A DNA stretch of 61,380 nt from Thermoanaerobaculia bacterium (GTDB lineage Bacteria; Acidobacteriota; Thermoanaerobaculia; Multivoradales; SZUA-115): assembly GCA_044869955.1 (NCBI GenBank), contig JBIOYC010000076.1, forward strand, positions 1 to 61,380. Direction: 5' to 3'. This document shows, piece after piece, positions 1 to 61,380 of the stretch. The notes beneath the pieces are model-generated. The model did not search any database, was not told the DNA's origin, and saw only the letters and a program-made list of their open reading frames with translations. Made by a program: the position numbers and the translations under genes. Numbering within the stretch: position 1 is the stretch's first letter; each line of letters starts with the position of its first letter.

Positions 1-666
1 CCGCGGTCCCGTTGCCCGGCCTGTGGCCAAGCGATCCGCCCCTGGGACAACGTGCCGGTGCTCTCCTACCTGCTGCTGGGGGGCCGCTGCCGTGGCTGCC
101 GGGCACGAATTTCCTGGCGCTACCCGCTGGTAGAGCTGGCCACCGGCGTCCTCTTCCTCGCCTCGCTGCTGGTCTTCGGGCCGACGATCTCGGCCGCAGC
201 CGCGGCCGTCTTCTGCGCCCTGTCCCTCGCCCTCGCCCTGATCGACGTCGAGCATTTCCTGCTGCCGGACAAATTGACCCTGCCGGGAATCGTCCTCGGT
301 CTCGCCTTTTCGTCCTTCGTCAGCTGGACCAACCTGCGGGACTCGCTGCTCGGCGCCGGCGTCGGTGCCGGCGTGCTGCTCGCCCTCTACTGGGGCTGGT
401 TGTGGCTGCGACGGGAGGAAGGAATGGGTCTGGGGGACGTCAAGATGATCGCCCTGCAAGGAGCCTTCCTCGGCTGGAAGGGCATGCTCCTCACCCTCCT
501 GCTCGGTGCCCTCTCGGGCTCGGTGGTGGGGCTCGCCCTGCTCCGTCGCCAGAGCGAGGGCCTCAAGACCCGGCTGCCCTTCGGCACCTTCCTGGCGCTG
601 GGCGGGCTCGCCGCCCTCTTCGTCGGCCGCCCGATCATCGCCTGGTACGCCGGTTTCTTCGAGTAG
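1..666 (+). CDS. pilD: Prepilin peptidase/N-methyltransferase, 5'-truncated by the window
   Basis: Frame is open from base 1 (PRSRCPACG...GRCRGC, two CxxC Zn motifs). Also RISWRYPLVEL, IDVEHFLLPD, GMGLGDVK (catalytic Asp) and LPFGTFLA. Confidence 0.95.
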   Translation, partial: PRSRCPACGQAIRPWDNVPVLSYLLLGGRCRGCRARISWRYPLVELATGVLFLASLLVFGPTISAAAAAVFCALSLALALIDVEHFLLPDKLTLPGIVLGLAFSSFVSWTNLRDSLLGAGVGAGVLLALYWGWLWLRREEGMGLGDVKMIALQGAFLGWKGMLLTLLLGALSGSVVGLALLRRQSEGLKTRLPFGTFLALGGLAALFVGRPIIAWYAGFFE

Positions 667-669
667 CCG

Positions 670-2085
670 ATGAGCGCGCGCCCTTCCCGCAGGTTCGAGC
701 CGATCGGCTTGCGGCGGGAGGTGGCGATTTTGCTGCCGACCTCCCTGGTGCTCCTCGTGGCGCTCTCCGCTTATACCCTCTGGGCGTACCACACCAGCCT
801 CAGGGCCCTGGCCGAGGAGGAGCGGGAACGGGCCGCCCGCCTCGCCTCGCAGCTCGCGGCCCAGCTTTCCCTGGCGGGCTCGGGCCTCGAGATCGGTCTC
901 GAGGGTCTCGCCGGCGGAGCTCTCGGCGCGGCCCTGGTGCGACCCGACGGTACGGCCTCGAGCCAGCTCGGCGACCTCGCCGGGGGTCCCCTGACACCGC
1001 TCGCCGGCGAGCTACCCACCCGGCCCGTCGCCGTGGGCCCCAACGCGGAGGTGGGCGACCGGCTGATCGCCTACGCGCCCCTGCGGCGCCGAGAGGAGAC
1101 GCTGCTGGTGCGTCTCGACTTGCCCGCTGCCTCCCTCGCCGGCGAGCAGCGTCGACTGGCTCGGCTCGCCCCCCTCGTGCTCGCGGTCGACGTCGGCCTC
1201 CTCGCCCTGCTGATGCTCTTCCTGCGCCATGCCTTCTCGCCCTTCGAGCGCCTGCTGGATCGCGTTCGGACGGTGCAGGGCCCCGGTGAGCCCAAGCAGG
1301 ACGAGGTCGCCTTCCTGGTCGGGACCTTCGAGAAGGCGCTCGCCGCCCTCGCTCGGGAAGGCGCGGCAGGGGACCCGTCGGATCTGGCCGCGGCGCGGCG
1401 CCGGGAGGTCTCTGAGCGCCTGGCCCAGGGCCTGGCGCAGCTCGGAGAGATGGCCGCGGGAGTCGCGCACGAGCTTCGCAACAGCGTCGCCACTCTCTCC
1501 GGCTACCTCTCGCTGATCGAGAGAAACCAGGGCCGGGAGTCGATCGAGGACTACCTCACGGAGATCCGCCACGAGGTCGCTCATCTGTCCCGGGTGGTGT
1601 CCGACTTCCTGGCCTTCGCCCGGCCCGGTACGGCTCGGGCCGAGCGGGTCGACCTGGCGGCCCTGGCACGCCGGATCGCCGCCGATCCGGCTCTCGGCGA
1701 GGCGACGATTACCGTCGGGGCACCAGCCGGCCGGGTCGAGCTCGAGGGCGACTCACAACTGCTCGAGAGGGCGCTCAAGAACCTGCTCGCCAACGCCGTC
1801 GAGGCCGACCGGCGAGCCGGCGGAGCCGGTCGCGCTGAGCTCACCGTGCGGCCGACGGAAGCGGGCATCGAGCTGACCGTGGCCGACCGCGGCCCGGGCG
1901 TTCCGGCCGCGATCCGCGATCGGCTGTTCCAGCCCTTCGTGAGCGGGCGACCCGACGGCGTTGGCCTCGGCTTGGCCCTGGCCTGGCGGGTGATCCAGCT
2001 CCACGGCGGCTCTCTCGCTCTCGACGATCGCCCCGGGGGTGGCACGGTAGCGACCGCCTTCTTCCCTGTTGGCGTTTCTGAGTAG
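670..2085 (+). CDS. Membrane sensor histidine kinase (NtrB/PilS-like)
   Basis: Two TM segments, H-box AHELRNS, N-box NLLANAVEA, G1 DRGPG, F-box LFQPF, G2 GVGLGL. Confidence 0.93.
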   Translation: MSARPSRRFEPIGLRREVAILLPTSLVLLVALSAYTLWAYHTSLRALAEEERERAARLASQLAAQLSLAGSGLEIGLEGLAGGALGAALVRPDGTASSQLGDLAGGPLTPLAGELPTRPVAVGPNAEVGDRLIAYAPLRRREETLLVRLDLPAASLAGEQRRLARLAPLVLAVDVGLLALLMLFLRHAFSPFERLLDRVRTVQGPGEPKQDEVAFLVGTFEKALAALAREGAAGDPSDLAAARRREVSERLAQGLAQLGEMAAGVAHELRNSVATLSGYLSLIERNQGRESIEDYLTEIRHEVAHLSRVVSDFLAFARPGTARAERVDLAALARRIAADPALGEATITVGAPAGRVELEGDSQLLERALKNLLANAVEADRRAGGAGRAELTVRPTEAGIELTVADRGPGVPAAIRDRLFQPFVSGRPDGVGLGLALAWRVIQLHGGSLALDDRPGGGTVATAFFPVGVSE

Positions 2086-2091
2086 AAACGC
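2072..2091. promoter_or_regulatory. Perfect inverted repeat GCGTTTCT-GAGT-AGAAACGC; candidate sigma54 enhancer (UAS)
   Basis: 8-bp arms with a 4-bp spacer, about 125-145 bp upstream of the -24/-12 element at 2215. No U-tract follows it. Confidence 0.4.
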
Positions 2092-2214
2092 TACGCCCGC
2101 GCTCCTTCGTTGCGGCCGACTGCAGCTACCGCGGTCCATCGGCACTTCTGTCCAGATGCTCGAAGCTCTTACCCTGCTGTAACTTACCGCCTCGGTCAAG
2201 GACCAGGACGCCGC

Positions 2215-2230
2215 TGGTATCCGCCTTGCT
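2215..2230 (+). promoter_or_regulatory. sigma54 -24/-12 promoter of the minor pilin operon
   Basis: TGGTAT-CCGCC-TTGCT versus consensus TGGCAC-N5-TTGCW, 15 nt upstream of the first pilin ATG. Confidence 0.75.
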
Positions 2231-2245
2231 CTATACGAGCCCACC

Positions 2246-2929
2246 ATGACTAGAGCCCGCAGGTCGTCGCCGGAGACCGGCTACTCGCTGATGGAAGTGC
2301 TGGTCGTCGTTGCCCTCATCTCGCTCTTCGCCACCCTCAGCATCTCCAACCTGTCCGGCGCCCTGAAGCGCGCGAAGTTGCTGTCTGCCAGCCAGGAGAC
2401 GGCGGCGATCTTCCGCCTCGCTCGACTCGAGGCGATCAAGCGCAGCGTGCCCACGGTGGTGGAGTTCGACTTCGAGGCCCGCCAGATCCGGGCCTGGACC
2501 GACATCGTCGACGACGCCGGGGACCCGGTCTCGAACCTGACGTACGACCCCGATCCCGGCGCGCCGTCCGGCACGGCGGACTACCTGATCAAGCAGGTCT
2601 TCATCGAGGGCAACGTCGAGTTCTGGGGAGCCACCGACGCGAACCCCCGAGAGGTCGAGGCGGTGGTGGGTCTGACCGACCTGCCCGACAATGCCATCAA
2701 CGGAGTGGTCTTCAACCCCGACGGCTCGGCTCGCGCCCCGGGCGCCGTGCGCTTCGCCGATGGGCCGGGAGCCAACTTCGTGGAGGTGTTCGTGTCCCCG
2801 GTCGCCACCGGCCGGGTCCAGATCCGCAAGTACAACCCCGCTCTTCCGATCAACCCGGAAGACGGTACTTTCTACTTCAACCAGGGCCCCCACCCGACTA
2901 CCGGGGAACAGGCCTGGGAGTGGAACTAG
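2246..2929 (+). CDS. Type IV minor pilin, FimT/FimU (GspH)-like
   Basis: Class III signal G|YSLMEVLVVVALI with E5; LARLEAIKR; VVFNPDGS. Confidence 0.85.
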   Translation: MTRARRSSPETGYSLMEVLVVVALISLFATLSISNLSGALKRAKLLSASQETAAIFRLARLEAIKRSVPTVVEFDFEARQIRAWTDIVDDAGDPVSNLTYDPDPGAPSGTADYLIKQVFIEGNVEFWGATDANPREVEAVVGLTDLPDNAINGVVFNPDGSARAPGAVRFADGPGANFVEVFVSPVATGRVQIRKYNPALPINPEDGTFYFNQGPHPTTGEQAWEWN

Positions 2930-2931
2930 TG

Positions 2932-3486
2932 ATGGATCCCAGCCCACGGAAGCACCCCGCCTCGGCGCCAGGCTCGAACCTGCGAGACCGTCGCCGTGAT
3001 ACCGGCTTCTCGATCCTCGAGGTGCTGATCGCGTCCGCCCTCTTCCTCGTCATCTCGCTGAGCATCGCCGGCCTCTACGCCCAATCGGCGGTCAGCAACT
3101 TCAAGGGTGGGGACTCGACACGCCTGGCCAACCTCGGCAAGACGGCCGTCGAGGAGCTGCTCTACGCGCCCTTCGACTCGACCGCGCTGACCGTGCCGGC
3201 CGGCGCGACGGAGGCGAGCGTCACCCAGTACTGGCAGGAGTCGACGCACACCTTCGTCACCACCGCCCCGGCGCCCGGCACTCACACGAAGTTCAGGCGT
3301 GTGCTCAGCGTGCGCTACTGCGGCATCGGCGACCTGGATGACAACGGCCGCTGCGACACCCCGCTGCAAGGCGATTCGGACCCTGGGCTGGTGCACCTCA
3401 AGGAGATCCGGGTCGAGCTGCGCAGCTCTCCCGATGGCCTGCTGGGTGGCCAGCGCATGCAGCTGGTGACCTTCAAACCCTTCTGA
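2932..3486 (+). CDS. Type IV minor pilin, PilV-like
   Basis: G|FSILEVLIASALF with E5; second gene in the cluster; ATG 2932 follows the upstream stop. Confidence 0.8.
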   Translation: MDPSPRKHPASAPGSNLRDRRRDTGFSILEVLIASALFLVISLSIAGLYAQSAVSNFKGGDSTRLANLGKTAVEELLYAPFDSTALTVPAGATEASVTQYWQESTHTFVTTAPAPGTHTKFRRVLSVRYCGIGDLDDNGRCDTPLQGDSDPGLVHLKEIRVELRSSPDGLLGGQRMQLVTFKPF

Positions 3487-3501
3487 CGCGCGGAGACCGC
3501 A

Positions 3502-4788
3502 ATGAAGATCCTTCGGCCGACCCTTTCCCTGCCCGCTCGCCGCGGTGAGCGCGGCTACAGCCTCGGCGAGCTGGTGGTCTCCATGACCGCGTCGCTGGTG
3601 CTGATCCTCGGCGTGCTCGGCGTCTTCGAGATGAGCTCGCGCATGGCCAAGGTGCAGAGCGACCTCGCCGACGCCCAACAGTCCCTGCGCGCCGGCCAGC
3701 ATGAGCTGGTGCGCATGTCCCGCATGGCCGGGCGTGGCAGCCTCGGCGTGGGCGTGATCCCCGCCGGACGGGCCGTCGCCGTGCGCAACAACGCGGCCGA
3801 GGAGGAGTACATCAGCCCCGGCGACGACGATACTCCCGGCGTGCTCGAAGGCACCGACGTCGTCACCTTGCGCGGTGTCTTCAACACCTCGCTCTTGCAG
3901 ATCCAGTGGGCCATCCCCAATACGGTGGTCTTCAACCCCTCCGTCGCGGCACCGACCGACGGCGTGATCCGGGTGCGCAACCTGGCGGTGGCGACGCTGC
4001 CGGCAGGAGCAGAGGTCGGTTCCGCCGGAGCCGTTCCCCAGGACCTCACGCCCCTGATCCAGGCGATCAACCTGGGCCGTCCCGAGGCGCTGGTCATGGT
4101 CTCCGCCACCAACCCCGACAATTTCGCCGTCGTCGAGCTCGACCCGGCAAACTCCAGCGCCACCAACCCCGCCGAGGTGGTGGTCGCCTTCCGCGTCACG
4201 GGCGGTACCTACACGGACGACTACTACCGGCGCCTGATGCCCGGCGACGCTTACCCGGCCACCTTCGGCATGCCGGCGTATCTGGGCATCCTGGAGGAGT
4301 ACCGCTACTACGTACGGGAGCTGCGGGTGGACGCCGAGCTGATGCCCACCCTTGTACGGGCCCGTACCTATCCCAACACCCAGATCCCCTACGCCAACCA
4401 GGTCGCCAACTGGTCGATCGAGCTGGCCGAGAACGTCTTCGACCTCCAGGCAGTGTTTGGCTTCGACAGCAACCTGGACGGTTCGGTGGTCGACTTGAAC
4501 CCGCCTGATCCCACACCAGGCGACCCCAGCCCGGCCGACGGCGACGAGCTGCTCTACGACCACCCGAACGACGACGACACCCTGCCCGTCTGGGCCAGCG
4601 GCCAGCTCGGCTGGCTGCGGCTGACCACCGTCTCCCGAACCGATCGGACCGACAACACCTACCAGGCGCCGCAGCTGCTCCTGGTCGAAGACCACGATTA
4701 CGCGGGGTCCGAGCTGAACAACGACAGGAACCGTCGCCACCGCCAGCGGATCGTCACCACCAACGTCGAGCTGAGGAACGTGTTCTGA
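3502..4788 (+). CDS. Type IV minor pilin, PilW-like
   Basis: G|YSLGELVVSM with E5; DAQQSLR...RMAG; LAENVFDLQ; C-terminal VELRN. Confidence 0.85.
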   Translation: MKILRPTLSLPARRGERGYSLGELVVSMTASLVLILGVLGVFEMSSRMAKVQSDLADAQQSLRAGQHELVRMSRMAGRGSLGVGVIPAGRAVAVRNNAAEEEYISPGDDDTPGVLEGTDVVTLRGVFNTSLLQIQWAIPNTVVFNPSVAAPTDGVIRVRNLAVATLPAGAEVGSAGAVPQDLTPLIQAINLGRPEALVMVSATNPDNFAVVELDPANSSATNPAEVVVAFRVTGGTYTDDYYRRLMPGDAYPATFGMPAYLGILEEYRYYVRELRVDAELMPTLVRARTYPNTQIPYANQVANWSIELAENVFDLQAVFGFDSNLDGSVVDLNPPDPTPGDPSPADGDELLYDHPNDDDTLPVWASGQLGWLRLTTVSRTDRTDNTYQAPQLLLVEDHDYAGSELNNDRNRRHRQRIVTTNVELRNVF

Positions 4789-5363
4789 TGAGCGCGCCAA
4801 ACCACAACCGCAAAGAGCAGGGCAGCGCCTACCTGATCGCCCTCCTGGGCCTGATGGTGCTGACCATCGTCGGTATTACCCTGGCCTCCGTCACCACCAC
4901 CGAGATGGAGATCGGCCTGAACGAGCGGCAGGCCACGCGTGCGTTCTACTCGGCCGAGGCCGGCATCGGCGTAGCCATCGCCCGTTCGCTCGTGCAGGGC
5001 GGTCAGCTGGCCAGCCAGCAGTTCACCCTCAGCCAGGATCGCCAGATCACCGGCGTCACCAGCTCGGTCAACCGCTCCTACGTGGTGGACGTCTCACCCT
5101 TCTTCCCGGTCCAGGTCGAGAACTGCAACTGGTGCCCGGACGGCGGCCGATTCTCGGGTGAGGCCAGCTATTCGCGGGTCAACTTCGCGGTCTCCGCCAC
5201 CTCCCAGGAGCGCACCTGGCAAGGCACTGAAGAGACCCCGCCCGCTGACGCCAACGTACGGTCCCAGAAAACCATTGCGACCATGTTCGAAGCGACGCCG
5301 ATCGTTCCCCTGTGGGAGTCGCTGCCCACCGACGCCGACCAGCTGGCGAAGGTCAAGTTCTAG
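4788..5363 (+). CDS. Type IV minor pilin, PilX-like
   Basis: EQG|SAYLIALL lacks E5, as is typical of PilX/GspK; RAFYSAEAGI motif; TGATG overlap with the previous gene. Confidence 0.85.
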   Translation: MSAPNHNRKEQGSAYLIALLGLMVLTIVGITLASVTTTEMEIGLNERQATRAFYSAEAGIGVAIARSLVQGGQLASQQFTLSQDRQITGVTSSVNRSYVVDVSPFFPVQVENCNWCPDGGRFSGEASYSRVNFAVSATSQERTWQGTEETPPADANVRSQKTIATMFEATPIVPLWESLPTDADQLAKVKF

Positions 5364-5381
5364 AGGAGTGGGAGACAGACC

Positions 5382-8300
5382 ATGACGACCAAGCGAACCA
5401 ATCTCTCCCAGCTCCTCGCCCGCACTGGCGGGGCCCTGACGCTCGCGGTGCTCGCGCTCTGGCCGGCGGCGGCCGACGATCGCCAGCTGCTGCGCACCTC
5501 CTCGGGCAACCCTTACGTGTTCTTCCTGCTCGACACCTCGGGCTCGATGAACTGGTCGCCACCCTGCACCGCCACCCAGGCCGCCAACGACCTCGAGCCC
5601 GGCGACAGCGGCTGCACCCGTGCCTGTAACTTCGGCGATCTCTGCGACGCGCTCTGCCCGGACGTGGGCTGCACCGAGCGCGACAGCGGCGGCGCCTGCA
5701 TCTCGACCGGCCACGTCTGCATCCAGCCGATCTGCGCCAGCCGAGACTGCTTCGTGGCGAACAACGCCGACGACCCTTCCTCGAAGTTTTTCCAGGCCAA
5801 GGAAGCCCTCTACGAGGTGCTCCAGCAGGTCGACGACGTGAACTTTGGCTTCGCCACCTACAACCAGGACGGTCTCTACGCCGCCTCCAAGCACTGGCGC
5901 TATGCGGCCGACGAGCCGGGGCCGGTAGTACCGGGCTGGGGAGCCTTCCCGGCGACGGGAGAGGTCGACGTCTTCGGGCGCCAGTGGAACTGCGACAGCG
6001 GCAACGGCGACAACAACATCGGCTGCTATCCGAACAACGACAACCCGGCCGACCTCAACGACGCCTGGGAGCGGGCCCGGGTGGGCCGCCTCCCCAAAGG
6101 CGGTATCGACCTTTCCCAGACCCAGACCTTCTTCATCCGGAACAGCAACGTCGTCTACCGCGTGAGCTACGTCCGGGAATTCGGCACCCTGGGCGACGCC
6201 GAGATCGACGTGAGGATCAGGATCTGGCGCTGCAACGAGACCGGCAACACCACCGCGTGCGACTCGGGGGCGAACCGAACTCTGGTCGCGGAGAAAGTCG
6301 TCGAGTACGACCTGGTTTCGGAGTTCGTCTCCTGGGACAACGGCGTGGACCGAACGGCACCCCAGGACGGTTATTGGCCCCAGACCAATAACGGCGCGCC
6401 CTACGCCAGCGACTCCATCGCCGGCGGCACCTGCGCCGGCTGGGACCCCAACACCGACACCACCGCCGATCGCTTCAGTGGCTACAGCCTGCGGTTCCCC
6501 ACGGTCGCGGGTCCACCCGCCTTCACTCCGTACCTCGACGAGGGGGACGTCATCCCCCTTTCCTGGACCCAGGACAACAAGCAGAGGATCCTCCAACGGC
6601 TAGCTCCCAGCACCTCTGCCGGCGGAGACCCGGACTTCCGGCAGTCCTCCTACTTGCGCAACGTCCCCAACTCCGGCGAAAGCTTCCTACGGCTCAAGAA
6701 CGAAGGGCGCCGCCCGTTCATCGCCAACGGCTCGACACCCCTGGGCTTCGCCATCGCCGCCTTCCGCACCTGGTACGCCGGCTGCGAGCAGGGCTCCTGC
6801 CAGGGCCAGACGGGCTGGAAGGACATCGCCGAGGACAACGACCCGAGCTGGACCTGCCGGCGCAAATACCTGATCGTCGTCACCGACGGTGACGACACCT
6901 GCCCGGGTCGTGACCCCTGCTCGTTCACGGCCGCCCTGCGAGCCCAAGAGAACGTCTTCACCTACGTGGTGGCGTTCGGTGTCGAGAACACTTCCGGCAA
7001 CCGGCTGAACTGCATGGCCTCGAACGGCGGTACTGAGGCGCCGATCTACCCGCAGAACAAGGACGAGCTGGTGCAGGTGTTGACCGACATCTTCGGCGCC
7101 ATCAAGGAGGAGTCGCGAGCGTTCGCCTCCGCCGCCGTGCCGTCGGTGCAGGCCGAGGTCGAGGACAAGATCTTCCTCTCGAACTTCACGCCACTCAATG
7201 GCGAGTCGGTATGGGACGGTCACCTCAACGCATTCCTCAAGCCCCTGCCCCTGCTCAACAACCGTCCGGACGTGACCAAGGACTGCGCCACACTGCCCGC
7301 CGACGAGCAGGCCAGCTGCCACATCTGGGACGCCGGAGAGCAGCTCATCGAGCAGGCGCCGACGCCCGACGAGATCTTGGCCGACAACTACCGTCTGGGG
7401 CCTGCCGTGGACCAGCGCCGTGTCTTCTACTCCCGGGCGAAGAGCCCGGCCACGAACGCGACGCCCCAGGACCGGCAGTTCTTGGAGCATCCGACCAACG
7501 CCGCGCTTCGCCAGGACCTGTGGGACGCGCTCGGCCTCGCCTACGACCTCACCGACCTCACCACGAATGGCAGCACACCAGAGCTGAAGGCCACCGAGAT
7601 CATCGAGAAGACGCTGGTCGAGAAGACCGCCGACGTCGAGGACGCGGACGGCAACACCATCCCCATCACCTACGTGCTGGGCGACATCTTCCACTCCAAC
7701 CCGCGTGTCCTCGACAAACCGGGAGACTTCACCGCGTTTTCGGGCAACCTCCCCGAAGGCAACCCGTCGGGGACTCTCGACTGCAACACCAGCAAGGGTT
7801 ATCGCTGCTTCGCCCAGAAGCACAACCTCCGTCGCAAGATGGTCGTGGTGGGAGCCAATGACGGCATGCTCCACTTCTTCGACGCCGGCGTCTTCAATTC
7901 TTCGACCGAAAAGTTCAGCAACGGCACTGGTCGCGAGCTCATGGCGGTGCTCCCGCGCGCGGCGATGCCGGTCGTCACTGCCCTGGCCACCGGCACCACC
8001 CAGGTCTTCGCCATGGACGGCTCGCCGCGGGTGATCGACGCCTTCATCGATCCGAAGTGGGACAACACCACGCCACCCGATGAGGACGAGAGGGAGTGGC
8101 GCTCGGTGCTGATCGCCGGTATGCGTGAGGGTGGCCTCAAGAACACCGGCTCCCCCACCACGATCACTCTGGCCAACAACAAGCCCTTCACCAGCGGCTA
8201 CATCGCGCTCGACGTCACGCAGCCAGACAAGCTCAATGAGGACAACGAGCCAATCAACCAGAACGTGGTACCGACGTGTATCACCGAGTACAACGAGGAC

Positions 8301-9590
8301 GACTGCGGGCCGGTGCCCTACGGGGCAACCATCTGGGAATTCACCGACAGCGTCAACGGCTCGCCGGCGGAGTGGGGCCTGGCCCTCGACGAGGACGATA
8401 ACGGCCAGCCGGATCTCGGCTACACCTGGTCGGTGCCGGTGATCGGGCAGATCCCGGTGCTCAGCCTCGCTGGCGACCTCGAGAAGCGCTCGGTGGCGAT
8501 CTTCGGCGGTGGCCTCGACCCCACCAGCACCGCGAACCCCCAACGCGGCAACTGGCTCTACATCGTCGACATCGAGACCGGAGTGCCGATCTACAAGCGG
8601 TCGGTGCTGGGAGCAGTGCCGAGCAACGTCGCGGCGGTCGATCAGAACCGCGACACGCTGATCGATACGGTCTATTTCGGCACCACGGCGGGCTATCTCT
8701 ACAAGGTCGACCTTTCGACCTCCGGACAGCTGGCCGCCACCCAGGCGAGGGACGTCAACGACACGATGAACGACGTGGTCCGGGTGCTCGACACGGCTTG
8801 GTCACCGTTCATCGTCTTCGACACCGTGACCGGCGCCAGCACCCGGCGGCCGATCTTCTTCGCCCCCACGGTGGTCAACGTCACCCAGCTCTCCAGCTAC
8901 GGTCTCGCCTTCGGCACCGGTGACCGCAACGACCTGTGGAACTTCGAAACCGTGGAGGGTCGCTTCTACTTCATCGTCGACGAGAATTTCGTTGCCGGGA
9001 TGACACCACGGACGGAGGCCAACTACACCATTATCGACTCGGAGGCCGCGGCGGCCGGCAGCTCGGACTTCGTGATCAGCCCACTGCCCACCAAGAGCCG
9101 GGGCTGGGTGGTCACCCTCGATCCGGACGAGCGGGTGATCGCCCAGGCCTTCTCCCTCTCCGGCCTGACCATCTTCCCGACCTTCCAACCGCTGGTCGAG
9201 ACCGTTCCCGGTCCGAACGGCGAGGTGGCCTGCGCGCGGACCGGAGACAGCCGGGTGTTCATTGTGGCCAGCAACAACGGTGACGGCCTCCTACCGCCCC
9301 TCGACAACCCCACCGGCCCCACGGAGCGGGCGCTCCAGGTCGGTGAGGCCCTGGTCACGGCACCCTACGTGGAGCAGCGGGCGACCAAGAACCCCGGCGA
9401 CGACACGATCTCCCCGACCCGGATCGCCTGGGAGAAGGTCGTGCGGGACCGTCTGAAGAAGCTCTACCCGCCCAGGGCGCGCTTCGGCAACCTGAGCTGG
9501 GACGTCAGCTTCATCCGCTCGGACACCGGCGTGGTCGGCCCGATCCCGATTCCGATCGGCTTCGTCGTCAACAGCTGGAAGGAGTTCTGA
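5382..9590 (+). CDS. pilY1: PilY1/PilC-type pilus tip adhesin with an N-terminal vWA domain and a C-terminal beta-propeller
   Basis: Signal peptide; MIDAS elements LLDTSGSM, GSTPLG, VVTDG; propeller motifs LGDIFHSNP, VGANDGMLHFFDA, DLGYTWSVP, LAFGTG, GWVVTL; directly follows pilX. Confidence 0.9.
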   Translation: MTTKRTNLSQLLARTGGALTLAVLALWPAAADDRQLLRTSSGNPYVFFLLDTSGSMNWSPPCTATQAANDLEPGDSGCTRACNFGDLCDALCPDVGCTERDSGGACISTGHVCIQPICASRDCFVANNADDPSSKFFQAKEALYEVLQQVDDVNFGFATYNQDGLYAASKHWRYAADEPGPVVPGWGAFPATGEVDVFGRQWNCDSGNGDNNIGCYPNNDNPADLNDAWERARVGRLPKGGIDLSQTQTFFIRNSNVVYRVSYVREFGTLGDAEIDVRIRIWRCNETGNTTACDSGANRTLVAEKVVEYDLVSEFVSWDNGVDRTAPQDGYWPQTNNGAPYASDSIAGGTCAGWDPNTDTTADRFSGYSLRFPTVAGPPAFTPYLDEGDVIPLSWTQDNKQRILQRLAPSTSAGGDPDFRQSSYLRNVPNSGESFLRLKNEGRRPFIANGSTPLGFAIAAFRTWYAGCEQGSCQGQTGWKDIAEDNDPSWTCRRKYLIVVTDGDDTCPGRDPCSFTAALRAQENVFTYVVAFGVENTSGNRLNCMASNGGTEAPIYPQNKDELVQVLTDIFGAIKEESRAFASAAVPSVQAEVEDKIFLSNFTPLNGESVWDGHLNAFLKPLPLLNNRPDVTKDCATLPADEQASCHIWDAGEQLIEQAPTPDEILADNYRLGPAVDQRRVFYSRAKSPATNATPQDRQFLEHPTNAALRQDLWDALGLAYDLTDLTTNGSTPELKATEIIEKTLVEKTADVEDADGNTIPITYVLGDIFHSNPRVLDKPGDFTAFSGNLPEGNPSGTLDCNTSKGYRCFAQKHNLRRKMVVVGANDGMLHFFDAGVFNSSTEKFSNGTGRELMAVLPRAAMPVVTALATGTTQVFAMDGSPRVIDAFIDPKWDNTTPPDEDEREWRSVLIAGMREGGLKNTGSPTTITLANNKPFTSGYIALDVTQPDKLNEDNEPINQNVVPTCITEYNEDDCGPVPYGATIWEFTDSVNGSPAEWGLALDEDDNGQPDLGYTWSVPVIGQIPVLSLAGDLEKRSVAIFGGGLDPTSTANPQRGNWLYIVDIETGVPIYKRSVLGAVPSNVAAVDQNRDTLIDTVYFGTTAGYLYKVDLSTSGQLAATQARDVNDTMNDVVRVLDTAWSPFIVFDTVTGASTRRPIFFAPTVVNVTQLSSYGLAFGTGDRNDLWNFETVEGRFYFIVDENFVAGMTPRTEANYTIIDSEAAAAGSSDFVISPLPTKSRGWVVTLDPDERVIAQAFSLSGLTIFPTFQPLVETVPGPNGEVACARTGDSRVFIVASNNGDGLLPPLDNPTGPTERALQVGEALVTAPYVEQRATKNPGDDTISPTRIAWEKVVRDRLKKLYPPRARFGNLSWDVSFIRSDTGVVGPIPIPIGFVVNSWKEF

Positions 9591-9592
9591 GC

Positions 9593-10300
9593 GTGAGGTC
9601 GCGACGACTCTGGGCGGGAGGGGGGCTGCTGCTGGCGCTGGCCGGAGCAGCCCCGGTTTTCGGGGACTGGCTGGTCACCCAGCGCGGCGAGCGCATCGAG
9701 ACGGTCGGTCCCTGGGAAGTACGCGGCAAGCTGGTGGTGTTCACTCAGACCAATGGCACGCTGGCCTCGATGCGGCTCTCCGAGGTCGATCTCGAGGCCA
9801 GTCGCGGCGAGACCGAGCGGGCCAAGAGCCCGCCCCCGGCACCCCCTCCGCCACCACCGAAGAAGGCGGTGCTGGTGCTCACGGACGCAGACGTGAAGAA
9901 GTCCGCGCCGCCCGCGGCCGCACCGAGCGGCGCCGAGGCCGCAGCCCCCAAGCCTGCCGGGACCGTCACGGAGGATTTGGTGGTGGTCTCCTGGCAGGAG
10001 ATCGAGGGCAGCGGCGAGCTCGAGCTGCAGCTGATGGGTGAGCTGCGCAACAAGGCCAGCGACGTGATCTCGGACGTCAAGCTCACGGTGCGCTTGCTCG
10101 ACTCCCAGGGCGGGGTGCTCGCCACCACCGAAGCGATGATCCCGGACGACGCCCTGGGCCCGGGCAAGAGCACCCGCTTCCGCGCCGTCTTCGGCAACAT
10201 CTTCGCCTACGACTCGGTGGCCTTCGAGGCGCGCGGCGGAGAACGTTTCCGCGCCGCCGTACCGAGGCCGGCTCCGACCGACGAGGAGCAGGAAGGCTGA
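9593..10300 (+). CDS. Exported protein with a Pro-rich linker and a C-terminal FxLYD-like Ig domain
   Basis: Signal peptide; PPPAPPPPPP; GELRN...VKLTVRLLDSQG...LGPGKSTRF; GTG start 2 nt after the pilY1 stop. Confidence 0.65.
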   Translation: MRSRRLWAGGGLLLALAGAAPVFGDWLVTQRGERIETVGPWEVRGKLVVFTQTNGTLASMRLSEVDLEASRGETERAKSPPPAPPPPPPKKAVLVLTDADVKKSAPPAAAPSGAEAAAPKPAGTVTEDLVVVSWQEIEGSGELELQLMGELRNKASDVISDVKLTVRLLDSQGGVLATTEAMIPDDALGPGKSTRFRAVFGNIFAYDSVAFEARGGERFRAAVPRPAPTDEEQEG

Positions 10301-10325
10301 TGCCCAGGTGGCGGCTGGGGCGCCG

Positions 10326-11435
10326 TCAGCCTGCTGCCGGCCGCCTGGTTGCCACCGCCGAGCGCTGCTTCCAGGCGCTGTAGCCAATGACCCCGACGGT
10401 GATCGCCGTCAGTGGCAGCACGAAGACTTGCATCGCCCAGCTGTAGGCAGGCAGGGCGGCGTGACGGCTGGCGTCCATGATCAGGAAGGTCGTGTAGGCG
10501 CCGTAGTAGGCGAAGAAGATCAGTCCTTCCCAGCGGTAGATCTGATTGCCGTTCGCGAAGATCGGCAGGCAGGCTACGGCCACGGCGATCATCACCGGCA
10601 GATCGAAGCGCAGGGCCGCTGTGGAGACGGTCAGGCCCATCGGGCTGAGCAGCGCCGCAGGGCCCAACACCCCGAGCAGGTTGAAGAGGCTGCTGCCGAT
10701 GACGTTGCCCACGGCGATGTCACGCTCGCCGCGCAGGGCAGCGAGCACCGAGGTCGCGAGCTCGGGCAGTGAGGTACCCACGGCGACCACCGTCAGGGCG
10801 ATGACCAATTCGCTCACGCCCATCGACTGCGCCAGCTCGATGGCGCCGTCGAGGAACCAGCGGGCGCCGAGGAGCAGCAACGCCAGTCCGCCGACCACCA
10901 GGGTCACCTGAGTTGCGGCTCCCGCGGCTCCCAGCCGGACCGAGGGCAGCTCGCGGGCATACTCCGCCCTGATCGCCGCGCTCTCTCGCCGGCTCTGCCA
11001 GACCAGGAACACCGTGTAGGCAGCGGCCCCTGCCGTGAACAGCAGCCCCTCGAGCCGACCGAAAGTGCCGTCCAGGGCGAAGAGGTAGGTGAGAAGCGAG
11101 AGCCCGATGATCACCGGCACGTCGAGGCGGACCAGCCGCTGCGCGACGGCGAGGGGTGCGATCATCGAGGAGACCCCGAGGATCAAGAGCACGTTGCAGA
11201 TGTTGCTACCGACCACGTTGCCGACCGCCAGATCGGCCTGGCCGGCGAGGGCTGACCTGATGGAAACGGCGATCTCCGGCGAGCTGGTGCCGTAGGCCAC
11301 CACCGTCAAGCCGACGACCAGGGGGGAGATCCCCAGCGCCCCTGCCAGCCGAGAGGCACCCCGAACCAGCAGCTCCGCCCCGACGATCAGCAGCGCCAGA
11401 CCCACCCCCATCGTGGCGAAAACCATCCCGCTCAA
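10326..11435 (-). CDS. Ca2+/Na+ antiporter (CaCA family, YrbG-like)
   Basis: Two alpha-repeats GTSSPE...GNVVGSN and GTSLPE...GNVIGSS; about 10 TM segments. The exact start is uncertain. Confidence 0.92.
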   Translation of the reverse strand: MSGMVFATMGVGLALLIVGAELLVRGASRLAGALGISPLVVGLTVVAYGTSSPEIAVSIRSALAGQADLAVGNVVGSNICNVLLILGVSSMIAPLAVAQRLVRLDVPVIIGLSLLTYLFALDGTFGRLEGLLFTAGAAAYTVFLVWQSRRESAAIRAEYARELPSVRLGAAGAATQVTLVVGGLALLLLGARWFLDGAIELAQSMGVSELVIALTVVAVGTSLPELATSVLAALRGERDIAVGNVIGSSLFNLLGVLGPAALLSPMGLTVSTAALRFDLPVMIAVAVACLPIFANGNQIYRWEGLIFFAYYGAYTTFLIMDASRHAALPAYSWAMQVFVLPLTAITVGVIGYSAWKQRSAVATRRPAAG

Positions 11436-11492
11436 GCGGCAACCTCCACAGCAGCCGAGAATCCGAGCTCCTCACCGAGATCAGGGCACCGC

Positions 11493-12812
11493 TCAGCCCG
11501 AGCGGTAACGCGGAACTCCTTCCAGGTCGTGCTCCTTGACCTTGCGCAGCAGGGTCCGGTAGCTCCAGCCCAGCCTCTCGGCGGCCCGGTGCTTGTCGCC
11601 CGCGGTCTCGGTGAGGGCGTCCTTCAAGCGTTCCCTCTCGTTGCCCGCCTCGAGGGGGGCGAGGAGGGGCCCGAGGCCGGAAGCCTCCAGGCTGCTCCCG
11701 TCGGTCAGGATCAGCGCCCTCTCCAGTACGTTCGCGAGCTGGCGGATATTGCCCGGCCAGCTCTGGGCGGCGAGCAGGGCTGCGGCATCCTCGGCCAGGG
11801 ATGGCGGGCGGCGACCCAGGCGGGCCGCGGCACGGGCGAGGAGGTGCTCGGCGAGAGGAGGGACGTCGCCAGGCCGCTCGCGCAGAGCCGGCAGGTGGAT
11901 GGGGAAGATCTCGAGGCGGAAGTAGAGGTCCTGGCGGAAGGTGCCGGCGCCGGCCCCGGCGGCGAGGTCGCGGTTGGTGGCGGCCACCAGCCGCACGTCA
12001 GCCCGCAGGGTAGTGCGGCCCCCCACCCGTTCGAAGGTCCTCTCCTCGAGCACCCGCAAGACCTTCGCCTGAACGCCGAGGGGCAGCTCACCGATCTCGT
12101 CCAGCAGCAGCGTGCCCCCCTGGGCCAGCTCGAAACGCCCCGGCTGGCGATCCATGGCCCCGGTGAAGGCGCCTCGCTCATGGCCGAAGAGCTCGTTTTC
12201 GACCAAAGACTCCGGAATGGCAGCGCAATTGACCGCCACGAAGGGGCCACCGGCACGAGGAGAGAGGCTATGCAGGGTTCGGGCGAAGATCTCCTTGCCG
12301 GTGCCACTCTCGCCGGTCAAGAGCACCGTCGACTCGGTGGGAGCCACCCGCGCCAGCAGATGGAGCGCCGCTCGAAAACGAGGGTGCGAGCCGATCAGGG
12401 GCGGCGCCCCCGGTGCCTGGAAGTTGTTCGCGGCCCCGCCGCGACCCACGATTGGCCCGACCAGGCGGAACAGGTCCTCGAGGTCGACCGGCTTCTCGAG
12501 GAAGTCGACGGCGCCGAGCTTCATCGCCTGGACGGCAGTCTCGACCGTGCCGTAGGCGGTCATCACCACCGCCGGCACGGGCGGCTGGACGCGGCGGCAG
12601 GCAGCCACCACGTCGAGGCCGCTCGCCCCCGGCAACCGGAGGTCGGTCAGCACCAGGGAGAAGGTCTCTCGGTCGAGGTGGGGCAGGGCCTCCTCCGCGC
12701 TGGCGGTGAGGGTGACCTCGTAACCCTCCCTGCTCAGAGCGCGCTCGAGCATGCGGCCGAGGGAGGAGCGATCCTCGACGACGAGGAGCCGCGGCGCGGC
12801 GGTGGCGGACAT
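11493..12812 (-). CDS. sigma54-dependent response regulator (REC-AAA+-HTH; NtrC/PilR-like)
   Basis: REC LTDLRLPG; Walker A GESGTGKE; GAFTGA; LLLDEIGE; WPGNIRQL; C-terminal HTH. Confidence 0.95.
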   Translation of the reverse strand: MSATAAPRLLVVEDRSSLGRMLERALSREGYEVTLTASAEEALPHLDRETFSLVLTDLRLPGASGLDVVAACRRVQPPVPAVVMTAYGTVETAVQAMKLGAVDFLEKPVDLEDLFRLVGPIVGRGGAANNFQAPGAPPLIGSHPRFRAALHLLARVAPTESTVLLTGESGTGKEIFARTLHSLSPRAGGPFVAVNCAAIPESLVENELFGHERGAFTGAMDRQPGRFELAQGGTLLLDEIGELPLGVQAKVLRVLEERTFERVGGRTTLRADVRLVAATNRDLAAGAGAGTFRQDLYFRLEIFPIHLPALRERPGDVPPLAEHLLARAAARLGRRPPSLAEDAAALLAAQSWPGNIRQLANVLERALILTDGSSLEASGLGPLLAPLEAGNERERLKDALTETAGDKHRAAERLGWSYRTLLRKVKEHDLEGVPRYRSG

Positions 12813-12904
12813 CGTAGACAGCCTGGATGCTCCGGAAAGTCGAACCGTATAATCCTACGCGGAAAAGCCCGTCGGCCCGGCCGGCGGCGAACGAGCGGAG
12901 ACCC

Positions 12905-13444
12905 TTGAACAGACCCAGCAACGATGTCGACCGGCTGGCGAGCGCCATCGAGGAGCTGCGCATCGAGTACGAGCGGTTCTTCAACGGTGCCCTGCCGACC
13001 CCCCCCCTGGTCCTGCGCGACCGCCTCCAGCGCAAGCTGCGCCTGGTGCGCGAGCAGCCTCTGCTCTCCGCCCTCGACCGTTTTCGCCTCTCCCAGCTCG
13101 AGGCGCGCTTCAACTCCCTCGGTGAGCTGAACAACCGGCGTCTGAAGGAGAAGGAGGAGGGACGGAGTCATCCGATCTTCGACTTGGCGCCTGCCCGGCC
13201 GCATCTCGACGCCGAGGCCGGCATCGTGCTCGGCCAACAACCTTCGCAGGATGCGGTGGAGGCGCTGTACCAGGGTCTATATCGGACCTCAGGCGACCTC
13301 ACTTACGACCTCGAGAGCTTCCGCCGCTATCTGGACCGCCAACTGGAGTCGATCCGGGAGAAGACCGGCTGCCAGGAGGTCTGCTTCCGGCTCGTCCAGG
13401 AGGACGGCCAGACCAAGCTCAAGGCCCGGCCCATCCGGGACTGA
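12905..13444 (+). CDS. Uncharacterised cytoplasmic protein resembling the MXAN_5187 C-terminal-domain family
   Basis: LRIEYERFFNG...RFRLSQLEARFNSL and C-terminal VCFRLVQEDGQTKLKARP. Start moved to TTG 12905 (GGAG RBS; TATAAT at 12848-12853). Family recalled from memory. Confidence 0.6.
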   Translation: MNRPSNDVDRLASAIEELRIEYERFFNGALPTPPLVLRDRLQRKLRLVREQPLLSALDRFRLSQLEARFNSLGELNNRRLKEKEEGRSHPIFDLAPARPHLDAEAGIVLGQQPSQDAVEALYQGLYRTSGDLTYDLESFRRYLDRQLESIREKTGCQEVCFRLVQEDGQTKLKARPIRD

Positions 13445-13466
13445 GCGGGAAAGAACGGAGAACGAC

Positions 13467-14516
13467 GTGCATCGAATGAGCTTGCTTGCCCTTTCCGGCC
13501 TGGCGGCGATCGCCCTTCTCGCAGCGGCGACGCCTCCCCAGAGCGTCGAGACCGCCATCGAAAAGCAGCGTGCCCTCGTGGCCAGCCACCCGAACGATTC
13601 TGCCGCCCAGAACGACCTCGGCAACCTGCTGCGCATGAGCGGCCAGCTCGCCGCGGCCGAGGAGGCCTACCGCGCCGCCATCGCCGCCGACCCGGTGAAG
13701 ACCGTGCCGCGCTACAACCTGGCCCTGCTCCTCCAACAGCAGAGCCAAAGCCGCGCCGCCCTGCGCGAGCTCGAGGGAGTGGTCGAGATCGACGCCGGCC
13801 ACGCCTGGGCTCACTATCAGATCGGCGCCATCAAGGAGTCGCGTGGTGACGACGAGGGTGCCCTGGCGTCGTACGCCCGGGCTTTCGCGCTGAAGCCGGA
13901 CCTGGCTTCGGACAAAGTGAACCCGCAGGTCATCGAGAGCAAGCTCTCGACGCGCGCGATGCTGGTGGCCAACAGCAACCGCGCCGCGCTCACCCAGGCC
14001 GGTAGCTCCTACGAGGATCCAGCCCGCATCGCCGTCCTGCTCGTGCCACCGCTTCCTTCGAGCGCCTCGGCAACGGAGCCCGGGAGCGAGGCCGCGACGG
14101 CTCCGGCCGTCACGCCATCCCCGACGCCCGCGCCGCGCAGCAGCAAGACGACCGAGCCCGCAGCGAGCTCAGCCCGTGTGCTCGACCAGCAGAGCCTGGA
14201 CGAGGACCGCCCCACCGGGCAGGTGCGGCCCTCCGCGGGTAGCGCGCCGTCGGGCAACCGCAGCGGCGGCGTCCGCTCGACCGGGGCCAACCGCACCTGG
14301 CAGCAGTCCGCGACGGGCGGCTCCTCCTCGGCACCGCGCACCCAGGCCGGGCGGCCCACAGCCGTGGGGCAGCCGCGAGTCGCGACGCCGACGGTCTCAC
14401 AGCCCGGTACCCCCGGCGCCAAGCAAACGCAGCCCGGCTACCGCCCCGGCACCGCCAGCACCGCCTGGCCGCAGAACCGGATCTACCAGCCGGAGCCGCT
14501 GCCGCCGAACGAGTGA
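13467..14516 (+). CDS. Exported TPR protein with a long disordered Ser/Thr/Pro tail
   Basis: GGAG RBS and GTG 13467; signal-like N-terminus; TPRs AQNDLGNLL, RYNLALLL, AHYQIGAI. Confidence 0.75.
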   Translation: MHRMSLLALSGLAAIALLAAATPPQSVETAIEKQRALVASHPNDSAAQNDLGNLLRMSGQLAAAEEAYRAAIAADPVKTVPRYNLALLLQQQSQSRAALRELEGVVEIDAGHAWAHYQIGAIKESRGDDEGALASYARAFALKPDLASDKVNPQVIESKLSTRAMLVANSNRAALTQAGSSYEDPARIAVLLVPPLPSSASATEPGSEAATAPAVTPSPTPAPRSSKTTEPAASSARVLDQQSLDEDRPTGQVRPSAGSAPSGNRSGGVRSTGANRTWQQSATGGSSSAPRTQAGRPTAVGQPRVATPTVSQPGTPGAKQTQPGYRPGTASTAWPQNRIYQPEPLPPNE

Positions 14517-14526
14517 GGGGGACGGC

Positions 14527-15597
14527 CTACACGTTGAACCGCACGTGCAGGACGTCCCCGTCCTGCACGACGTACTCCTTGCCTTCGAGGCGGAGCAGGG
14601 CCTTGTCGCGGCAGGCGGCGAGGGTCTTCCACCGCAGCAGGTCCTCCCAGCCCACCACCTCGGCGCGGATGAAGCCCTTCTCGAGGTCCGAGTGGATGAC
14701 GCCGGCGGCCTGGCGGGCGGGGGTGCTGCGGCGGATGGTCCAGGCCCGCACCTCGTCCTCGCCGACGGTGAAGAAGGAGATCAGACCCAGGAGGCTGTAG
14801 CTCGCCTGCACCAAGCGATCGAGGCTCGGCTCGGCCAGGCCCAGCTCGGCGAGGAAGTCCACTTGCTCCTCGCGGGGCAGGCGGGAGATCTCCTCCTCGA
14901 TAGGTGCCGAGATGACCATCGCCACAGTCCCCGCGCTGGTCGGCAGGGCAGCGGCGATCTCCTGACTGCGGGCGAGGGAGACCTCGTCGACGTTGACCAC
15001 TACCAGCATGGGCTTGGCCGAGAGCAGCTGGAAGCCGCGCAGGCGGCGCTCGTCGTCTGCATCCAGCTCCACGGCGCGCAGCGGCTTCTCGGACTCGAGG
15101 GCCGGCAGGATGACCTCCGCCAGCAGGGCCTGTTCCTTCTTCTCGTCGGCGGTGAGGCCCCGCTTCACGGACTTCTCCAGCCGTTCGATCCGCCGCTCGA
15201 CGAGACTGTGGTCGGCGAGGATCAGCTCGAGGTCGAAGGTGCCGACGTCGCGGGCCGGGTCCACCGAGCCCTCCGGATGGAGGATCTCGGCGTCCTCGAA
15301 GCCCCGCACCACGTGGACCAGGGCATCGACGTTCTTGAGCTCGGCGAGGTCGAGCCCCTCCCTCCCCTCTCCCTTCTTCACCCCCGGCACGTCGACGTAG
15401 GTGACCGTCGCGGGCACGTAGCGCTTGGGCGAGAAGAGGTCTCGCAGCTGCTCGAGGCGGCGGTCCGGCACCGGGGCGACGCCGACGTTGGTCTTGCGCG
15501 AGGCGGCGAACTTGTCCGTCTCCTGGCGAGAGGCGGTGAGGGTATTGAACAGCGTGGTCTTCCCGGCCTTGGGAAAGCCGACGATGCCAAGCTCCAT
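14527..15597 (-). CDS. ychF: Ribosome-binding ATPase YchF
   Basis: GIVGFPKAGKTTLFN, FFTVGEDEVRAWTI, IHSDLEKGFIRAEV, EGKEYVVQDGD..RFNV. Confidence 0.96.
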   Translation of the reverse strand: MELGIVGFPKAGKTTLFNTLTASRQETDKFAASRKTNVGVAPVPDRRLEQLRDLFSPKRYVPATVTYVDVPGVKKGEGREGLDLAELKNVDALVHVVRGFEDAEILHPEGSVDPARDVGTFDLELILADHSLVERRIERLEKSVKRGLTADEKKEQALLAEVILPALESEKPLRAVELDADDERRLRGFQLLSAKPMLVVVNVDEVSLARSQEIAAALPTSAGTVAMVISAPIEEEISRLPREEQVDFLAELGLAEPSLDRLVQASYSLLGLISFFTVGEDEVRAWTIRRSTPARQAAGVIHSDLEKGFIRAEVVGWEDLLRWKTLAACRDKALLRLEGKEYVVQDGDVLHVRFNV

Positions 15598-15610
15598 GCG
15601 ATGACTCCTT

Positions 15611-16900
15611 CTACGAGGCCTCGACGAGCTCGAGGCCCTCGATGAGCAGGGTGGGCGAGCCGATCATGCCGTCCAGGGGAAAGAAGCGCAGGTCCCGGGC
15701 GACCGCCACGAGGCCTGTGAAGAGGGCCGCGATCGTACCGCTGATCGCCACCGAGGCGATGGGGGCACGCGCCCGTCCATCCTCGAGCACGAAGCCGAGC
15801 ACGGGCAGGGTGAAACGGTCAGCCTCGAAGTCGAAGCGGGCCGCGCCCGCAGCCTCGATCCAGTAGAAGCCGCGGTCGACGCGGGCGATCAGGCTGGCGG
15901 GGGAGAGGCGGCTCTCTCGCCCCAGGAAGAGGTGGCTGGCCCCGGGTCGGGGCAGGTCCCGCCAGCTGGCCCGGCGCTGGCCCGCGGGGCCGAGGCTGCT
16001 CCGGGCGGCCCCTGAGCGCGGGAGCTGCCCCTCCGCCACCAACACTCGGCGGCGCGTGGGGGCTCCCACCCCATCCCAGCCGGCCGCGAGCACTCCGCCC
16101 GGGAGCCGACCGTCGTCGACCACCGTCCAGGCCTCGCTGCCCAGCCGCCCCTGGCGGTCGGCCCAGGGAGCGAGGCCCTCGGCCGCCTGCTCGCCCGCCA
16201 ACCGGGGCAGCAGACCCTCGAGCAGCCGGGCCCCGACCGGCGGCGCCAGCAGCATCGCTCCCCGGCGCTCCGCCGGAAGCCGGCCGGACTCGGCGACGGA
16301 GAGGGCGTCCGCGAGCTGGCGCGCGAGGCCCCGAGCGGAGAGCCGGCGGGCCTCGCTCTCCGCCGTGCCCAGCACCCGCGTCCGCCCGGCCGGGCCTCGG
16401 GCCTCGAGACGAAGAGCGGCGAGGCGATGGCGCCAGGCGACGTCGACGCCCCGGCTGTTGACCAGCCGGCTCTCGCTCGCCCCCTCGTCGAGGTCCGCGG
16501 CCACCAGACGTGCCCCGGGCAGCTCCGCGCCGAGCTCGCGGCCGATCGCCGCCAGCAGGGCCAGGCTTTCGCGCTCGGCGAGCAAGGGAGCATCCAGCTC
16601 TCGGGGCTCCTGCCAGGGCTCGCCGGTCTCCGGCTCGGGCAGGTCGAGCGGACGGCCGGCGAGCATCGGCCAGCCCTTCTCGGCCTCGGGGGGCGAACCG
16701 GTGCCGCAGGCGAAGAAGGAGCCACCGCGCTCACCGGCCCGCACGGCCCAGCCGGCTTCCTCCGTGGCGGTCACCAGCTCGGACGCCTCGGCGAGGGCCA
16801 CGTGGCGGCTGCGGCCGGTCTTGACGTAGACCTCGGCCGTCCGCAAGCCGCCTCGCGCCAGGGCCACGAGCACCGGGGAGGGCGAGGCGGGACCGCTCAT
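15611..16900 (-). CDS. PmbA/TldE-family protein, divergent
   Basis: LVNSRGV, TVVDDG, DGVG, GSPTLLIEGL; no HExxxH; ATGA overlap with the tldD-like gene. Confidence 0.75.
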   Translation of the reverse strand: MSGPASPSPVLVALARGGLRTAEVYVKTGRSRHVALAEASELVTATEEAGWAVRAGERGGSFFACGTGSPPEAEKGWPMLAGRPLDLPEPETGEPWQEPRELDAPLLAERESLALLAAIGRELGAELPGARLVAADLDEGASESRLVNSRGVDVAWRHRLAALRLEARGPAGRTRVLGTAESEARRLSARGLARQLADALSVAESGRLPAERRGAMLLAPPVGARLLEGLLPRLAGEQAAEGLAPWADRQGRLGSEAWTVVDDGRLPGGVLAAGWDGVGAPTRRRVLVAEGQLPRSGAARSSLGPAGQRRASWRDLPRPGASHLFLGRESRLSPASLIARVDRGFYWIEAAGAARFDFEADRFTLPVLGFVLEDGRARAPIASVAISGTIAALFTGLVAVARDLRFFPLDGMIGSPTLLIEGLELVEAS

Positions 16901-18210
16901 GGACGGATCTCGACGGCGCCCAGGGCGAGGGCGGGGGTGGTCGCCCACACCGGCAGGCGCTGGCCGCCCTTGGCGCACCAGCCGGCTCCGGCCGGCTCCG
17001 AGCGGTTGCCCACCCCGTAGATGGAACCGAGCAAGTCCGCCACGGTGCTCGAGAGCCGGAACCGACCCACCGGCTCGGTGGGCTCACCGCCACGGATCCG
17101 CCGGGCATAGGGCACCGAGAGCTCGAAGCGGCCGGTGCCCGGATCGAGGCGACCCCAGTCGGCCTCGGGAACCGCCAACCCCCCCTCGGCCCCGGCCAGG
17201 AGCTCGCTTTCGGCCCGCGATCCGGTGAGCACCTCGAGATGGGTGGAGCGGGGGCCGGGAGGTAGATCGCGCCGGCCGCGGCGACCGGCGCCCGGCACCA
17301 GATCGGCCGATGCGCGAGCCCAGACCAGGTCGGCCAGGGGCTGCTCCACGACGCCGGCACGCAACAGCCAGCGGCGGCTGACGGCCAGGCCTTCGTCGTC
17401 GGTGGTCCGTCCGGTCTCACCAGGGGCGGAGCCGGGGTCGTCGAGCACCGACAGGTCGCTCGGCCCGAGCTTGAGGCCCACCGCCCGGCCAGGGTCACCG
17501 CTCGCGCCGAGCACGTCCGCTTCGAGCGCGTGGGCGATGGCCTCGTGGAGCAGCACGGCTGCCGCCGCCGGAGCCAGCACCACCTGCTCCCGCCCAGGCC
17601 GGGGAGGCGGTGCCTGGCGGGCCCGGAAGCGCGCCACCAGGGCGGCGGCGATGCGCTCCGCGGCGGCCGCGTCGAGGGCCGCCAGCAGGGTGCCCCAGCG
17701 GCCCCAGGGCATCTCGGCCTCGAGTGAGAAGAAGCGCTCCCCCTCGGGTGCTGGCACCAGCCGCGGCCCCACCACCTGGATCTCGCGGCGGTGGCTGCGC
17801 ACGGCCAGGCGCAGGGGGAAAGCCACACGCCGGCGAGCGATGGCGCTCTCCACCGCCTCTGCGAAGCCGGCGAGCTCGACCAGGGGGGCCGGCTCGTCCC
17901 AGGGCGGCATGGCGAGGCGGGGCTCGGCGCCCGGGCTCGCCGACCAGGCGCGGGCGACCTGCCGCAGGGCACGGGCGAAGCTCGCCCCGTCGATCTCGTC
18001 GCGAGAGGCCAGGTAGGTCCGCCGGCCCCGAACCAGGCGCACGGCCAGGCCCTGCTCTCGTCTCACCCGACCCGGTGGGGGGCCCTCGGCGCCGTGCCAG
18101 GCGGCTTCCTCGAGCCTCTCGAAGTAGGCATCCACCCAGTCCTCCGGCTCCTCCAGGAGGGCCGAGAGAGAGCGGGCGACGGCAGCTGTATCGAGACCGG
18201 CGAAGGACAC
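16897..18210 (-). CDS. tldD: TldD-family metalloprotease
   Basis: [13 protein letters not shown] metal motif, [16 protein letters not shown]. Confidence 0.8.
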
Positions 18211-18260
18211 CCGGGGATTCTCGCACAGGGTTCCGGTGTGATAGAGAAGCCGGCGCGACC

Positions 18261-19853
<1,593 letters not shown>

Positions 19854-19864
19854 CGGGAGGCGCG

Positions 19865-20374
19865 ATGAGCGAGCCTCGGAAACCCCGGGTGGGGATCTTG
19901 ATGGGCAGCGACTCGGACTGGCCGGTGATGGAAGAGGCCTGGCGCACGCTGGAGCGCTTCGGCGTACCGGCCGAGGTGCGGGTGATCTCGGCCCACCGCC
20001 GCCCGGACGACGTTGCGGAGTACGCCAAGACCGCTGCCGAGCGAGGCCTCGGGGTGATCATCGCCGGGGCCGGTGGCGCCGCACACCTGCCCGGGGTAGC
20101 AGCTGCGATGACGCCGCTGCCGGTGGTGGGAGTGCCGGTCCAGACCCGAGAGCTCAGCGGCCTCGATTCCCTGCTCTCGATCGTCCAGATGCCCACTGGC
20201 GTGCCGGTGGCCACGGTCGGCATCAACCGCGCGGCCAACGCCGCTCTGCTCGCCGTTCAGATCCTCGCCACCGCCGACGCCGACCTCGCCGCCAAGTTCC
20301 GTGCCCACAAGGCCGAGCTGGTCGAGAAGGGCAGAGCCGCGGACGAGAAGCTGGTGGCGAGCCTGCTGGGGTGA
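19865..20374 (+). CDS. purE: N5-carboxyaminoimidazole ribonucleotide mutase
   Basis: [37 protein letters not shown]. Confidence 0.97.
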
Positions 20375-20406
20375 CCAGCCTCGGCTCGACCTCGTCGGCC
20401 TCCTCC

Positions 20407-20436
20407 TTGACAGCCCACCTCCCGCTACGGCAAGCT
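20407..20436 (+). promoter_or_regulatory. Putative sigma70 promoter for the small protein-rpiB-glyA unit
   Basis: TTGACA-N18-CAAGCT. Confidence 0.4.
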
Positions 20437-20510
20437 GCCCTTTGGTCTTGCCCCATACCAGGCGGCCCTGCCGGGAGGTGGTGCCGCCGCGTGCGTTCCG
20501 AGGAGGCAGC

Positions 20511-20786
20511 ATGAGAGAGAAGGACCGTGAGTTGAACCGCCGACGTCACCGCCGCGCCAAGCGCCTGCGGGACCGCCGTCGTGAAGCGAACGAAGCATTG
20601 AAGGCATCCTCGGCGAGCGCCTCGAAGCGCCCCGCCGCCAAACCGGCCGCCACCAAGAAGGCGACCCCGGCCAAGGAAGAGGGCGCCGCTCCGGCAGCGG
20701 AAGCCAAGAAGCCCGCCGCAAAGAAGGCCGCACCGAAGAAGGCCGAGCCCGAGGTCGTGCCGGCTGCCGAGCCCGAGGCGTCGTGA
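20511..20786 (+). CDS. Small basic protein (Arg-rich N-terminus, Lys/Ala/Pro-rich tail)
   Basis: GAGGAGG RBS; MREKDRELNRRRHRRAKRLR...PAAKKAAPKK; stop overlaps the rpiB GTG (GTGA). Confidence 0.7.
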   Translation: MREKDRELNRRRHRRAKRLRDRRREANEALKASSASASKRPAAKPAATKKATPAKEEGAAPAAEAKKPAAKKAAPKKAEPEVVPAAEPEAS

Positions 20787-21232
20787 AGGTTGCCCTCGGC
20801 GCCGACCACGCCGGCTTCCACCTGAAGGAGCATCTGCGCTCCTTCCTCGCCGGAGCGGGCCATTCGGTCCAGGACTTCGGCACTCACTCCCTCGAATCGG
20901 TCGACTACCCGGACCTCGCTGCCACGGTCGCTCACGCGGTGGCCGAGGGCCGGTTCGAGGCCGGGATCCTCATCTGCGGCTCCGGCTCCGGCATGGCCAT
21001 CGCTGCCAACAAGGTCGCCGGGATCCGCGCCGCCCCTTGCTTCGACGTCACCTCGGCCCGCCTCGCCCGCGCCCACAACAACGCCAACGTCCTGGCGCTC
21101 GGCGAGCGGCTGGTGGGCTCGGCCGTAGCCGAGGACGTGGCGACCGCATTCTTGTCGACTCCGTTCGAAGGTGGACGCCACGAGCGGCGGGTCGGTAAGA
21201 TCACCGCTCTCGAGACCCTCGACCCAACCTGA
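20783..21232 (+). CDS. rpiB: Ribose-5-phosphate isomerase B
   Basis: [36 protein letters not shown]. Confidence 0.96.
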
Positions 21233-21287
21233 CGCGCACTCCGTCCGCGCCGCCGGCGGATCGCTCCTGCCGAGGAGATCCATTGTC

Positions 21288-22532
21288 ATGGACCGTCTGA
21301 GCCCGCTCGCCACCGTCGACCCCGAGGTGGCCCAGGCCATCGAAAGCGAAAAGGCGCGGCAGAACCGGGGCCTCGAGCTGATCGCCTCTGAGAACTTCGT
21401 CAGTCGTGCCGTGCTCGAAGCGGTCGGCTGCGTGATGACCAACAAATACGCCGAGGGCTACCCGGGCAAGCGCTACTACGGCGGCTGCGAGCACGTCGAC
21501 GTGGTGGAGCGCCTGGCCATCGAGCGGGCGAAGGCTCTCTTCGGCGCCGAGCACGCCAACGTCCAGCCCCACAGCGGCACCTCGGCCAACATGGCCGTGT
21601 ACTTCGCCATGCTCCGACCCGGGGACACCCTGATGGGGTTGGATCTGGCCTGCGGCGGTCACCTCTCCCACGGCCACCGGCTTTCCTACTCCGGACGTGA
21701 CTTCCAGGTCGTGGCCTACGGCGTCGACCGCGAGACCGAGCGCCTCGACTACGACGAGGTGGCCCGCGTCGCCCGAGAGCACCGGCCGAAGATGATCGTC
21801 TGCGGCGCCTCGGCCTACAGCCGGGTGATCGATTTCGCCCGCTTCCGCGCTATCGCCGACGAGGTCGGGGCTTTCCTCCTGGCCGATATCGCCCACATCG
21901 CCGGGCTAGTGGCCGCCGGCCTCCACCCCTCGCCGGTGCCCCACGCCCATTTCGTCACCAGCACCACCCACAAGACCCTCCGCGGGCCCCGGGCCGGGCT
22001 GATCCTCTGCCGGGAGGAGTTCGCCAAGGACATCGACCGCGCGGTCTTCCCTGGCCTCCAGGGTGGACCGCTGATGCACGTCATCGCGGGCAAGGCGGTG
22101 GCGTTCCAGGAAGCCCTGTCGCCGGGCTTCGCCGCCTACCAACAGCAGATCCAGGCCAACGCTCGCCGCCTCTCGGAGCGACTGGCGGGCAAGGGGCTGC
22201 GCATCGTCTCCGGCGGCACCGACAACCACGTCTTCCTGATGGACGTGCGCAGCGTGGGGTTGACCGGCAAGGTCGCCGAGAAGGCGCTCGAGCAGGCCGG
22301 TATCACCACCAACAAGAACACCATCCCCTTCGACCCCAACCCGCCCCTGGTGGCCTCGGGCATCCGCATCGGCACGCCGGCGGTGACCACCCGAGGGATG
22401 CAGGAAGCGGAGATGGACGAGGTGGGCGAGCTGATCGCGAGCGCCCTCGGTGCTGCCGAGGACGAGGCCGCTCTCGAGCGCATCCAAACCGACGTGGAAG
22501 CCCTCTGCGACCGCTTCCCCCTCTACCCCTGA
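21288..22532 (+). CDS. glyA: Serine hydroxymethyltransferase
   Basis: [35 protein letters not shown]; start ATG 21288. Confidence 0.97.
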
Positions 22533-22543
22533 GTGACGGCCGG

Positions 22544-23521
22544 ATGAGCGAGCCGAGCCTTTCCCTCGCCGACATCGAGGCCGCACGGGAGCGGCTCCGT
22601 GACCTCGTGCGCGAGACCCCTGTGTGGCGCTGGCAGGGCCGGGAGATCGACGGCCTGGTCGGGCCCTCGACCGAGGTGATCCTCAAGCTCGAGTTGTTCC
22701 AGGTCGCCGGCACCTTCAAGGCGAGGGGCGCGCTGCTCAACCTGCTCGCCCTGCCGGAGGAGGCGCGGGCGAGGGGGGTTACCGCCGTGTCCGCGGGCAA
22801 TCACGCCATGGCGGTGGCCTTCGCGGCGGGCCGGCTGGGCACCACGGCCAAGGTGGTGATGCCCAGGACGGCCAATCCGGCTCGGGTGGAGGGTTGCCGC
22901 GCTCTCGGAGCCGAGGTGGTGCTGATGGATGACGTGGGTCGCGCCTTCGACGAGGTGCGCCGCATCGAGAGGGAGGAGGGGCGCGCCTTCGTCCATCCCT
23001 TCGACGGCCGCGACACCTGGCTCGGCACGGCCACCCTGGGGCTCGAGCTGAGCCGGCAGGTGCCCGGGCTCGACGCCGTGATCATCCCGATCGGGGGCGG
23101 TGGCCTGGCCGCGGGGGCCGCGGCGGCGATCCGTCAGGTCCAGCCCTCCTGCCGGGTGTTCGGGGTCGAGCCGACCGGTGCGGCTGTGATGAGCGCGAGC
23201 TTCGCGGCGGGGGAGGCCCAGCGCATGGAGAAGCTCGCCACCATCGCCGACAGCCTCGCCGCCCCCCACACCACTCCGGGCACCTACGCCGTTTGCCGGC
23301 GCTACCTCGAGGAGGTGGTGACCATCGAGGACGACGCGATGCGCTCCGCCATGGGCCTGCTGCAGCGAGAGATGAAGCTCGCCGTCGAGCCCGCGGGAGC
23401 CGCGGCGACCGCCGCCCTCCTCGGTCCCCTGTGCGAGACGCTGCGCGGCCGGCGTGTGGGTCTGATCGTCTGTGGCACCAACATCGACGCCGCTACTTGG
23501 TGCCGATTGGCGGCCGCATAG
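22544..23521 (+). CDS. PLP-dependent threonine/serine dehydratase family protein
   Basis: GTFKARGA (PLP Lys), SAGNHA, PIGGGGL, EPAGA, CGTNID; no regulatory domain. Confidence 0.88.
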   Translation: MSEPSLSLADIEAARERLRDLVRETPVWRWQGREIDGLVGPSTEVILKLELFQVAGTFKARGALLNLLALPEEARARGVTAVSAGNHAMAVAFAAGRLGTTAKVVMPRTANPARVEGCRALGAEVVLMDDVGRAFDEVRRIEREEGRAFVHPFDGRDTWLGTATLGLELSRQVPGLDAVIIPIGGGGLAAGAAAAIRQVQPSCRVFGVEPTGAAVMSASFAAGEAQRMEKLATIADSLAAPHTTPGTYAVCRRYLEEVVTIEDDAMRSAMGLLQREMKLAVEPAGAAATAALLGPLCETLRGRRVGLIVCGTNIDAATWCRLAAA

Positions 23522-23537
23522 CCGGCTTCCCGTTCTC

Positions 23538-25124
23538 TCAGGGGCCCGAAGGCGCAGCGGTGCGTTCGAAGATCCAGTAGTGGAAGTCGTCCTCGGGCGG
23601 TCCGGGGATCTTGGCCGCCAGGGTGTAGTCGGCGAATCCGGGATCTGCCACCAATGCCGGGAAGACTCCGTACTCGTCGCGCGGGACCAGTCGTTCCGGT
23701 AGGGAGCTGTGGACCACCAGGAATCGTGGGGCCTGCTGGTAGGCCCATGTGGCGAAGCGCTCCGGAGAGCGGGAGATCGGCGGTCGAGGAGCCTCGTGGT
23801 TGTTGAGGCAGAAGGCGTCCAAGGCGTTCGCCCTCACGAGGTAGGGGACCAGCCCCGAATCACCGATCAGGAACGAGTCTTCGGGCCCCAGTCGCGCGTC
23901 CAGCCATTCCCCGAGGATGCGACGGGTTGCCATGCGCTCGGCGTAGGCTGCCGCGTGGGCCTCGAGCTTCGGCGTGACCATCGACCACTGCAGGCTGGTG
24001 CCCAGGACGCCGGCCACCACGAAGGCAACTTCCCACCGAGGACCTCGCCCCTCTCGCCAAAGACGCGGTGCGAGGAGCCACAGGGCTCCGGCGGCGGCCA
24101 CGAGCACCAGGGCATGCGGCGCGAGAAAGTGGCGGTTGTAGTACCCGATGATCGGGTCGGCACCGTGGAGGAGGATCAGATAGGCCACGGGCACGATGCC
24201 TAGCACCAAGGCCCGGCCGCTGCGGTGCTGCCAGAGGAAGACCGCACTGAGGGCCAGGAATGGTGCTGCGACGGCCAGGTACCTCGTGGTCAGCACCCAG
24301 GGATCGCCGTCGTAGCCAGCCTTGCAGAGCACCGAGTTGGGTACGGCCGTGTGGAAGTGAGAGAGCTTCCAGAGGGTATAGAGGGCATAGGGCACCGCCG
24401 CGCTCGCCGTGAGGGCCAGCATCCCCGCGAGCCCTTCGCGCAGCACCTTCCGGCCCTCCGCGGAGCTTCGCGGGCTGGTTTGGCGATAGCGTGAGAGCAC
24501 CTCCACCACCAGGCCGAGAGCCAGCGCGAGACCGAGCACCGGCCCCTCCGGCCGGGTCAGAGCCGCCAGGAAGACGAGGAAACCCGAGGTTGCCAGCCGC
24601 CCTCTGCGGAAGAGACTGCCGCGATCCTGATCCGGAGGGTCCCGAAACGCCGAGGTGAAGACGGCCACCGCAGCGACTGTCAGGAGCAAGTAGAGCGGTG
24701 TCTCGAGGCCGCTTACGGTCCAAAGCAGGACCCCGGGATCCGCGGTGAGTGCGAGGACGGGGAGGGTGGCACCCAGAGGGCCCAAATGCATCCTGGCCAG
24801 GGCATAGAGCGCGACACAAGCACCCGCTAAGCTGAGGCAGCCCACGAGCTTGAGGACCAGCATCGGCTCAGCTCCCGTACGCAAAGCCAGGGATCCGATC
24901 AGCACGAAGAGGAAGTTCGAGTAGCCTTCGACCGCGGGATGAGATCCCGGGTTCCAGACGATGCCCGTCCCTTCCGCGAGGTGCCTGGAGTAACGCAGGG
25001 TGATGTAGGCGTCGTCGGTGGTGAAGAGCCAGAGGCCGGCGAGCGACACCAGCGTCCGCACCGCGACCAGGAGCAGGACTCCGAAGAGCAGGCGTGAAGC
25101 CCAGCGGGGCAGCCGGGGCGTCAC
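23538..25124 (-). CDS. Polytopic membrane GT-C-type glycosyltransferase
   Basis: TDDAYITLRYSRHL, VEGYSNFL, SGLETPL, LTRPEG, many TM segments; GTG 25124 overlaps the nth stop. Confidence 0.7.
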   Translation of the reverse strand: MTPRLPRWASRLLFGVLLLVAVRTLVSLAGLWLFTTDDAYITLRYSRHLAEGTGIVWNPGSHPAVEGYSNFLFVLIGSLALRTGAEPMLVLKLVGCLSLAGACVALYALARMHLGPLGATLPVLALTADPGVLLWTVSGLETPLYLLLTVAAVAVFTSAFRDPPDQDRGSLFRRGRLATSGFLVFLAALTRPEGPVLGLALALGLVVEVLSRYRQTSPRSSAEGRKVLREGLAGMLALTASAAVPYALYTLWKLSHFHTAVPNSVLCKAGYDGDPWVLTTRYLAVAAPFLALSAVFLWQHRSGRALVLGIVPVAYLILLHGADPIIGYYNRHFLAPHALVLVAAAGALWLLAPRLWREGRGPRWEVAFVVAGVLGTSLQWSMVTPKLEAHAAAYAERMATRRILGEWLDARLGPEDSFLIGDSGLVPYLVRANALDAFCLNNHEAPRPPISRSPERFATWAYQQAPRFLVVHSSLPERLVPRDEYGVFPALVADPGFADYTLAAKIPGPPEDDFHYWIFERTAAPSGP

Positions 25125-25813
25125 GCGGGACTCCCGGCCCTCGGTCCTCGCGTCCTGAGCGCCCGGTTGCGCTCTCTCTCCTCGTCCTTGTGCTCCTTCG
25201 ACGCCGCCCAGGAGCAGATCGGGCAGGCGTCCAGGTCGTGGTAGAGGGCGGGGCAGCGCTCGCGCCCGAAGTAGATGATCTGGAGGTGAAGGCGCGCCCA
25301 GGCTTCCTCGGGGAAGAGGGCCTTCAGATCCCGCTCCGTCTGGGTGACGTTCTTGCCGCTCGACAGCCCCCAGCGGGCGGCGAGCCGGTGGATGTGGGTG
25401 TCGACCGGGAAAGCCGGGGTGCCGAAGGCCTGGACCAGCACCACCGAAGCGGTCTTGTGACCGACGCCGGGCAGAGCCTCGAGCTCCTCGAGCGTGCGGG
25501 GCACCTCGCCCCCTCGCGCGGCGAGGATCTCGGACAGCCCCTTCAGAGCTTTGGCCTTCTGGGGGGCGAGGCCGATCTCGCGGATCAGGGCGCGGATCTC
25601 CTCCTCGGGCAGCCGGGCCATCTCGGCGGGCGTGGCGGCTCGCGCGAAGAGGGCCGGCGTCACCTGATTGACCTTCTTGTCGGTCGTCTGCGCCGAGAGC
25701 AGCACGGCCACCAGCAGGGTGAACGGGTCTCGATGCTCGAGGGGGATCGGCAGCAGTGGGTAGATGTCGTCGAGCACCGCCTGGATTCGCGCTGCCTTCG
25801 CCGCAAGGGTCAT
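25121..25813 (-). CDS. nth: Endonuclease III (HhH-GPD glycosylase)
   Basis: VLLSAQTTD, LPGVGHKTA (catalytic Lys), FPVDTHI (catalytic Asp). Confidence 0.93.
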   Translation of the reverse strand: MTLAAKAARIQAVLDDIYPLLPIPLEHRDPFTLLVAVLLSAQTTDKKVNQVTPALFARAATPAEMARLPEEEIRALIREIGLAPQKAKALKGLSEILAARGGEVPRTLEELEALPGVGHKTASVVLVQAFGTPAFPVDTHIHRLAARWGLSSGKNVTQTERDLKALFPEEAWARLHLQIIYFGRERCPALYHDLDACPICSWAASKEHKDEERERNRALRTRGPRAGSPA

Positions 25814-27150
25814 GGGCTTTCTCCTTCCTCCGCAGGACAGATCGACCATAGCGGCTCGCTGGCGGGGGCCGGCCGCCCGATTCGAGCACGCAGGGCGCGG
25901 CGCAGCTGTCCCACCAGGTAGATCGAGCCGGTGATGACCAGCTTCTCCTGCGTCGCGGAGAGTGCCAGGTCGAGGGCTCGTTCGGGCTCGGGCTCGACCT
26001 CAACGCCACGCCCGGGCAGCAGGTCGGCGAGTTGAGTGGGGTCCGCGCCCCGAGCGCTCGGGGTATGGGTCAGGATCACCCGGCGAGCCTTCGCCGCGAC
26101 GCGCGGCAGCATGGCGGCGGCGTCCTTGTCTGAAAAGCAGCCGAAGAGGAGGTCGAAAGGCCGCCCCTGCTCGGTCAGGTGTTCGGCGAGGTGCTCGGCC
26201 CCGGCGGGATTGTGGGCAGCATCCAGCAGGACTTCGCCGCCCCCGGGCAGCGGAACCGTCTCGAGACGGCCCGGCCAGCGGCACCCGGCGACGCCCGCCG
26301 CGATCGCGCGGCAATCGACACCGTGCCACCCCAGCTCGGCCAGGAGCTCCGCCGCTCGAACCGCCGCCGCGGCGTTCGCACGTTGATGGCGGCCGGCCAA
26401 TCCCAGCTCGAGACGGTATCGCTGCCGAGGTGTGGTGAGCGTGACCGCTGTCGGGTGCCCGGCGTCGACTCCCGCGAGATGACACTCCTCCTCGACCCAA
26501 TGCGCCCGGCTCTTGGCCTCGGCTACCGCTGCGGACAGGGAAGCGCGGGCCTCGTCCCCGGCCGGCGCCAGAACGGCCGGCCGGCCGGAGCGCAAGATGC
26601 CGGCCTTCTCCCGGGCGATCGCGCTCAGCGTGTCACCCAGGTGTGCGGTGTGGTCGAGGCTGATCGAGGTGATGACCGACAGCAGGGGGTCGGCGGCGTT
26701 GGTGGCGTCGAGGCGGCCACCCATGCCCACCTCGAGCACCGCCAGATCGACTCTGCGCCGCTCGAAGGCGAGAAAGGCCGCAGCGGTGAGAGCCTCGAAG
26801 TAGGTGGGAGGAGCTGTGAGGCTACGCTGGGCCGCGGCCACCACCTCCTCGAGTAGCTCGCCCAGCCAGGTGCCGTCGATCGCCGCTCCGCCGAAGCGGA
26901 TGCGCTCCTCGACGTCCTCGAGATGGGGCGAGGTGTAGAGGCCGGTCGAATAGCCGGCATGGGCGGCGATCGAGGCCAACATGGTGGCCGTCGACCCCTT
27001 GCCGTTGGTCCCCGCGACCAGCACAGCCGGGAGGCCACGCTGCGGGTTGCCGAGGCCGGCGAGCAGGGATTGGGTGGTGTCCAGCCCGAGACGGATGCCG
27101 AAGAGCTCGAGGCTCGAGAGGAGGCGCTCGGCGGCGGCGGGCAGGGGCAC
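25810..27150 (-). CDS. folC: Folylpolyglutamate synthase/dihydrofolate synthase
   Basis: VAGTNGKGS, YTSPHL, EVGMGGRLDATN, WPGRLE, LDAAHN, TGSIYLVG. Confidence 0.95.
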   Translation of the reverse strand: MPLPAAAERLLSSLELFGIRLGLDTTQSLLAGLGNPQRGLPAVLVAGTNGKGSTATMLASIAAHAGYSTGLYTSPHLEDVEERIRFGGAAIDGTWLGELLEEVVAAAQRSLTAPPTYFEALTAAAFLAFERRRVDLAVLEVGMGGRLDATNAADPLLSVITSISLDHTAHLGDTLSAIAREKAGILRSGRPAVLAPAGDEARASLSAAVAEAKSRAHWVEEECHLAGVDAGHPTAVTLTTPRQRYRLELGLAGRHQRANAAAAVRAAELLAELGWHGVDCRAIAAGVAGCRWPGRLETVPLPGGGEVLLDAAHNPAGAEHLAEHLTEQGRPFDLLFGCFSDKDAAAMLPRVAAKARRVILTHTPSARGADPTQLADLLPGRGVEVEPEPERALDLALSATQEKLVITGSIYLVGQLRRALRARIGRPAPASEPLWSICPAEEGESP

Positions 27151-27156
27151 CTGGGA

Positions 27157-28002
27157 TCAGAGCAGGTGGCGCAGGGCCACGGCGATCGACGCCTTGAGGT
27201 CCCGGCGCGACACCACCAGGTCGAGGAAGCCGTGGTCGAGCAGGAACTCACTGGTCTGGAAGCCCTCGGGCAGACTCTGTCGGATGGTCTGCTCGATCAC
27301 CCGCGGGCCGGCAAATCCGATCAGGGCCCCCGGCTCGGCCACGTTCAGGTCGCCGAGCATGGCGAAGGAGGCGGTGACACCCCCGGTGGTCGGATCGGTC
27401 AACACCGAGATGAAGGGAAGGCGGGCCTTGGCGAGGAGTGCGAGGGCGGCGGAGATCTTCGCCATCTGCATCAGCGAGAGGATGCCCTCCTGCATGCGCG
27501 CGCCACCGGAGGCCGAGACCACGATCAACGGCCGACGCTTCTCGAGGCAGACCTCGACCGCGCGAGTGATCATCTCGCCCACGACCGAGCCCATGGAGCC
27601 ACCCATGAAGCGGTACTCCATGACGGCGAGCACCACGGGGATCCCCTCGAGCGTGCCTTCGAGGGTGACGATAGCGTCGCGGGAGCCGACGCCCTTCTGG
27701 TACGCGCGCAGGCGGTCGACGTAGGCCTTGGTGTCCGTGAAGCCCAGGGGGTCGCCCGGGGAGACGCTCGGATGCTCGCGGGCCGCCCCGGGGTCATCGA
27801 TCAGCAGCGCGATGCGCTCGCGGGCGTCGATGCGAAAGTGGTAACCGCATTTGGGACAGATGCGGAGGTTACGCTCGAGCTCTTTCGAGTAGACCACCTC
27901 TCGGCAGCCTTCGCACTTGACCCAGAGGCCTTCCGGGACAGTGCTCCGGGGTCGGCTCTCGACCACCGGCTTGGGGCGCTTGGGCTTGCGGAACCAGGCC
28001 AT
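27157..28002 (-). CDS. accD: Acetyl-CoA carboxylase carboxyltransferase beta subunit
   Basis: LWVKCEGC...CPKC Zn ribbon, [36 protein letters not shown]. Confidence 0.97.
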
Positions 28003-28082
28003 GGGGGGGCGCCTCGGGAGCGGGACCGCCGGCCCTGAGCCGGAACGAGTCCCCGGTCTTCACGAGGCGAGCCTTGGAAGGC

Positions 28083-28316
28083 TCAGACGCCGGGGGGGCC
28101 TTCCTCGGAGCCTTCGAGGTCGTTGGCGATCCCGAGGCGCAGGCAGGCGGCGTCGTACATCTGACGGGCTGCCTTCTTGCCGTTTTGCAGCTCGGCCAGT
28201 CGGTCCTTGACCTTGGCCAGCTCTTCTTCGATCGCGCGATCGAGCTCTTCGATCTCCTGGCGGGTCGTCGACAGGATGTTCTCGTAGAACTTCCGCTGCT
28301 GGTCGTTCAGGCTCAT
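28083..28316 (-). CDS. Small coiled-coil hypothetical protein (77 aa)
   Basis: Purine-rich RBS GGAGGAAGGA; heptad-rich helix; typical codon usage. Confidence 0.75.
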   Translation of the reverse strand: MSLNDQQRKFYENILSTTRQEIEELDRAIEEELAKVKDRLAELQNGKKAARQMYDAACLRLGIANDLEGSEEGPPGV

Positions 28317-28380
28317 TCCTTCCTCCGTGAGCGACCGGCGCGACCTCCGCGCCGGTCGTCGCTGCGCCGCTCGAAATCCA

Positions 28381-31305
28381 TCACAGCTGGAACGGGAACT
28401 TCATGGTGTACCAGAACTTGACTCGAACACCGTCCTTGGTCGCTGGCCGGAACTTGGCCGTGCGGGCGGCGCCGAGCGCCGCTTCGTTGAGGCCGACGTC
28501 CTGACGCACTCCCTTGGTCACCCGTGCCTCGGCAACGCTCCCGTTCTCGTCCACCAAGACCGCGACCTCGACCGTTCCCGCAACCCGGAGCCGTCGAGCC
28601 TGGGGAGGATACTCCGGTTTGGAATAGCTGACAAGCAATGGTGGGACCACGCCCGGGCCCATCTGAACCAGCTGCCCGACCTTGACTTTGGGCTCCTCGA
28701 GAGCCGGTCGCGGCTCCTCGGTGACCGGCTGGGAAGCCGCCGGCTCGCGGACGTCGGTCGCGGGCTCGGGGGCTGGCTCCAGCCGCTGCTCGGTCGCCGG
28801 AGGAGCCTCGGGCTCCTGGCGAGGCGGCTCGCTCGGCGTCGGGGCGGACGCGGTCGTGGCCGGGGCCGGCTGGGTGGTCGCCGCGGCAGGGGGCGTCGTG
28901 GAGCTCTGCTTGGTGCCCGCCGCCTGATAGGCCGCGATCTGCTGCTGGAGCCGCTTCTGCTCAGACTCGAGCTTCTTGCGCAGGGCCTCCTCGCGCTTGG
29001 CCAGCTCCTCGTCGACCATGCGCGAGACGTCCGGCTGTCCGGCATCGGTGGACGCCGCCGGCTCGGTGGCCGGAGAGGTTCCGTCGCCGGGAACCGCCGG
29101 GGTCGCAGTGCCCTCGGCCGGAGCGGTCTCGGTGGCCGGCGGCGCTGTTTCAGCCGGTGTGACCTCCTCACCGCTCTTCCTGCCCAGGGTCCAGTACAGG
29201 CCCACGGCGATCAGCAGCAGGGCCAGGGCTGCGGCCAGGATCAACGGCAGCCGATTGTCACTCCTGCGCGCAGGGTCGCCGAGATCCGCCGTGACGTTGG
29301 GCGGGGCGGCCATCGCCTCCACGACCATCGGTCCCTTGCCGGTCGACGGTGCAGCTGCCACCTGAGGTAGCCGCATGGTGGGGGCCGGCTCGGCGTCGGG
29401 CCCGGGCACCCCGTGAGGGGCCGGTCGGGGCGCCGACCCTCGCGGCGGGTCGAACGGGCTCGGTGCGGGTGATGGCGTCAGCACGGGGCGAGCCTCGTCG
29501 AGTCGGGCAGCGGCCGAGGGCCGCACGGGGGGGCCGCTCGGCGCGCCGACCAACTCGCCCGCGAAGAGCCGCCGCATCCAGCTACCCAGCTCGGACTGGC
29601 TCGGAGTCGGCTTCAGCTCGTAGAGCAGATTCTCGATCGCCTGCTGCATCTCGCCGGCGGTGGTGTAGCGGTCGTCGGGATTCTTCGCCAGCGCTTTGCC
29701 GACGACCTCGTCCACGGCCTCCGGGATGCTCGGGTCCAGGTCTCGCACCGAGGTGACCCTGCCATCGCGTACGGCGTCGAGGATCACGACCTCGTTATCG
29801 CCCGGGAAGAGACGCTGGCCGGTCAAGGTCTCGAAGAGCAGGGCTCCGAGGGAGAAGAGGTCGCTGCGGCCGTCCACCGGGCGACCCCAGGCCTGCTCGG
29901 GTGACATGTACTGCAGCTTGCCCTTGAGCGCTCCCATCTGGGTGTGGCTAGCCTTGGACACGGCCTTGACGATGCCGAAGTCACATAGCTTGATCTCACC
30001 GTCGTTCGAGATCAGCACGTTCTGCGGCGAAACGTCGCGGTGCACCAGACCGAGCTCGCGGCCGTCTGCGCCGCGCTTGTGGTGAGCGTGCTCCAGGGCC
30101 GACGCCAGCCGCGCGCCGATCAGCAGGCCCAGCCCCACGGGCACCCCGACGTCGCGCTCGCGGGCGATGGTCAGGATCTCGCGTAGGTTGTGGCCTTCGA
30201 CGTACTCCATCGCGATGTAGTAGTCGCTGCCGAGCCGCCCGAGGTCGTAGATGTGGATGATGTTCGGGTGCGAGAGGAGCGCTGCGAGCTTCGCTTCGTC
30301 AACGAACATGGTGACGAAGGCGGAATTCTCGGTCAGGTGCGGCAGGATGCGCTTGATCGCCAGCGTCTTCTCGAAGCCTTCGACGCCGCTTCGACGGGCC
30401 TTCCACACCTCGGCCATCCCGCCCACGGCGATCCGCTCGAGCAACATGTAAGGGCCAAAAGGCTGGCCTGCGGCGAAGGTGGCCGGGCCCAAGGTGGGCA
30501 TCTGGACCGTTGCCGCCGGTGGCAAGGCCGGTGGCGTGACCGGCGCCGCCGCGGGTGTGGACGTCGCGGGCTGCGGTGCTGCCGGGGCCGGCGGAGTCGC
30601 CGGGCGGGGAGGGACTGGCCGTGATGCGGCCTTGCCCAGATCGAGGTCGTGAAGGGTGCGGGAGAGCAGTGCGTCGACGTCCGAGGCCGGCTTGGGCCGC
30701 GGCGGAGGTGCCGGAGACGATACGGCCGTGGGCGATGCTGGCTGAGCCGGGGCTGCCGGCCTCGCGGGCATCGCCATCACACCCGACAGGGTCTCCTCCA
30801 GCTTGCGGTGGATCTCGGCATCGACGGTCGGGGCTTGCGGCCGCACCCCCGGGGCCGACTTTTCACGGATGTCCATCTCCGCCAACAGGTCTCCGAAGAT
30901 CTCCTCTGAGCTGAGCCTTCGGCCGATCGGTTCCTTGAGGGGTGGCACGGCGGGCACCGTCGTCATCGTGCGCCGCACGAGGAGGCGCAGGTCGGTGTCC
31001 GAGAAGGGCTTGATCAGTTGCCCATCGGCACCCGCCCCCAGGTCGCCGGCCTCGGTGGTCCGGCGCTCTGGGATCAAGGCGATCGAGCCGCCGCCGCCGC
31101 CTTGACGGCTGAACGACTCGAGGAGTGCCCGGGCCCCGTGGACCTCGACGTTGACCAGGACGAGGTCGGGTCGATCTGCCGCAGCCGCCTGGAGGGCGTG
31201 ATCACGGTCGTCGACCGTCTTGATCTCCCAGCCCTCACTGGCGAGGGCATCGCGCACTCGCTCGACGTAGCGGCTTTCCGGCTCGACCAGGAGAATTCGC
31301 GACAT
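28381..31305 (-). CDS. Pseudo-receiver / Hanks Ser-Thr kinase / TM / TonB C-terminal fusion protein
   Basis: N-terminal REC-like RILLVE...PDLVLVN...IKPF; kinase GGMAEV, AIKR, HRDVSPQN, DFG, YMSPEQ; TM LPLILAAALALLLIAVGLYW; TonB-C PEYPPQARR...GTVEVAVLVDENG...FRPA. Confidence 0.9.
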   Translation of the reverse strand: MSRILLVEPESRYVERVRDALASEGWEIKTVDDRDHALQAAAADRPDLVLVNVEVHGARALLESFSRQGGGGGSIALIPERRTTEAGDLGAGADGQLIKPFSDTDLRLLVRRTMTTVPAVPPLKEPIGRRLSSEEIFGDLLAEMDIREKSAPGVRPQAPTVDAEIHRKLEETLSGVMAMPARPAAPAQPASPTAVSSPAPPPRPKPASDVDALLSRTLHDLDLGKAASRPVPPRPATPPAPAAPQPATSTPAAAPVTPPALPPAATVQMPTLGPATFAAGQPFGPYMLLERIAVGGMAEVWKARRSGVEGFEKTLAIKRILPHLTENSAFVTMFVDEAKLAALLSHPNIIHIYDLGRLGSDYYIAMEYVEGHNLREILTIARERDVGVPVGLGLLIGARLASALEHAHHKRGADGRELGLVHRDVSPQNVLISNDGEIKLCDFGIVKAVSKASHTQMGALKGKLQYMSPEQAWGRPVDGRSDLFSLGALLFETLTGQRLFPGDNEVVILDAVRDGRVTSVRDLDPSIPEAVDEVVGKALAKNPDDRYTTAGEMQQAIENLLYELKPTPSQSELGSWMRRLFAGELVGAPSGPPVRPSAAARLDEARPVLTPSPAPSPFDPPRGSAPRPAPHGVPGPDAEPAPTMRLPQVAAAPSTGKGPMVVEAMAAPPNVTADLGDPARRSDNRLPLILAAALALLLIAVGLYWTLGRKSGEEVTPAETAPPATETAPAEGTATPAVPGDGTSPATEPAASTDAGQPDVSRMVDEELAKREEALRKKLESEQKRLQQQIAAYQAAGTKQSSTTPPAAATTQPAPATTASAPTPSEPPRQEPEAPPATEQRLEPAPEPATDVREPAASQPVTEEPRPALEEPKVKVGQLVQMGPGVVPPLLVSYSKPEYPPQARRLRVAGTVEVAVLVDENGSVAEARVTKGVRQDVGLNEAALGAARTAKFRPATKDGVRVKFWYTMKFPFQL

Positions 31306-31449
31306 GTCAAGCTCCGAAAGCGTCAGGAATGATGGCTGTTCTAACACTCCGCCTGCCGAGAGTCAATTCAGGCGCGGCGAAAAGTCCCGATCCTGCTTTC
31401 ACTTAGCCCCATCTCAGGCAGCCAGGGCTGGTAGCATATCCGGCGCTTG

Positions 31450-31983
31450 ATGGAGAGGCCGTCCAGACGCATCCTCGGGCTCGACCCCGGCAGCCTGCAC
31501 ACCGGTTACGGCGTGCTCGAGGCCCGGGGCAGCGAGCTGCGTGCCCTCGCCGTGGGCCGCATCTCGGCTCGCCGAGGCGATTCACTGCCGTCCCGACTGG
31601 CTCAGCTGGCGGTCGAGGCAAAGGAGCTGCTGGTCCGCTGGCAGCCCGAGATCGTGGTAGTGGAAGCCCCGTTCCGCGGCATCAACTCGCGCTCCTTGAT
31701 CGTCCTCGCCGAGGCGCGGGGCGCGCTGCTCGCCGCAGCGGCCCTGTTCGGCGCCGAAGTCCGCGAGTTCTCGCCGGCAGAGGTGAAGTCCGCCGTCACC
31801 GGTTACGGGCGGGCGGAAAAGGAGCAGGTCGCGCGCATGGTCCGAGTGCTCCTCGCGCTGGGCCAGGAACCTCTGCCTTTCGACGCCACCGATGCCCTGG
31901 CCGTGGCGATCTGCTGCGCACAGCGGTCGCGCATGGACTCCCTGGCGGCTCCTGCGGAGACTTCGCCGGCGACGCGGAAATAA
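31450..31983 (+). CDS. ruvC: Holliday junction resolvase RuvC
   Basis: ILGLDPGSLHTGYG, VVEAPF, EVKSAVTGYGRAEKEQV, DATDALAVA. Confidence 0.95.
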   Translation: MERPSRRILGLDPGSLHTGYGVLEARGSELRALAVGRISARRGDSLPSRLAQLAVEAKELLVRWQPEIVVVEAPFRGINSRSLIVLAEARGALLAAAALFGAEVREFSPAEVKSAVTGYGRAEKEQVARMVRVLLALGQEPLPFDATDALAVAICCAQRSRMDSLAAPAETSPATRK

Positions 31984-32082
31984 TTGAAGCAGCATCACTT
32001 CATCGGACCGGCCGGCGGCTACCGCCAGCATTCGCTGTGCTAACATCCCGCCCCTAATCGAGGTCGAGGGCGCCAAACAGAC

Positions 32083-32901
32083 ATGGCATTTCAGGGCTCG
32101 CTCAAGGAGCTCCCGCTGCCCGACATCATCCAGCTGGTGTCGGTATCCGGAAAGACGGGTGTCTTCGAGCTCAAGAAGGGGGCTCAAGCGGGGGAGATCT
32201 TCCTTCGCGACGGCCAGATCGTGCATGCCACGGCCGGCAGCCTGGCGGGAGAAGAGGCCGTCTATGAGCTCGCCGTTTGGACCGACGGCGAGTTCCTCTT
32301 CCAACCCAGCAGAGAGACCGCGACCGTCACCATCAAGAGATCCAACACCAACCTCTTGATGGAGGCCGCGCGCCGCATCGACGAGTGGCAGATCCTCTCC
32401 AAGCGGATCCCTTCGACCCGTCTGGTGCCGGTGTTCACCGAGCAGGCCAAACGCACTTCGGTGTCATTGACCCCCGCGGAGTGGCAGCTGATCGCCAAGA
32501 TCGACGAGCGCCGCTCGGTGGAAGAACTCTCGGTGGCTCTCAAGGAGAGCCCGTTCGACGTCTGCAAGAACCTCTACGGTCTGATCACCTCCGGTTTGGT
32601 CGCTCTCGAGGAGAACTTGTCGGAGCTGGCCCTCGAGCGCGTCCTTCGGCTTGCGCCTCCCCACATCGGTGCCCTTCTCGATCGAATTCAGGCGGCGGCC
32701 ACCAGTCTCGCGAGCGGCGAAAGTGGCGTCGACCTCGATGCTGCACTGCGGCTGTCGCGGATCGAGCTCGACTCCGGCCGCGGCCTCGATGCGGTGGTTG
32801 ATCTGGTCCGCAGCAGCTTCAAGGCGGTGCACTCGGTAGGTGGAGGGGCAGCAGCAGAGTCCTTCCGTGATCAGCTGCGCCGCCTATTGGCTGCGGTCTG
32901 A
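32083..32901 (+). CDS. DUF4388 (PatA-N-like) domain protein
   Basis: MAFQGSLKELPLPDIIQL...KTG...GEIFLRDGQIVHA...LLMEAARRIDEW, followed by a wHTH-like segment. Confidence 0.85.
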   Translation: MAFQGSLKELPLPDIIQLVSVSGKTGVFELKKGAQAGEIFLRDGQIVHATAGSLAGEEAVYELAVWTDGEFLFQPSRETATVTIKRSNTNLLMEAARRIDEWQILSKRIPSTRLVPVFTEQAKRTSVSLTPAEWQLIAKIDERRSVEELSVALKESPFDVCKNLYGLITSGLVALEENLSELALERVLRLAPPHIGALLDRIQAAATSLASGESGVDLDAALRLSRIELDSGRGLDAVVDLVRSSFKAVHSVGGGAAAESFRDQLRRLLAAV

Positions 32902-32994
32902 GTGGGCTGTGCTAAGATTCCAGAGCCTTTAGAGAAGATCTGCTGCTCCTAAAACCCAAGAACCCTCGGCTGTCGACGAGTAAGGGAGGAAGAG

Positions 32995-34422
32995 ATGAAA
33001 GTGAAGAGCCTGTGCCTCGTTGCCGCCCTGGCGCTCGTCCCGTCGCCCGGCTGGGCGGACAACGGTTCGCTCGGCCCCAGCGTCACGGGTGAGACCGGGT
33101 TGTTTAACCTCTTCTCGGGCGAGACCCTGCCTCAGGGTCAGTGGTCGCTCGGCTTCTACTACAACAACTGGGATCGCGTGGTGATCCCGGACTCTTTGGG
33201 GCCGGTCCCGGCCAACTTCTCCTCGGAGTGGGACTACGATTGGCATCGCCTCTCCGCCAGCGTGGCCTACGGGGTCACCGACACCCTCGAGCTGTCCCTC
33301 CTGCTTCCCTACGACACCTTCGACGCCAGCGACAACGGCCGCTTCGGCAGGATCAATGGCCGCTACTTCGTCAATGAGATCGAGGCGGACGGGCTCGCCA
33401 ACTTGCGCCTCGGCGCCAAGTGGAACGCCTACACCTCGGCGGACAAGCAGAGCCACTTCGCCCTCAACGGTTTCGCCGAGCTGGCGACCGGCGACGACGA
33501 CGAAGGTGTGGCGACCGGTGACACGGGCTTTGGCCTCGGCGTCGCCTACGACGTCAACAACTGGGTGTTCAACCTCGGCTACCGAGATCCCGGTGACCCC
33601 GACAGAGTGGATGTGCCCCAGGAGTTGACGGCTGGGGCCGGTTTCGCCGCCAGGATCTCCGATCGCTTCTCGTGGATCACCGAGGTGCAGGCCATCGTCT
33701 ACTCAAGCGACGATCCCCAGCCCGACGACAACGTCGACCTGACCACCGGCGGCCGCCTCTGGCTCGACGACGAGGAGAAGTGGGCCTTCAACTTCGCTCT
33801 TCGCACGGACCTCCTGCAACTCGACAACACGGACGAGTTCTGTCCGCTCGGGGGCCTGATCGGCCTGACCTACTTCCCGCGCATGTACCGCGAGAAGCAG
33901 GAGGCCGCTCGCCTGGCCGCCGAGGAAGAGGCCCGACGCAAAGCCGAGGAGGCCGAAGCCGCCCGCCGCGCCGCCGAGGAAGAGGCCAGACGCAAAGCCG
34001 AGGAGGAAGCACGCCGCAAACCGGTGCCGCCCCCGCAGCCGCCTCCGCAACCACCCCCGCCGCCTCCGCCGCCTCCGCCGCCGGCGATCGAGGAGGTCTG
34101 CCAGTTCGCCGCCAACTCGAGTCGGGTCGACAACCGCTGCAAGGCCACCCTCGATGAGGTCGCCTTGCGGATGAAACAGGAAGGGCAGCGAATCGGCCTG
34201 GTCATCGGCTACACCGACTCCCAGGGCACCGCAGCGGCCAACCAGCGCATCAGCGAACGGCGCGCCGAGGCGGTGAAGACCTACCTGGTGACCCGCCACG
34301 GTATCGACCCGGCGCGAATCAGCACCGAGGGCCGGGGCGACGCCGATCCGGTGGGCGACAACTCCACCGCAGCCGGCCGTGCCCAGAACCGCCGGGCCGT
34401 GATCATCCTCAAGGTCCAGTAG
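32995..34422 (+). CDS. OmpA-family outer-membrane protein (beta-barrel, charged helix and polyproline linker, OmpA-C peptidoglycan-binding domain)
   Basis: Signal peptide; GYTDSQG, NQRISERRAEAVK, GRAQNRR. Confidence 0.9.
   Translation: MKVKSLCLVAALALVPSPGWADNGSLGPSVTGETGLFNLFSGETLPQGQWSLGFYYNNWDRVVIPDSLGPVPANFSSEWDYDWHRLSASVAYGVTDTLELSLLLPYDTFDASDNGRFGRINGRYFVNEIEADGLANLRLGAKWNAYTSADKQSHFALNGFAELATGDDDEGVATGDTGFGLGVAYDVNNWVFNLGYRDPGDPDRVDVPQELTAGAGFAARISDRFSWITEVQAIVYSSDDPQPDDNVDLTTGGRLWLDDEEKWAFNFALRTDLLQLDNTDEFCPLGGLIGLTYFPRMYREKQEAARLAAEEEARRKAEEAEAARRAAEEEARRKAEEEARRKPVPPPQPPPQPPPPPPPPPPPAIEEVCQFAANSSRVDNRCKATLDEVALRMKQEGQRIGLVIGYTDSQGTAAANQRISERRAEAVKTYLVTRHGIDPARISTEGRGDADPVGDNSTAAGRAQNRRAVIILKVQ
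33916..34006 (+). repeat. Intragenic direct repeat, 2 x 37 nt with 54-nt period, encoding AAEEEARRKAEE
   Basis: gccgccgaggaagaggcc(c/a)gacgcaaagccgaggagg at 33916 and 33970, one mismatch. Confidence 0.85.
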
Positions 34423-34447
34423 TCCACGGCGGACCGCGATCGACCAC

Positions 34448-34480
34448 AAGGGGGCGCCTAAGGGCGCCCCCTTTCCTTTA
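34448..34480 (+). terminator. Intrinsic terminator between the convergent ompA-like gene and ftsX
   Basis: AAGGGGGCGCC-TAAG-GGCGCCCCCTT stem followed by TCCTTTA. Confidence 0.8.
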
Positions 34481-34487
34481 GGCTCGT

Positions 34488-35393
34488 CTACTCGACGGCC
34501 CCGAGCTTCTCTCGGCGCAGCGAAGCGATTGCGCCAGCCAGACCGGCGCCGGCACCGAGGGCCACCAGGCCGGCGATCTCGGCCGGGGAAAGGAAGCGGG
34601 AGAGCAGCAGCTCGCCCCAGGCCGAGCTCGCGACTCGTGGCTGCAGCAGCTGCCAGGCGGCGAACAGCCCGCCCCCAGCCAGACATCCGCCCAGCAGGCC
34701 CTGGAGCAGTCCCTCGGCGTAGAACGGGCCGCGAATGAAGAACTCCGTGGCACCGACCAGCCGCATGATCGCGATCTCGTCGTGGTAGAGGTAGGCCGTC
34801 AGACGCACCACGCTAGCGATGGTGAAGACGGCCCCTGCCAGCAGGACCAGCCCCAGGCCGAGGCCCAGAGCCCGCGCGACCGAGACGGCAGTGGCGAGCT
34901 GAGCGAGCCAGTCCCGATCGTCGTCGACCAGCGCGACGCCAGGCATCTCTCCGAGACCCTCCACCCAACGATCGTACTCCCCGGCATGCCCCGCACCCGC
35001 CGCCACCGCCACCTCGAGGGACGCCGGCAGCATTTGCTCCCCTCCCTCATCGACCAGATCCGCCAGGCTGGGGAAGGTCTTGCGGAAGCGCTCTCGAGCC
35101 TCGGTCTCGTCGACTCGGCGGGCTCCTCGGACCCAGGGCGTCGCTCGAAGCTTCGCCTCGAGCGAGGTCAGGATCTCCGGCCCGACCCCTGGCTGGAGAT
35201 AAACCACCACCTTCCACTCACGCCGCCACCGGGCGACCAGCTCCTCGAGGTTACCGCTCGCCAGCAGGAACGCTCCACCGACGAAGAGGCTGACGCCGAT
35301 GGTCAGCACCGCGAGCAGGCTGACCCGCCAGCTGCGCCAGAGGTTGATGCTCGCTTCACGGAGGAAGAACCCGAATGCCTTGCCGAGGGTCAA
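34488..35393 (-). CDS. ftsX: Cell division permease FtsX
   Basis: EIAIMRLVGATEFFIRGPFYAEG; four TM segments; follows ftsE. Confidence 0.92.
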   Translation of the reverse strand: MTLGKAFGFFLREASINLWRSWRVSLLAVLTIGVSLFVGGAFLLASGNLEELVARWRREWKVVVYLQPGVGPEILTSLEAKLRATPWVRGARRVDETEARERFRKTFPSLADLVDEGGEQMLPASLEVAVAAGAGHAGEYDRWVEGLGEMPGVALVDDDRDWLAQLATAVSVARALGLGLGLVLLAGAVFTIASVVRLTAYLYHDEIAIMRLVGATEFFIRGPFYAEGLLQGLLGGCLAGGGLFAAWQLLQPRVASSAWGELLLSRFLSPAEIAGLVALGAGAGLAGAIASLRREKLGAVE

Positions 35394-36196
35394 GACGCCT
35401 CCTCAGCAGGGGAAGGTCCGTCGACGGAGGGAAGGTTCCCCTCCGATTCCTGCTCCGAGCTCGGAGGCGGCTCGGCAGCCGTTTCGAGCCCGGCTGCTCG
35501 GTCCAGCGGCTCGGCGCGCGGCTCCGTGCCCGAGACCAGCTCGTCCCCCGCCACTCGTCCGCCCTCGAGCATCAACACTCGCCCCCCGACGCGGTGGATG
35601 GTGTCCCGATCGTGGGTGGCCAGGAGCACCGTGGTGCCCCTGGCATTGATCTCGAGGAACAGACGCAGGATCTCGCGCGAGAGGTCGGGGTCGAGATTGC
35701 CGGTGGGCTCGTCCGCCAGCACCAGCTCCGGCTGGTTGATCAGTGCTCGAGCAATCGCCACCCGCTGCTGCTCACCGCCCGACAGCTGGAGGGGAAAGGC
35801 CGACAGGCGGGACCCGAGGCCCACCCGCGAGAGGGCCTCGTGGGCCAGGCGGCGCTCCTGCTCCCGGTCCATCCCGAGGACGCGCGGTAGGAAGGTCACG
35901 TTCTCGAGGACGGTCTTGCGCGGGATCAACCGGAAGTCCTGGAAGACCACGCCGATGGTCCGACGCAGAAAGGGGATCTTGCGTGCCGGGATCGACGAGA
36001 CATTGCGCCCATTGACCACGATCTGGCCGACCGACGGCGCCTCCTCGCGGAAGATCAGCTTGAGCAGCGTCGTCTTCCCCGCGCCACTGGGTCCGGTGAG
36101 GAAGGCGAACTCGCCCCGGCGGACGTGGAAGCTCACGTCGTCCAGCGCGAGCTGACCGCCGGGGTACGCCTTGGTGACGTTGAAGAAGCGGATCAT
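35390..36196 (-). CDS. ftsE: Cell division ATPase FtsE
   Basis: GPSGAGKTT, RRTIGVVFQDFRLI, LSGGEQQRV, ADEPTGNLD. Confidence 0.95.
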   Translation of the reverse strand: MIRFFNVTKAYPGGQLALDDVSFHVRRGEFAFLTGPSGAGKTTLLKLIFREEAPSVGQIVVNGRNVSSIPARKIPFLRRTIGVVFQDFRLIPRKTVLENVTFLPRVLGMDREQERRLAHEALSRVGLGSRLSAFPLQLSGGEQQRVAIARALINQPELVLADEPTGNLDPDLSREILRLFLEINARGTTVLLATHDRDTIHRVGGRVLMLEGGRVAGDELVSGTEPRAEPLDRAAGLETAAEPPPSSEQESEGNLPSVDGPSPAEEAS

Positions 36197-36341
36197 GTCG
36201 GCGGCGGGAGTCTATCCATCTTCCCGACGACACGTACCCCGGGGCGTCACTCAGCCCGGGAGCCAGGGGATGGGGGGGTCCCGCGCCGGCAGCGAGGGCT
36301 CGGTCGAGAGGATCTACGGGCAGCGGTAGCGCGGGGTGAGT

Positions 36342-36449
36342 GCCGTGGTCCCTTTGATCTCAATTCTCGCGCGCCAACGAGGACGCGCTCAATGGCCGAG
36401 CCTCTTGCGAGGTGTCAACCACCATCTCAATTGGTCATGGGGCCACGGC
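36342..36449 (-). ncRNA. Candidate structured RNA (~108 nt, three-way junction) upstream of ftsE
   Basis: Closing stem GCCGUGG/CCACGGC plus CAAUU/AAUUG; arm 1 UGGUUGA..CCUC-GCAA-GAGG..UCGGCCA (GNRA loop); arm 2 GCGCGUC/GGCGCGC; 5' end lies 6 nt after a -10 box. Confidence 0.55.
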
Positions 36450-36455
36450 TTCGTC

Positions 36456-36485
36456 ACTTTAGCGTCACCGTCATCCATCTGTCAA
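36456..36485 (-). promoter_or_regulatory. sigma70-type promoter for the candidate RNA and/or ftsEX
   Basis: TTGACA-N18-TAAAGT on the minus strand. Confidence 0.65.
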
Positions 36486-36561
36486 GGGTAACCTGACCGT
36501 CGGCTGGCATGCGCCTCCAGCGGGTAGGGTGACGACTCTGGCCTCGGCTTAGAATGCCAGC

Positions 36562-37233
36562 GTGTCCCTGCTGTCCACCGAGTACGCGATCCTGGGGCAA
36601 GAGGCCGGCCCGTGGCGGGTGCGCTTCGTGGGTCGAGGCCCCAGGACCTCGTCTCCGGTCGAAGTGCTGGCCGCCCTCACCCCCGAGTCGGCACCCTCGG
36701 CCAGCTGGCTCGAGCAGGTCCACTCGGCCGAGGTAGTCCGCGCCGAGCCCGGGAGGTGCGGCGAGGGCGATGCGCTGTGGACGGACCGAGCCCGTCTGGC
36801 CTTGGCCATCACCACCGCCGACTGCGTGTCCGTGCTCCTCGCCGGTGACGGCTTCTCGGCGGCCATCCACGCCGGGTGGCGAGGAATCGTCGCCGGCGTC
36901 CTATCCCAGACCCTCGGCCGGCTGCCCCTGGCCTCCAACCGTCTTCGGGCGTGGATCGGGCCTGCAATCGGGCCCTGCTGCTACGAGGTGGGCGAGGACG
37001 TCGCCCGCGCTGTCGAGGCGGCGGCAGGAGCGCCGGTGATCCAGACCGGCCGTGGCCCCCGGCCCCACCTCGACTTGGTGGCAGCGGTCGAGGCGCAACT
37101 GCGTGCCCGGGGTGTCACGCTCGTCGAGCGCCTCTCGCCCTGCACTCGCTGCAACGTCGAGAGTTGGCACAGCTTCCGCCGCGACGGCGCCGAAGCGGGC
37201 CGCAACTGGGCCTTTATCTGGCGGGTTTCCTAG
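36562..37233 (+). CDS. pgeF: YfiH/PgeF (laccase-domain) family protein
   Basis: EQVHS, TADCVSV, IHAGWRG, IGPAIGPCCYEVG, CT..HSFRR. Confidence 0.88.
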   Translation: MSLLSTEYAILGQEAGPWRVRFVGRGPRTSSPVEVLAALTPESAPSASWLEQVHSAEVVRAEPGRCGEGDALWTDRARLALAITTADCVSVLLAGDGFSAAIHAGWRGIVAGVLSQTLGRLPLASNRLRAWIGPAIGPCCYEVGEDVARAVEAAAGAPVIQTGRGPRPHLDLVAAVEAQLRARGVTLVERLSPCTRCNVESWHSFRRDGAEAGRNWAFIWRVS

Positions 37234-38336
37234 TACGACACGGCCGAGGGACCTCGGAAGCCCCGAGCCTCGCGCCCGAAGGCTCGCAGCTGGCCGCAAG
37301 CTGCGCTCACGTCGTCACCACGGCGACGCCGGATGGTCGCGATCCAACCGCGCTCGCGCAAGCGATCCCGGAATCGCTCGACATCCTGCGACCGAGGCGG
37401 CACCATGCTCCCGCCGAGCACTGGATCCGCGTTGATGGGAATGAGGTTGATCTTGGCCTCCAGGCCACGAAGCCGCTGCGCCAGAGCGTCAGCGTCCTGC
37501 GGCTGGTCGTTGAAGCCCCGGATCAGCAAGTACTCGAAGGTCAGCCTACGACCCGTCTCGAGCGGATAGCGCCTCAGGGCTTTAAGCAGCTCGGAGAGCG
37601 GATAGGTCTTGTTCACCGGCATGATCCGGCTGCGTCGCTCGTCGTCCGGGGCGTGGAGCGAGATGGCGAGGTTCGGCCGCTTGGGCCACCGAGCCATGGC
37701 CTCGATACCGGGCAGGATCCCTACCGTCGAGAGAGTGATCCGACGCCATGAGATCGACTCGGTGAGGATCGCCAGGGCCTGCTCCACGGCTGGTAGGTTG
37801 AGCAAGGGCTCACCCATCCCCATGAACACGAGGTTGAGGCCGGCGGCGTCGAGCTGTCGCTGCCGCTGCACCGCGATCACCTGACCAACGATCTCCCCGG
37901 CAGTCAGGTCCCGGCCGGCTCCCCAGTAGCCCGTGACGCAGAACTTGCAGGCCATGGCGCAGCCGGCCTGACTCGAGAGGCAGAAGGTGCGGCGGTCGCC
38001 GTCCGGAATGTCGACCGTCTCGATGGTTGTGCCATCCCCCAACTCGAAGAGGAACTTCTCTGTGCCGTCTTCCGAGCACTGGCGTGCCGCGGTTTGCGGC
38101 AGGCCCACCGTGAAGCGCCGGGCTAGCTCGTGACGCAGCTGCTTGGGCAGGTTGCTGATGTCCTCGAAGCGGGCGACCCCGTCGTGATGGAGCGCCCGGT
38201 AAATCTGCTCGACTCGGAACGGGCGGTCGATCAGCCCACCCAAAGCCGCCGCGAGCGCAGGGCGACTGAGCCCGAGCAGGCTGAGCCGGTCCACGAGATC
38301 GGATTCACCTGAGGTAGAGGAGGATGGCGCAGTCAT
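37230..38336 (-). CDS. rlmN: Dual-specificity RNA methyltransferase RlmN (radical SAM)
   Basis: CLSSQAGCAMACKFC, FMGMGEP, ISLHAP, AACGQL. Confidence 0.95.
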   Translation of the reverse strand: MTAPSSSTSGESDLVDRLSLLGLSRPALAAALGGLIDRPFRVEQIYRALHHDGVARFEDISNLPKQLRHELARRFTVGLPQTAARQCSEDGTEKFLFELGDGTTIETVDIPDGDRRTFCLSSQAGCAMACKFCVTGYWGAGRDLTAGEIVGQVIAVQRQRQLDAAGLNLVFMGMGEPLLNLPAVEQALAILTESISWRRITLSTVGILPGIEAMARWPKRPNLAISLHAPDDERRSRIMPVNKTYPLSELLKALRRYPLETGRRLTFEYLLIRGFNDQPQDADALAQRLRGLEAKINLIPINADPVLGGSMVPPRSQDVERFRDRLRERGWIATIRRRRGDDVSAACGQLRAFGREARGFRGPSAVSY

Positions 38337-38384
38337 CGCTGGAGCTGCTCTCCGCCCGGGCGGGACGGACGGCGTTAATACCCT

Positions 38385-38687
38385 TCAGTTGCTTCTGCGG
38401 CGACGCAAGCGTCGGGTGGGGTCGATTCCGATCGAGCGGAGGAAAGCCAAGTCCTGGACGTTGATCTGGAAGGACGGATCCCCGCAACCGACCCGCCCGG
38501 CACCAGCCACCACCGGCTCCAGGGCAGAAGCCTCACTGGTGCAGTCGAGCAGGAGGTGGAGGCGGTATCCCTCGCGACGGATCTTCTCGAGAGTCCGGGT
38601 GAACCGCGGCGACTCGGCGAGGGCGTCGTTGACCGCTCGCCCCAGGTCGCGCAGCATCGCTTCGAGCTCGGGGTCCAGTTGACTCAT
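38385..38687 (-). CDS. Small hypothetical protein (100 aa)
   Basis: MSQLDPEL...LGRAVNDAL...FQINVQDLAFLRSIGI; has its own promoter upstream. Confidence 0.7.
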   Translation of the reverse strand: MSQLDPELEAMLRDLGRAVNDALAESPRFTRTLEKIRREGYRLHLLLDCTSEASALEPVVAGAGRVGCGDPSFQINVQDLAFLRSIGIDPTRRLRRRRSN

Positions 38688-38721
38688 CGATCGTTTTCGC
38701 GTCGTCAGCGAGTGAGAGGCG

Positions 38722-38750
38722 ATTATCCCCACGGACTCCTGGGGAGTCAA
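38722..38750 (-). promoter_or_regulatory. sigma70-type promoter
   Basis: TTGACT-N17-GATAAT upstream of ATG 38687. Confidence 0.55.
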
Positions 38751-38782
38751 ACCGGCCCTGGAGAGGTGCTAGCGTTGCCACC

Positions 38783-39763
38783 ATGGAGGATCTCGCGCAG
38801 CTACCCGAGGGCTGGCGCAGCTGGGTGCAAGCGGCTGGGCTGCCCTCGCCAAGCCTCGCTCCCCTGACCGGCGACGTTTCGACGCGACGCTATTTTCGGG
38901 TGACCAGTGGCGCTCGAACCGCGGTCTTGGCTGTCTACCCCACGGAGCTCCGTCCCGCGTGCAGCCGCTTCCTGGCCACGACCGCGCTGCTCGAGGGAGT
39001 GGGAGTGCCAGTGCCCGCCGTTCTTGCGAGCGATTGCGAATCCGGTCTGATGCTGGTCGAGGACCTAGGCGACTCGACCCTTTGGCATCACCGTGGGCTG
39101 CCCTGGAGCGAGCTGGCTCAGGCCTTCGAGACCGCTGCCGAGCTGGGCGTGAGTATCGCCAAGCTGCCGCTCGAGGTGGTCGCGACCCTCTCTCCTGCGC
39201 TCGATCGGAGCCTGCTCGAGCGGGAGCTCGAGCAGACTCTGCGCAGCTTCCTCCGGCCTATGGGATTTCTGGCCTCACGTTGGGAAGCGGAGCAGGTGGA
39301 GACGGGACTCCGTGACCTGTGCGACCGTGTGGCGAGTCAACCGGTCGCGGTTTGCCATCGCGACTTCATGGCCCGAAACCTCGTCCCTGGATCTGGGGTC
39401 GAGGGCGAGCTGTTCGGCGTCCGGCTCACCGTCCTCGATCACCAGGACCTCCGCCGTGGCCCGGCCGCCTATGACCTGGCTTCCTTGCTCAACGACAGCT
39501 TGTTTCCGACCAGAGCAGTCGAGGACCGCCTGCTCGAACGGTTCCTCCCCGGCATCGGTAGCGTCGAGGACTACCATGCCGCAGCCGCCCAGCGTGCCCT
39601 CAAGGCGGTGGGGACCTACGCCGCCTTCGCCGAGCGGGGTCACCGTCGTCACCTGCCCCTGATCGCTCCCACCCTCGAAAGAGCGATTCTGCACCTCTCG
39701 GGCCTGCCCGAAGCATCGCCGTTGGTGGCGGGCCTCCGGGGCGGCTCTGACCGCATCTGCTAG
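38783..39763 (+). CDS. APH/choline-kinase-fold phosphotransferase (AmgK-like anomeric MurNAc/GlcNAc kinase)
   Basis: LTGDVSTRRYFR, VEDLGD, CHRDFMARNL, LDHQD..GPAAYDLASLLND, QRALKAVGTY. Confidence 0.8.
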   Translation: MEDLAQLPEGWRSWVQAAGLPSPSLAPLTGDVSTRRYFRVTSGARTAVLAVYPTELRPACSRFLATTALLEGVGVPVPAVLASDCESGLMLVEDLGDSTLWHHRGLPWSELAQAFETAAELGVSIAKLPLEVVATLSPALDRSLLERELEQTLRSFLRPMGFLASRWEAEQVETGLRDLCDRVASQPVAVCHRDFMARNLVPGSGVEGELFGVRLTVLDHQDLRRGPAAYDLASLLNDSLFPTRAVEDRLLERFLPGIGSVEDYHAAAAQRALKAVGTYAAFAERGHRRHLPLIAPTLERAILHLSGLPEASPLVAGLRGGSDRIC

Positions 39764-39835
39764 ACTGCTCGGAAACCAATGGGGCGGGCCCCGAGGACGG
39801 ACTGCCTGCCTGCTCACCTTGGGGGAACTACCATC

Positions 39836-40060
39836 ATGCTGACCGTCGCCGCCCTCTTCCCAACCCTCGGTCTGCCCGAGCTGCTGGTGATCTTCCTGAT
39901 CTTCGTCCTGATCTTTGGAGCCTCCAAGCTGCCGCAACTCGGCCGCGGCCTCGGTGAAGGCATCAAGAACTTCAAACAGGGACTGAAGGGCGGGGAGGAG
40001 AAGGTCGAGCAACTGCCGCGCTCGACCTCCCAGCCGACCGAAACCCGCAACGACGGCTGA
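39836..40060 (+). CDS. tatA: Twin-arginine translocase subunit TatA
   Basis: LGLPELLVI...[21 protein letters not shown]. Confidence 0.93.
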
Positions 40061-40066
40061 GCGGCT

Positions 40067-40816
40067 TCAGCCTCGCTCGGCCGCGGTCTCGGCGGCGCCA
40101 CGAGCGCGGCGCTCCTGCCAGAGCTCTCGGTGGTGGGTGCGGTAGAGCTCGAGGACGCGGGACACAAAGCCTCGCGTCTCTGCGTAGGGTGGCACTCCAC
40201 CGAAGCGCTCGACGGCACCGGGGCCTGCGTTGTAGCCTGCCAGGACGAGCTCCAGATCTCCGTCGTAGCGATCAAGCAGATCTCTCAGGACGCGCGCACC
40301 GGCATCCAGGTTGACCTCGGGCCGGACGAGATCTTCAGGTGTCAGATTGGCGCGTTGCTGTGGCATCACCTGGGCGAGACCGATCGCTCCCCGGGGAGAG
40401 ATGGCCCGCGGATCGAAGTTCGATTCGACCTCGACGACTGCAGCGAGAAGCAGAGAGTCAATGCCATGGCGCTCCGCCGAGCGCTCGATCGAGGACCCGA
40501 AGGGGAGGCCGGCGAGAACGGCGCGACGATCCTGTATGGCCGAGAGCCGCCGAAAGAGCTGGAAGCTCTCTGGCCTCTCTCCGAGAGAGGCTACCGAGCG
40601 ACGCTCGAGTAGGCGAAAGTCCATGGGTTGATTGCGTGGCGTCGCCAACCAAGCTTCGAGCTCTTCGAGGAAGCTGACCTCGGCGGGGTTGGCAGGGGGA
40701 AGGCTGGTCATATCGGCGGGCGCCGAGGTGCGTGGCTGGAGGGCCACCGCCAGGAAGCTCGCCATCGCAAAGGCCCAGGCCGCTGGCCTGGGAAGGCCTC
40801 TTTGCATTCCGGACAT
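40067..40816 (-). CDS. Lytic transglycosylase (SLT domain)
   Basis: VESNFDP (catalytic Glu), GAIGLAQVMP, AGYNAGPG, ETRGFV; N-terminal signal/TM. Confidence 0.9.
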   Translation of the reverse strand: MSGMQRGLPRPAAWAFAMASFLAVALQPRTSAPADMTSLPPANPAEVSFLEELEAWLATPRNQPMDFRLLERRSVASLGERPESFQLFRRLSAIQDRRAVLAGLPFGSSIERSAERHGIDSLLLAAVVEVESNFDPRAISPRGAIGLAQVMPQQRANLTPEDLVRPEVNLDAGARVLRDLLDRYDGDLELVLAGYNAGPGAVERFGGVPPYAETRGFVSRVLELYRTHHRELWQERRARGAAETAAERG

Positions 40817-40959
40817 CCTCCGTTCAGGTCATTACGGGTCTGCGCGGGCCCGTACAAACGGGAAGGCCGGAGATCTGCTGGCCCCGCACGGTTGCAAGGA
40901 GGAGAGGAGAGATTGGCGGTCGCGAAGGCGACCCTCCTCCGAGCATCCCATGTCAGCAC

Positions 40960-40975
40960 AGCAAGGCGTGTGCCA
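40960..40975 (-). promoter_or_regulatory. sigma54 -24/-12 promoter of the lytic transglycosylase gene
   Basis: TGGCAC-ACGCC-TTGCT, an exact consensus match. Confidence 0.8.
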
Positions 40976-41016
40976 GTATTGGTGAAACCGAGGCGTAGGT
41001 GCCCCCGCCCGAGAGC

Positions 41017-41274
41017 TCAGGTCTCGAGGGCGGGGCGGCGGCGCGATCGGCCACCGGAAGGGCGGGTCTCGCCCGGGCCGATGCCGAGGCTGCTGACCTT
41101 GTTGCGCAAGGTGTTGCGATGGACGCCCAAGCTCTTGGCCGAACGGCAGACGTTGCCGTCGTTCGACTTGAGCGAGGCGACGATGAACTGCTTCTCGAAT
41201 TCTCGCCGCGCCTGCTCGAGGGTGACACCCCGCCGCACCAGCTCGTCGACGATCCGGGAGAGGTTTCCGTTCAT
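41017..41274 (-). CDS. Stand-alone Fis-type HTH protein
   Basis: EFEKQFIVASL...GNVCRSAKSLGVHRNTLRNKV. Confidence 0.85.
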   Translation of the reverse strand: MNGNLSRIVDELVRRGVTLEQARREFEKQFIVASLKSNDGNVCRSAKSLGVHRNTLRNKVSSLGIGPGETRPSGGRSRRRPALET

Positions 41275-41362
41275 CGATTCCTCGGCCACCACACGCTCAC
41301 TTTCTCTCGTTCGGTTCGGCGCCGAAGGATAGCACAGGCGTGCAGCCGACCTCGGACGGAAT

Positions 41363-42577
41363 CTACTTCGCCTCGATCCGATCCCCCACGTGAATGGTGT
41401 AGCGCGACTGGATGATGCGCGCGACTGAGGATCTTGCGTGCACGGAGAGCACCGCCAGCTCCCCGAGCACCACCGGGGGCAAACCCGGCTTGTTGATGCG
41501 ATAGATCGTGTAGAGGTCGCCCGGTGCGACGTCGTCCTCGGCTCCGCGGTCGATGTACACCACGTTGTCCTGGCCGAGACTGACCACGCGATCGTCGGAG
41601 AGCAGGATCACCGGCCCCCCAAGCAGCTTCTCCTCCGCGCTGGGCAGGTTCGGTGGTCGCATGGTCGTACGCCGGGCGAGAGGGACGGGCTGGGGCTCGA
41701 ACGGCTTGAGGGCGATCCCCACCGGCATGGGCTCACATGAGAAAACGATCTCTGCGATCGAGGTGTCTGCCTGGGCGGTGAGCACTCGAACTCGACCCGA
41801 GTAGCTGTACAGGCGCCCGTATACTTCGCGCGTCACCGGGTGGACGACTTCCTCCTCAGGGTAGACCGCCGTGAGCACCTGACCCGGAGCCAGACCGCTG
41901 TTGCGGCCTGCGCTCAGGTACACGATGTCGCCGGCGTCCAGGCCGTACTTGGCCGAGGGCTCGTTGCCGAAGTTCCCGGCGAGGGTGCCGCTGGCGGTGT
42001 TCATCGTCGGGTTGAGACCGTCGTACTCGGAGCCAGCGATGCTGAAGGGAAAAGCCTCGTCGAGGGGCCCGACGTAGCCCGCACAGTAGATGTCGCTCTC
42101 GGAGCCGAGCAGGCTCGGAGCACCGGCCGCGTCCTCGGCCGAACGCAGGAGCTTGATCTCTTCCTCGCTCGCCGCCTCGCCCTCCCCACCCGTGCCGGCC
42201 CCGGTCTCGCCTTCGCCCGTCGTCGTGCTGCCCCCCAGGTCGACCGTTTCGAGATCCTCGACCGCGGCAACGCGGGTGCTGAGGATCAGGGGATCTCCCG
42301 GGTAGATCCAATGAGCGTCGCGGATGTACTGGTTCTGCTCCCAGAGCTGGGGCCAGAGGTAAGGGTTGCCGAGGAACTTCGCGGCCAGAGACCAGAGGGT
42401 GTCGCCCGGCGCGATGATGTGAACCTGAGCCTCGGGAGGTGGAACCGGAGGGTCCCAGGCCGTCCAGTGCTCACCGACGAGCTTGAGGCCCCTGGGGGGC
42501 TGGTCGTCCGCCTCGACGGCGAACGCACACTGCAGGAGCAGGGAGAAAACGGCAAACACGACGGTCTTTCGGCTCAT
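41363..42577 (-). CDS. LysM peptidoglycan-binding protein (TsaP-like)
   Basis: Signal peptide; HIIAPGDTLWSLAAKFLGNPYLWPQLW...HWIYPGD; C-terminal VVYIDRG...GDRI. Confidence 0.8.
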   Translation of the reverse strand: MSRKTVVFAVFSLLLQCAFAVEADDQPPRGLKLVGEHWTAWDPPVPPPEAQVHIIAPGDTLWSLAAKFLGNPYLWPQLWEQNQYIRDAHWIYPGDPLILSTRVAAVEDLETVDLGGSTTTGEGETGAGTGGEGEAASEEEIKLLRSAEDAAGAPSLLGSESDIYCAGYVGPLDEAFPFSIAGSEYDGLNPTMNTASGTLAGNFGNEPSAKYGLDAGDIVYLSAGRNSGLAPGQVLTAVYPEEEVVHPVTREVYGRLYSYSGRVRVLTAQADTSIAEIVFSCEPMPVGIALKPFEPQPVPLARRTTMRPPNLPSAEEKLLGGPVILLSDDRVVSLGQDNVVYIDRGAEDDVAPGDLYTIYRINKPGLPPVVLGELAVLSVHARSSVARIIQSRYTIHVGDRIEAK

Positions 42578-42635
42578 CGAGACATCCTCTCGGCTGCAGC
42601 GACGACGGGCACCCATGCGGAAAGCTCTATGTTTG

Positions 42636-42665
42636 ACCCTACCCCTTTTGGGGCGCAAGTGTCAA
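42636..42665 (-). promoter_or_regulatory. Putative sigma70 promoter for the LysM gene
   Basis: TTGACA-N18-TAGGGT. Confidence 0.45.
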
Positions 42666-42686
42666 GTTCCGAGCCCCTTTAGGGGT

Positions 42687-42715
42687 CGCCGGCTCAAGCG
42701 ATGCTTGAGCCGGCG
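42687..42715. terminator. Perfect 13-bp hairpin after the cpoB stop (terminator or stabiliser)
   Basis: CGCCGGCTCAAGC-GAT-GCTTGAGCCGGCG; no clear U-tract. Confidence 0.5.
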
Positions 42716-42728
42716 GTTCGCCGTTCCC

Positions 42729-43478
42729 TCAAGGCGGAGTGGCGCGGCGTTCCTCAGCCGCAGCGGCGGCCGCCGTGCCGGGGAACCGCCGGACGACCTC
42801 GTCGTAGAGATCTCTGGCGCCCACTGGATCCCCCAGCTTCTCCAAGCACTTGCCTGCTTTGAGCAGCGCGTCCGGGACCTTGTTGCCACCCGGCTGCCGT
42901 TCGACGGCTTCCTGGAAGGCTGCGAGCGCCCCCTGCCAGTCCTGCCGGGCCCAGCGCGACTCCCCAATCCAGTAGGCGGCGTTGTCGGCGAGCTCGGTGT
43001 CCGCCCAGCGGGCGAGAAAGCGGCGGAAGGTCTCCTCCGACTCCGCGTACTGGCCCGCCTGGTAGAGCTGCAGCCCGCGGTCATAGACCCCCTGAGCCTC
43101 GGCCGTCAGCGCCGTCGAGGCGGCGACCGTCGGGGTCAGGTCCCCCTCCTCGATGGCACCGGCACGACCGGCACCGCGGACCCCGTCCTCGAGCCCTCCA
43201 GATGCCACTACCGGCGGCGGAGTTACGCCGGCCGCTGGCGGCGTGGCCAGCCGTTGCCTTCCCGAACCCGAGCCCTCGAGCACTGCCACCCGGTCCTGGA
43301 GGCGGCCCAGCTCGACCTCCTGCACCCGAAGCTGGCGTTCGACCTCGACCAGCCGAGCCTTGAGGGCCTCGCTGTCGTCGGTCTTGCGCTCGCCGCTGCG
43401 GCGGAACGGGTTGCTGGCGCAAGCGGCCCAGGTCATCGCGAGCAGGCCGATGGCGGCGAGGGCTCCCCACTTCTTCAC
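42729..43478 (-). CDS. cpoB: CpoB/YbgF-like TPR lipoprotein
   Basis: Lipobox WAAC; coiled coil; LADNAAYWIGE, KVPDALLK, VRRFPGT. Confidence 0.82.
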   Translation of the reverse strand: MKKWGALAAIGLLAMTWAACASNPFRRSGERKTDDSEALKARLVEVERQLRVQEVELGRLQDRVAVLEGSGSGRQRLATPPAAGVTPPPVVASGGLEDGVRGAGRAGAIEEGDLTPTVAASTALTAEAQGVYDRGLQLYQAGQYAESEETFRRFLARWADTELADNAAYWIGESRWARQDWQGALAAFQEAVERQPGGNKVPDALLKAGKCLEKLGDPVGARDLYDEVVRRFPGTAAAAAAEERRATPP

Positions 43479-44329
43479 GGCTTGCCCCCACTCGGCACCG
43501 TCTCCGGTGCGGCCGGGGCTTGCCGGGTGCCGGCCTGGCGAGCTCTCTTCTCCCGCCGCGCACTGGCTTTGGCGATCTCCTCCCGCGCCTTCTCGACCTT
43601 CTGAACGAACAGGCTGTCGGGATACTGGGTCGCCAGCTTCCCGAAAGTGCTCTCGGCCTCTTCCTGGCGACCCGAGCGGCCATAGGCCCGGCCCAGGTGG
43701 AAATAGACCTTGTCCTTGGCCGTGTAGTCCGGGTAGCTCTCGAGCAGGAACTCGAGGCGGCTGATCGCCGCCACGTCGATGCCGTAACGCAGGTAGAACT
43801 GGCCGACCACGAACTCGTGCTCTGCCAGGTTGTCGCGCACCAGTCGGATCTGATCTCGCGCCTGGGCGGCGAACTCGCTCGTCGGGTACGTCCGCTGCAG
43901 GTCCTGGAAGGCATCGAGCGCCTGCCGGGCGGTGCTCTGATCGCGATCCGGACGCTCCATACGGCGAGCCAGGGCCGCCGCTACCTGGAACTGGGCGTAA
44001 GCGGCGCGGTCACTGGTGGGAAAGCGGTTGAGGAAGTCCCGGTACTTGGCCTCGGCCTGGAGGAAGTTGGTCGAGCCACCCTCCAGGTAGAAGGTGTCGG
44101 CGGCGAGAAGAAGAGCCTCCCGGCCCGTCACGGAGTTCGGCTCAACCTCGAAAGCGTGGAGCAGATAGGGGCGGGCGCGAGCGTACTTCTCCCTCGACAA
44201 CAGGTCCTTGCCCTTGGCCAGAGACTCTGGGGCCGCAAGGGCCAGGATCGGATCCTGCCGCTTCGAGCTCTTGCAGCCTCCGAGAACGGCACAGGCCAGG
44301 AGGGCCAGCGCCACGGCTCTTCGTGTCAT
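43475..44329 (-). CDS. bamD: Outer-membrane protein assembly lipoprotein BamD
   Basis: Lipobox LGGC; DRDQS; YPTSEFA; LAEHEFVVGQFY. Confidence 0.9.
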   Translation of the reverse strand: MTRRAVALALLACAVLGGCKSSKRQDPILALAAPESLAKGKDLLSREKYARARPYLLHAFEVEPNSVTGREALLLAADTFYLEGGSTNFLQAEAKYRDFLNRFPTSDRAAYAQFQVAAALARRMERPDRDQSTARQALDAFQDLQRTYPTSEFAAQARDQIRLVRDNLAEHEFVVGQFYLRYGIDVAAISRLEFLLESYPDYTAKDKVYFHLGRAYGRSGRQEEAESTFGKLATQYPDSLFVQKVEKAREEIAKASARREKRARQAGTRQAPAAPETVPSGGKP

Positions 44330-44991
44330 CGCGGTTCTTCCCCTTTCGCTCGCCGCCGAAGCTCGGCGATGGTGGCCAACGGATCCGCGCTCGAGAAGAG
44401 CGCCGAGCCGACGACGAAGCTGCTCGCTCCCGCCTCGACCAGCCGGCGGACGTTGCTCGGGCTCACCCCGCCATCGACGGCAATCTCAACGTCGAGCCCG
44501 GCGTCGCCAATGAGCCTGGCGAGCCGCGCCACCTTGTCGAACGACCGCGGGATGAAAGCCTGGCCGGCGAAGCCGGGATTGACCGACATCACCAGCACGA
44601 AGTCCAGGACGCCGAGGGCGTCCGCGAGCAACTCGACGGGGGTGGCCGGGTTGACCACCACTCCGGCGCGGGCTCCCAGCTCGCGGATCCGGGCCAGGGT
44701 GCGGTCCAGATGAGTCGCCGCCTCCCAATGCACGGAGACCCGCGCTGCGCCGGCCTCGACATAGCGATCCAGCAGTCGATCTGGATCGGTGACCATCAAG
44801 TGCACGTCCAACGGTAGACGGGTGCGTTTCGCCATCGCCGCCACCACCGGGACTCCAAAGGTGAGATTGGGGACGAAGTGCCCGTCCATCACGTCCACGT
44901 GGATCAGGTCCGCTCCGCCTCGCTCGCAGAGCGCCAGGGCACCGGCCAGATCCGCGAGATCGGCAGCCAGAATCGAAGGCGCGATCAGCAT
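44326..44991 (-). CDS. rpe: Ribulose-phosphate 3-epimerase
   Basis: IAPSILAAD, HVDVMDGHFVPN, MSVNPGF, VDGGV, VVGSALF. Confidence 0.96.
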   Translation of the reverse strand: MLIAPSILAADLADLAGALALCERGGADLIHVDVMDGHFVPNLTFGVPVVAAMAKRTRLPLDVHLMVTDPDRLLDRYVEAGAARVSVHWEAATHLDRTLARIRELGARAGVVVNPATPVELLADALGVLDFVLVMSVNPGFAGQAFIPRSFDKVARLARLIGDAGLDVEIAVDGGVSPSNVRRLVEAGASSFVVGSALFSSADPLATIAELRRRAKGEEPR

Positions 44992-44998
44992 GGGGTGG

Positions 44999-45757
44999 TC
45001 AGGGCAAGGTCCCTCGGCTGGAGGAGACGACAACCGAGATCGGATCACGTCGGCTGACCGGGTGGCCGGCCTGCGGGGCCTGGCGGAGGATAACACCTTC
45101 GGCGACCCCGTCGTAGGGCTCGAAACGGACGTCCCGCAGGCGGAAGCCACGCCCCTCGAAGAACGTGCGGACGGATTCGAAACGGCGATAGACGAGGTCC
45201 GGCATGACGAAGGCCTCACCTCGCCGCTCCATGGCGAGGAACACGTCCACTGGCGCATCCCGAGCCGCCGCCTGACCCGCCGCCGGGCTCTGCTCGACGA
45301 TCGTCCCGGCCGCCACGCCTCCGCGGTAGACGGAGAAAGTCCGGCCCACGCGCAAGCCCGCGGCAGCCAAGGCCACCTCGGCCGCCTGGAGAGCCTGGCC
45401 GCCCAGCTCCGGCACGATGAGTCGCTCTGGACCCAGGGAGAGGATCACCTCGATCGGCTTGCCCCGCTTGACCAGACTTCCGGCCGCCGGCCGCTGCTCC
45501 AGAACGTGCCCTTCGGGCACCTCCTCGGAGGCTCGGCCCGGCACCGCCGAGGGTCCCCAGGTGAGACCGCGGTCCGCGAGGAGGTCTTCGGCCTCCTCGC
45601 GGGTCAGCCCCGCCAGCTCGGGCGCTCGGGTGACGCCGCTGCGGACGAAGAGGCTGAAGGCGAAGTAGGCCGAGAGCACGAAGACCAGGCCCAGCGCCCC
45701 CAGGTAGGCGAGGCTCAAGAGCCATCGCGCCCATCGGGGTAGGCGTCGGTCGGCCAT
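44999..45757 (-). CDS. Membrane-anchored PASTA-domain protein (three PASTA repeats)
   Basis: One TM; PELAG, VPELGG, MPDLV repeats with Q.P.AG motifs. Confidence 0.88.
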   Translation of the reverse strand: MADRRLPRWARWLLSLAYLGALGLVFVLSAYFAFSLFVRSGVTRAPELAGLTREEAEDLLADRGLTWGPSAVPGRASEEVPEGHVLEQRPAAGSLVKRGKPIEVILSLGPERLIVPELGGQALQAAEVALAAAGLRVGRTFSVYRGGVAAGTIVEQSPAAGQAAARDAPVDVFLAMERRGEAFVMPDLVYRRFESVRTFFEGRGFRLRDVRFEPYDGVAEGVILRQAPQAGHPVSRRDPISVVVSSSRGTLP

Positions 45758-45760
45758 CGC

Positions 45761-47053
45761 CTAGAACAGCTTCTGGAAGTCGAAGAAGATCACGACCGCC
45801 ATGATCGCCAACAGCAGCACAGCGCCGACGTTGGTCAGCCGCTCCTTGAGGGTCATCGAGAGGTCGCGGCGCATCAGGCTCTCGACCAGGAGGATGGTGA
45901 TCTGGCCACCGTCGAGCACGGGGATCGGGAGGAGGTTCAGCAGGGCGATCGAGATCGAGATGAAGCCCATCAGGTGGATCAAGTAGTTGAGGCCGCGATT
46001 CGCCTGCTCGCCGATCATCCGGGCCATGCCGATCGGGCCGGCCAGAGCCGTCTTGGCCTCGAGCTGGCGAGTGAGCACCTTGCCCAGCACCTGGTAGGTC
46101 TGGTTCACCAGGTCGACGTTGTAGTGGAAGCTCTCGACGATCGCCTCGGTGAAGGAGTAGCGCTGGAAGATGCCGTAATCGAGGGAAACGCCGATCCGAC
46201 CCTGGTCGGCCGGTCCTTGGGGGGTGACGGGGACCTCGATCGTCTGCCGGCTGCGCTCGATCCCGAAGCGAATCTCCTTGCCCGGCATCTTCTGGATGTA
46301 GGCGATGAGCTCGTTGCTCGTGTTGATCGTTCGACCGTCGACGGCGAGGACGTGATCGCCCTTCTGGAGGCCCGCGGCAGCGGCAGCGCCGCCCTTCAAG
46401 ACGCCCGCGATGATCACCTTGCCGGGGCCGGCGATACCGGCGTCGCCGTAGCCATCGGGGAGGACGCGTTGCGGCGTCACCAGGGCATCGGCCCGCTGGC
46501 CGGCCCGCTCGTAGGTCAGGGTGAGCGGCTTGTCGGGCGCGCCCAGAATGGCCATCTGGACTTGCCGAAACTCGCTGATGGCCTGACCGTCTACGGCCAC
46601 GATCCGATCCCCCATGGCGAGCCCCGCGTGGGCGGCTGGCGACTCCGGCAGGACCAGGCCGACCACCGGTGGCAGCTTGCGGGGAGGCAGGTTGATGCCG
46701 ACCATGAAGGCGGCTGCGATCAGCACCAGGGCCAGGACGACGTTCATCAGGGGCCCAGCGAGGTAGACCAGGATGCGCTGCCAGCGAGGGCGATTGACGA
46801 AGTCGCGAGGGTCGTCGGTGCGCTCCTCGGCGTGCTCGCCGCCGAGCTTGACGTAGCCGCCGAGGGGGAAGGCCGATACCTTGTAGTCGGTCTCGCCGCG
46901 CTTGAAACCCCAGAGGCGAGGTCCGAAACCCAGGGAGAAGGCGAGCACCCGGATGTCGAGGGCGCGGGCCATCAGGAGGTGACCCGCCTCGTGGACGAAG
47001 ATGATCACGCCGAGAACGACGAGCAAGTAGAAAGCGGTGGTGACGATTTCCAT
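45761..47053 (-). CDS. rseP: Intramembrane site-2 metalloprotease RseP
   Basis: HEAGH, PLGGYVK, two PDZ domains, NLLPIPVLDGG. Confidence 0.95.
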   Translation of the reverse strand: MEIVTTAFYLLVVLGVIIFVHEAGHLLMARALDIRVLAFSLGFGPRLWGFKRGETDYKVSAFPLGGYVKLGGEHAEERTDDPRDFVNRPRWQRILVYLAGPLMNVVLALVLIAAAFMVGINLPPRKLPPVVGLVLPESPAAHAGLAMGDRIVAVDGQAISEFRQVQMAILGAPDKPLTLTYERAGQRADALVTPQRVLPDGYGDAGIAGPGKVIIAGVLKGGAAAAAGLQKGDHVLAVDGRTINTSNELIAYIQKMPGKEIRFGIERSRQTIEVPVTPQGPADQGRIGVSLDYGIFQRYSFTEAIVESFHYNVDLVNQTYQVLGKVLTRQLEAKTALAGPIGMARMIGEQANRGLNYLIHLMGFISISIALLNLLPIPVLDGGQITILLVESLMRRDLSMTLKERLTNVGAVLLLAIMAVVIFFDFQKLF

Positions 47054-47156
47054 GGTCTCGAGAATCGATTGGGAGTTGCTGGGGTCGGGCGACGGCTCTC
47101 CGGCCGGGCACTATACCTGAGCTAACCCGTGCTCCGGCGCCGGGATTCCCCGCGGC

Positions 47157-47978
47157 TCAGCGCCCGAGCGACAACCACGGCTCAGCTGCCAGCAGGCCAT
47201 ACCAGAGCACGGGCGCGCCGAAGAGCAGGGCGTCGCACCGATCGAAGATGCCGCCGTGCCCCGGCAGGAGGTTGCCCGAGTCCTTGACCCCCGCGTGCCG
47301 CTTGAACAGGGACTCGACGAGGTCCCCGACCTGCCCGGCGACCGCCGTGGCCACGCCGACCGCGAGCAGAGCCACATCAACCCGCCCCAGGCGAGCCTGG
47401 CTCCACACCAACGTGGCGACGATGCCGATCGCGAGGCCCGCCGCCGCGCCCTCCCAGGTCTTCTTGGGACTCACCACCGGCGCCATACGGTGCTTCCCCC
47501 AGGCCGAACCGACGTAGTAGGCCGCCGTGTCACCCAACCAGTTGATCGCCAACAGCAGGAAGACCAGCCAGGGATCGGTGCGCTGGAGATGGCAGACGCT
47601 GGCGATGGGCAGGGCGAAGTAGGGAACGCCGAACGCCAGGGTTCCGATCGTGGCGGGCACCTGCTCCAAGGGTGTCTGAGCGAGCAGGACCAGCGTGCTG
47701 ACACCGATCGAGAGCGCGATCAGCACGCCAAACACACCGACCGCCGAGAACGATCTCGATGCCTCCGGCAGGGCGAGAAACGCCGCCAGGCCGATGACTA
47801 GGGGCGGCAAAACGAGACGTGGAAGTCGCGGCGCCCAGGCCTTGGCGATCCCGGCGAACTCGACGCTGGCAAGGCCGAGGGTCAAGACTCCGAAGACGAA
47901 GAAGCCGAGAGGCGGGGACCGAAAGGTCGCAAGCAGGACCAGAGGCAACCCGACGGCGGCCGTGAGCAAGCGCTTCAT
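47157..47978 (-). CDS. cdsA: Phosphatidate cytidylyltransferase
   Basis: SPKKTWEG, GDLVESLFKR..GVKDSG.LLPGHGGIFDRCD. Confidence 0.95.
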   Translation of the reverse strand: MKRLLTAAVGLPLVLLATFRSPPLGFFVFGVLTLGLASVEFAGIAKAWAPRLPRLVLPPLVIGLAAFLALPEASRSFSAVGVFGVLIALSIGVSTLVLLAQTPLEQVPATIGTLAFGVPYFALPIASVCHLQRTDPWLVFLLLAINWLGDTAAYYVGSAWGKHRMAPVVSPKKTWEGAAAGLAIGIVATLVWSQARLGRVDVALLAVGVATAVAGQVGDLVESLFKRHAGVKDSGNLLPGHGGIFDRCDALLFGAPVLWYGLLAAEPWLSLGR

Positions 47979-47997
47979 ATTGGAGGCCGGAAAGCTA

Positions 47998-48786
47998 TCA
48001 CAGGCTCCCGGCCGGGATCGGGGGCTCGACCGGGTCCCACTCCGGGCCGTAGCGCACCAGGTCGAGAGAGAGCCCCTGGGGCGGGGCGGTCGGGCCGGCC
48101 CGGGAGCGCTCGGCCCCTGCGAGCAGAGAGACGAAGGCCTCCGGCTCTCGCCGACTCCGACCGACCTCGAGCAGGGTACCCACCAGGGAGCGGACCATGC
48201 CGCGCAAGAATCCCTCCCCTTCGATCGAAAACAGGAGCTCCGCCCCCCGCTCCTCGATCCCCGCGGCGAAGATCTTGCGCACGGTAGGCCCCGGCGCTCC
48301 CCCGGTCAGGGCGAAGGCTCGGAAGTCGTGCTCGCCCGGCAGGGCGGAGGTCGCCGCCCGCATGGCGGCGAGGTCGATGGACGGCTCGACCCGCACGCTG
48401 AAAGGGGCGTCCAGGGGCGAGAGCACGGTCGCCCGCACCAGACGGTAGCGGTAGAGCTTGGCCGTAGCGTGGCGGCGGGCGTGGAACCCTCTGGGTGCCC
48501 GCGCAGCCTGGAGGACGCGGACGGCCTCGGGCAGGTGGGCGTTGGTGCCGAACACCAGGCCCCGCAGCGGGAAGGGGGCCGGGAGCTCCAGATGCGCGAC
48601 CTGTCCCCGCGCATGCACGCCGGCGTCGGTCCGACCGGCTCCGACCACGCCGGCGGCTCTGCCGAGGACGGCAGCCAGGCCCTCCTCGAGGACCTCCTGC
48701 ACCGAGACGGCGTTGTCCTGTCGCTGCCAGCCGGCGTAGGTCGTGCCGCGATAGGCCAGGGTCAGCTTGTAGACGGCTGGCTCCAC
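47998..48786 (-). CDS. truA: tRNA pseudouridine(38-40) synthase
   Basis: YAGWQRQ, GAGRTDAGVHARGQ, FLRGMVR, TAPPQGL; start GTG 48786. Confidence 0.94.
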   Translation of the reverse strand: MEPAVYKLTLAYRGTTYAGWQRQDNAVSVQEVLEEGLAAVLGRAAGVVGAGRTDAGVHARGQVAHLELPAPFPLRGLVFGTNAHLPEAVRVLQAARAPRGFHARRHATAKLYRYRLVRATVLSPLDAPFSVRVEPSIDLAAMRAATSALPGEHDFRAFALTGGAPGPTVRKIFAAGIEERGAELLFSIEGEGFLRGMVRSLVGTLLEVGRSRREPEAFVSLLAGAERSRAGPTAPPQGLSLDLVRYGPEWDPVEPPIPAGSL

Positions 48787-50132
48787 GCGGAGGCCTCCTC
48801 GGGAACGCGGCGCCGACGCCGCCTGTCCAACCAGAGACCCAGGACGAAGGGCCCCCAGACGGCGGCCCAGACCAGAGGGAAGAGCTCCAGGGCCCTCATC
48901 TGCGCCAGGTAGGAAAGCAGCACCGATGCGGACAAGATCCGCCACGCCCACCCACTGGTCAAGACCGCCCAGGGCAGGGCCCAGAGCACGTACCAGGGGT
49001 AAACCGTCGCCGAGCAGAGCAAGAGGCCGCCGAAGAGGCGCTCGAGGCCCCGCTCGGTCGTCCCAGCTCGCCAGGCTCGAACCACTACGGGTAACATGCC
49101 GGCCGCCAGGACCAGCTTGGCCAGGAGCTGCGGATAGAGGATTGGGTACAGACGGTTCCAGCCGGAATGAAAATCCGTTGCCTCCTTCAAGGAGTCCACC
49201 ACGTCCGCCGCGAGGCGGTCGGCCCCTGTGGCGGCGAGCAGCCGCCACAGGGGCTCGTAGAACGGACCATTGAACTCCCAGGAAACGCCGAAGGTGATCA
49301 AACCCGGAGGCACCCCGGTCGAGAGCACGACCGGCAGGAGGCCAGCCGCCGCCACGCCCAGCGCGATCACCACCAACCGGCGCGGCCGGGCCGATGCTCG
49401 GGCCAGCAGAGGCAGGGCGACGATGGGCGCGTACTTGGCGAGGACACCCAGGCCCACCGCCACCCCCGAAGCCGCGGAGCGGGCGCGGGTGGCGAGGTGC
49501 AACGCCCCCAGAGTGAGCGCCACGCCAAGGACGTCCACGTGACCCATCCCGGCTCCCTCGAGTACCGGCAGCGGGTTCCAGGCGTACCAAGCCCAGGCTC
49601 CCAGCCCCAGGGCCCGGCGCCGCGCGAGCCGGCCGAGGGCCCAGCAGCCCCCCAGATCCGCGAGGGCGAGCAGCGCTCGCAGGGTAAGGCCTGGCGCCGG
49701 CGAGGGGACTGCGAGGGTGAAGAGACCGAGGGCGAGCGGTGGATAGACGGTCGGGACACCTCGATGGTGCAGGCGCGCCCAACGTTCATCGCGCAGCGGC
49801 TCGAGGCTCAGATCCTCCGGCGCCAGGCGATAGGGATTCGCGCCCGAGAGCACGACCGAGCCATCCCACAGGTAGCGCTCCAGGTCGTTCGAGAGGGTTG
49901 GCGAAAGCGTGAGGGCGAGGACCCGCAGAGTCGCCGCCACCGCGAGGCCCTGCGCCAGGGCTCTCGGCTCGAGCGCCACACCCCCGGTGCGCAACCGCCG
50001 ACTGGCCCAAACCAACGCGCCGAAGCCGGCCGTAAGAAGGCCGAGGGTGGCGGGCAGAGACCGTGCAGGATCACTCAGCAGGGCGAGGGCGGTCGTCGCG
50101 AGCAGCAGGGGAGCCGCCGCGACCCACACCAC
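48762..50132 (-). CDS. Polytopic GT-C glycosyltransferase (GT87/mannosyltransferase-like)
   Basis: LSNDLERYLWDG, NPY, TVYPP, WNPL, GHVD, VYPWY. Confidence 0.72.
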   Translation of the reverse strand: MVWVAAAPLLLATTALALLSDPARSLPATLGLLTAGFGALVWASRRLRTGGVALEPRALAQGLAVAATLRVLALTLSPTLSNDLERYLWDGSVVLSGANPYRLAPEDLSLEPLRDERWARLHHRGVPTVYPPLALGLFTLAVPSPAPGLTLRALLALADLGGCWALGRLARRRALGLGAWAWYAWNPLPVLEGAGMGHVDVLGVALTLGALHLATRARSAASGVAVGLGVLAKYAPIVALPLLARASARPRRLVVIALGVAAAGLLPVVLSTGVPPGLITFGVSWEFNGPFYEPLWRLLAATGADRLAADVVDSLKEATDFHSGWNRLYPILYPQLLAKLVLAAGMLPVVVRAWRAGTTERGLERLFGGLLLCSATVYPWYVLWALPWAVLTSGWAWRILSASVLLSYLAQMRALELFPLVWAAVWGPFVLGLWLDRRRRRRVPEEASAWSQPSTS

Positions 50133-50176
50133 AAAGCTCGCCCCACTGGGCCGCTGGGGGGACTCGGGGCCGGACG

Positions 50177-51691
50177 ATGATGTCAGAGACGGGGTTCCTC
50201 ACGGGTGCGTTGCTCGCACTCTACTACCTCCTCCTGGGAGTGCTGGCGGCCTATGGCGTCCATCGCCTGGTCCTTACAGTGGTCTACCTACGGACCCGCC
50301 TTCGGCTCCCGGCGACACCTCCGGTGCCGCGAGAGTGGCCTCACGTCACCGTCCAGCTGCCTCTCTACAACGAGATGTACGTCGTCAAGCGGCTGATCCG
50401 GGCCGTGGCCGCCCTGGACTACCCTCGCGACCGGCTGGAGATCCAGGTCCTGGACGACTCGACGGACGAGACCCTCGAAATCGTCGCCCGCGAGGTCGGC
50501 GACCACTTCGGCCGGGGTGTCGACATCCGACACCTGCGGCGCCCCGACCGGCGCGGCTTCAAGGCCGGTGCCCTGGCCCACGGCCTGAGCGCGGCGCGGG
50601 GCGAGCTGATCGCGGTCTTCGACGCCGACTTCGTGCCTGGCCCTGACTTCCTGCGTCAGACTGTGCCTCACCTGGTGGCCGACTCCGGGCTCGCGATGGT
50701 CCAGGCGCGCTGGACCCACCTGAATCGCGGCTACTCGCTGCTGACCCGCATCCAGGCCCTCTTCCTCGACGGCCACTTCGTGGTTGAGCACGCCGCTCGC
50801 CACCGTGGCGGCTGCTTCTTCAACTTCAACGGCACGGCGGGGGTGTGGCGACGGCAGGCGATCGAGGAAGCCGGTGGCTGGCAGCACGACACGGTCACCG
50901 AGGACCTGGACCTCTCCTACCGGGCGCAGCTTGCCGGCTGGCGGTTCCTGTACCTGCCCGAGGTCACCGTTCCCGCCGAGCTGCCGGTCGATATCCACGG
51001 CTTCAAGAGCCAGCAGCGGCGGTGGGCCAAGGGCTCGTTGCAGACGGGCCGCAAGCTCCTCGGGCGCGTCCTCCGCGCTCGGCTGCCCTGGAGGGTCAAG
51101 CTCGAGGCCCTGATCCACCTGACCAACAACGCCTCCTATCTCTTGATGGTGGCGCTCTCGCTCCTGGTCTTCCCGGCGATGGTGCTGCGCCGGGGCTCCC
51201 CGGGCTCGGTGCTGCTGCTGGTGGACCTGCCGCTCTTGCTGGCCGCCACCGCCTCCGTGTTGTTCTTCTACGCCGTGAGCCAGCAGGCCCAGCAGAAACC
51301 CGGCGAGCTGCGCTTCCTGCCGGCGGTGATGGGACTCGGCATCGGTCTCGCGCTGTCGAACAGCCAGGCGGTGATCGCCGGCCTGTTCCGACCCGGTGGC
51401 GTCTTCGAGCGGACCCCCAAGTACGCGGTGATGAGCCGGGGGGACGCCTGGCAAGGCAAGCGCTACCGGAGCCCGGTCGGACTGACCACCTGGCTTGAGG
51501 GGCTCTTTGCCCTCTACTTCCTGGGCTGCTTCCTCTACGCCATCGCCGTCGGGATGCTCGCCTCCCTACCCTTCCTCTACCTTTTCCTCCAGGGCTACGC
51601 CTACGTCTTCCTGCTCTCGGCCGCTCCGCTCTGGCGTCCCCCGGGCCGAGGCAGCCAGGCGCCGATACCCAGCGACGTTGGTTTCGGGTAG
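50177..51691 (+). CDS. Membrane GT2 glycosyltransferase (CslA/cellulose-synthase-like)
   Basis: QLPLYNE, LDDS, GFKAGAL, FDADF, TEDLD, QQRRW. Confidence 0.9.
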   Translation: MMSETGFLTGALLALYYLLLGVLAAYGVHRLVLTVVYLRTRLRLPATPPVPREWPHVTVQLPLYNEMYVVKRLIRAVAALDYPRDRLEIQVLDDSTDETLEIVAREVGDHFGRGVDIRHLRRPDRRGFKAGALAHGLSAARGELIAVFDADFVPGPDFLRQTVPHLVADSGLAMVQARWTHLNRGYSLLTRIQALFLDGHFVVEHAARHRGGCFFNFNGTAGVWRRQAIEEAGGWQHDTVTEDLDLSYRAQLAGWRFLYLPEVTVPAELPVDIHGFKSQQRRWAKGSLQTGRKLLGRVLRARLPWRVKLEALIHLTNNASYLLMVALSLLVFPAMVLRRGSPGSVLLLVDLPLLLAATASVLFFYAVSQQAQQKPGELRFLPAVMGLGIGLALSNSQAVIAGLFRPGGVFERTPKYAVMSRGDAWQGKRYRSPVGLTTWLEGLFALYFLGCFLYAIAVGMLASLPFLYLFLQGYAYVFLLSAAPLWRPPGRGSQAPIPSDVGFG

Positions 51692-51706
51692 TCTCAACAA
51701 ACCATC

Positions 51707-52252
51707 ATGTTCCTGGAAAGCCGCCCGGTCCCCTCGATCGCCCTGCGACCGGTGAGCCCCAAGGACGCCGACCTGTTGTGGCGCTGGCGGGGAGAGTGGA
51801 GCGTCCGGCGCTTCCAGCCCCTGCACGACCTGACCCCGGCCCAGCTGCGAACTGAGCTGACCCAGCAGCGCATCGGTGACCTCTACCAGGGCCGGGGCGG
51901 CAAGTTCCAGTGGATCGTCTCGAGCGAGGGCCGGCCGGCCGGGTGGGTCACTCTGGTGGTCAACAACTGGGATCACGGCCTGGCCGAGGTGGGCTACGCC
52001 CTGGCCTCGTCCTACCAGAGCCGCGGCGTGATGACCTCGGCCCTCTCCCTGCTGGTCGGCGACGTCTTCCACCACACCAGCCTCGAGCGTCTCGAAGCCC
52101 GCTGTGCGGTCGACAACGTGGCCTCGAAGCGGGTGCTCGAGAAGAACGGCTTCTGCTGCGAGGGGATCCTGCGCTCCTACTTCAAGCTTCGGGGCAAACG
52201 GATCGACAACTATCTCTTCGCCTTGCTGCGCTCCGAGTTCCTCGGCCGCTGA
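51707..52252 (+). CDS. GNAT acetyltransferase (RimJ/RimL-like)
   Basis: AEVGYAL, QSRGV, NVASKRVLEKNGF..EG.LR. Confidence 0.88.
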   Translation: MFLESRPVPSIALRPVSPKDADLLWRWRGEWSVRRFQPLHDLTPAQLRTELTQQRIGDLYQGRGGKFQWIVSSEGRPAGWVTLVVNNWDHGLAEVGYALASSYQSRGVMTSALSLLVGDVFHHTSLERLEARCAVDNVASKRVLEKNGFCCEGILRSYFKLRGKRIDNYLFALLRSEFLGR

Positions 52253-52261
52253 GCGGTCGAG

Positions 52262-54490
<2,229 letters not shown>

Positions 54491-54496
54491 AGCGCG

Positions 54497-56101
54497 TCAG
54501 ATCACCGGGCCGGCTGCCCGAACCTCGGCCGAGACGCCGCTGGCGAACTTCTCGAAGTTCTCGCGGAACATCCCGGCGAGACGGGCCGCCGTCTCGTCGT
54601 AGGCTGCCTTGTCCGCCCACTGCTCGCGCGGCGTCAGCACCTCCTGGGGCACGCCGAGGATGTGCTCGGGGACCATCACTCCGAAGGTGCCGGGGCGCAT
54701 CGGCGCGTGGTCCAGCTCACCGTGGAGCGCGGCCGAGACCATCCGCCGGGTATAGGACAGCTTGATGCGCGAGCCCACCCCGTACGAGCCGCCGGTCCAG
54801 CCGGTGTTGACCAGCCACACCTTCGCCCCGTGGCGGGAGATCTTCTGCCCGAGGAGCTCGGCGTAGACCCCGGGATGGAGCGGCATGAAGGGAGAGCCGA
54901 AGCAAACGCTGAAGGTCACGGTCGGCTCGGTGATGCCCTTCTCGGTGCCGGCTACCTTGGCGGTGTAGCCGGAGAGGAAGTGGTACATCGCCTGCGCCTC
55001 GGTCAGGCGGCTGATCGGGGGCAGCACGCCGAAGGCATCGCAGGTCAGGTAGATGATGTTCTTGGGGTGTCCGGCGCAGCCGCCGAGGTCCACCTTGGGC
55101 AGGTGGGTCAGCGGATAGCTCGAACGGGTGTTCTCGGTCAGAGAGTCGTCGTCGAGGTCCAGGACCCGGGTCTCGGGATCGAAGACGACGTTCTCGAGCA
55201 CGGTGCCGAATCGGCGGGTGGTGGCGTAGATGTCCGGCTCGCCCTCGGGCGAGAGGCGGATCACCTTGGCGTAACAGCCTCCTTCGACGTTGAAGACGCC
55301 ATCGTCACTCCAGCCGTGCTCGTCGTCCCCGATCAGAGTGCGCTCGGGATCCGCCGAGAGGGTGGTCTTGCCCGTGCCCGAGAGGCCGAAGAAGAGCGCC
55401 ACGTCCTCCGGCCCGACGCCGTAATTGGCGCTGCAGTGCATGGACATCACGCCCTGCTTTGGCAGCAGGTAGTTCATCACCGTGAAGATGCTCTTTTTGA
55501 TCTCGCCGGCGTAGACCGTGCCACCGATCAGCACCGAACGCTGCTCGAAGTCGAGCAGGATGAAGGTCGAGCTGGCGGTACCGTCGGCCTGCGGGTCGGC
55601 GAGGAAGCCGCCTACGTCGATCACCGTGAACGCGGGCTGGAAGTCCAGCAGGCGAGAGCCCTCGGTCTCCGGGATGAACATGTTGCGAGCGAACAGGTTG
55701 TGCCAGGCGTACTCGGTGATCACCCGCACGGGCAGGCGGTAGCGGGGATCGGCTCCCGCGTAGCCGTCGAAGACGTAGAGGTCTCGGCCCTCGCAGTAGG
55801 CGCCGATGCGCGTGCGGAGGCGGTCGAAGGTGGCCCGGTCGGTGGCCTTGTTGGACTTGCCCCACCAGATTTCGCCTTCGCTGGTCGGGTCGCGGACCAC
55901 GAACTTGTCGTTGGGGGAGCGGCCGGTGTGCTGGCCGGTATGGGCGACCAGCGGCCCTTCGGCGGCGATCCAGCCCTCATCGCGCCGGACGGCGTGCTCG
56001 TAGAGCTGGGAGGGGGGAAGGTTCCAGTAGACGGTGCGGGCGCCGCGGATGCCCTGCTCGTCGATCCCATGACGGCTGATGAACGGTCCTCGGTTCTCCA
56101 T
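54497..56101 (-). CDS. pckA: Phosphoenolpyruvate carboxykinase (ATP)
   Basis: [45 protein letters not shown]. Confidence 0.97.
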
Positions 56102-56252
56102 GGCAATCAGGTCTCGCGGGAAGCCGGTTTCCCGGGGAAATGGAAGTTGGGGGCCAGGTTTCGGGTGGCCGGCAGTGTAACCCCTACGGCAGGCAACGCC
56201 AACGGGGGAGCCGGCGGATGAGCAGCCATCGTATAGGATCCAGGCGAGCCAT

Positions 56253-57881
56253 ATGAACGTCACGGGACGAACCGCCCTGGTTCTGGGTGGCGCCGGTCTG
56301 GTCGGTGTCGCCGTCGTACGCGAGCTGCTCCAGCGCAAAGCGCGGGAGATCCGAATCCACAGCCTGAGACGAGACGAGACCGAGGCCGCGCTGGCGGAGC
56401 TGGCCGGAGCGGCCGGCGAGACCCGTCTCTCCGGTTCCTGGGGGGATGTCTTCGGCTTGGTCGAGGAAGCCTCGAGACGACGGCAGATCGCCGCGCAGCT
56501 GGCCCCGCTCACGACCGAGGACCTTCCTCGCTTCCGCCTCTACGCGTTGCTCTCCGAGGTCCGGCCCGACCTGGTGGTCGACTGCATCAACACCGCCACC
56601 GGCATCGCCTACCGGGATGCCTTTCGCGCCGCCTCGAGCGTCTTCGGTGAGCTCGAGGCGGGACAGATCTCCGAGGAAAGCGCCGAGAGCCTGCTCGAGG
56701 CCCTCTACATCCCGCGCCTGATCCGACACGTCCAGGTGCTCTACCGGGGCATGACCGACGCCGAGACTCGCGTCTACGTGAAGGTGGGCACCAGCGGTAC
56801 CGGAGGCATGGGCCTCAACATCCCCTACACCCACTCCGAGGAACGCCCCAGCCGGGTCCTGCTCGCCAAGAGCGCCGTGGCCGGGGCGCAGTCGATGCTG
56901 CTCTTTCTCATGGCCCGCACCCCGGGCGCGCCCATCATCAAGGAGATCAAGCCGGCGGCGGCGATCGCCTGGAAGCGCATCGACCATGGCCCGATCGCCC
57001 GCCGGGGCGAGCCCATCCACCGGGTGAGAGCTCGGCCCCTGCCCCTGCCCGACCGCTTCTCGAGCCTGGACGCCGCGGCCGCCGAAGTGCGTGAGGAGGT
57101 GCTCGAGTCGGTGTTCATCGACACCGGCGAGAACGGCATCTTCAGCCTCGAAGAGTTCGCGGCCCTGACCACCGCCGAACAGATGGAGTTTGTGACGCCG
57201 GAGGAGATCGCCCAGTACATGCTGTTCGAGATCGAGGGTGGCAACACCGGCCACGACGTCATCAACGCGCTCGACAACGCCGTGCTCGGACCCACCTACC
57301 GCGCCGGCCTGCTCCGCCACTGGGCCCTCGAGCGGATGAGCGAGCTCGAGCGGACCCACGGCACCCGCAGTGTCGCCTTCGAGATGCTCGGCCCGCCCCG
57401 CCTGTCCAAGCTGCTCTTCGAAGCCCACCTCCTGCGCGAGACGTTCGGCACGATGAACTCGGTGATCGCCGCCGGTGCGGAGGAGGTCTGTCGCCAGCTC
57501 AATCAGAAGGTGCTCTCGGAGCCCGAGCTGGCCAACGACGTGGTGGCGGTGGGCGTCCCGATCCTGCTCGCCGACGGCCGGCTCCTGCGCGGGACGAAGG
57601 TGCTGGTCCCCTCGGAGGCCGAGGGGGAGCCAGTGACCCAGGCCAAGCTCGAGTCCTGGGTACACGACGGCTGGGTGGATCTGCGCAGCGCCAATTGTGC
57701 CCGTTGGGTCGCGCGGCTGGTGACCATCCTCGAGGAGGTGGATCGCATCCCGCCGGGAGATACCTCGAGCCGGTTCCTGCGTACCCGCCAGTTCTGGCAG
57801 GAAGGGGGGTCCATCCAGCCCGGCAAGGTGGTCGGCTGGATCCTGGCAATCGAGGAGCGGGGAGGCCGGATCAAGCGCTGA
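56253..57881 (+). CDS. Uncharacterised Rossmann-fold (SDR-like N-terminus) protein, 542 aa
   Basis: [12 protein letters not shown]; VVDCINTAT; [21 protein letters not shown]; good codon usage. Confidence 0.75.
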
Positions 57882-57928
57882 TCCCCGACCACTGTTCATC
57901 TCTCTCCGGGGAGTGCATAATAACCACC

Positions 57929-58159
57929 ATGTTCGCTGCCAAGCTGTCCAACCATCGTCAGCCGCTGCTTCTCGTCGACCGCCTGCGGCCCCAGGTCAGC
58001 GAGGTCTTCACTCGCCACCAGGTGCCCGAGCACGACGCCGAGCGAATCGTCCAGGAGCTGGTGATCGCCCTGCTCTACAAGTGGGACGGCATCACCAACC
58101 ATGAGCACTGGCTCCTGAGGACCCTCGAGCAGAAGTGCTTGCGGCTGTACGGCGCCTGA
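57929..58159 (+). CDS. 76-aa protein resembling ECF sigma factor region 2 only
   Basis: LRPQV...VPEHDAERIVQELVIALLYKWDGITNHEHWLLRTLEQKC matches the ECF DAEDxxQE...WL pattern; no region 4. Confidence 0.6.
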   Translation: MFAAKLSNHRQPLLLVDRLRPQVSEVFTRHQVPEHDAERIVQELVIALLYKWDGITNHEHWLLRTLEQKCLRLYGA

Positions 58160-58277
58160 GCCCGGGCTGAGAGCCTCGGCGCCCGAGGCGCTGCCTCGCG
58201 AAGGGGCTGTCGACAGGCTGACCTCGCCGCTCCCGGATTCGTTTTGTCGCCCATCCTGAACGATTTGCACTCCGAAA

Positions 58278-59072
58278 CTAATGTCTACGTAGTAGCTCTT
58301 GCAGGTTCTGCTGGAGCCAGCTCTCGGCTCGGCTGAAGAGCTCGAAGCGTCGCTCCGCCTCGCGGAACTCTGGAGGGTGCAAGCGGCGCCGGCCCCTGCC
58401 CTCGACCGGCGGGGGCAGCGCTGCATGCAGTAACTCGTGGTAGATGACCGCCTCCACCACGTACCGGGGCACGCTGGGATGGTCCATGGCGCGGTGGATG
58501 CGCACCACGTTGGTGGCGTAGCAGTAGCTGCCCAAGCGGATCGACGTCCGCTTGCGAGGCCTCCCGCCTCTGCTGGCTGTGGCCTGGCCCCAGCCGATGT
58601 CGACGGTGAGCCGACCGGCGAAGTAGCGCTGGTTGACCGCGTCCCGGAGCGCAGCGAGGTCGAAGTTGCGACCGACCGGATCGAGAGCCCGGGGAGGCTG
58701 CGCCACCTTGCTGCCCTGCTTCTTCTCCGCGGAGCTTTCCTTGAAGTAGCGCCGGATCACCTCGAGGCAGGAGCGCCTCTCCCGGCCGCGGCCGAGCACC
58801 CATCGAGCCAGGGCGCGCAGGACCTCCTCGGGGGCACGCAAGAACGAGCGGTCGAGCCGCAGCGCCAAGTCCGCCGAGCCGCCCTCGAGGGGCCGCACCG
58901 AGACGATCCGCTGCCGGTTGTCGGTCAGGGTCAGGGCCACCGTTCGGCCGCGCAACAGGGATCCGAGGCGGCGGGCGAGACCGTCCTCGTTGGCGGACTT
59001 GCCCAGGTCCGGGGCGGCCGGCAGGTCCTCCGTGAAGAGATCTAACTGAGCAGAGTCGGAACCACGCTTCAT
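58278..59072 (-). CDS. SprT-like zinc metalloprotease with an N-terminal QLDLF motif
   Basis: VNQRYFAGRL...IGW, RLGSY, YHELLH, RLHPPEF; start MKRGSDSAQLDLF. Confidence 0.75.
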   Translation of the reverse strand: MKRGSDSAQLDLFTEDLPAAPDLGKSANEDGLARRLGSLLRGRTVALTLTDNRQRIVSVRPLEGGSADLALRLDRSFLRAPEEVLRALARWVLGRGRERRSCLEVIRRYFKESSAEKKQGSKVAQPPRALDPVGRNFDLAALRDAVNQRYFAGRLTVDIGWGQATASRGGRPRKRTSIRLGSYCYATNVVRIHRAMDHPSVPRYVVEAVIYHELLHAALPPPVEGRGRRRLHPPEFREAERRFELFSRAESWLQQNLQELLRRH

Positions 59073-59118
59073 GGTGCTCGGCCCATTCTGCCAGAGGGCG
59101 ACCGCTTCCGAGAAGGTC

Positions 59119-59134
59119 TGGCACCCTCCTTGCT
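59119..59134 (+). promoter_or_regulatory. sigma54 -24/-12 promoter of the beta-barrel gene
   Basis: TGGCAC-CCTCC-TTGCT, an exact consensus match 52 nt upstream of the ATG. Confidence 0.8.
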
Positions 59135-59186
59135 CGATGCCCCGTCGACGGCAAACGAGCCGCATGCGAGTGGAGGAGACACGACG

Positions 59187-59894
59187 ATGAGACTTCCAAC
59201 CCTGGCAGCTGCCGCTGCACTTGTCTTGATGGTCGCCGGCCTTCCGGCCACGGCCCAGTCCCGCAGGTCCTTCTCCTATGACAATTCCCTCCGCATCTCC
59301 GCGGGTGTCTTCGAGCCCGAGGGAGACTCCGAGTACTGGGAGGACGCCGAGCTGGACTTCGCGGGCGAAGCCAGTGACTTCGAGGACCTCACTCTCTCGA
59401 TCGACTACGTCCGTGAGCTGCGCGGGAACCTCCGCCTGGTGGTCGGCGGGTCGATCTACGAAGGCTCCGACACCCTGGCCTACCGCGACTTCGTCGACAC
59501 CAACGACGACCCGATCGTGCACGACACCACCCTGACCATCGCCGCGGCCACCCTCGGCCTCGAATTCCGGCTGGCTCCCCGCACCTCACCCGTGGTGCCC
59601 TATCTGGGTGCCGGGGCGGGCCTCTACTCCTGGAGCCTGGAAGAATCCGGGGACTTCGTGGACTTCGGCGTGACGCCGCTCGAGATCTTCTCGGCGGACT
59701 TCGACGACGATGGCGTCACCGCCGGCTATTGGCTCGCCGCCGGGCTCGACGTGCCGGTGAGCTCCTCGCTCACCTTTTTCGCCCGTGGCCGCTGGCACTT
59801 CGCGGAGGACGACCTCGAGGGCGACTTCGAGGATCTGGGCGAGCTGGACCTGTCCGGCCAGGAGATTGCCGCAGGGCTCTCCTGGAGCTTCTGA
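59187..59894 (+). CDS. Small outer-membrane beta-barrel protein
   Basis: GGAGG RBS; signal peptide; PYLGAGAG; C-terminal GLSWSF beta-signal. Confidence 0.85.
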   Translation: MRLPTLAAAAALVLMVAGLPATAQSRRSFSYDNSLRISAGVFEPEGDSEYWEDAELDFAGEASDFEDLTLSIDYVRELRGNLRLVVGGSIYEGSDTLAYRDFVDTNDDPIVHDTTLTIAAATLGLEFRLAPRTSPVVPYLGAGAGLYSWSLEESGDFVDFGVTPLEIFSADFDDDGVTAGYWLAAGLDVPVSSSLTFFARGRWHFAEDDLEGDFEDLGELDLSGQEIAAGLSWSF

Positions 59895-59950
59895 CCACCT
59901 CTCCGGCCTGCACCGGGCGCCTTCGACCCGCCGCGGGCTCCCTTCCCCCA

Positions 59951-59990
59951 GGGCCGCCGGCTCTCGCGCGGGCCGGCGGCCCCCCTTCTC
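59951..59990 (+). terminator. GC-rich hairpin between convergent genes
   Basis: GGGCCGCCGGCTC-N6-GGGCCGGCGGCCC followed by a pyrimidine tract. Confidence 0.5.
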
Positions 59991-59991
59991 C

Positions 59992-60444
59992 TCAAGCCCT
60001 GGGACGGAGCAGCCCGAGTAGGATCTCTCCCGCCTCGGCCAGCAGCCGCTGCTCCTCGGGTGCGAGGACCGCGAGGCGATCGGCGAGGAGCCGGATCCGC
60101 CGCTGGCGCCCCTCCTCCAGGACCTGTCTCCCCTTCTCGGTCGCTTCCAGGCGCTGGACCCGGCGATCCTCGGGATCCGGCAGGCGGGCAACCAGGCTCT
60201 CCCTTTCGAGGGCCGCCACGATGTGGCTCATGGTCGGCGCCGTGACCTGCTCGGCCCGGGCGAGGTCGCCGGGAGAGATCGGGCCCGCGAACACGACCAC
60301 GGACAAGGCAGACAGGCGGGCGGGCGACAGGCCGGTCCGGTCGTCGTCGCGGCGGACGGTGCGCAGGAGAGCGATGGCTGCGGAGTGGAGTCGGTCGGCC
60401 ACACGGTTGAGGGGCTCGACTTCCGGGCTTGCTTTCGGTCCCAT
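59992..60444 (-). CDS. MarR-family transcriptional regulator
   Basis: LSPARLSAL, DLARAEQVTAPTMSHIVAALE, DPEDRR...TEKGR. Confidence 0.93.
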   Translation of the reverse strand: MGPKASPEVEPLNRVADRLHSAAIALLRTVRRDDDRTGLSPARLSALSVVVFAGPISPGDLARAEQVTAPTMSHIVAALERESLVARLPDPEDRRVQRLEATEKGRQVLEEGRQRRIRLLADRLAVLAPEEQRLLAEAGEILLGLLRPRA

Positions 60445-60454
60445 GGGGGCATTA

Positions 60455-60473
60455 TAGTTAGCTTGGCTAACTA
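60455..60473. promoter_or_regulatory. Palindromic MarR-type operator overlapping the marR -10 box
   Basis: TAGTTAGC-TTG-GCTAACTA; minus-strand TATAAT at 60451-60456. Confidence 0.75.
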
Positions 60474-60503
60474 AATAAACCCGCGAACCGAGGAGTGTGA
60501 GCC

Positions 60504-61151
60504 ATGGCCGGACGGCGCGAAGCGATCGAGGCGATTCAGAAGGGGAAGGCCGAGACCCTGCGGACCCTCCTGTTCGAGGAGCCCGCTCTGGCCACCGCCC
60601 GGGACGATCAGGGAGTCTCGCTCCTGATGCTGACTCTCTACTACCGCCAGGAGGAGATGACTGAGGCCGTCCTCGCCCGCAGCACCGAGCTCGACCTCTT
60701 CGAAGCCGCGGCCCTGGGCCGCTTCGCGAGGGTCCGGCAGCTTCTCGACGCCGACCCGCACCTGCTCTCCGCCTTCTCTCCGGACGGCTTCACCGCCCTC
60801 CATCTCGCGGCGTTCTTCGGCCACGAAGAGACCGCGTCCTTGCTCCTCGATCGCGGCGCGCCGGTCAATGCCACCGCCCGCAACCCGATGCGGGTGGCGC
60901 CCCTCCACAGCGCCGTGGCGGCGGGAGCGGCGGAGATCGTGTCGCGCCTGCTCGCCGCCGGGGCCGACGTCAACGCCGTCCAGCAAGCCGGCTTCACGCC
61001 GCTGATGGGTGCTGCCGCCGGTGGCCGCCGGCAGATGGTCGAAGAGCTGCTGCGCTACGGTGCCGATCCGGCTGCCACGAGCGACGGCGGCAAGAGCGCA
61101 CGCGATCTCGCGCTCGAGCGGGGGCACGAGGGCTTGGTCGACCTGCTCTGA
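60504..61151 (+). CDS. Ankyrin-repeat protein
   Basis: DGFTALHLAAFFG, APLHSAV, GFTPLMGAA, GADVN. Confidence 0.92.
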   Translation: MAGRREAIEAIQKGKAETLRTLLFEEPALATARDDQGVSLLMLTLYYRQEEMTEAVLARSTELDLFEAAALGRFARVRQLLDADPHLLSAFSPDGFTALHLAAFFGHEETASLLLDRGAPVNATARNPMRVAPLHSAVAAGAAEIVSRLLAAGADVNAVQQAGFTPLMGAAAGGRRQMVEELLRYGADPAATSDGGKSARDLALERGHEGLVDLL

Positions 61152-61163
61152 CCGCCGCCTCGA

Positions 61164-61380
61164 TCAGGCCGCCTCGAGGCGGTCCACCTTGGCGGCGAAG
61201 ACGAAGTCGCTCTCGGTCAGGCCGTCGATCTTGTGGGTCCAGATCGTCACCTTGACTTGCCCCCAGGCGAGGTAGATGTCCGGATGGTGGTTGGCCTCTT
61301 CCGCCAGCTCGCCCACCCTGTTGGTGAACGTCAGCGCCTCGCGGAAGTTCTTGAACCGGTACTCCTTCTCGAGGTGGTGG
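61164..61380 (-). CDS. phhB: Pterin-4a-carbinolamine dehydratase, 5' part outside the window (absent from the ORF track)
   Basis: My translation: ...FKNFREALTFTNRVGELAEEANHHPDIYLAWGQVKVTIWTHKIDGLTESDFVFAAKVD...stop. Confidence 0.9.
   Translation of the reverse strand, partial: HHLEKEYRFKNFREALTFTNRVGELAEEANHHPDIYLAWGQVKVTIWTHKIDGLTESDFVFAAKVDRLEAA

Follow-up and report, generated by a model that had tools for sequence, protein, structure and literature searches.

A SprT-like zinc metalloprotease of Acidobacteriota with a conserved candidate beta-clamp-binding motif

The 61,380-nucleotide stretch of DNA analysed here (the window; contig JBIOYC010000076.1 of assembly GCA_044869955.1, from a Thermoanaerobaculia bacterium) encodes a 264-residue protein that carries both a SprT-like zinc metalloprotease lobe and the pentapeptide QLDLF, a candidate motif for binding the bacterial sliding clamp, DnaN. 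In the reading we favour, with slightly less than even confidence, the protein is a strongly basic, SprT/SPRTN-type zinc metalloprotease of the cytoplasm, which would be tethered to the DNA-loaded clamp and would cleave trapped or crosslinked proteins. The tether to the clamp has good in silico support, from conservation of the motif and from structure modelling, and the crosslink-repair role we infer only, by analogy with eukaryotic SPRTN. Removal of the protein part of DNA-protein crosslinks in bacteria is poorly understood, and work to date implicates general proteases, nucleotide excision or recombination. No description of a dedicated DNA-tethered bacterial protease for crosslinks was found in the literature searched.

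The 264 residues result from translation from the ATG at 59072, and the open reading frame, 58278..59072 on the minus strand, is nested within a longer open frame (58278..59522). The features of the gene, its product and its upstream region are:

58278..59072, minus strand: whole gene of the 264-residue SprT-like zinc metalloprotease P0001, stop codon included (list of open reading frames and translation)
58995..59072, minus strand: N-terminal tail, acidic, disordered and motif-bearing, residues 1-26 (pLDDT and composition)
59034..59048, minus strand: candidate beta-clamp-binding motif QLDLF, residues 9-13 (consensus match and conservation)
58698..58994, minus strand: N-terminal lobe, residues 27-125 (AF2 model; also folded alone)
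58281..58685, minus strand: catalytic SprT-type metalloprotease lobe, residues 130-264 (profile and fold matches)
58536..58586, minus strand: basic loop with RPRKR, candidate DNA contact, residues 163-179 (K+R counts)
58425..58439, minus strand: HELLH, two zinc ligands and catalytic Glu, residues 212-216 (invariance and SPRTN alignment)
58365..58379, minus strand: H232-PPEF, third zinc ligand and SprT 'H..EF' block (invariance and SPRTN alignment)
59073..59183, no strand assigned: divergent intergenic region between the protease gene and an outer-membrane beta-barrel gene, presumed promoter

All the sequence elements named in a preliminary description of this DNA can be read in the translation: QLDLF, the HELLH...H site, the SprT-like blocks (including N147..Y150 F151..L155..W161) and the basic patches RPRKR (residues 171-175) and GRGRRR (225-230). 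The protein has only two cysteines, C102 and C184, and its chain ends 32 residues past the third His. The AF2 model is confident overall (pLDDT 88.7), and the tail, which had been supposed to be disordered, has no secondary structure in it, with mean pLDDT of 56, 56 and 68 for the first three ten-residue blocks (56 over residues 1-20). The tail is acidic (three K+R and five D+E in residues 1-26, pI 4.4), and no hydrophobic signal-like stretch was seen in its translation, as expected of a protein described as lacking a signal peptide.

Sequence profiles and the modelled fold indicate that the catalytic lobe is SprT/SPRTN-like, not YgjP-like. H212, E213, H216 and H232 are invariant, and F236 nearly so, in an alignment of 110 family sequences. 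The family profile matches the SprT domain of human SPRTN (6mdx) over positions 140-240 (E 7.6e-4), aligning HELLH with HEMIH and H232-PPEF with HGPEF. The Pfam SprT-like model, PF10263, matches the protein itself at E 0.0013 with 19 bits, below the cut-off of 25.6, and matches 99 of the 110 family members at E <= 0.01 (best 3e-11). Structural comparison of the lobe by VIA-align gave Z scores of 12.1 for selecase, 11.7 for jannalysin, 10.9 for abylysin, 10.4 for SPRTN 6mdx and 6.8 for Wss1; the 25% identity with SPRTN (rmsd 2.8 over 100 aligned residues) is the highest among the top matches. Foldseek against the PDB returned no match at E <= 0.001, the best being jannalysin (5e-3) and SPRTN (9e-3). 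We give hardly any credence to the alternative, named in the preliminary description, of a YgjP-like or other non-protease metal hydrolase. PF01863, the YgjP-like model, does match five of the 110 members weakly (best E 1.6e-4), but it has no match to the 264-residue protein even at E up to 1, and both profile and fold point to the SPRTN and minigluzincin peptidases.

Homologues fall into 171 close and 2705 distant clusters, with 1666 at E <= 1e-10, and the protein is the sole member of its family in the genome. Of two further weak PF10263 matches in the genome, one is to an M48-like membrane peptidase and the other to a large protein unrelated to the family, and both were set aside. NCBIfam has no model for the protein, and its ESM Atlas label merely repeats 'SprT-like'. 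A search for fusions among the longer proteins found none, which is weak evidence: nine long members have the SprT-like domain only, save one whose additional response-regulator domain probably stems from a run-on gene call.

The position of the start codon decides whether QLDLF is part of the protein. A start downstream of the motif, allowed for in the preliminary description, is ruled out by comparison of related loci, which places translation initiation upstream. In 62 of the 80 loci found with a 25-row alignment as the query, the motif is in frame and has a start codon ahead of it. A related locus of 85% identity (L045) has kept both the ATG and the sequence on its 5' side, and a 69-bp indel lies immediately upstream of the ATG within 59073..59183; because of this indel the region is regarded as non-coding. 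The two proteins differ at 9 of their first 26 residues, and the Leu10 codon carries two synonymous changes (TTA/CTC).

QLDLF fits the definition of the clamp motif (Q-aliphatic-x-[L/M]-[F/L], or a hexamer form) in a 2024 review (PMC11139829), which gives a consensus peptide identical to QLDLF as the strongest binder. A single QLxLF is in itself unremarkable, judging by the 25 occurrences of QL[x]LF in 16,908 six-frame open segments of at least 150 residues in the same genome; what exceeds chance is its conservation. The pattern Q[LMFIV]x[LF]F or the hexamer form is present in 148 of 216 homologue N-termini (those with at least 25 residues ahead of the first conserved block), against a mean of 3.2 and a maximum of 9 in 200 shuffles of these N-termini, and in 5 of 216 when the remainder of the same proteins is searched. 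Conservation in orthologue N-termini, which the preliminary description had proposed to check, is therefore borne out. The family logo reads P(-2) x Q L [E>D>S] L F, and the Gln is invariant in the pentamer form. The N-terminal lobe's first conserved block follows the motif after 17 to 194 residues (median 55), a variation in linker length that is as expected for a short linear motif.

Conservation of the motif has a boundary, which by the homologues sampled is that of one subfamily: the motif was found in none of 20 sampled distant acidobacterial homologues, which belong to sister subfamilies. The 18 motif-less loci among the 80 comprise eight labelled Myxococcota, Deltaproteobacteria or Proteobacteria, three Nitrospirota, five Acidobacteriota and two cut by a contig end. 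Most relatives labelled Myxococcota or Proteobacteria in this set have no clamp motif.

Modelling of the complex with the organism's own DnaN is consistent with the motif being a clamp ligand. The scores were 0.64, 0.65 and 0.60, against a best of 0.01 in three controls and 0.00 when DnaN was swapped for an unrelated protein; in calibration, 116 of 157 solved complexes reached the mark, as did 2 of 215 mismatched pairs. The runs agreed in at least 82% of contacts, with partner pLDDT of at least 47. On the protease side, the modelled contacts are made by residues 7-13 and 17. Fourteen of the 16 DnaN residues in contact have equivalents in the E. coli clamp (T172, G174, H175, R176, L177, P242, V247, N320, V344, V360, M362, P363, M364 and R365), and all 14 belong to the clamp pocket as listed in PMC11139829; the same source ascribes to the Gln of the motif a known role in subsite II. 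Residues 7-13 are thus predicted to occupy the canonical DnaN cleft, the outcome of a modelling check that had been put forward with the original proposal. Memory of solved complexes may explain this pass: because solved clamp-peptide complexes are abundant, it may merely show that the tail resembles a clamp motif. Elsewhere in the genome, a family-B polymerase, a DinB-type polymerase and a UvrD-like helicase have QLxLF at the C-terminus and an ImuB-like protein has it internally, and by this sequence evidence the same motif form is in use within the genome.

The motif could also be kept for a reason unconnected with the clamp, as an autoinhibitory peptide, another docking site or a degradation signal. 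The entry titles of two of the nearest folds, projannalysin and proabylysin, mark them as zymogens, and a hydrophobic LxLF peptide could fit the protease's own cleft; in the full-length AF2 model, however, the tail (pLDDT about 56) is not docked on the protein body. Hexamer variants such as QLEFxF/W are common among distant members, and Phe at the fourth position falls outside the canonical definition as given in PMC11139829. The pentamer, on the other hand, is the exact clamp consensus, invariant Gln included, and the zero score with the unrelated protein also speaks against such a role. On balance we judge a non-clamp function of the motif to be improbable.

The protein is strongly basic (pI 10.9, net charge +18), as is its family (medians 11.3 and +21). 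For the loop at residues 163-179, the medians over 110 aligned members are 16.5 residues in length and 7 K+R (range 3-12). This loop, with its RPRKR, is a candidate DNA contact, and the overall basicity together with the conserved Arg-rich loops makes an affinity of the protease for nucleic acid plausible. A zinc-binding subdomain like that of SPRTN is absent: the chain stops at residue 264 with two Cys, and the SPRTN alignment stops at the protease subdomain. The analysis shows the sequence features, their conservation, the fold and a confident docking model; actual clamp binding, contact of the basic loops with DNA, proteolytic activity and the nature of the substrate we infer.

The N-terminal lobe (residues 27-125, pI 11.3) consists of a helix, three strands and further helices, with a LTLTDNR...LRLDRSF...AP block. 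It is confident in the AF2 model and also when folded alone (pLDDT 82.6). Compared with 48,161 chains it scores weakly throughout, and its top three hits (abylysin Z 5.2, selecase 5.1, jannalysin 4.5) are the minigluzincins at the head of the ranking for the catalytic lobe. Profile-profile comparison of the two lobes by hhalign was not significant (E 0.11). The N-terminal lobe is possibly a degenerate zincin copy that has lost HExxH, a suggestion based on the weak fold matches only.

A DNA-binding N-terminal domain followed by a C-terminal zincin is also the layout of ArdC, which PMC7213743 compares with Spartan and which is among the fold matches (Z 4.2). The protein might accordingly belong to a mobile element or to a conflict system, serving anti-restriction or defence and not chromosomal maintenance. 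We consider this very improbable. The N-terminal lobe has no match to the ArdC N-domain, the gene is single-copy and lies amid housekeeping genes with synteny kept in relatives, and PADLOC reported AbiEi alone (E 0.011).

The neighbours of the gene are pckA, a 542-residue open reading frame, the outer-membrane barrel, a MarR gene and an ankyrin-protein gene, an arrangement common only to two close relatives; at other loci the commonest neighbour is an MBL-fold hydrolase. No conserved repair gene was found beside the protease gene at the loci compared. A promoter scan of 59073..59183 found no sigma-70-like consensus. GTTCN7GTTC, which we take to be an SOS-box-like motif of Acidobacteria, has 25 matches in the genome where 35.8 are expected, and none in the promoter region. 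The gene is patchily distributed: the profile finds a match in 102 of 301 genomes sampled from the phylum, a count that takes in two unpublished genomes (G150 and G049), and many of these matches are sister subfamilies that lack the clamp motif. The stretch itself is present in four soil DNA runs, with no RNA run listed for it, and its host is a soil acidobacterium.

These observations can be assembled into a mechanism for the favoured clamp-tethered protease. The QLDLF on its floppy acidic tail would plug into the hydrophobic cleft of DnaN that polymerases and repair proteins use. The clamp has two such clefts, and the protease could therefore ride beside a polymerase. The tether would keep the two-lobed basic body, made of a probable dead zincin copy and an active HExxH...H lobe, near primer-template junctions and behind the forks. 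There it would most likely cleave proteins trapped or covalently crosslinked on DNA, and cleavage would let replication or repair proceed, in parallel with SPRTN and its PCNA-binding PIP box. A more specific version is possible, and is offered tentatively: a replication-coupled DNA-protein crosslink protease of Acidobacteriota, Hydrogenedentota and some Nitrospirota, with an independently acquired clamp hook and a body built as an internal pseudo-dimer, in which a dead lobe gates the active one. The proposal of a clamp-recruited crosslink protease, with which the preliminary description began, has gained from the start site, the motif's conservation, the SprT type and the docking model; its crosslink-repair half found no matching repair context, SOS-box-like site or zinc subdomain.

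A clamp-tethered protease need not be a general one. It could instead be a switch that cuts one or a few specific clamp clients, with translesion polymerases and a stalled replicase as candidates, or that acts on the clamp itself or its loader. All the evidence for the tether applies equally to such a regulatory protease, and several other QLxLF clients encoded in the genome would share the ring with it. SPRTN was itself first tied to the control of translesion synthesis, according to PMC7782752, and the related zincins IrrE/PprI are DNA-damage-triggered regulators, although the fold match to PprI is weak (Z 4.7). Against this, no specific partner gene is conserved beside the protease gene at the compared loci, and a whole-body pI of about 11 is more in keeping with a general association with DNA than with the recognition of a single protein. 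We regard a regulatory role as rather unlikely, if a real contender. Eukaryotic SPRTN can be recruited to forks without its PIP box (PMC7782752), and by that parallel the clamp motif need not define the function of the bacterial protein.

If the favoured reading of a clamp-tethered protease is true, the SPRTN-PCNA arrangement would have evolved convergently in a further domain of life, and the short list of beta-clamp partners would gain a new enzyme class. On the tentative, more specific version, the protein would be the first protease within the beta-clamp interactome, and clamp-tethered proteolysis would be a branch of genome maintenance in bacteria that has so far gone unrecognised. A clamp-riding SprT-type protease is a directly testable candidate, its motif being suited to point mutants and peptide competition.

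The protein can be compared with several known systems. It shares with the PF10263 family, which includes E. coli SprT, the N..YF...L...W and HExxH...H..EF blocks. E. coli SprT has a C-terminal zinc ribbon, whereas the 264-residue protein, with its two Cys, has none. The best fold matches of the catalytic lobe are the minigluzincins selecase (4qhf), projannalysin (4jix) and proabylysin (4jiu), over about 100 residues with an rmsd of 2.4. These archaeal proteins stand alone, are about 110 residues long and show 12-16% identity, while the protein described here has two lobes; they have neither a clamp motif nor a second lobe, and sequence profiles tie the family to SPRTN and not to them.

With known clamp clients the protein shares a consensus motif in a disordered terminus and the same modelled pocket. 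Its N-terminal motif is placed as in Hda, whereas those of Pol II and Pol IV are C-terminal (PMC11139829). The known clients serve as polymerases, as ligase-type or repair factors or as regulators, whereas here the client would be a protease. A term search of that review found protease or peptidase named 0 times, and its authors hold the list of clamp partners to be probably incomplete. A search of the literature available without subscription turned up no SprT or DPC protease linked to the clamp in bacteria.

The closest counterpart is SPRTN/Spartan (6mdx), which has the same HExxH, third His and 'H-x-P-E-F' block. It carries a PIP box for PCNA on a disordered region, as described in PMC7782752, where the protein described here carries QLDLF for DnaN. 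SPRTN has a zinc-binding ssDNA subdomain, an SHP and a UBZ, none of which is found here, and lacks the extra N-terminal lobe; the 264-residue protein is not an SPRTN orthologue. The clamp motif is C-terminal in SPRTN and N-terminal here, and DnaN is unrelated in sequence to PCNA. From these differences it follows that the link to the clamp would have been acquired independently in the acidobacterial protein.

The SprT-like protease gene is nested in a longer open frame on the reverse strand that extends to 59522. Every feature that the preliminary description had named is present and in place in its translation. The features below are from the ORF list and translation (gene), from translation (motifs) and from an AlphaFold2 model (tail and lobes).

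58278-59072, minus strand: SprT-like protease gene, 264 codons, ATG start
residues 1-26, minus strand: disordered tail
residues 9-13 (59034-59048), minus strand: QLDLF
residues 27-125, minus strand: N-lobe
residues 130-264, minus strand: C-lobe (catalytic)
residues 147-161, minus strand: N147..Y150 F151..L155..W161 block
residues 171-175, minus strand: RPRKR
residues 212-216, minus strand: HELLH
residues 225-230, minus strand: GRGRRR
from residue 232, minus strand: H232-PPEF

The N-terminus is acidic and has no hydrophobic stretch. A start downstream of QLDLF, a concern of the preliminary description, is not borne out by alignment with L045, a related locus 85% identical, which places the start upstream. 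The ATG and the 25 bases 5' of it are conserved, and a 69-bp indel lies directly upstream of this region. Within the first 26 codons nine residues differ, the Q, L, L and F of the motif are unchanged, and two synonymous positions of the Leu10 codon have changed. The motif is therefore part of the translated protein and is kept by selection.

The protein itself matches Pfam SprT-like below threshold (E 0.0013; 19 bits, cut-off 25.6) and has no match in NCBIfam. SprT-like is matched by 99 of 110 aligned homologues (best 3e-11), whereas YgjP-like is matched, weakly, by five. The family profile also matches the SprT domain of human SPRTN (6mdx; E 7.6e-4, positions 140-240), pairing HEMIH...HGPEF of SPRTN with HELLH...HPPEF, and H212, E213, H216 and H232 are invariant in the 110-row family alignment. 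The AlphaFold2 model (mean pLDDT 88.7) has weak Foldseek matches. In a structural search of all against representatives, the nearest folds to the C-lobe are the minigluzincins selecase (Z 12.1), jannalysin (11.7) and abylysin (10.9); SPRTN scores Z 10.4 (rmsd 2.8, 25% identity, 100 residues aligned) and Wss1 6.6-6.8. Because of the Pfam counts, the SPRTN profile match, the folds and the invariant zinc site, a YgjP-like hydrolase, which the preliminary description had held open and which a few homologues weakly recall, is disfavored and unlikely; that the protein is ArdC-like we also consider unlikely.

The N-lobe folds alone with pLDDT 82.6 (19-row alignment). Compared with 48,161 chains, it comes nearest to the three minigluzincins already named, at Z 5.2, 5.1 and 4.5, scores that are weak and under the trustworthy level; in a profile-profile comparison with the C-lobe, equivalent elements line up at a non-significant E of 0.11. 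The N-lobe is possibly a degenerate zincin copy lacking HExxH, a lead rather than a finding. The family is extremely basic (median pI 11.3, median net charge +21); the protein studied here has pI 10.9, with pI 4.4 for its tail. The catalytic lobe has a loop rich in Arg between its strands, with a family median of 7 K+R per ~16 residues. Basicity and loop would be compatible with nucleic-acid binding, short of demonstrating it.

QLxLF by itself is unremarkable, occurring 25 times among the 16,908 open segments, each 150 aa or longer, that a six-frame translation of this genome yields; the argument that the motif exceeds chance is its conservation, not a single occurrence. An exhaustive profile-free search gave 2705 homologue clusters at E <= 0.001, of which 1666 reach E <= 1e-10. 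The nearest homologue is 85% identical, and the closest ones come from MAGs labelled Thermoanaerobaculia (Acidobacteriota). Of 259 family proteins retrieved, a recognizable first conserved block with at least 25 residues ahead of it was present in 216 (24 had shorter N-termini, 19 no anchor). The motif is conserved, a point that the preliminary description had proposed to check: it precedes that block in 148 of the 216, as the pentamer Q[LMFIV]x[LF]F in 104 and a hexamer in 44, against a mean of 3.2 and a maximum of 9 when these N-termini were shuffled 200 times, and 5/216 in the remainder of the same proteins. The family logo is P(-2)-x-Q-L-[E>D>S]-L-F, set in low-complexity sequence 17-194 residues (median 55) before the block. 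A 25-row alignment retrieved 80 genomic loci. The motif is in frame with an upstream start codon in 62 of them; by label, the other 18 are Myxococcota/Deltaproteobacteria/Proteobacteria (8), Nitrospirota (3), Acidobacteriota (5) and contig-end cuts (2). Q9 is invariant in the 110-row alignment, which is not independent evidence since the rows were chosen largely from motif carriers.

The gene is single-copy in its genome. Profile matches occur in 102 of 301 sampled genomes of the phylum (E <= 1e-10; the count includes the unpublished G150 and G049), many spanning the C-terminal two thirds only. None of 20 such matches fetched has the clamp motif, and most carry another N-part of the form FYPYxGxNxTIRLR; the motif therefore marks a single subfamily, found in Acidobacteriota and Hydrogenedentota, some Nitrospirota and few Myxococcota. 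In an acidobacterial sister subfamily (loci L090-L109) a FYPYxGxNxTIRLRxG...SDLL block replaces the LTDNR-type N-lobe; two of these 20 loci have near-motifs, QLSLPS (L097) and QTSLF (L104). Relatives without QLxLF (proteins P0229, P0230 and P0235; loci L062 and L066, labelled Myxococcota, and L070, Proteobacteria) share an N-terminal peptide, [RP]-L-P-[LF]-G/S-P-A-x-R-x-[RQ]-Q, perhaps a clamp motif that has diverged, perhaps a peptide for some other docking. A further subgroup (P0095-P0121 and L053) has N-terminal AAVRIP...PQIF[IV]HEGARQALERRL in place of the clamp motif.

The canonical clamp motif is Q-aliphatic-x-[L/M]-[F/L] or a hexamer form, QLDLF is the strongest binding peptide, and Hda is a client with an N-terminal motif (PMC11139829). 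In this genome, with identities by Pfam, the motif ends a family-B DNA polymerase (RQLTLFG), a DinB-type polymerase (PQLALFP) and a UvrD-like helicase (RQLSLF), and an ImuB-like Y-family protein has QLTLF internally. The helicase (C157:1653-4724, L085; ~1024 aa, ending ...KARQLSLF) has a ~390-residue N-terminal extension ahead of the helicase domain and looks, by its sequence, clamp-bound. In the ImuB-like protein (C89:21-1598, L088) QLTLFGP lies inside the C-terminal half, and only an IMS domain (residues 12-157) is recognized.

The genome's dnaN adjoins dnaA on a contig other than the window's. DnaN (50 relatives aligned) and residues 1-45 of the protease, both entered as alignments, gave complex models scoring 0.64, 0.65 and 0.60, and the best of three controls 0.01; in the method's calibration the mark is reached by 116/157 solved complexes and 2/215 mismatched pairs, counts that hold only roughly here because we used our own alignments. 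At least 82% of contacts agree between runs, and the peptide has pLDDT of at least 47, its own fold being uncertain as expected of a peptide. The docked site is the textbook clamp site, for which many complexes have been solved. The pass may therefore reflect solved complexes that the model had learned; it points to likeness of the motif to clamp peptides and falls short of showing binding. Contacts are residues 7-13 and 17 of the protease with DnaN 171, 173-176, 244, 249, 282, 322, 346, 348, 364 and 366-369. By BLASTP alignment 14 of the 16 DnaN residues correspond to E. coli T172, G174, H175, R176, L177, P242, V247, N320, V344, V360, M362, P363, M364 and R365, all within the subsite I and II list of PMC11139829; 282 and 348 (E. 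coli S346) fall outside that list. A further rival reading, that the peptide is autoinhibitory or meant for a partner other than the clamp, seems improbable. SPRTN reportedly does not need its PIP box, the PCNA-binding peptide, to be recruited to forks (PMC7782752), an analogy that urges caution in reading the motif.

The gene's neighbors are pckA, a 542-aa ORF, a 76-aa sigma-region-2-like ORF, a divergent outer-membrane barrel, MarR and an ankyrin protein, an arrangement common, among related loci, only to the two closest. The 542-aa ORF (56253-57881, plus strand), next to pckA, has a Rossmann-like GGAGLVG start and no Pfam match at E <= 0.001; it is conserved, with 90% identity to its counterpart in L045 and 67% to that in L022. 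The 76-aa ORF (57929-58159, plus strand), convergent with the protease gene, resembles sigma-70 region 2 only, below cut-off (E 7.5e-4), and could be a sigma-like protein in truncated or minimal form; the open frame that holds it (57695-58159, 154 aa) is 90% identical to L045 over 106 residues. The commonest neighbor in the 80 loci is an MBL-fold hydrolase (Lactamase_B_2, E 2e-44) directly upstream on the same strand, present in 40 by clustering and adjacent in 33. It is seen among L002-L059, e.g. L029:4933-5739 (+), is usually separated from the protease gene by a few to ~90 bases, and is a possible functional partner. The window's own genome has its 46% identical homologue on a different contig (C71:6260-7006). 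No repair gene occurs beside the protease gene or as a conserved neighbor in related loci; the promoter scan found no consensus upstream, and the region has no SOS-box-like GTTCN7GTTC site.

The evidence in hand is sequence features, their conservation, the fold and a docking model, from which we infer the rest of the mechanism. The acidic tail would hook a basic, two-lobed protease onto DNA-loaded clamps, which tag the ends of primers and freshly replicated DNA, and the enzyme would there cut proteins that obstruct DNA transactions. We favor this role tentatively, at a little less than an even chance. The main rival keeps the tether, and with it the conserved motif and docking model, and has the enzyme make specific regulatory cleavages in clamp clients; we regard it as rather unlikely.

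Searches of the literature, outside subscription journals and supplements, found no bacterial clamp-linked SprT protease. By titles and the opening of abstracts, SprT with DNA-protein crosslinks and bacteria gave nothing on a bacterial enzyme, and DNA-protein crosslink, beta-clamp and bacterial protease nothing relevant; the sole match for SprT with beta clamp concerns PCNA. The words 'protease' and 'peptidase' are absent from a 2024 clamp review (PMC11139829). The joining of a SprT protease to a sliding-clamp motif is already known from SPRTN, and the protein described here appears, from its sequence, to be a new, bacterial form of that arrangement with a different architecture. With two cysteines in all and a chain that stops 32 residues past the third His, it lacks both the zinc-binding ssDNA subdomain and a zinc ribbon; where SPRTN has the zinc-binding ssDNA subdomain, the bacterial protein has its extra N-lobe instead.
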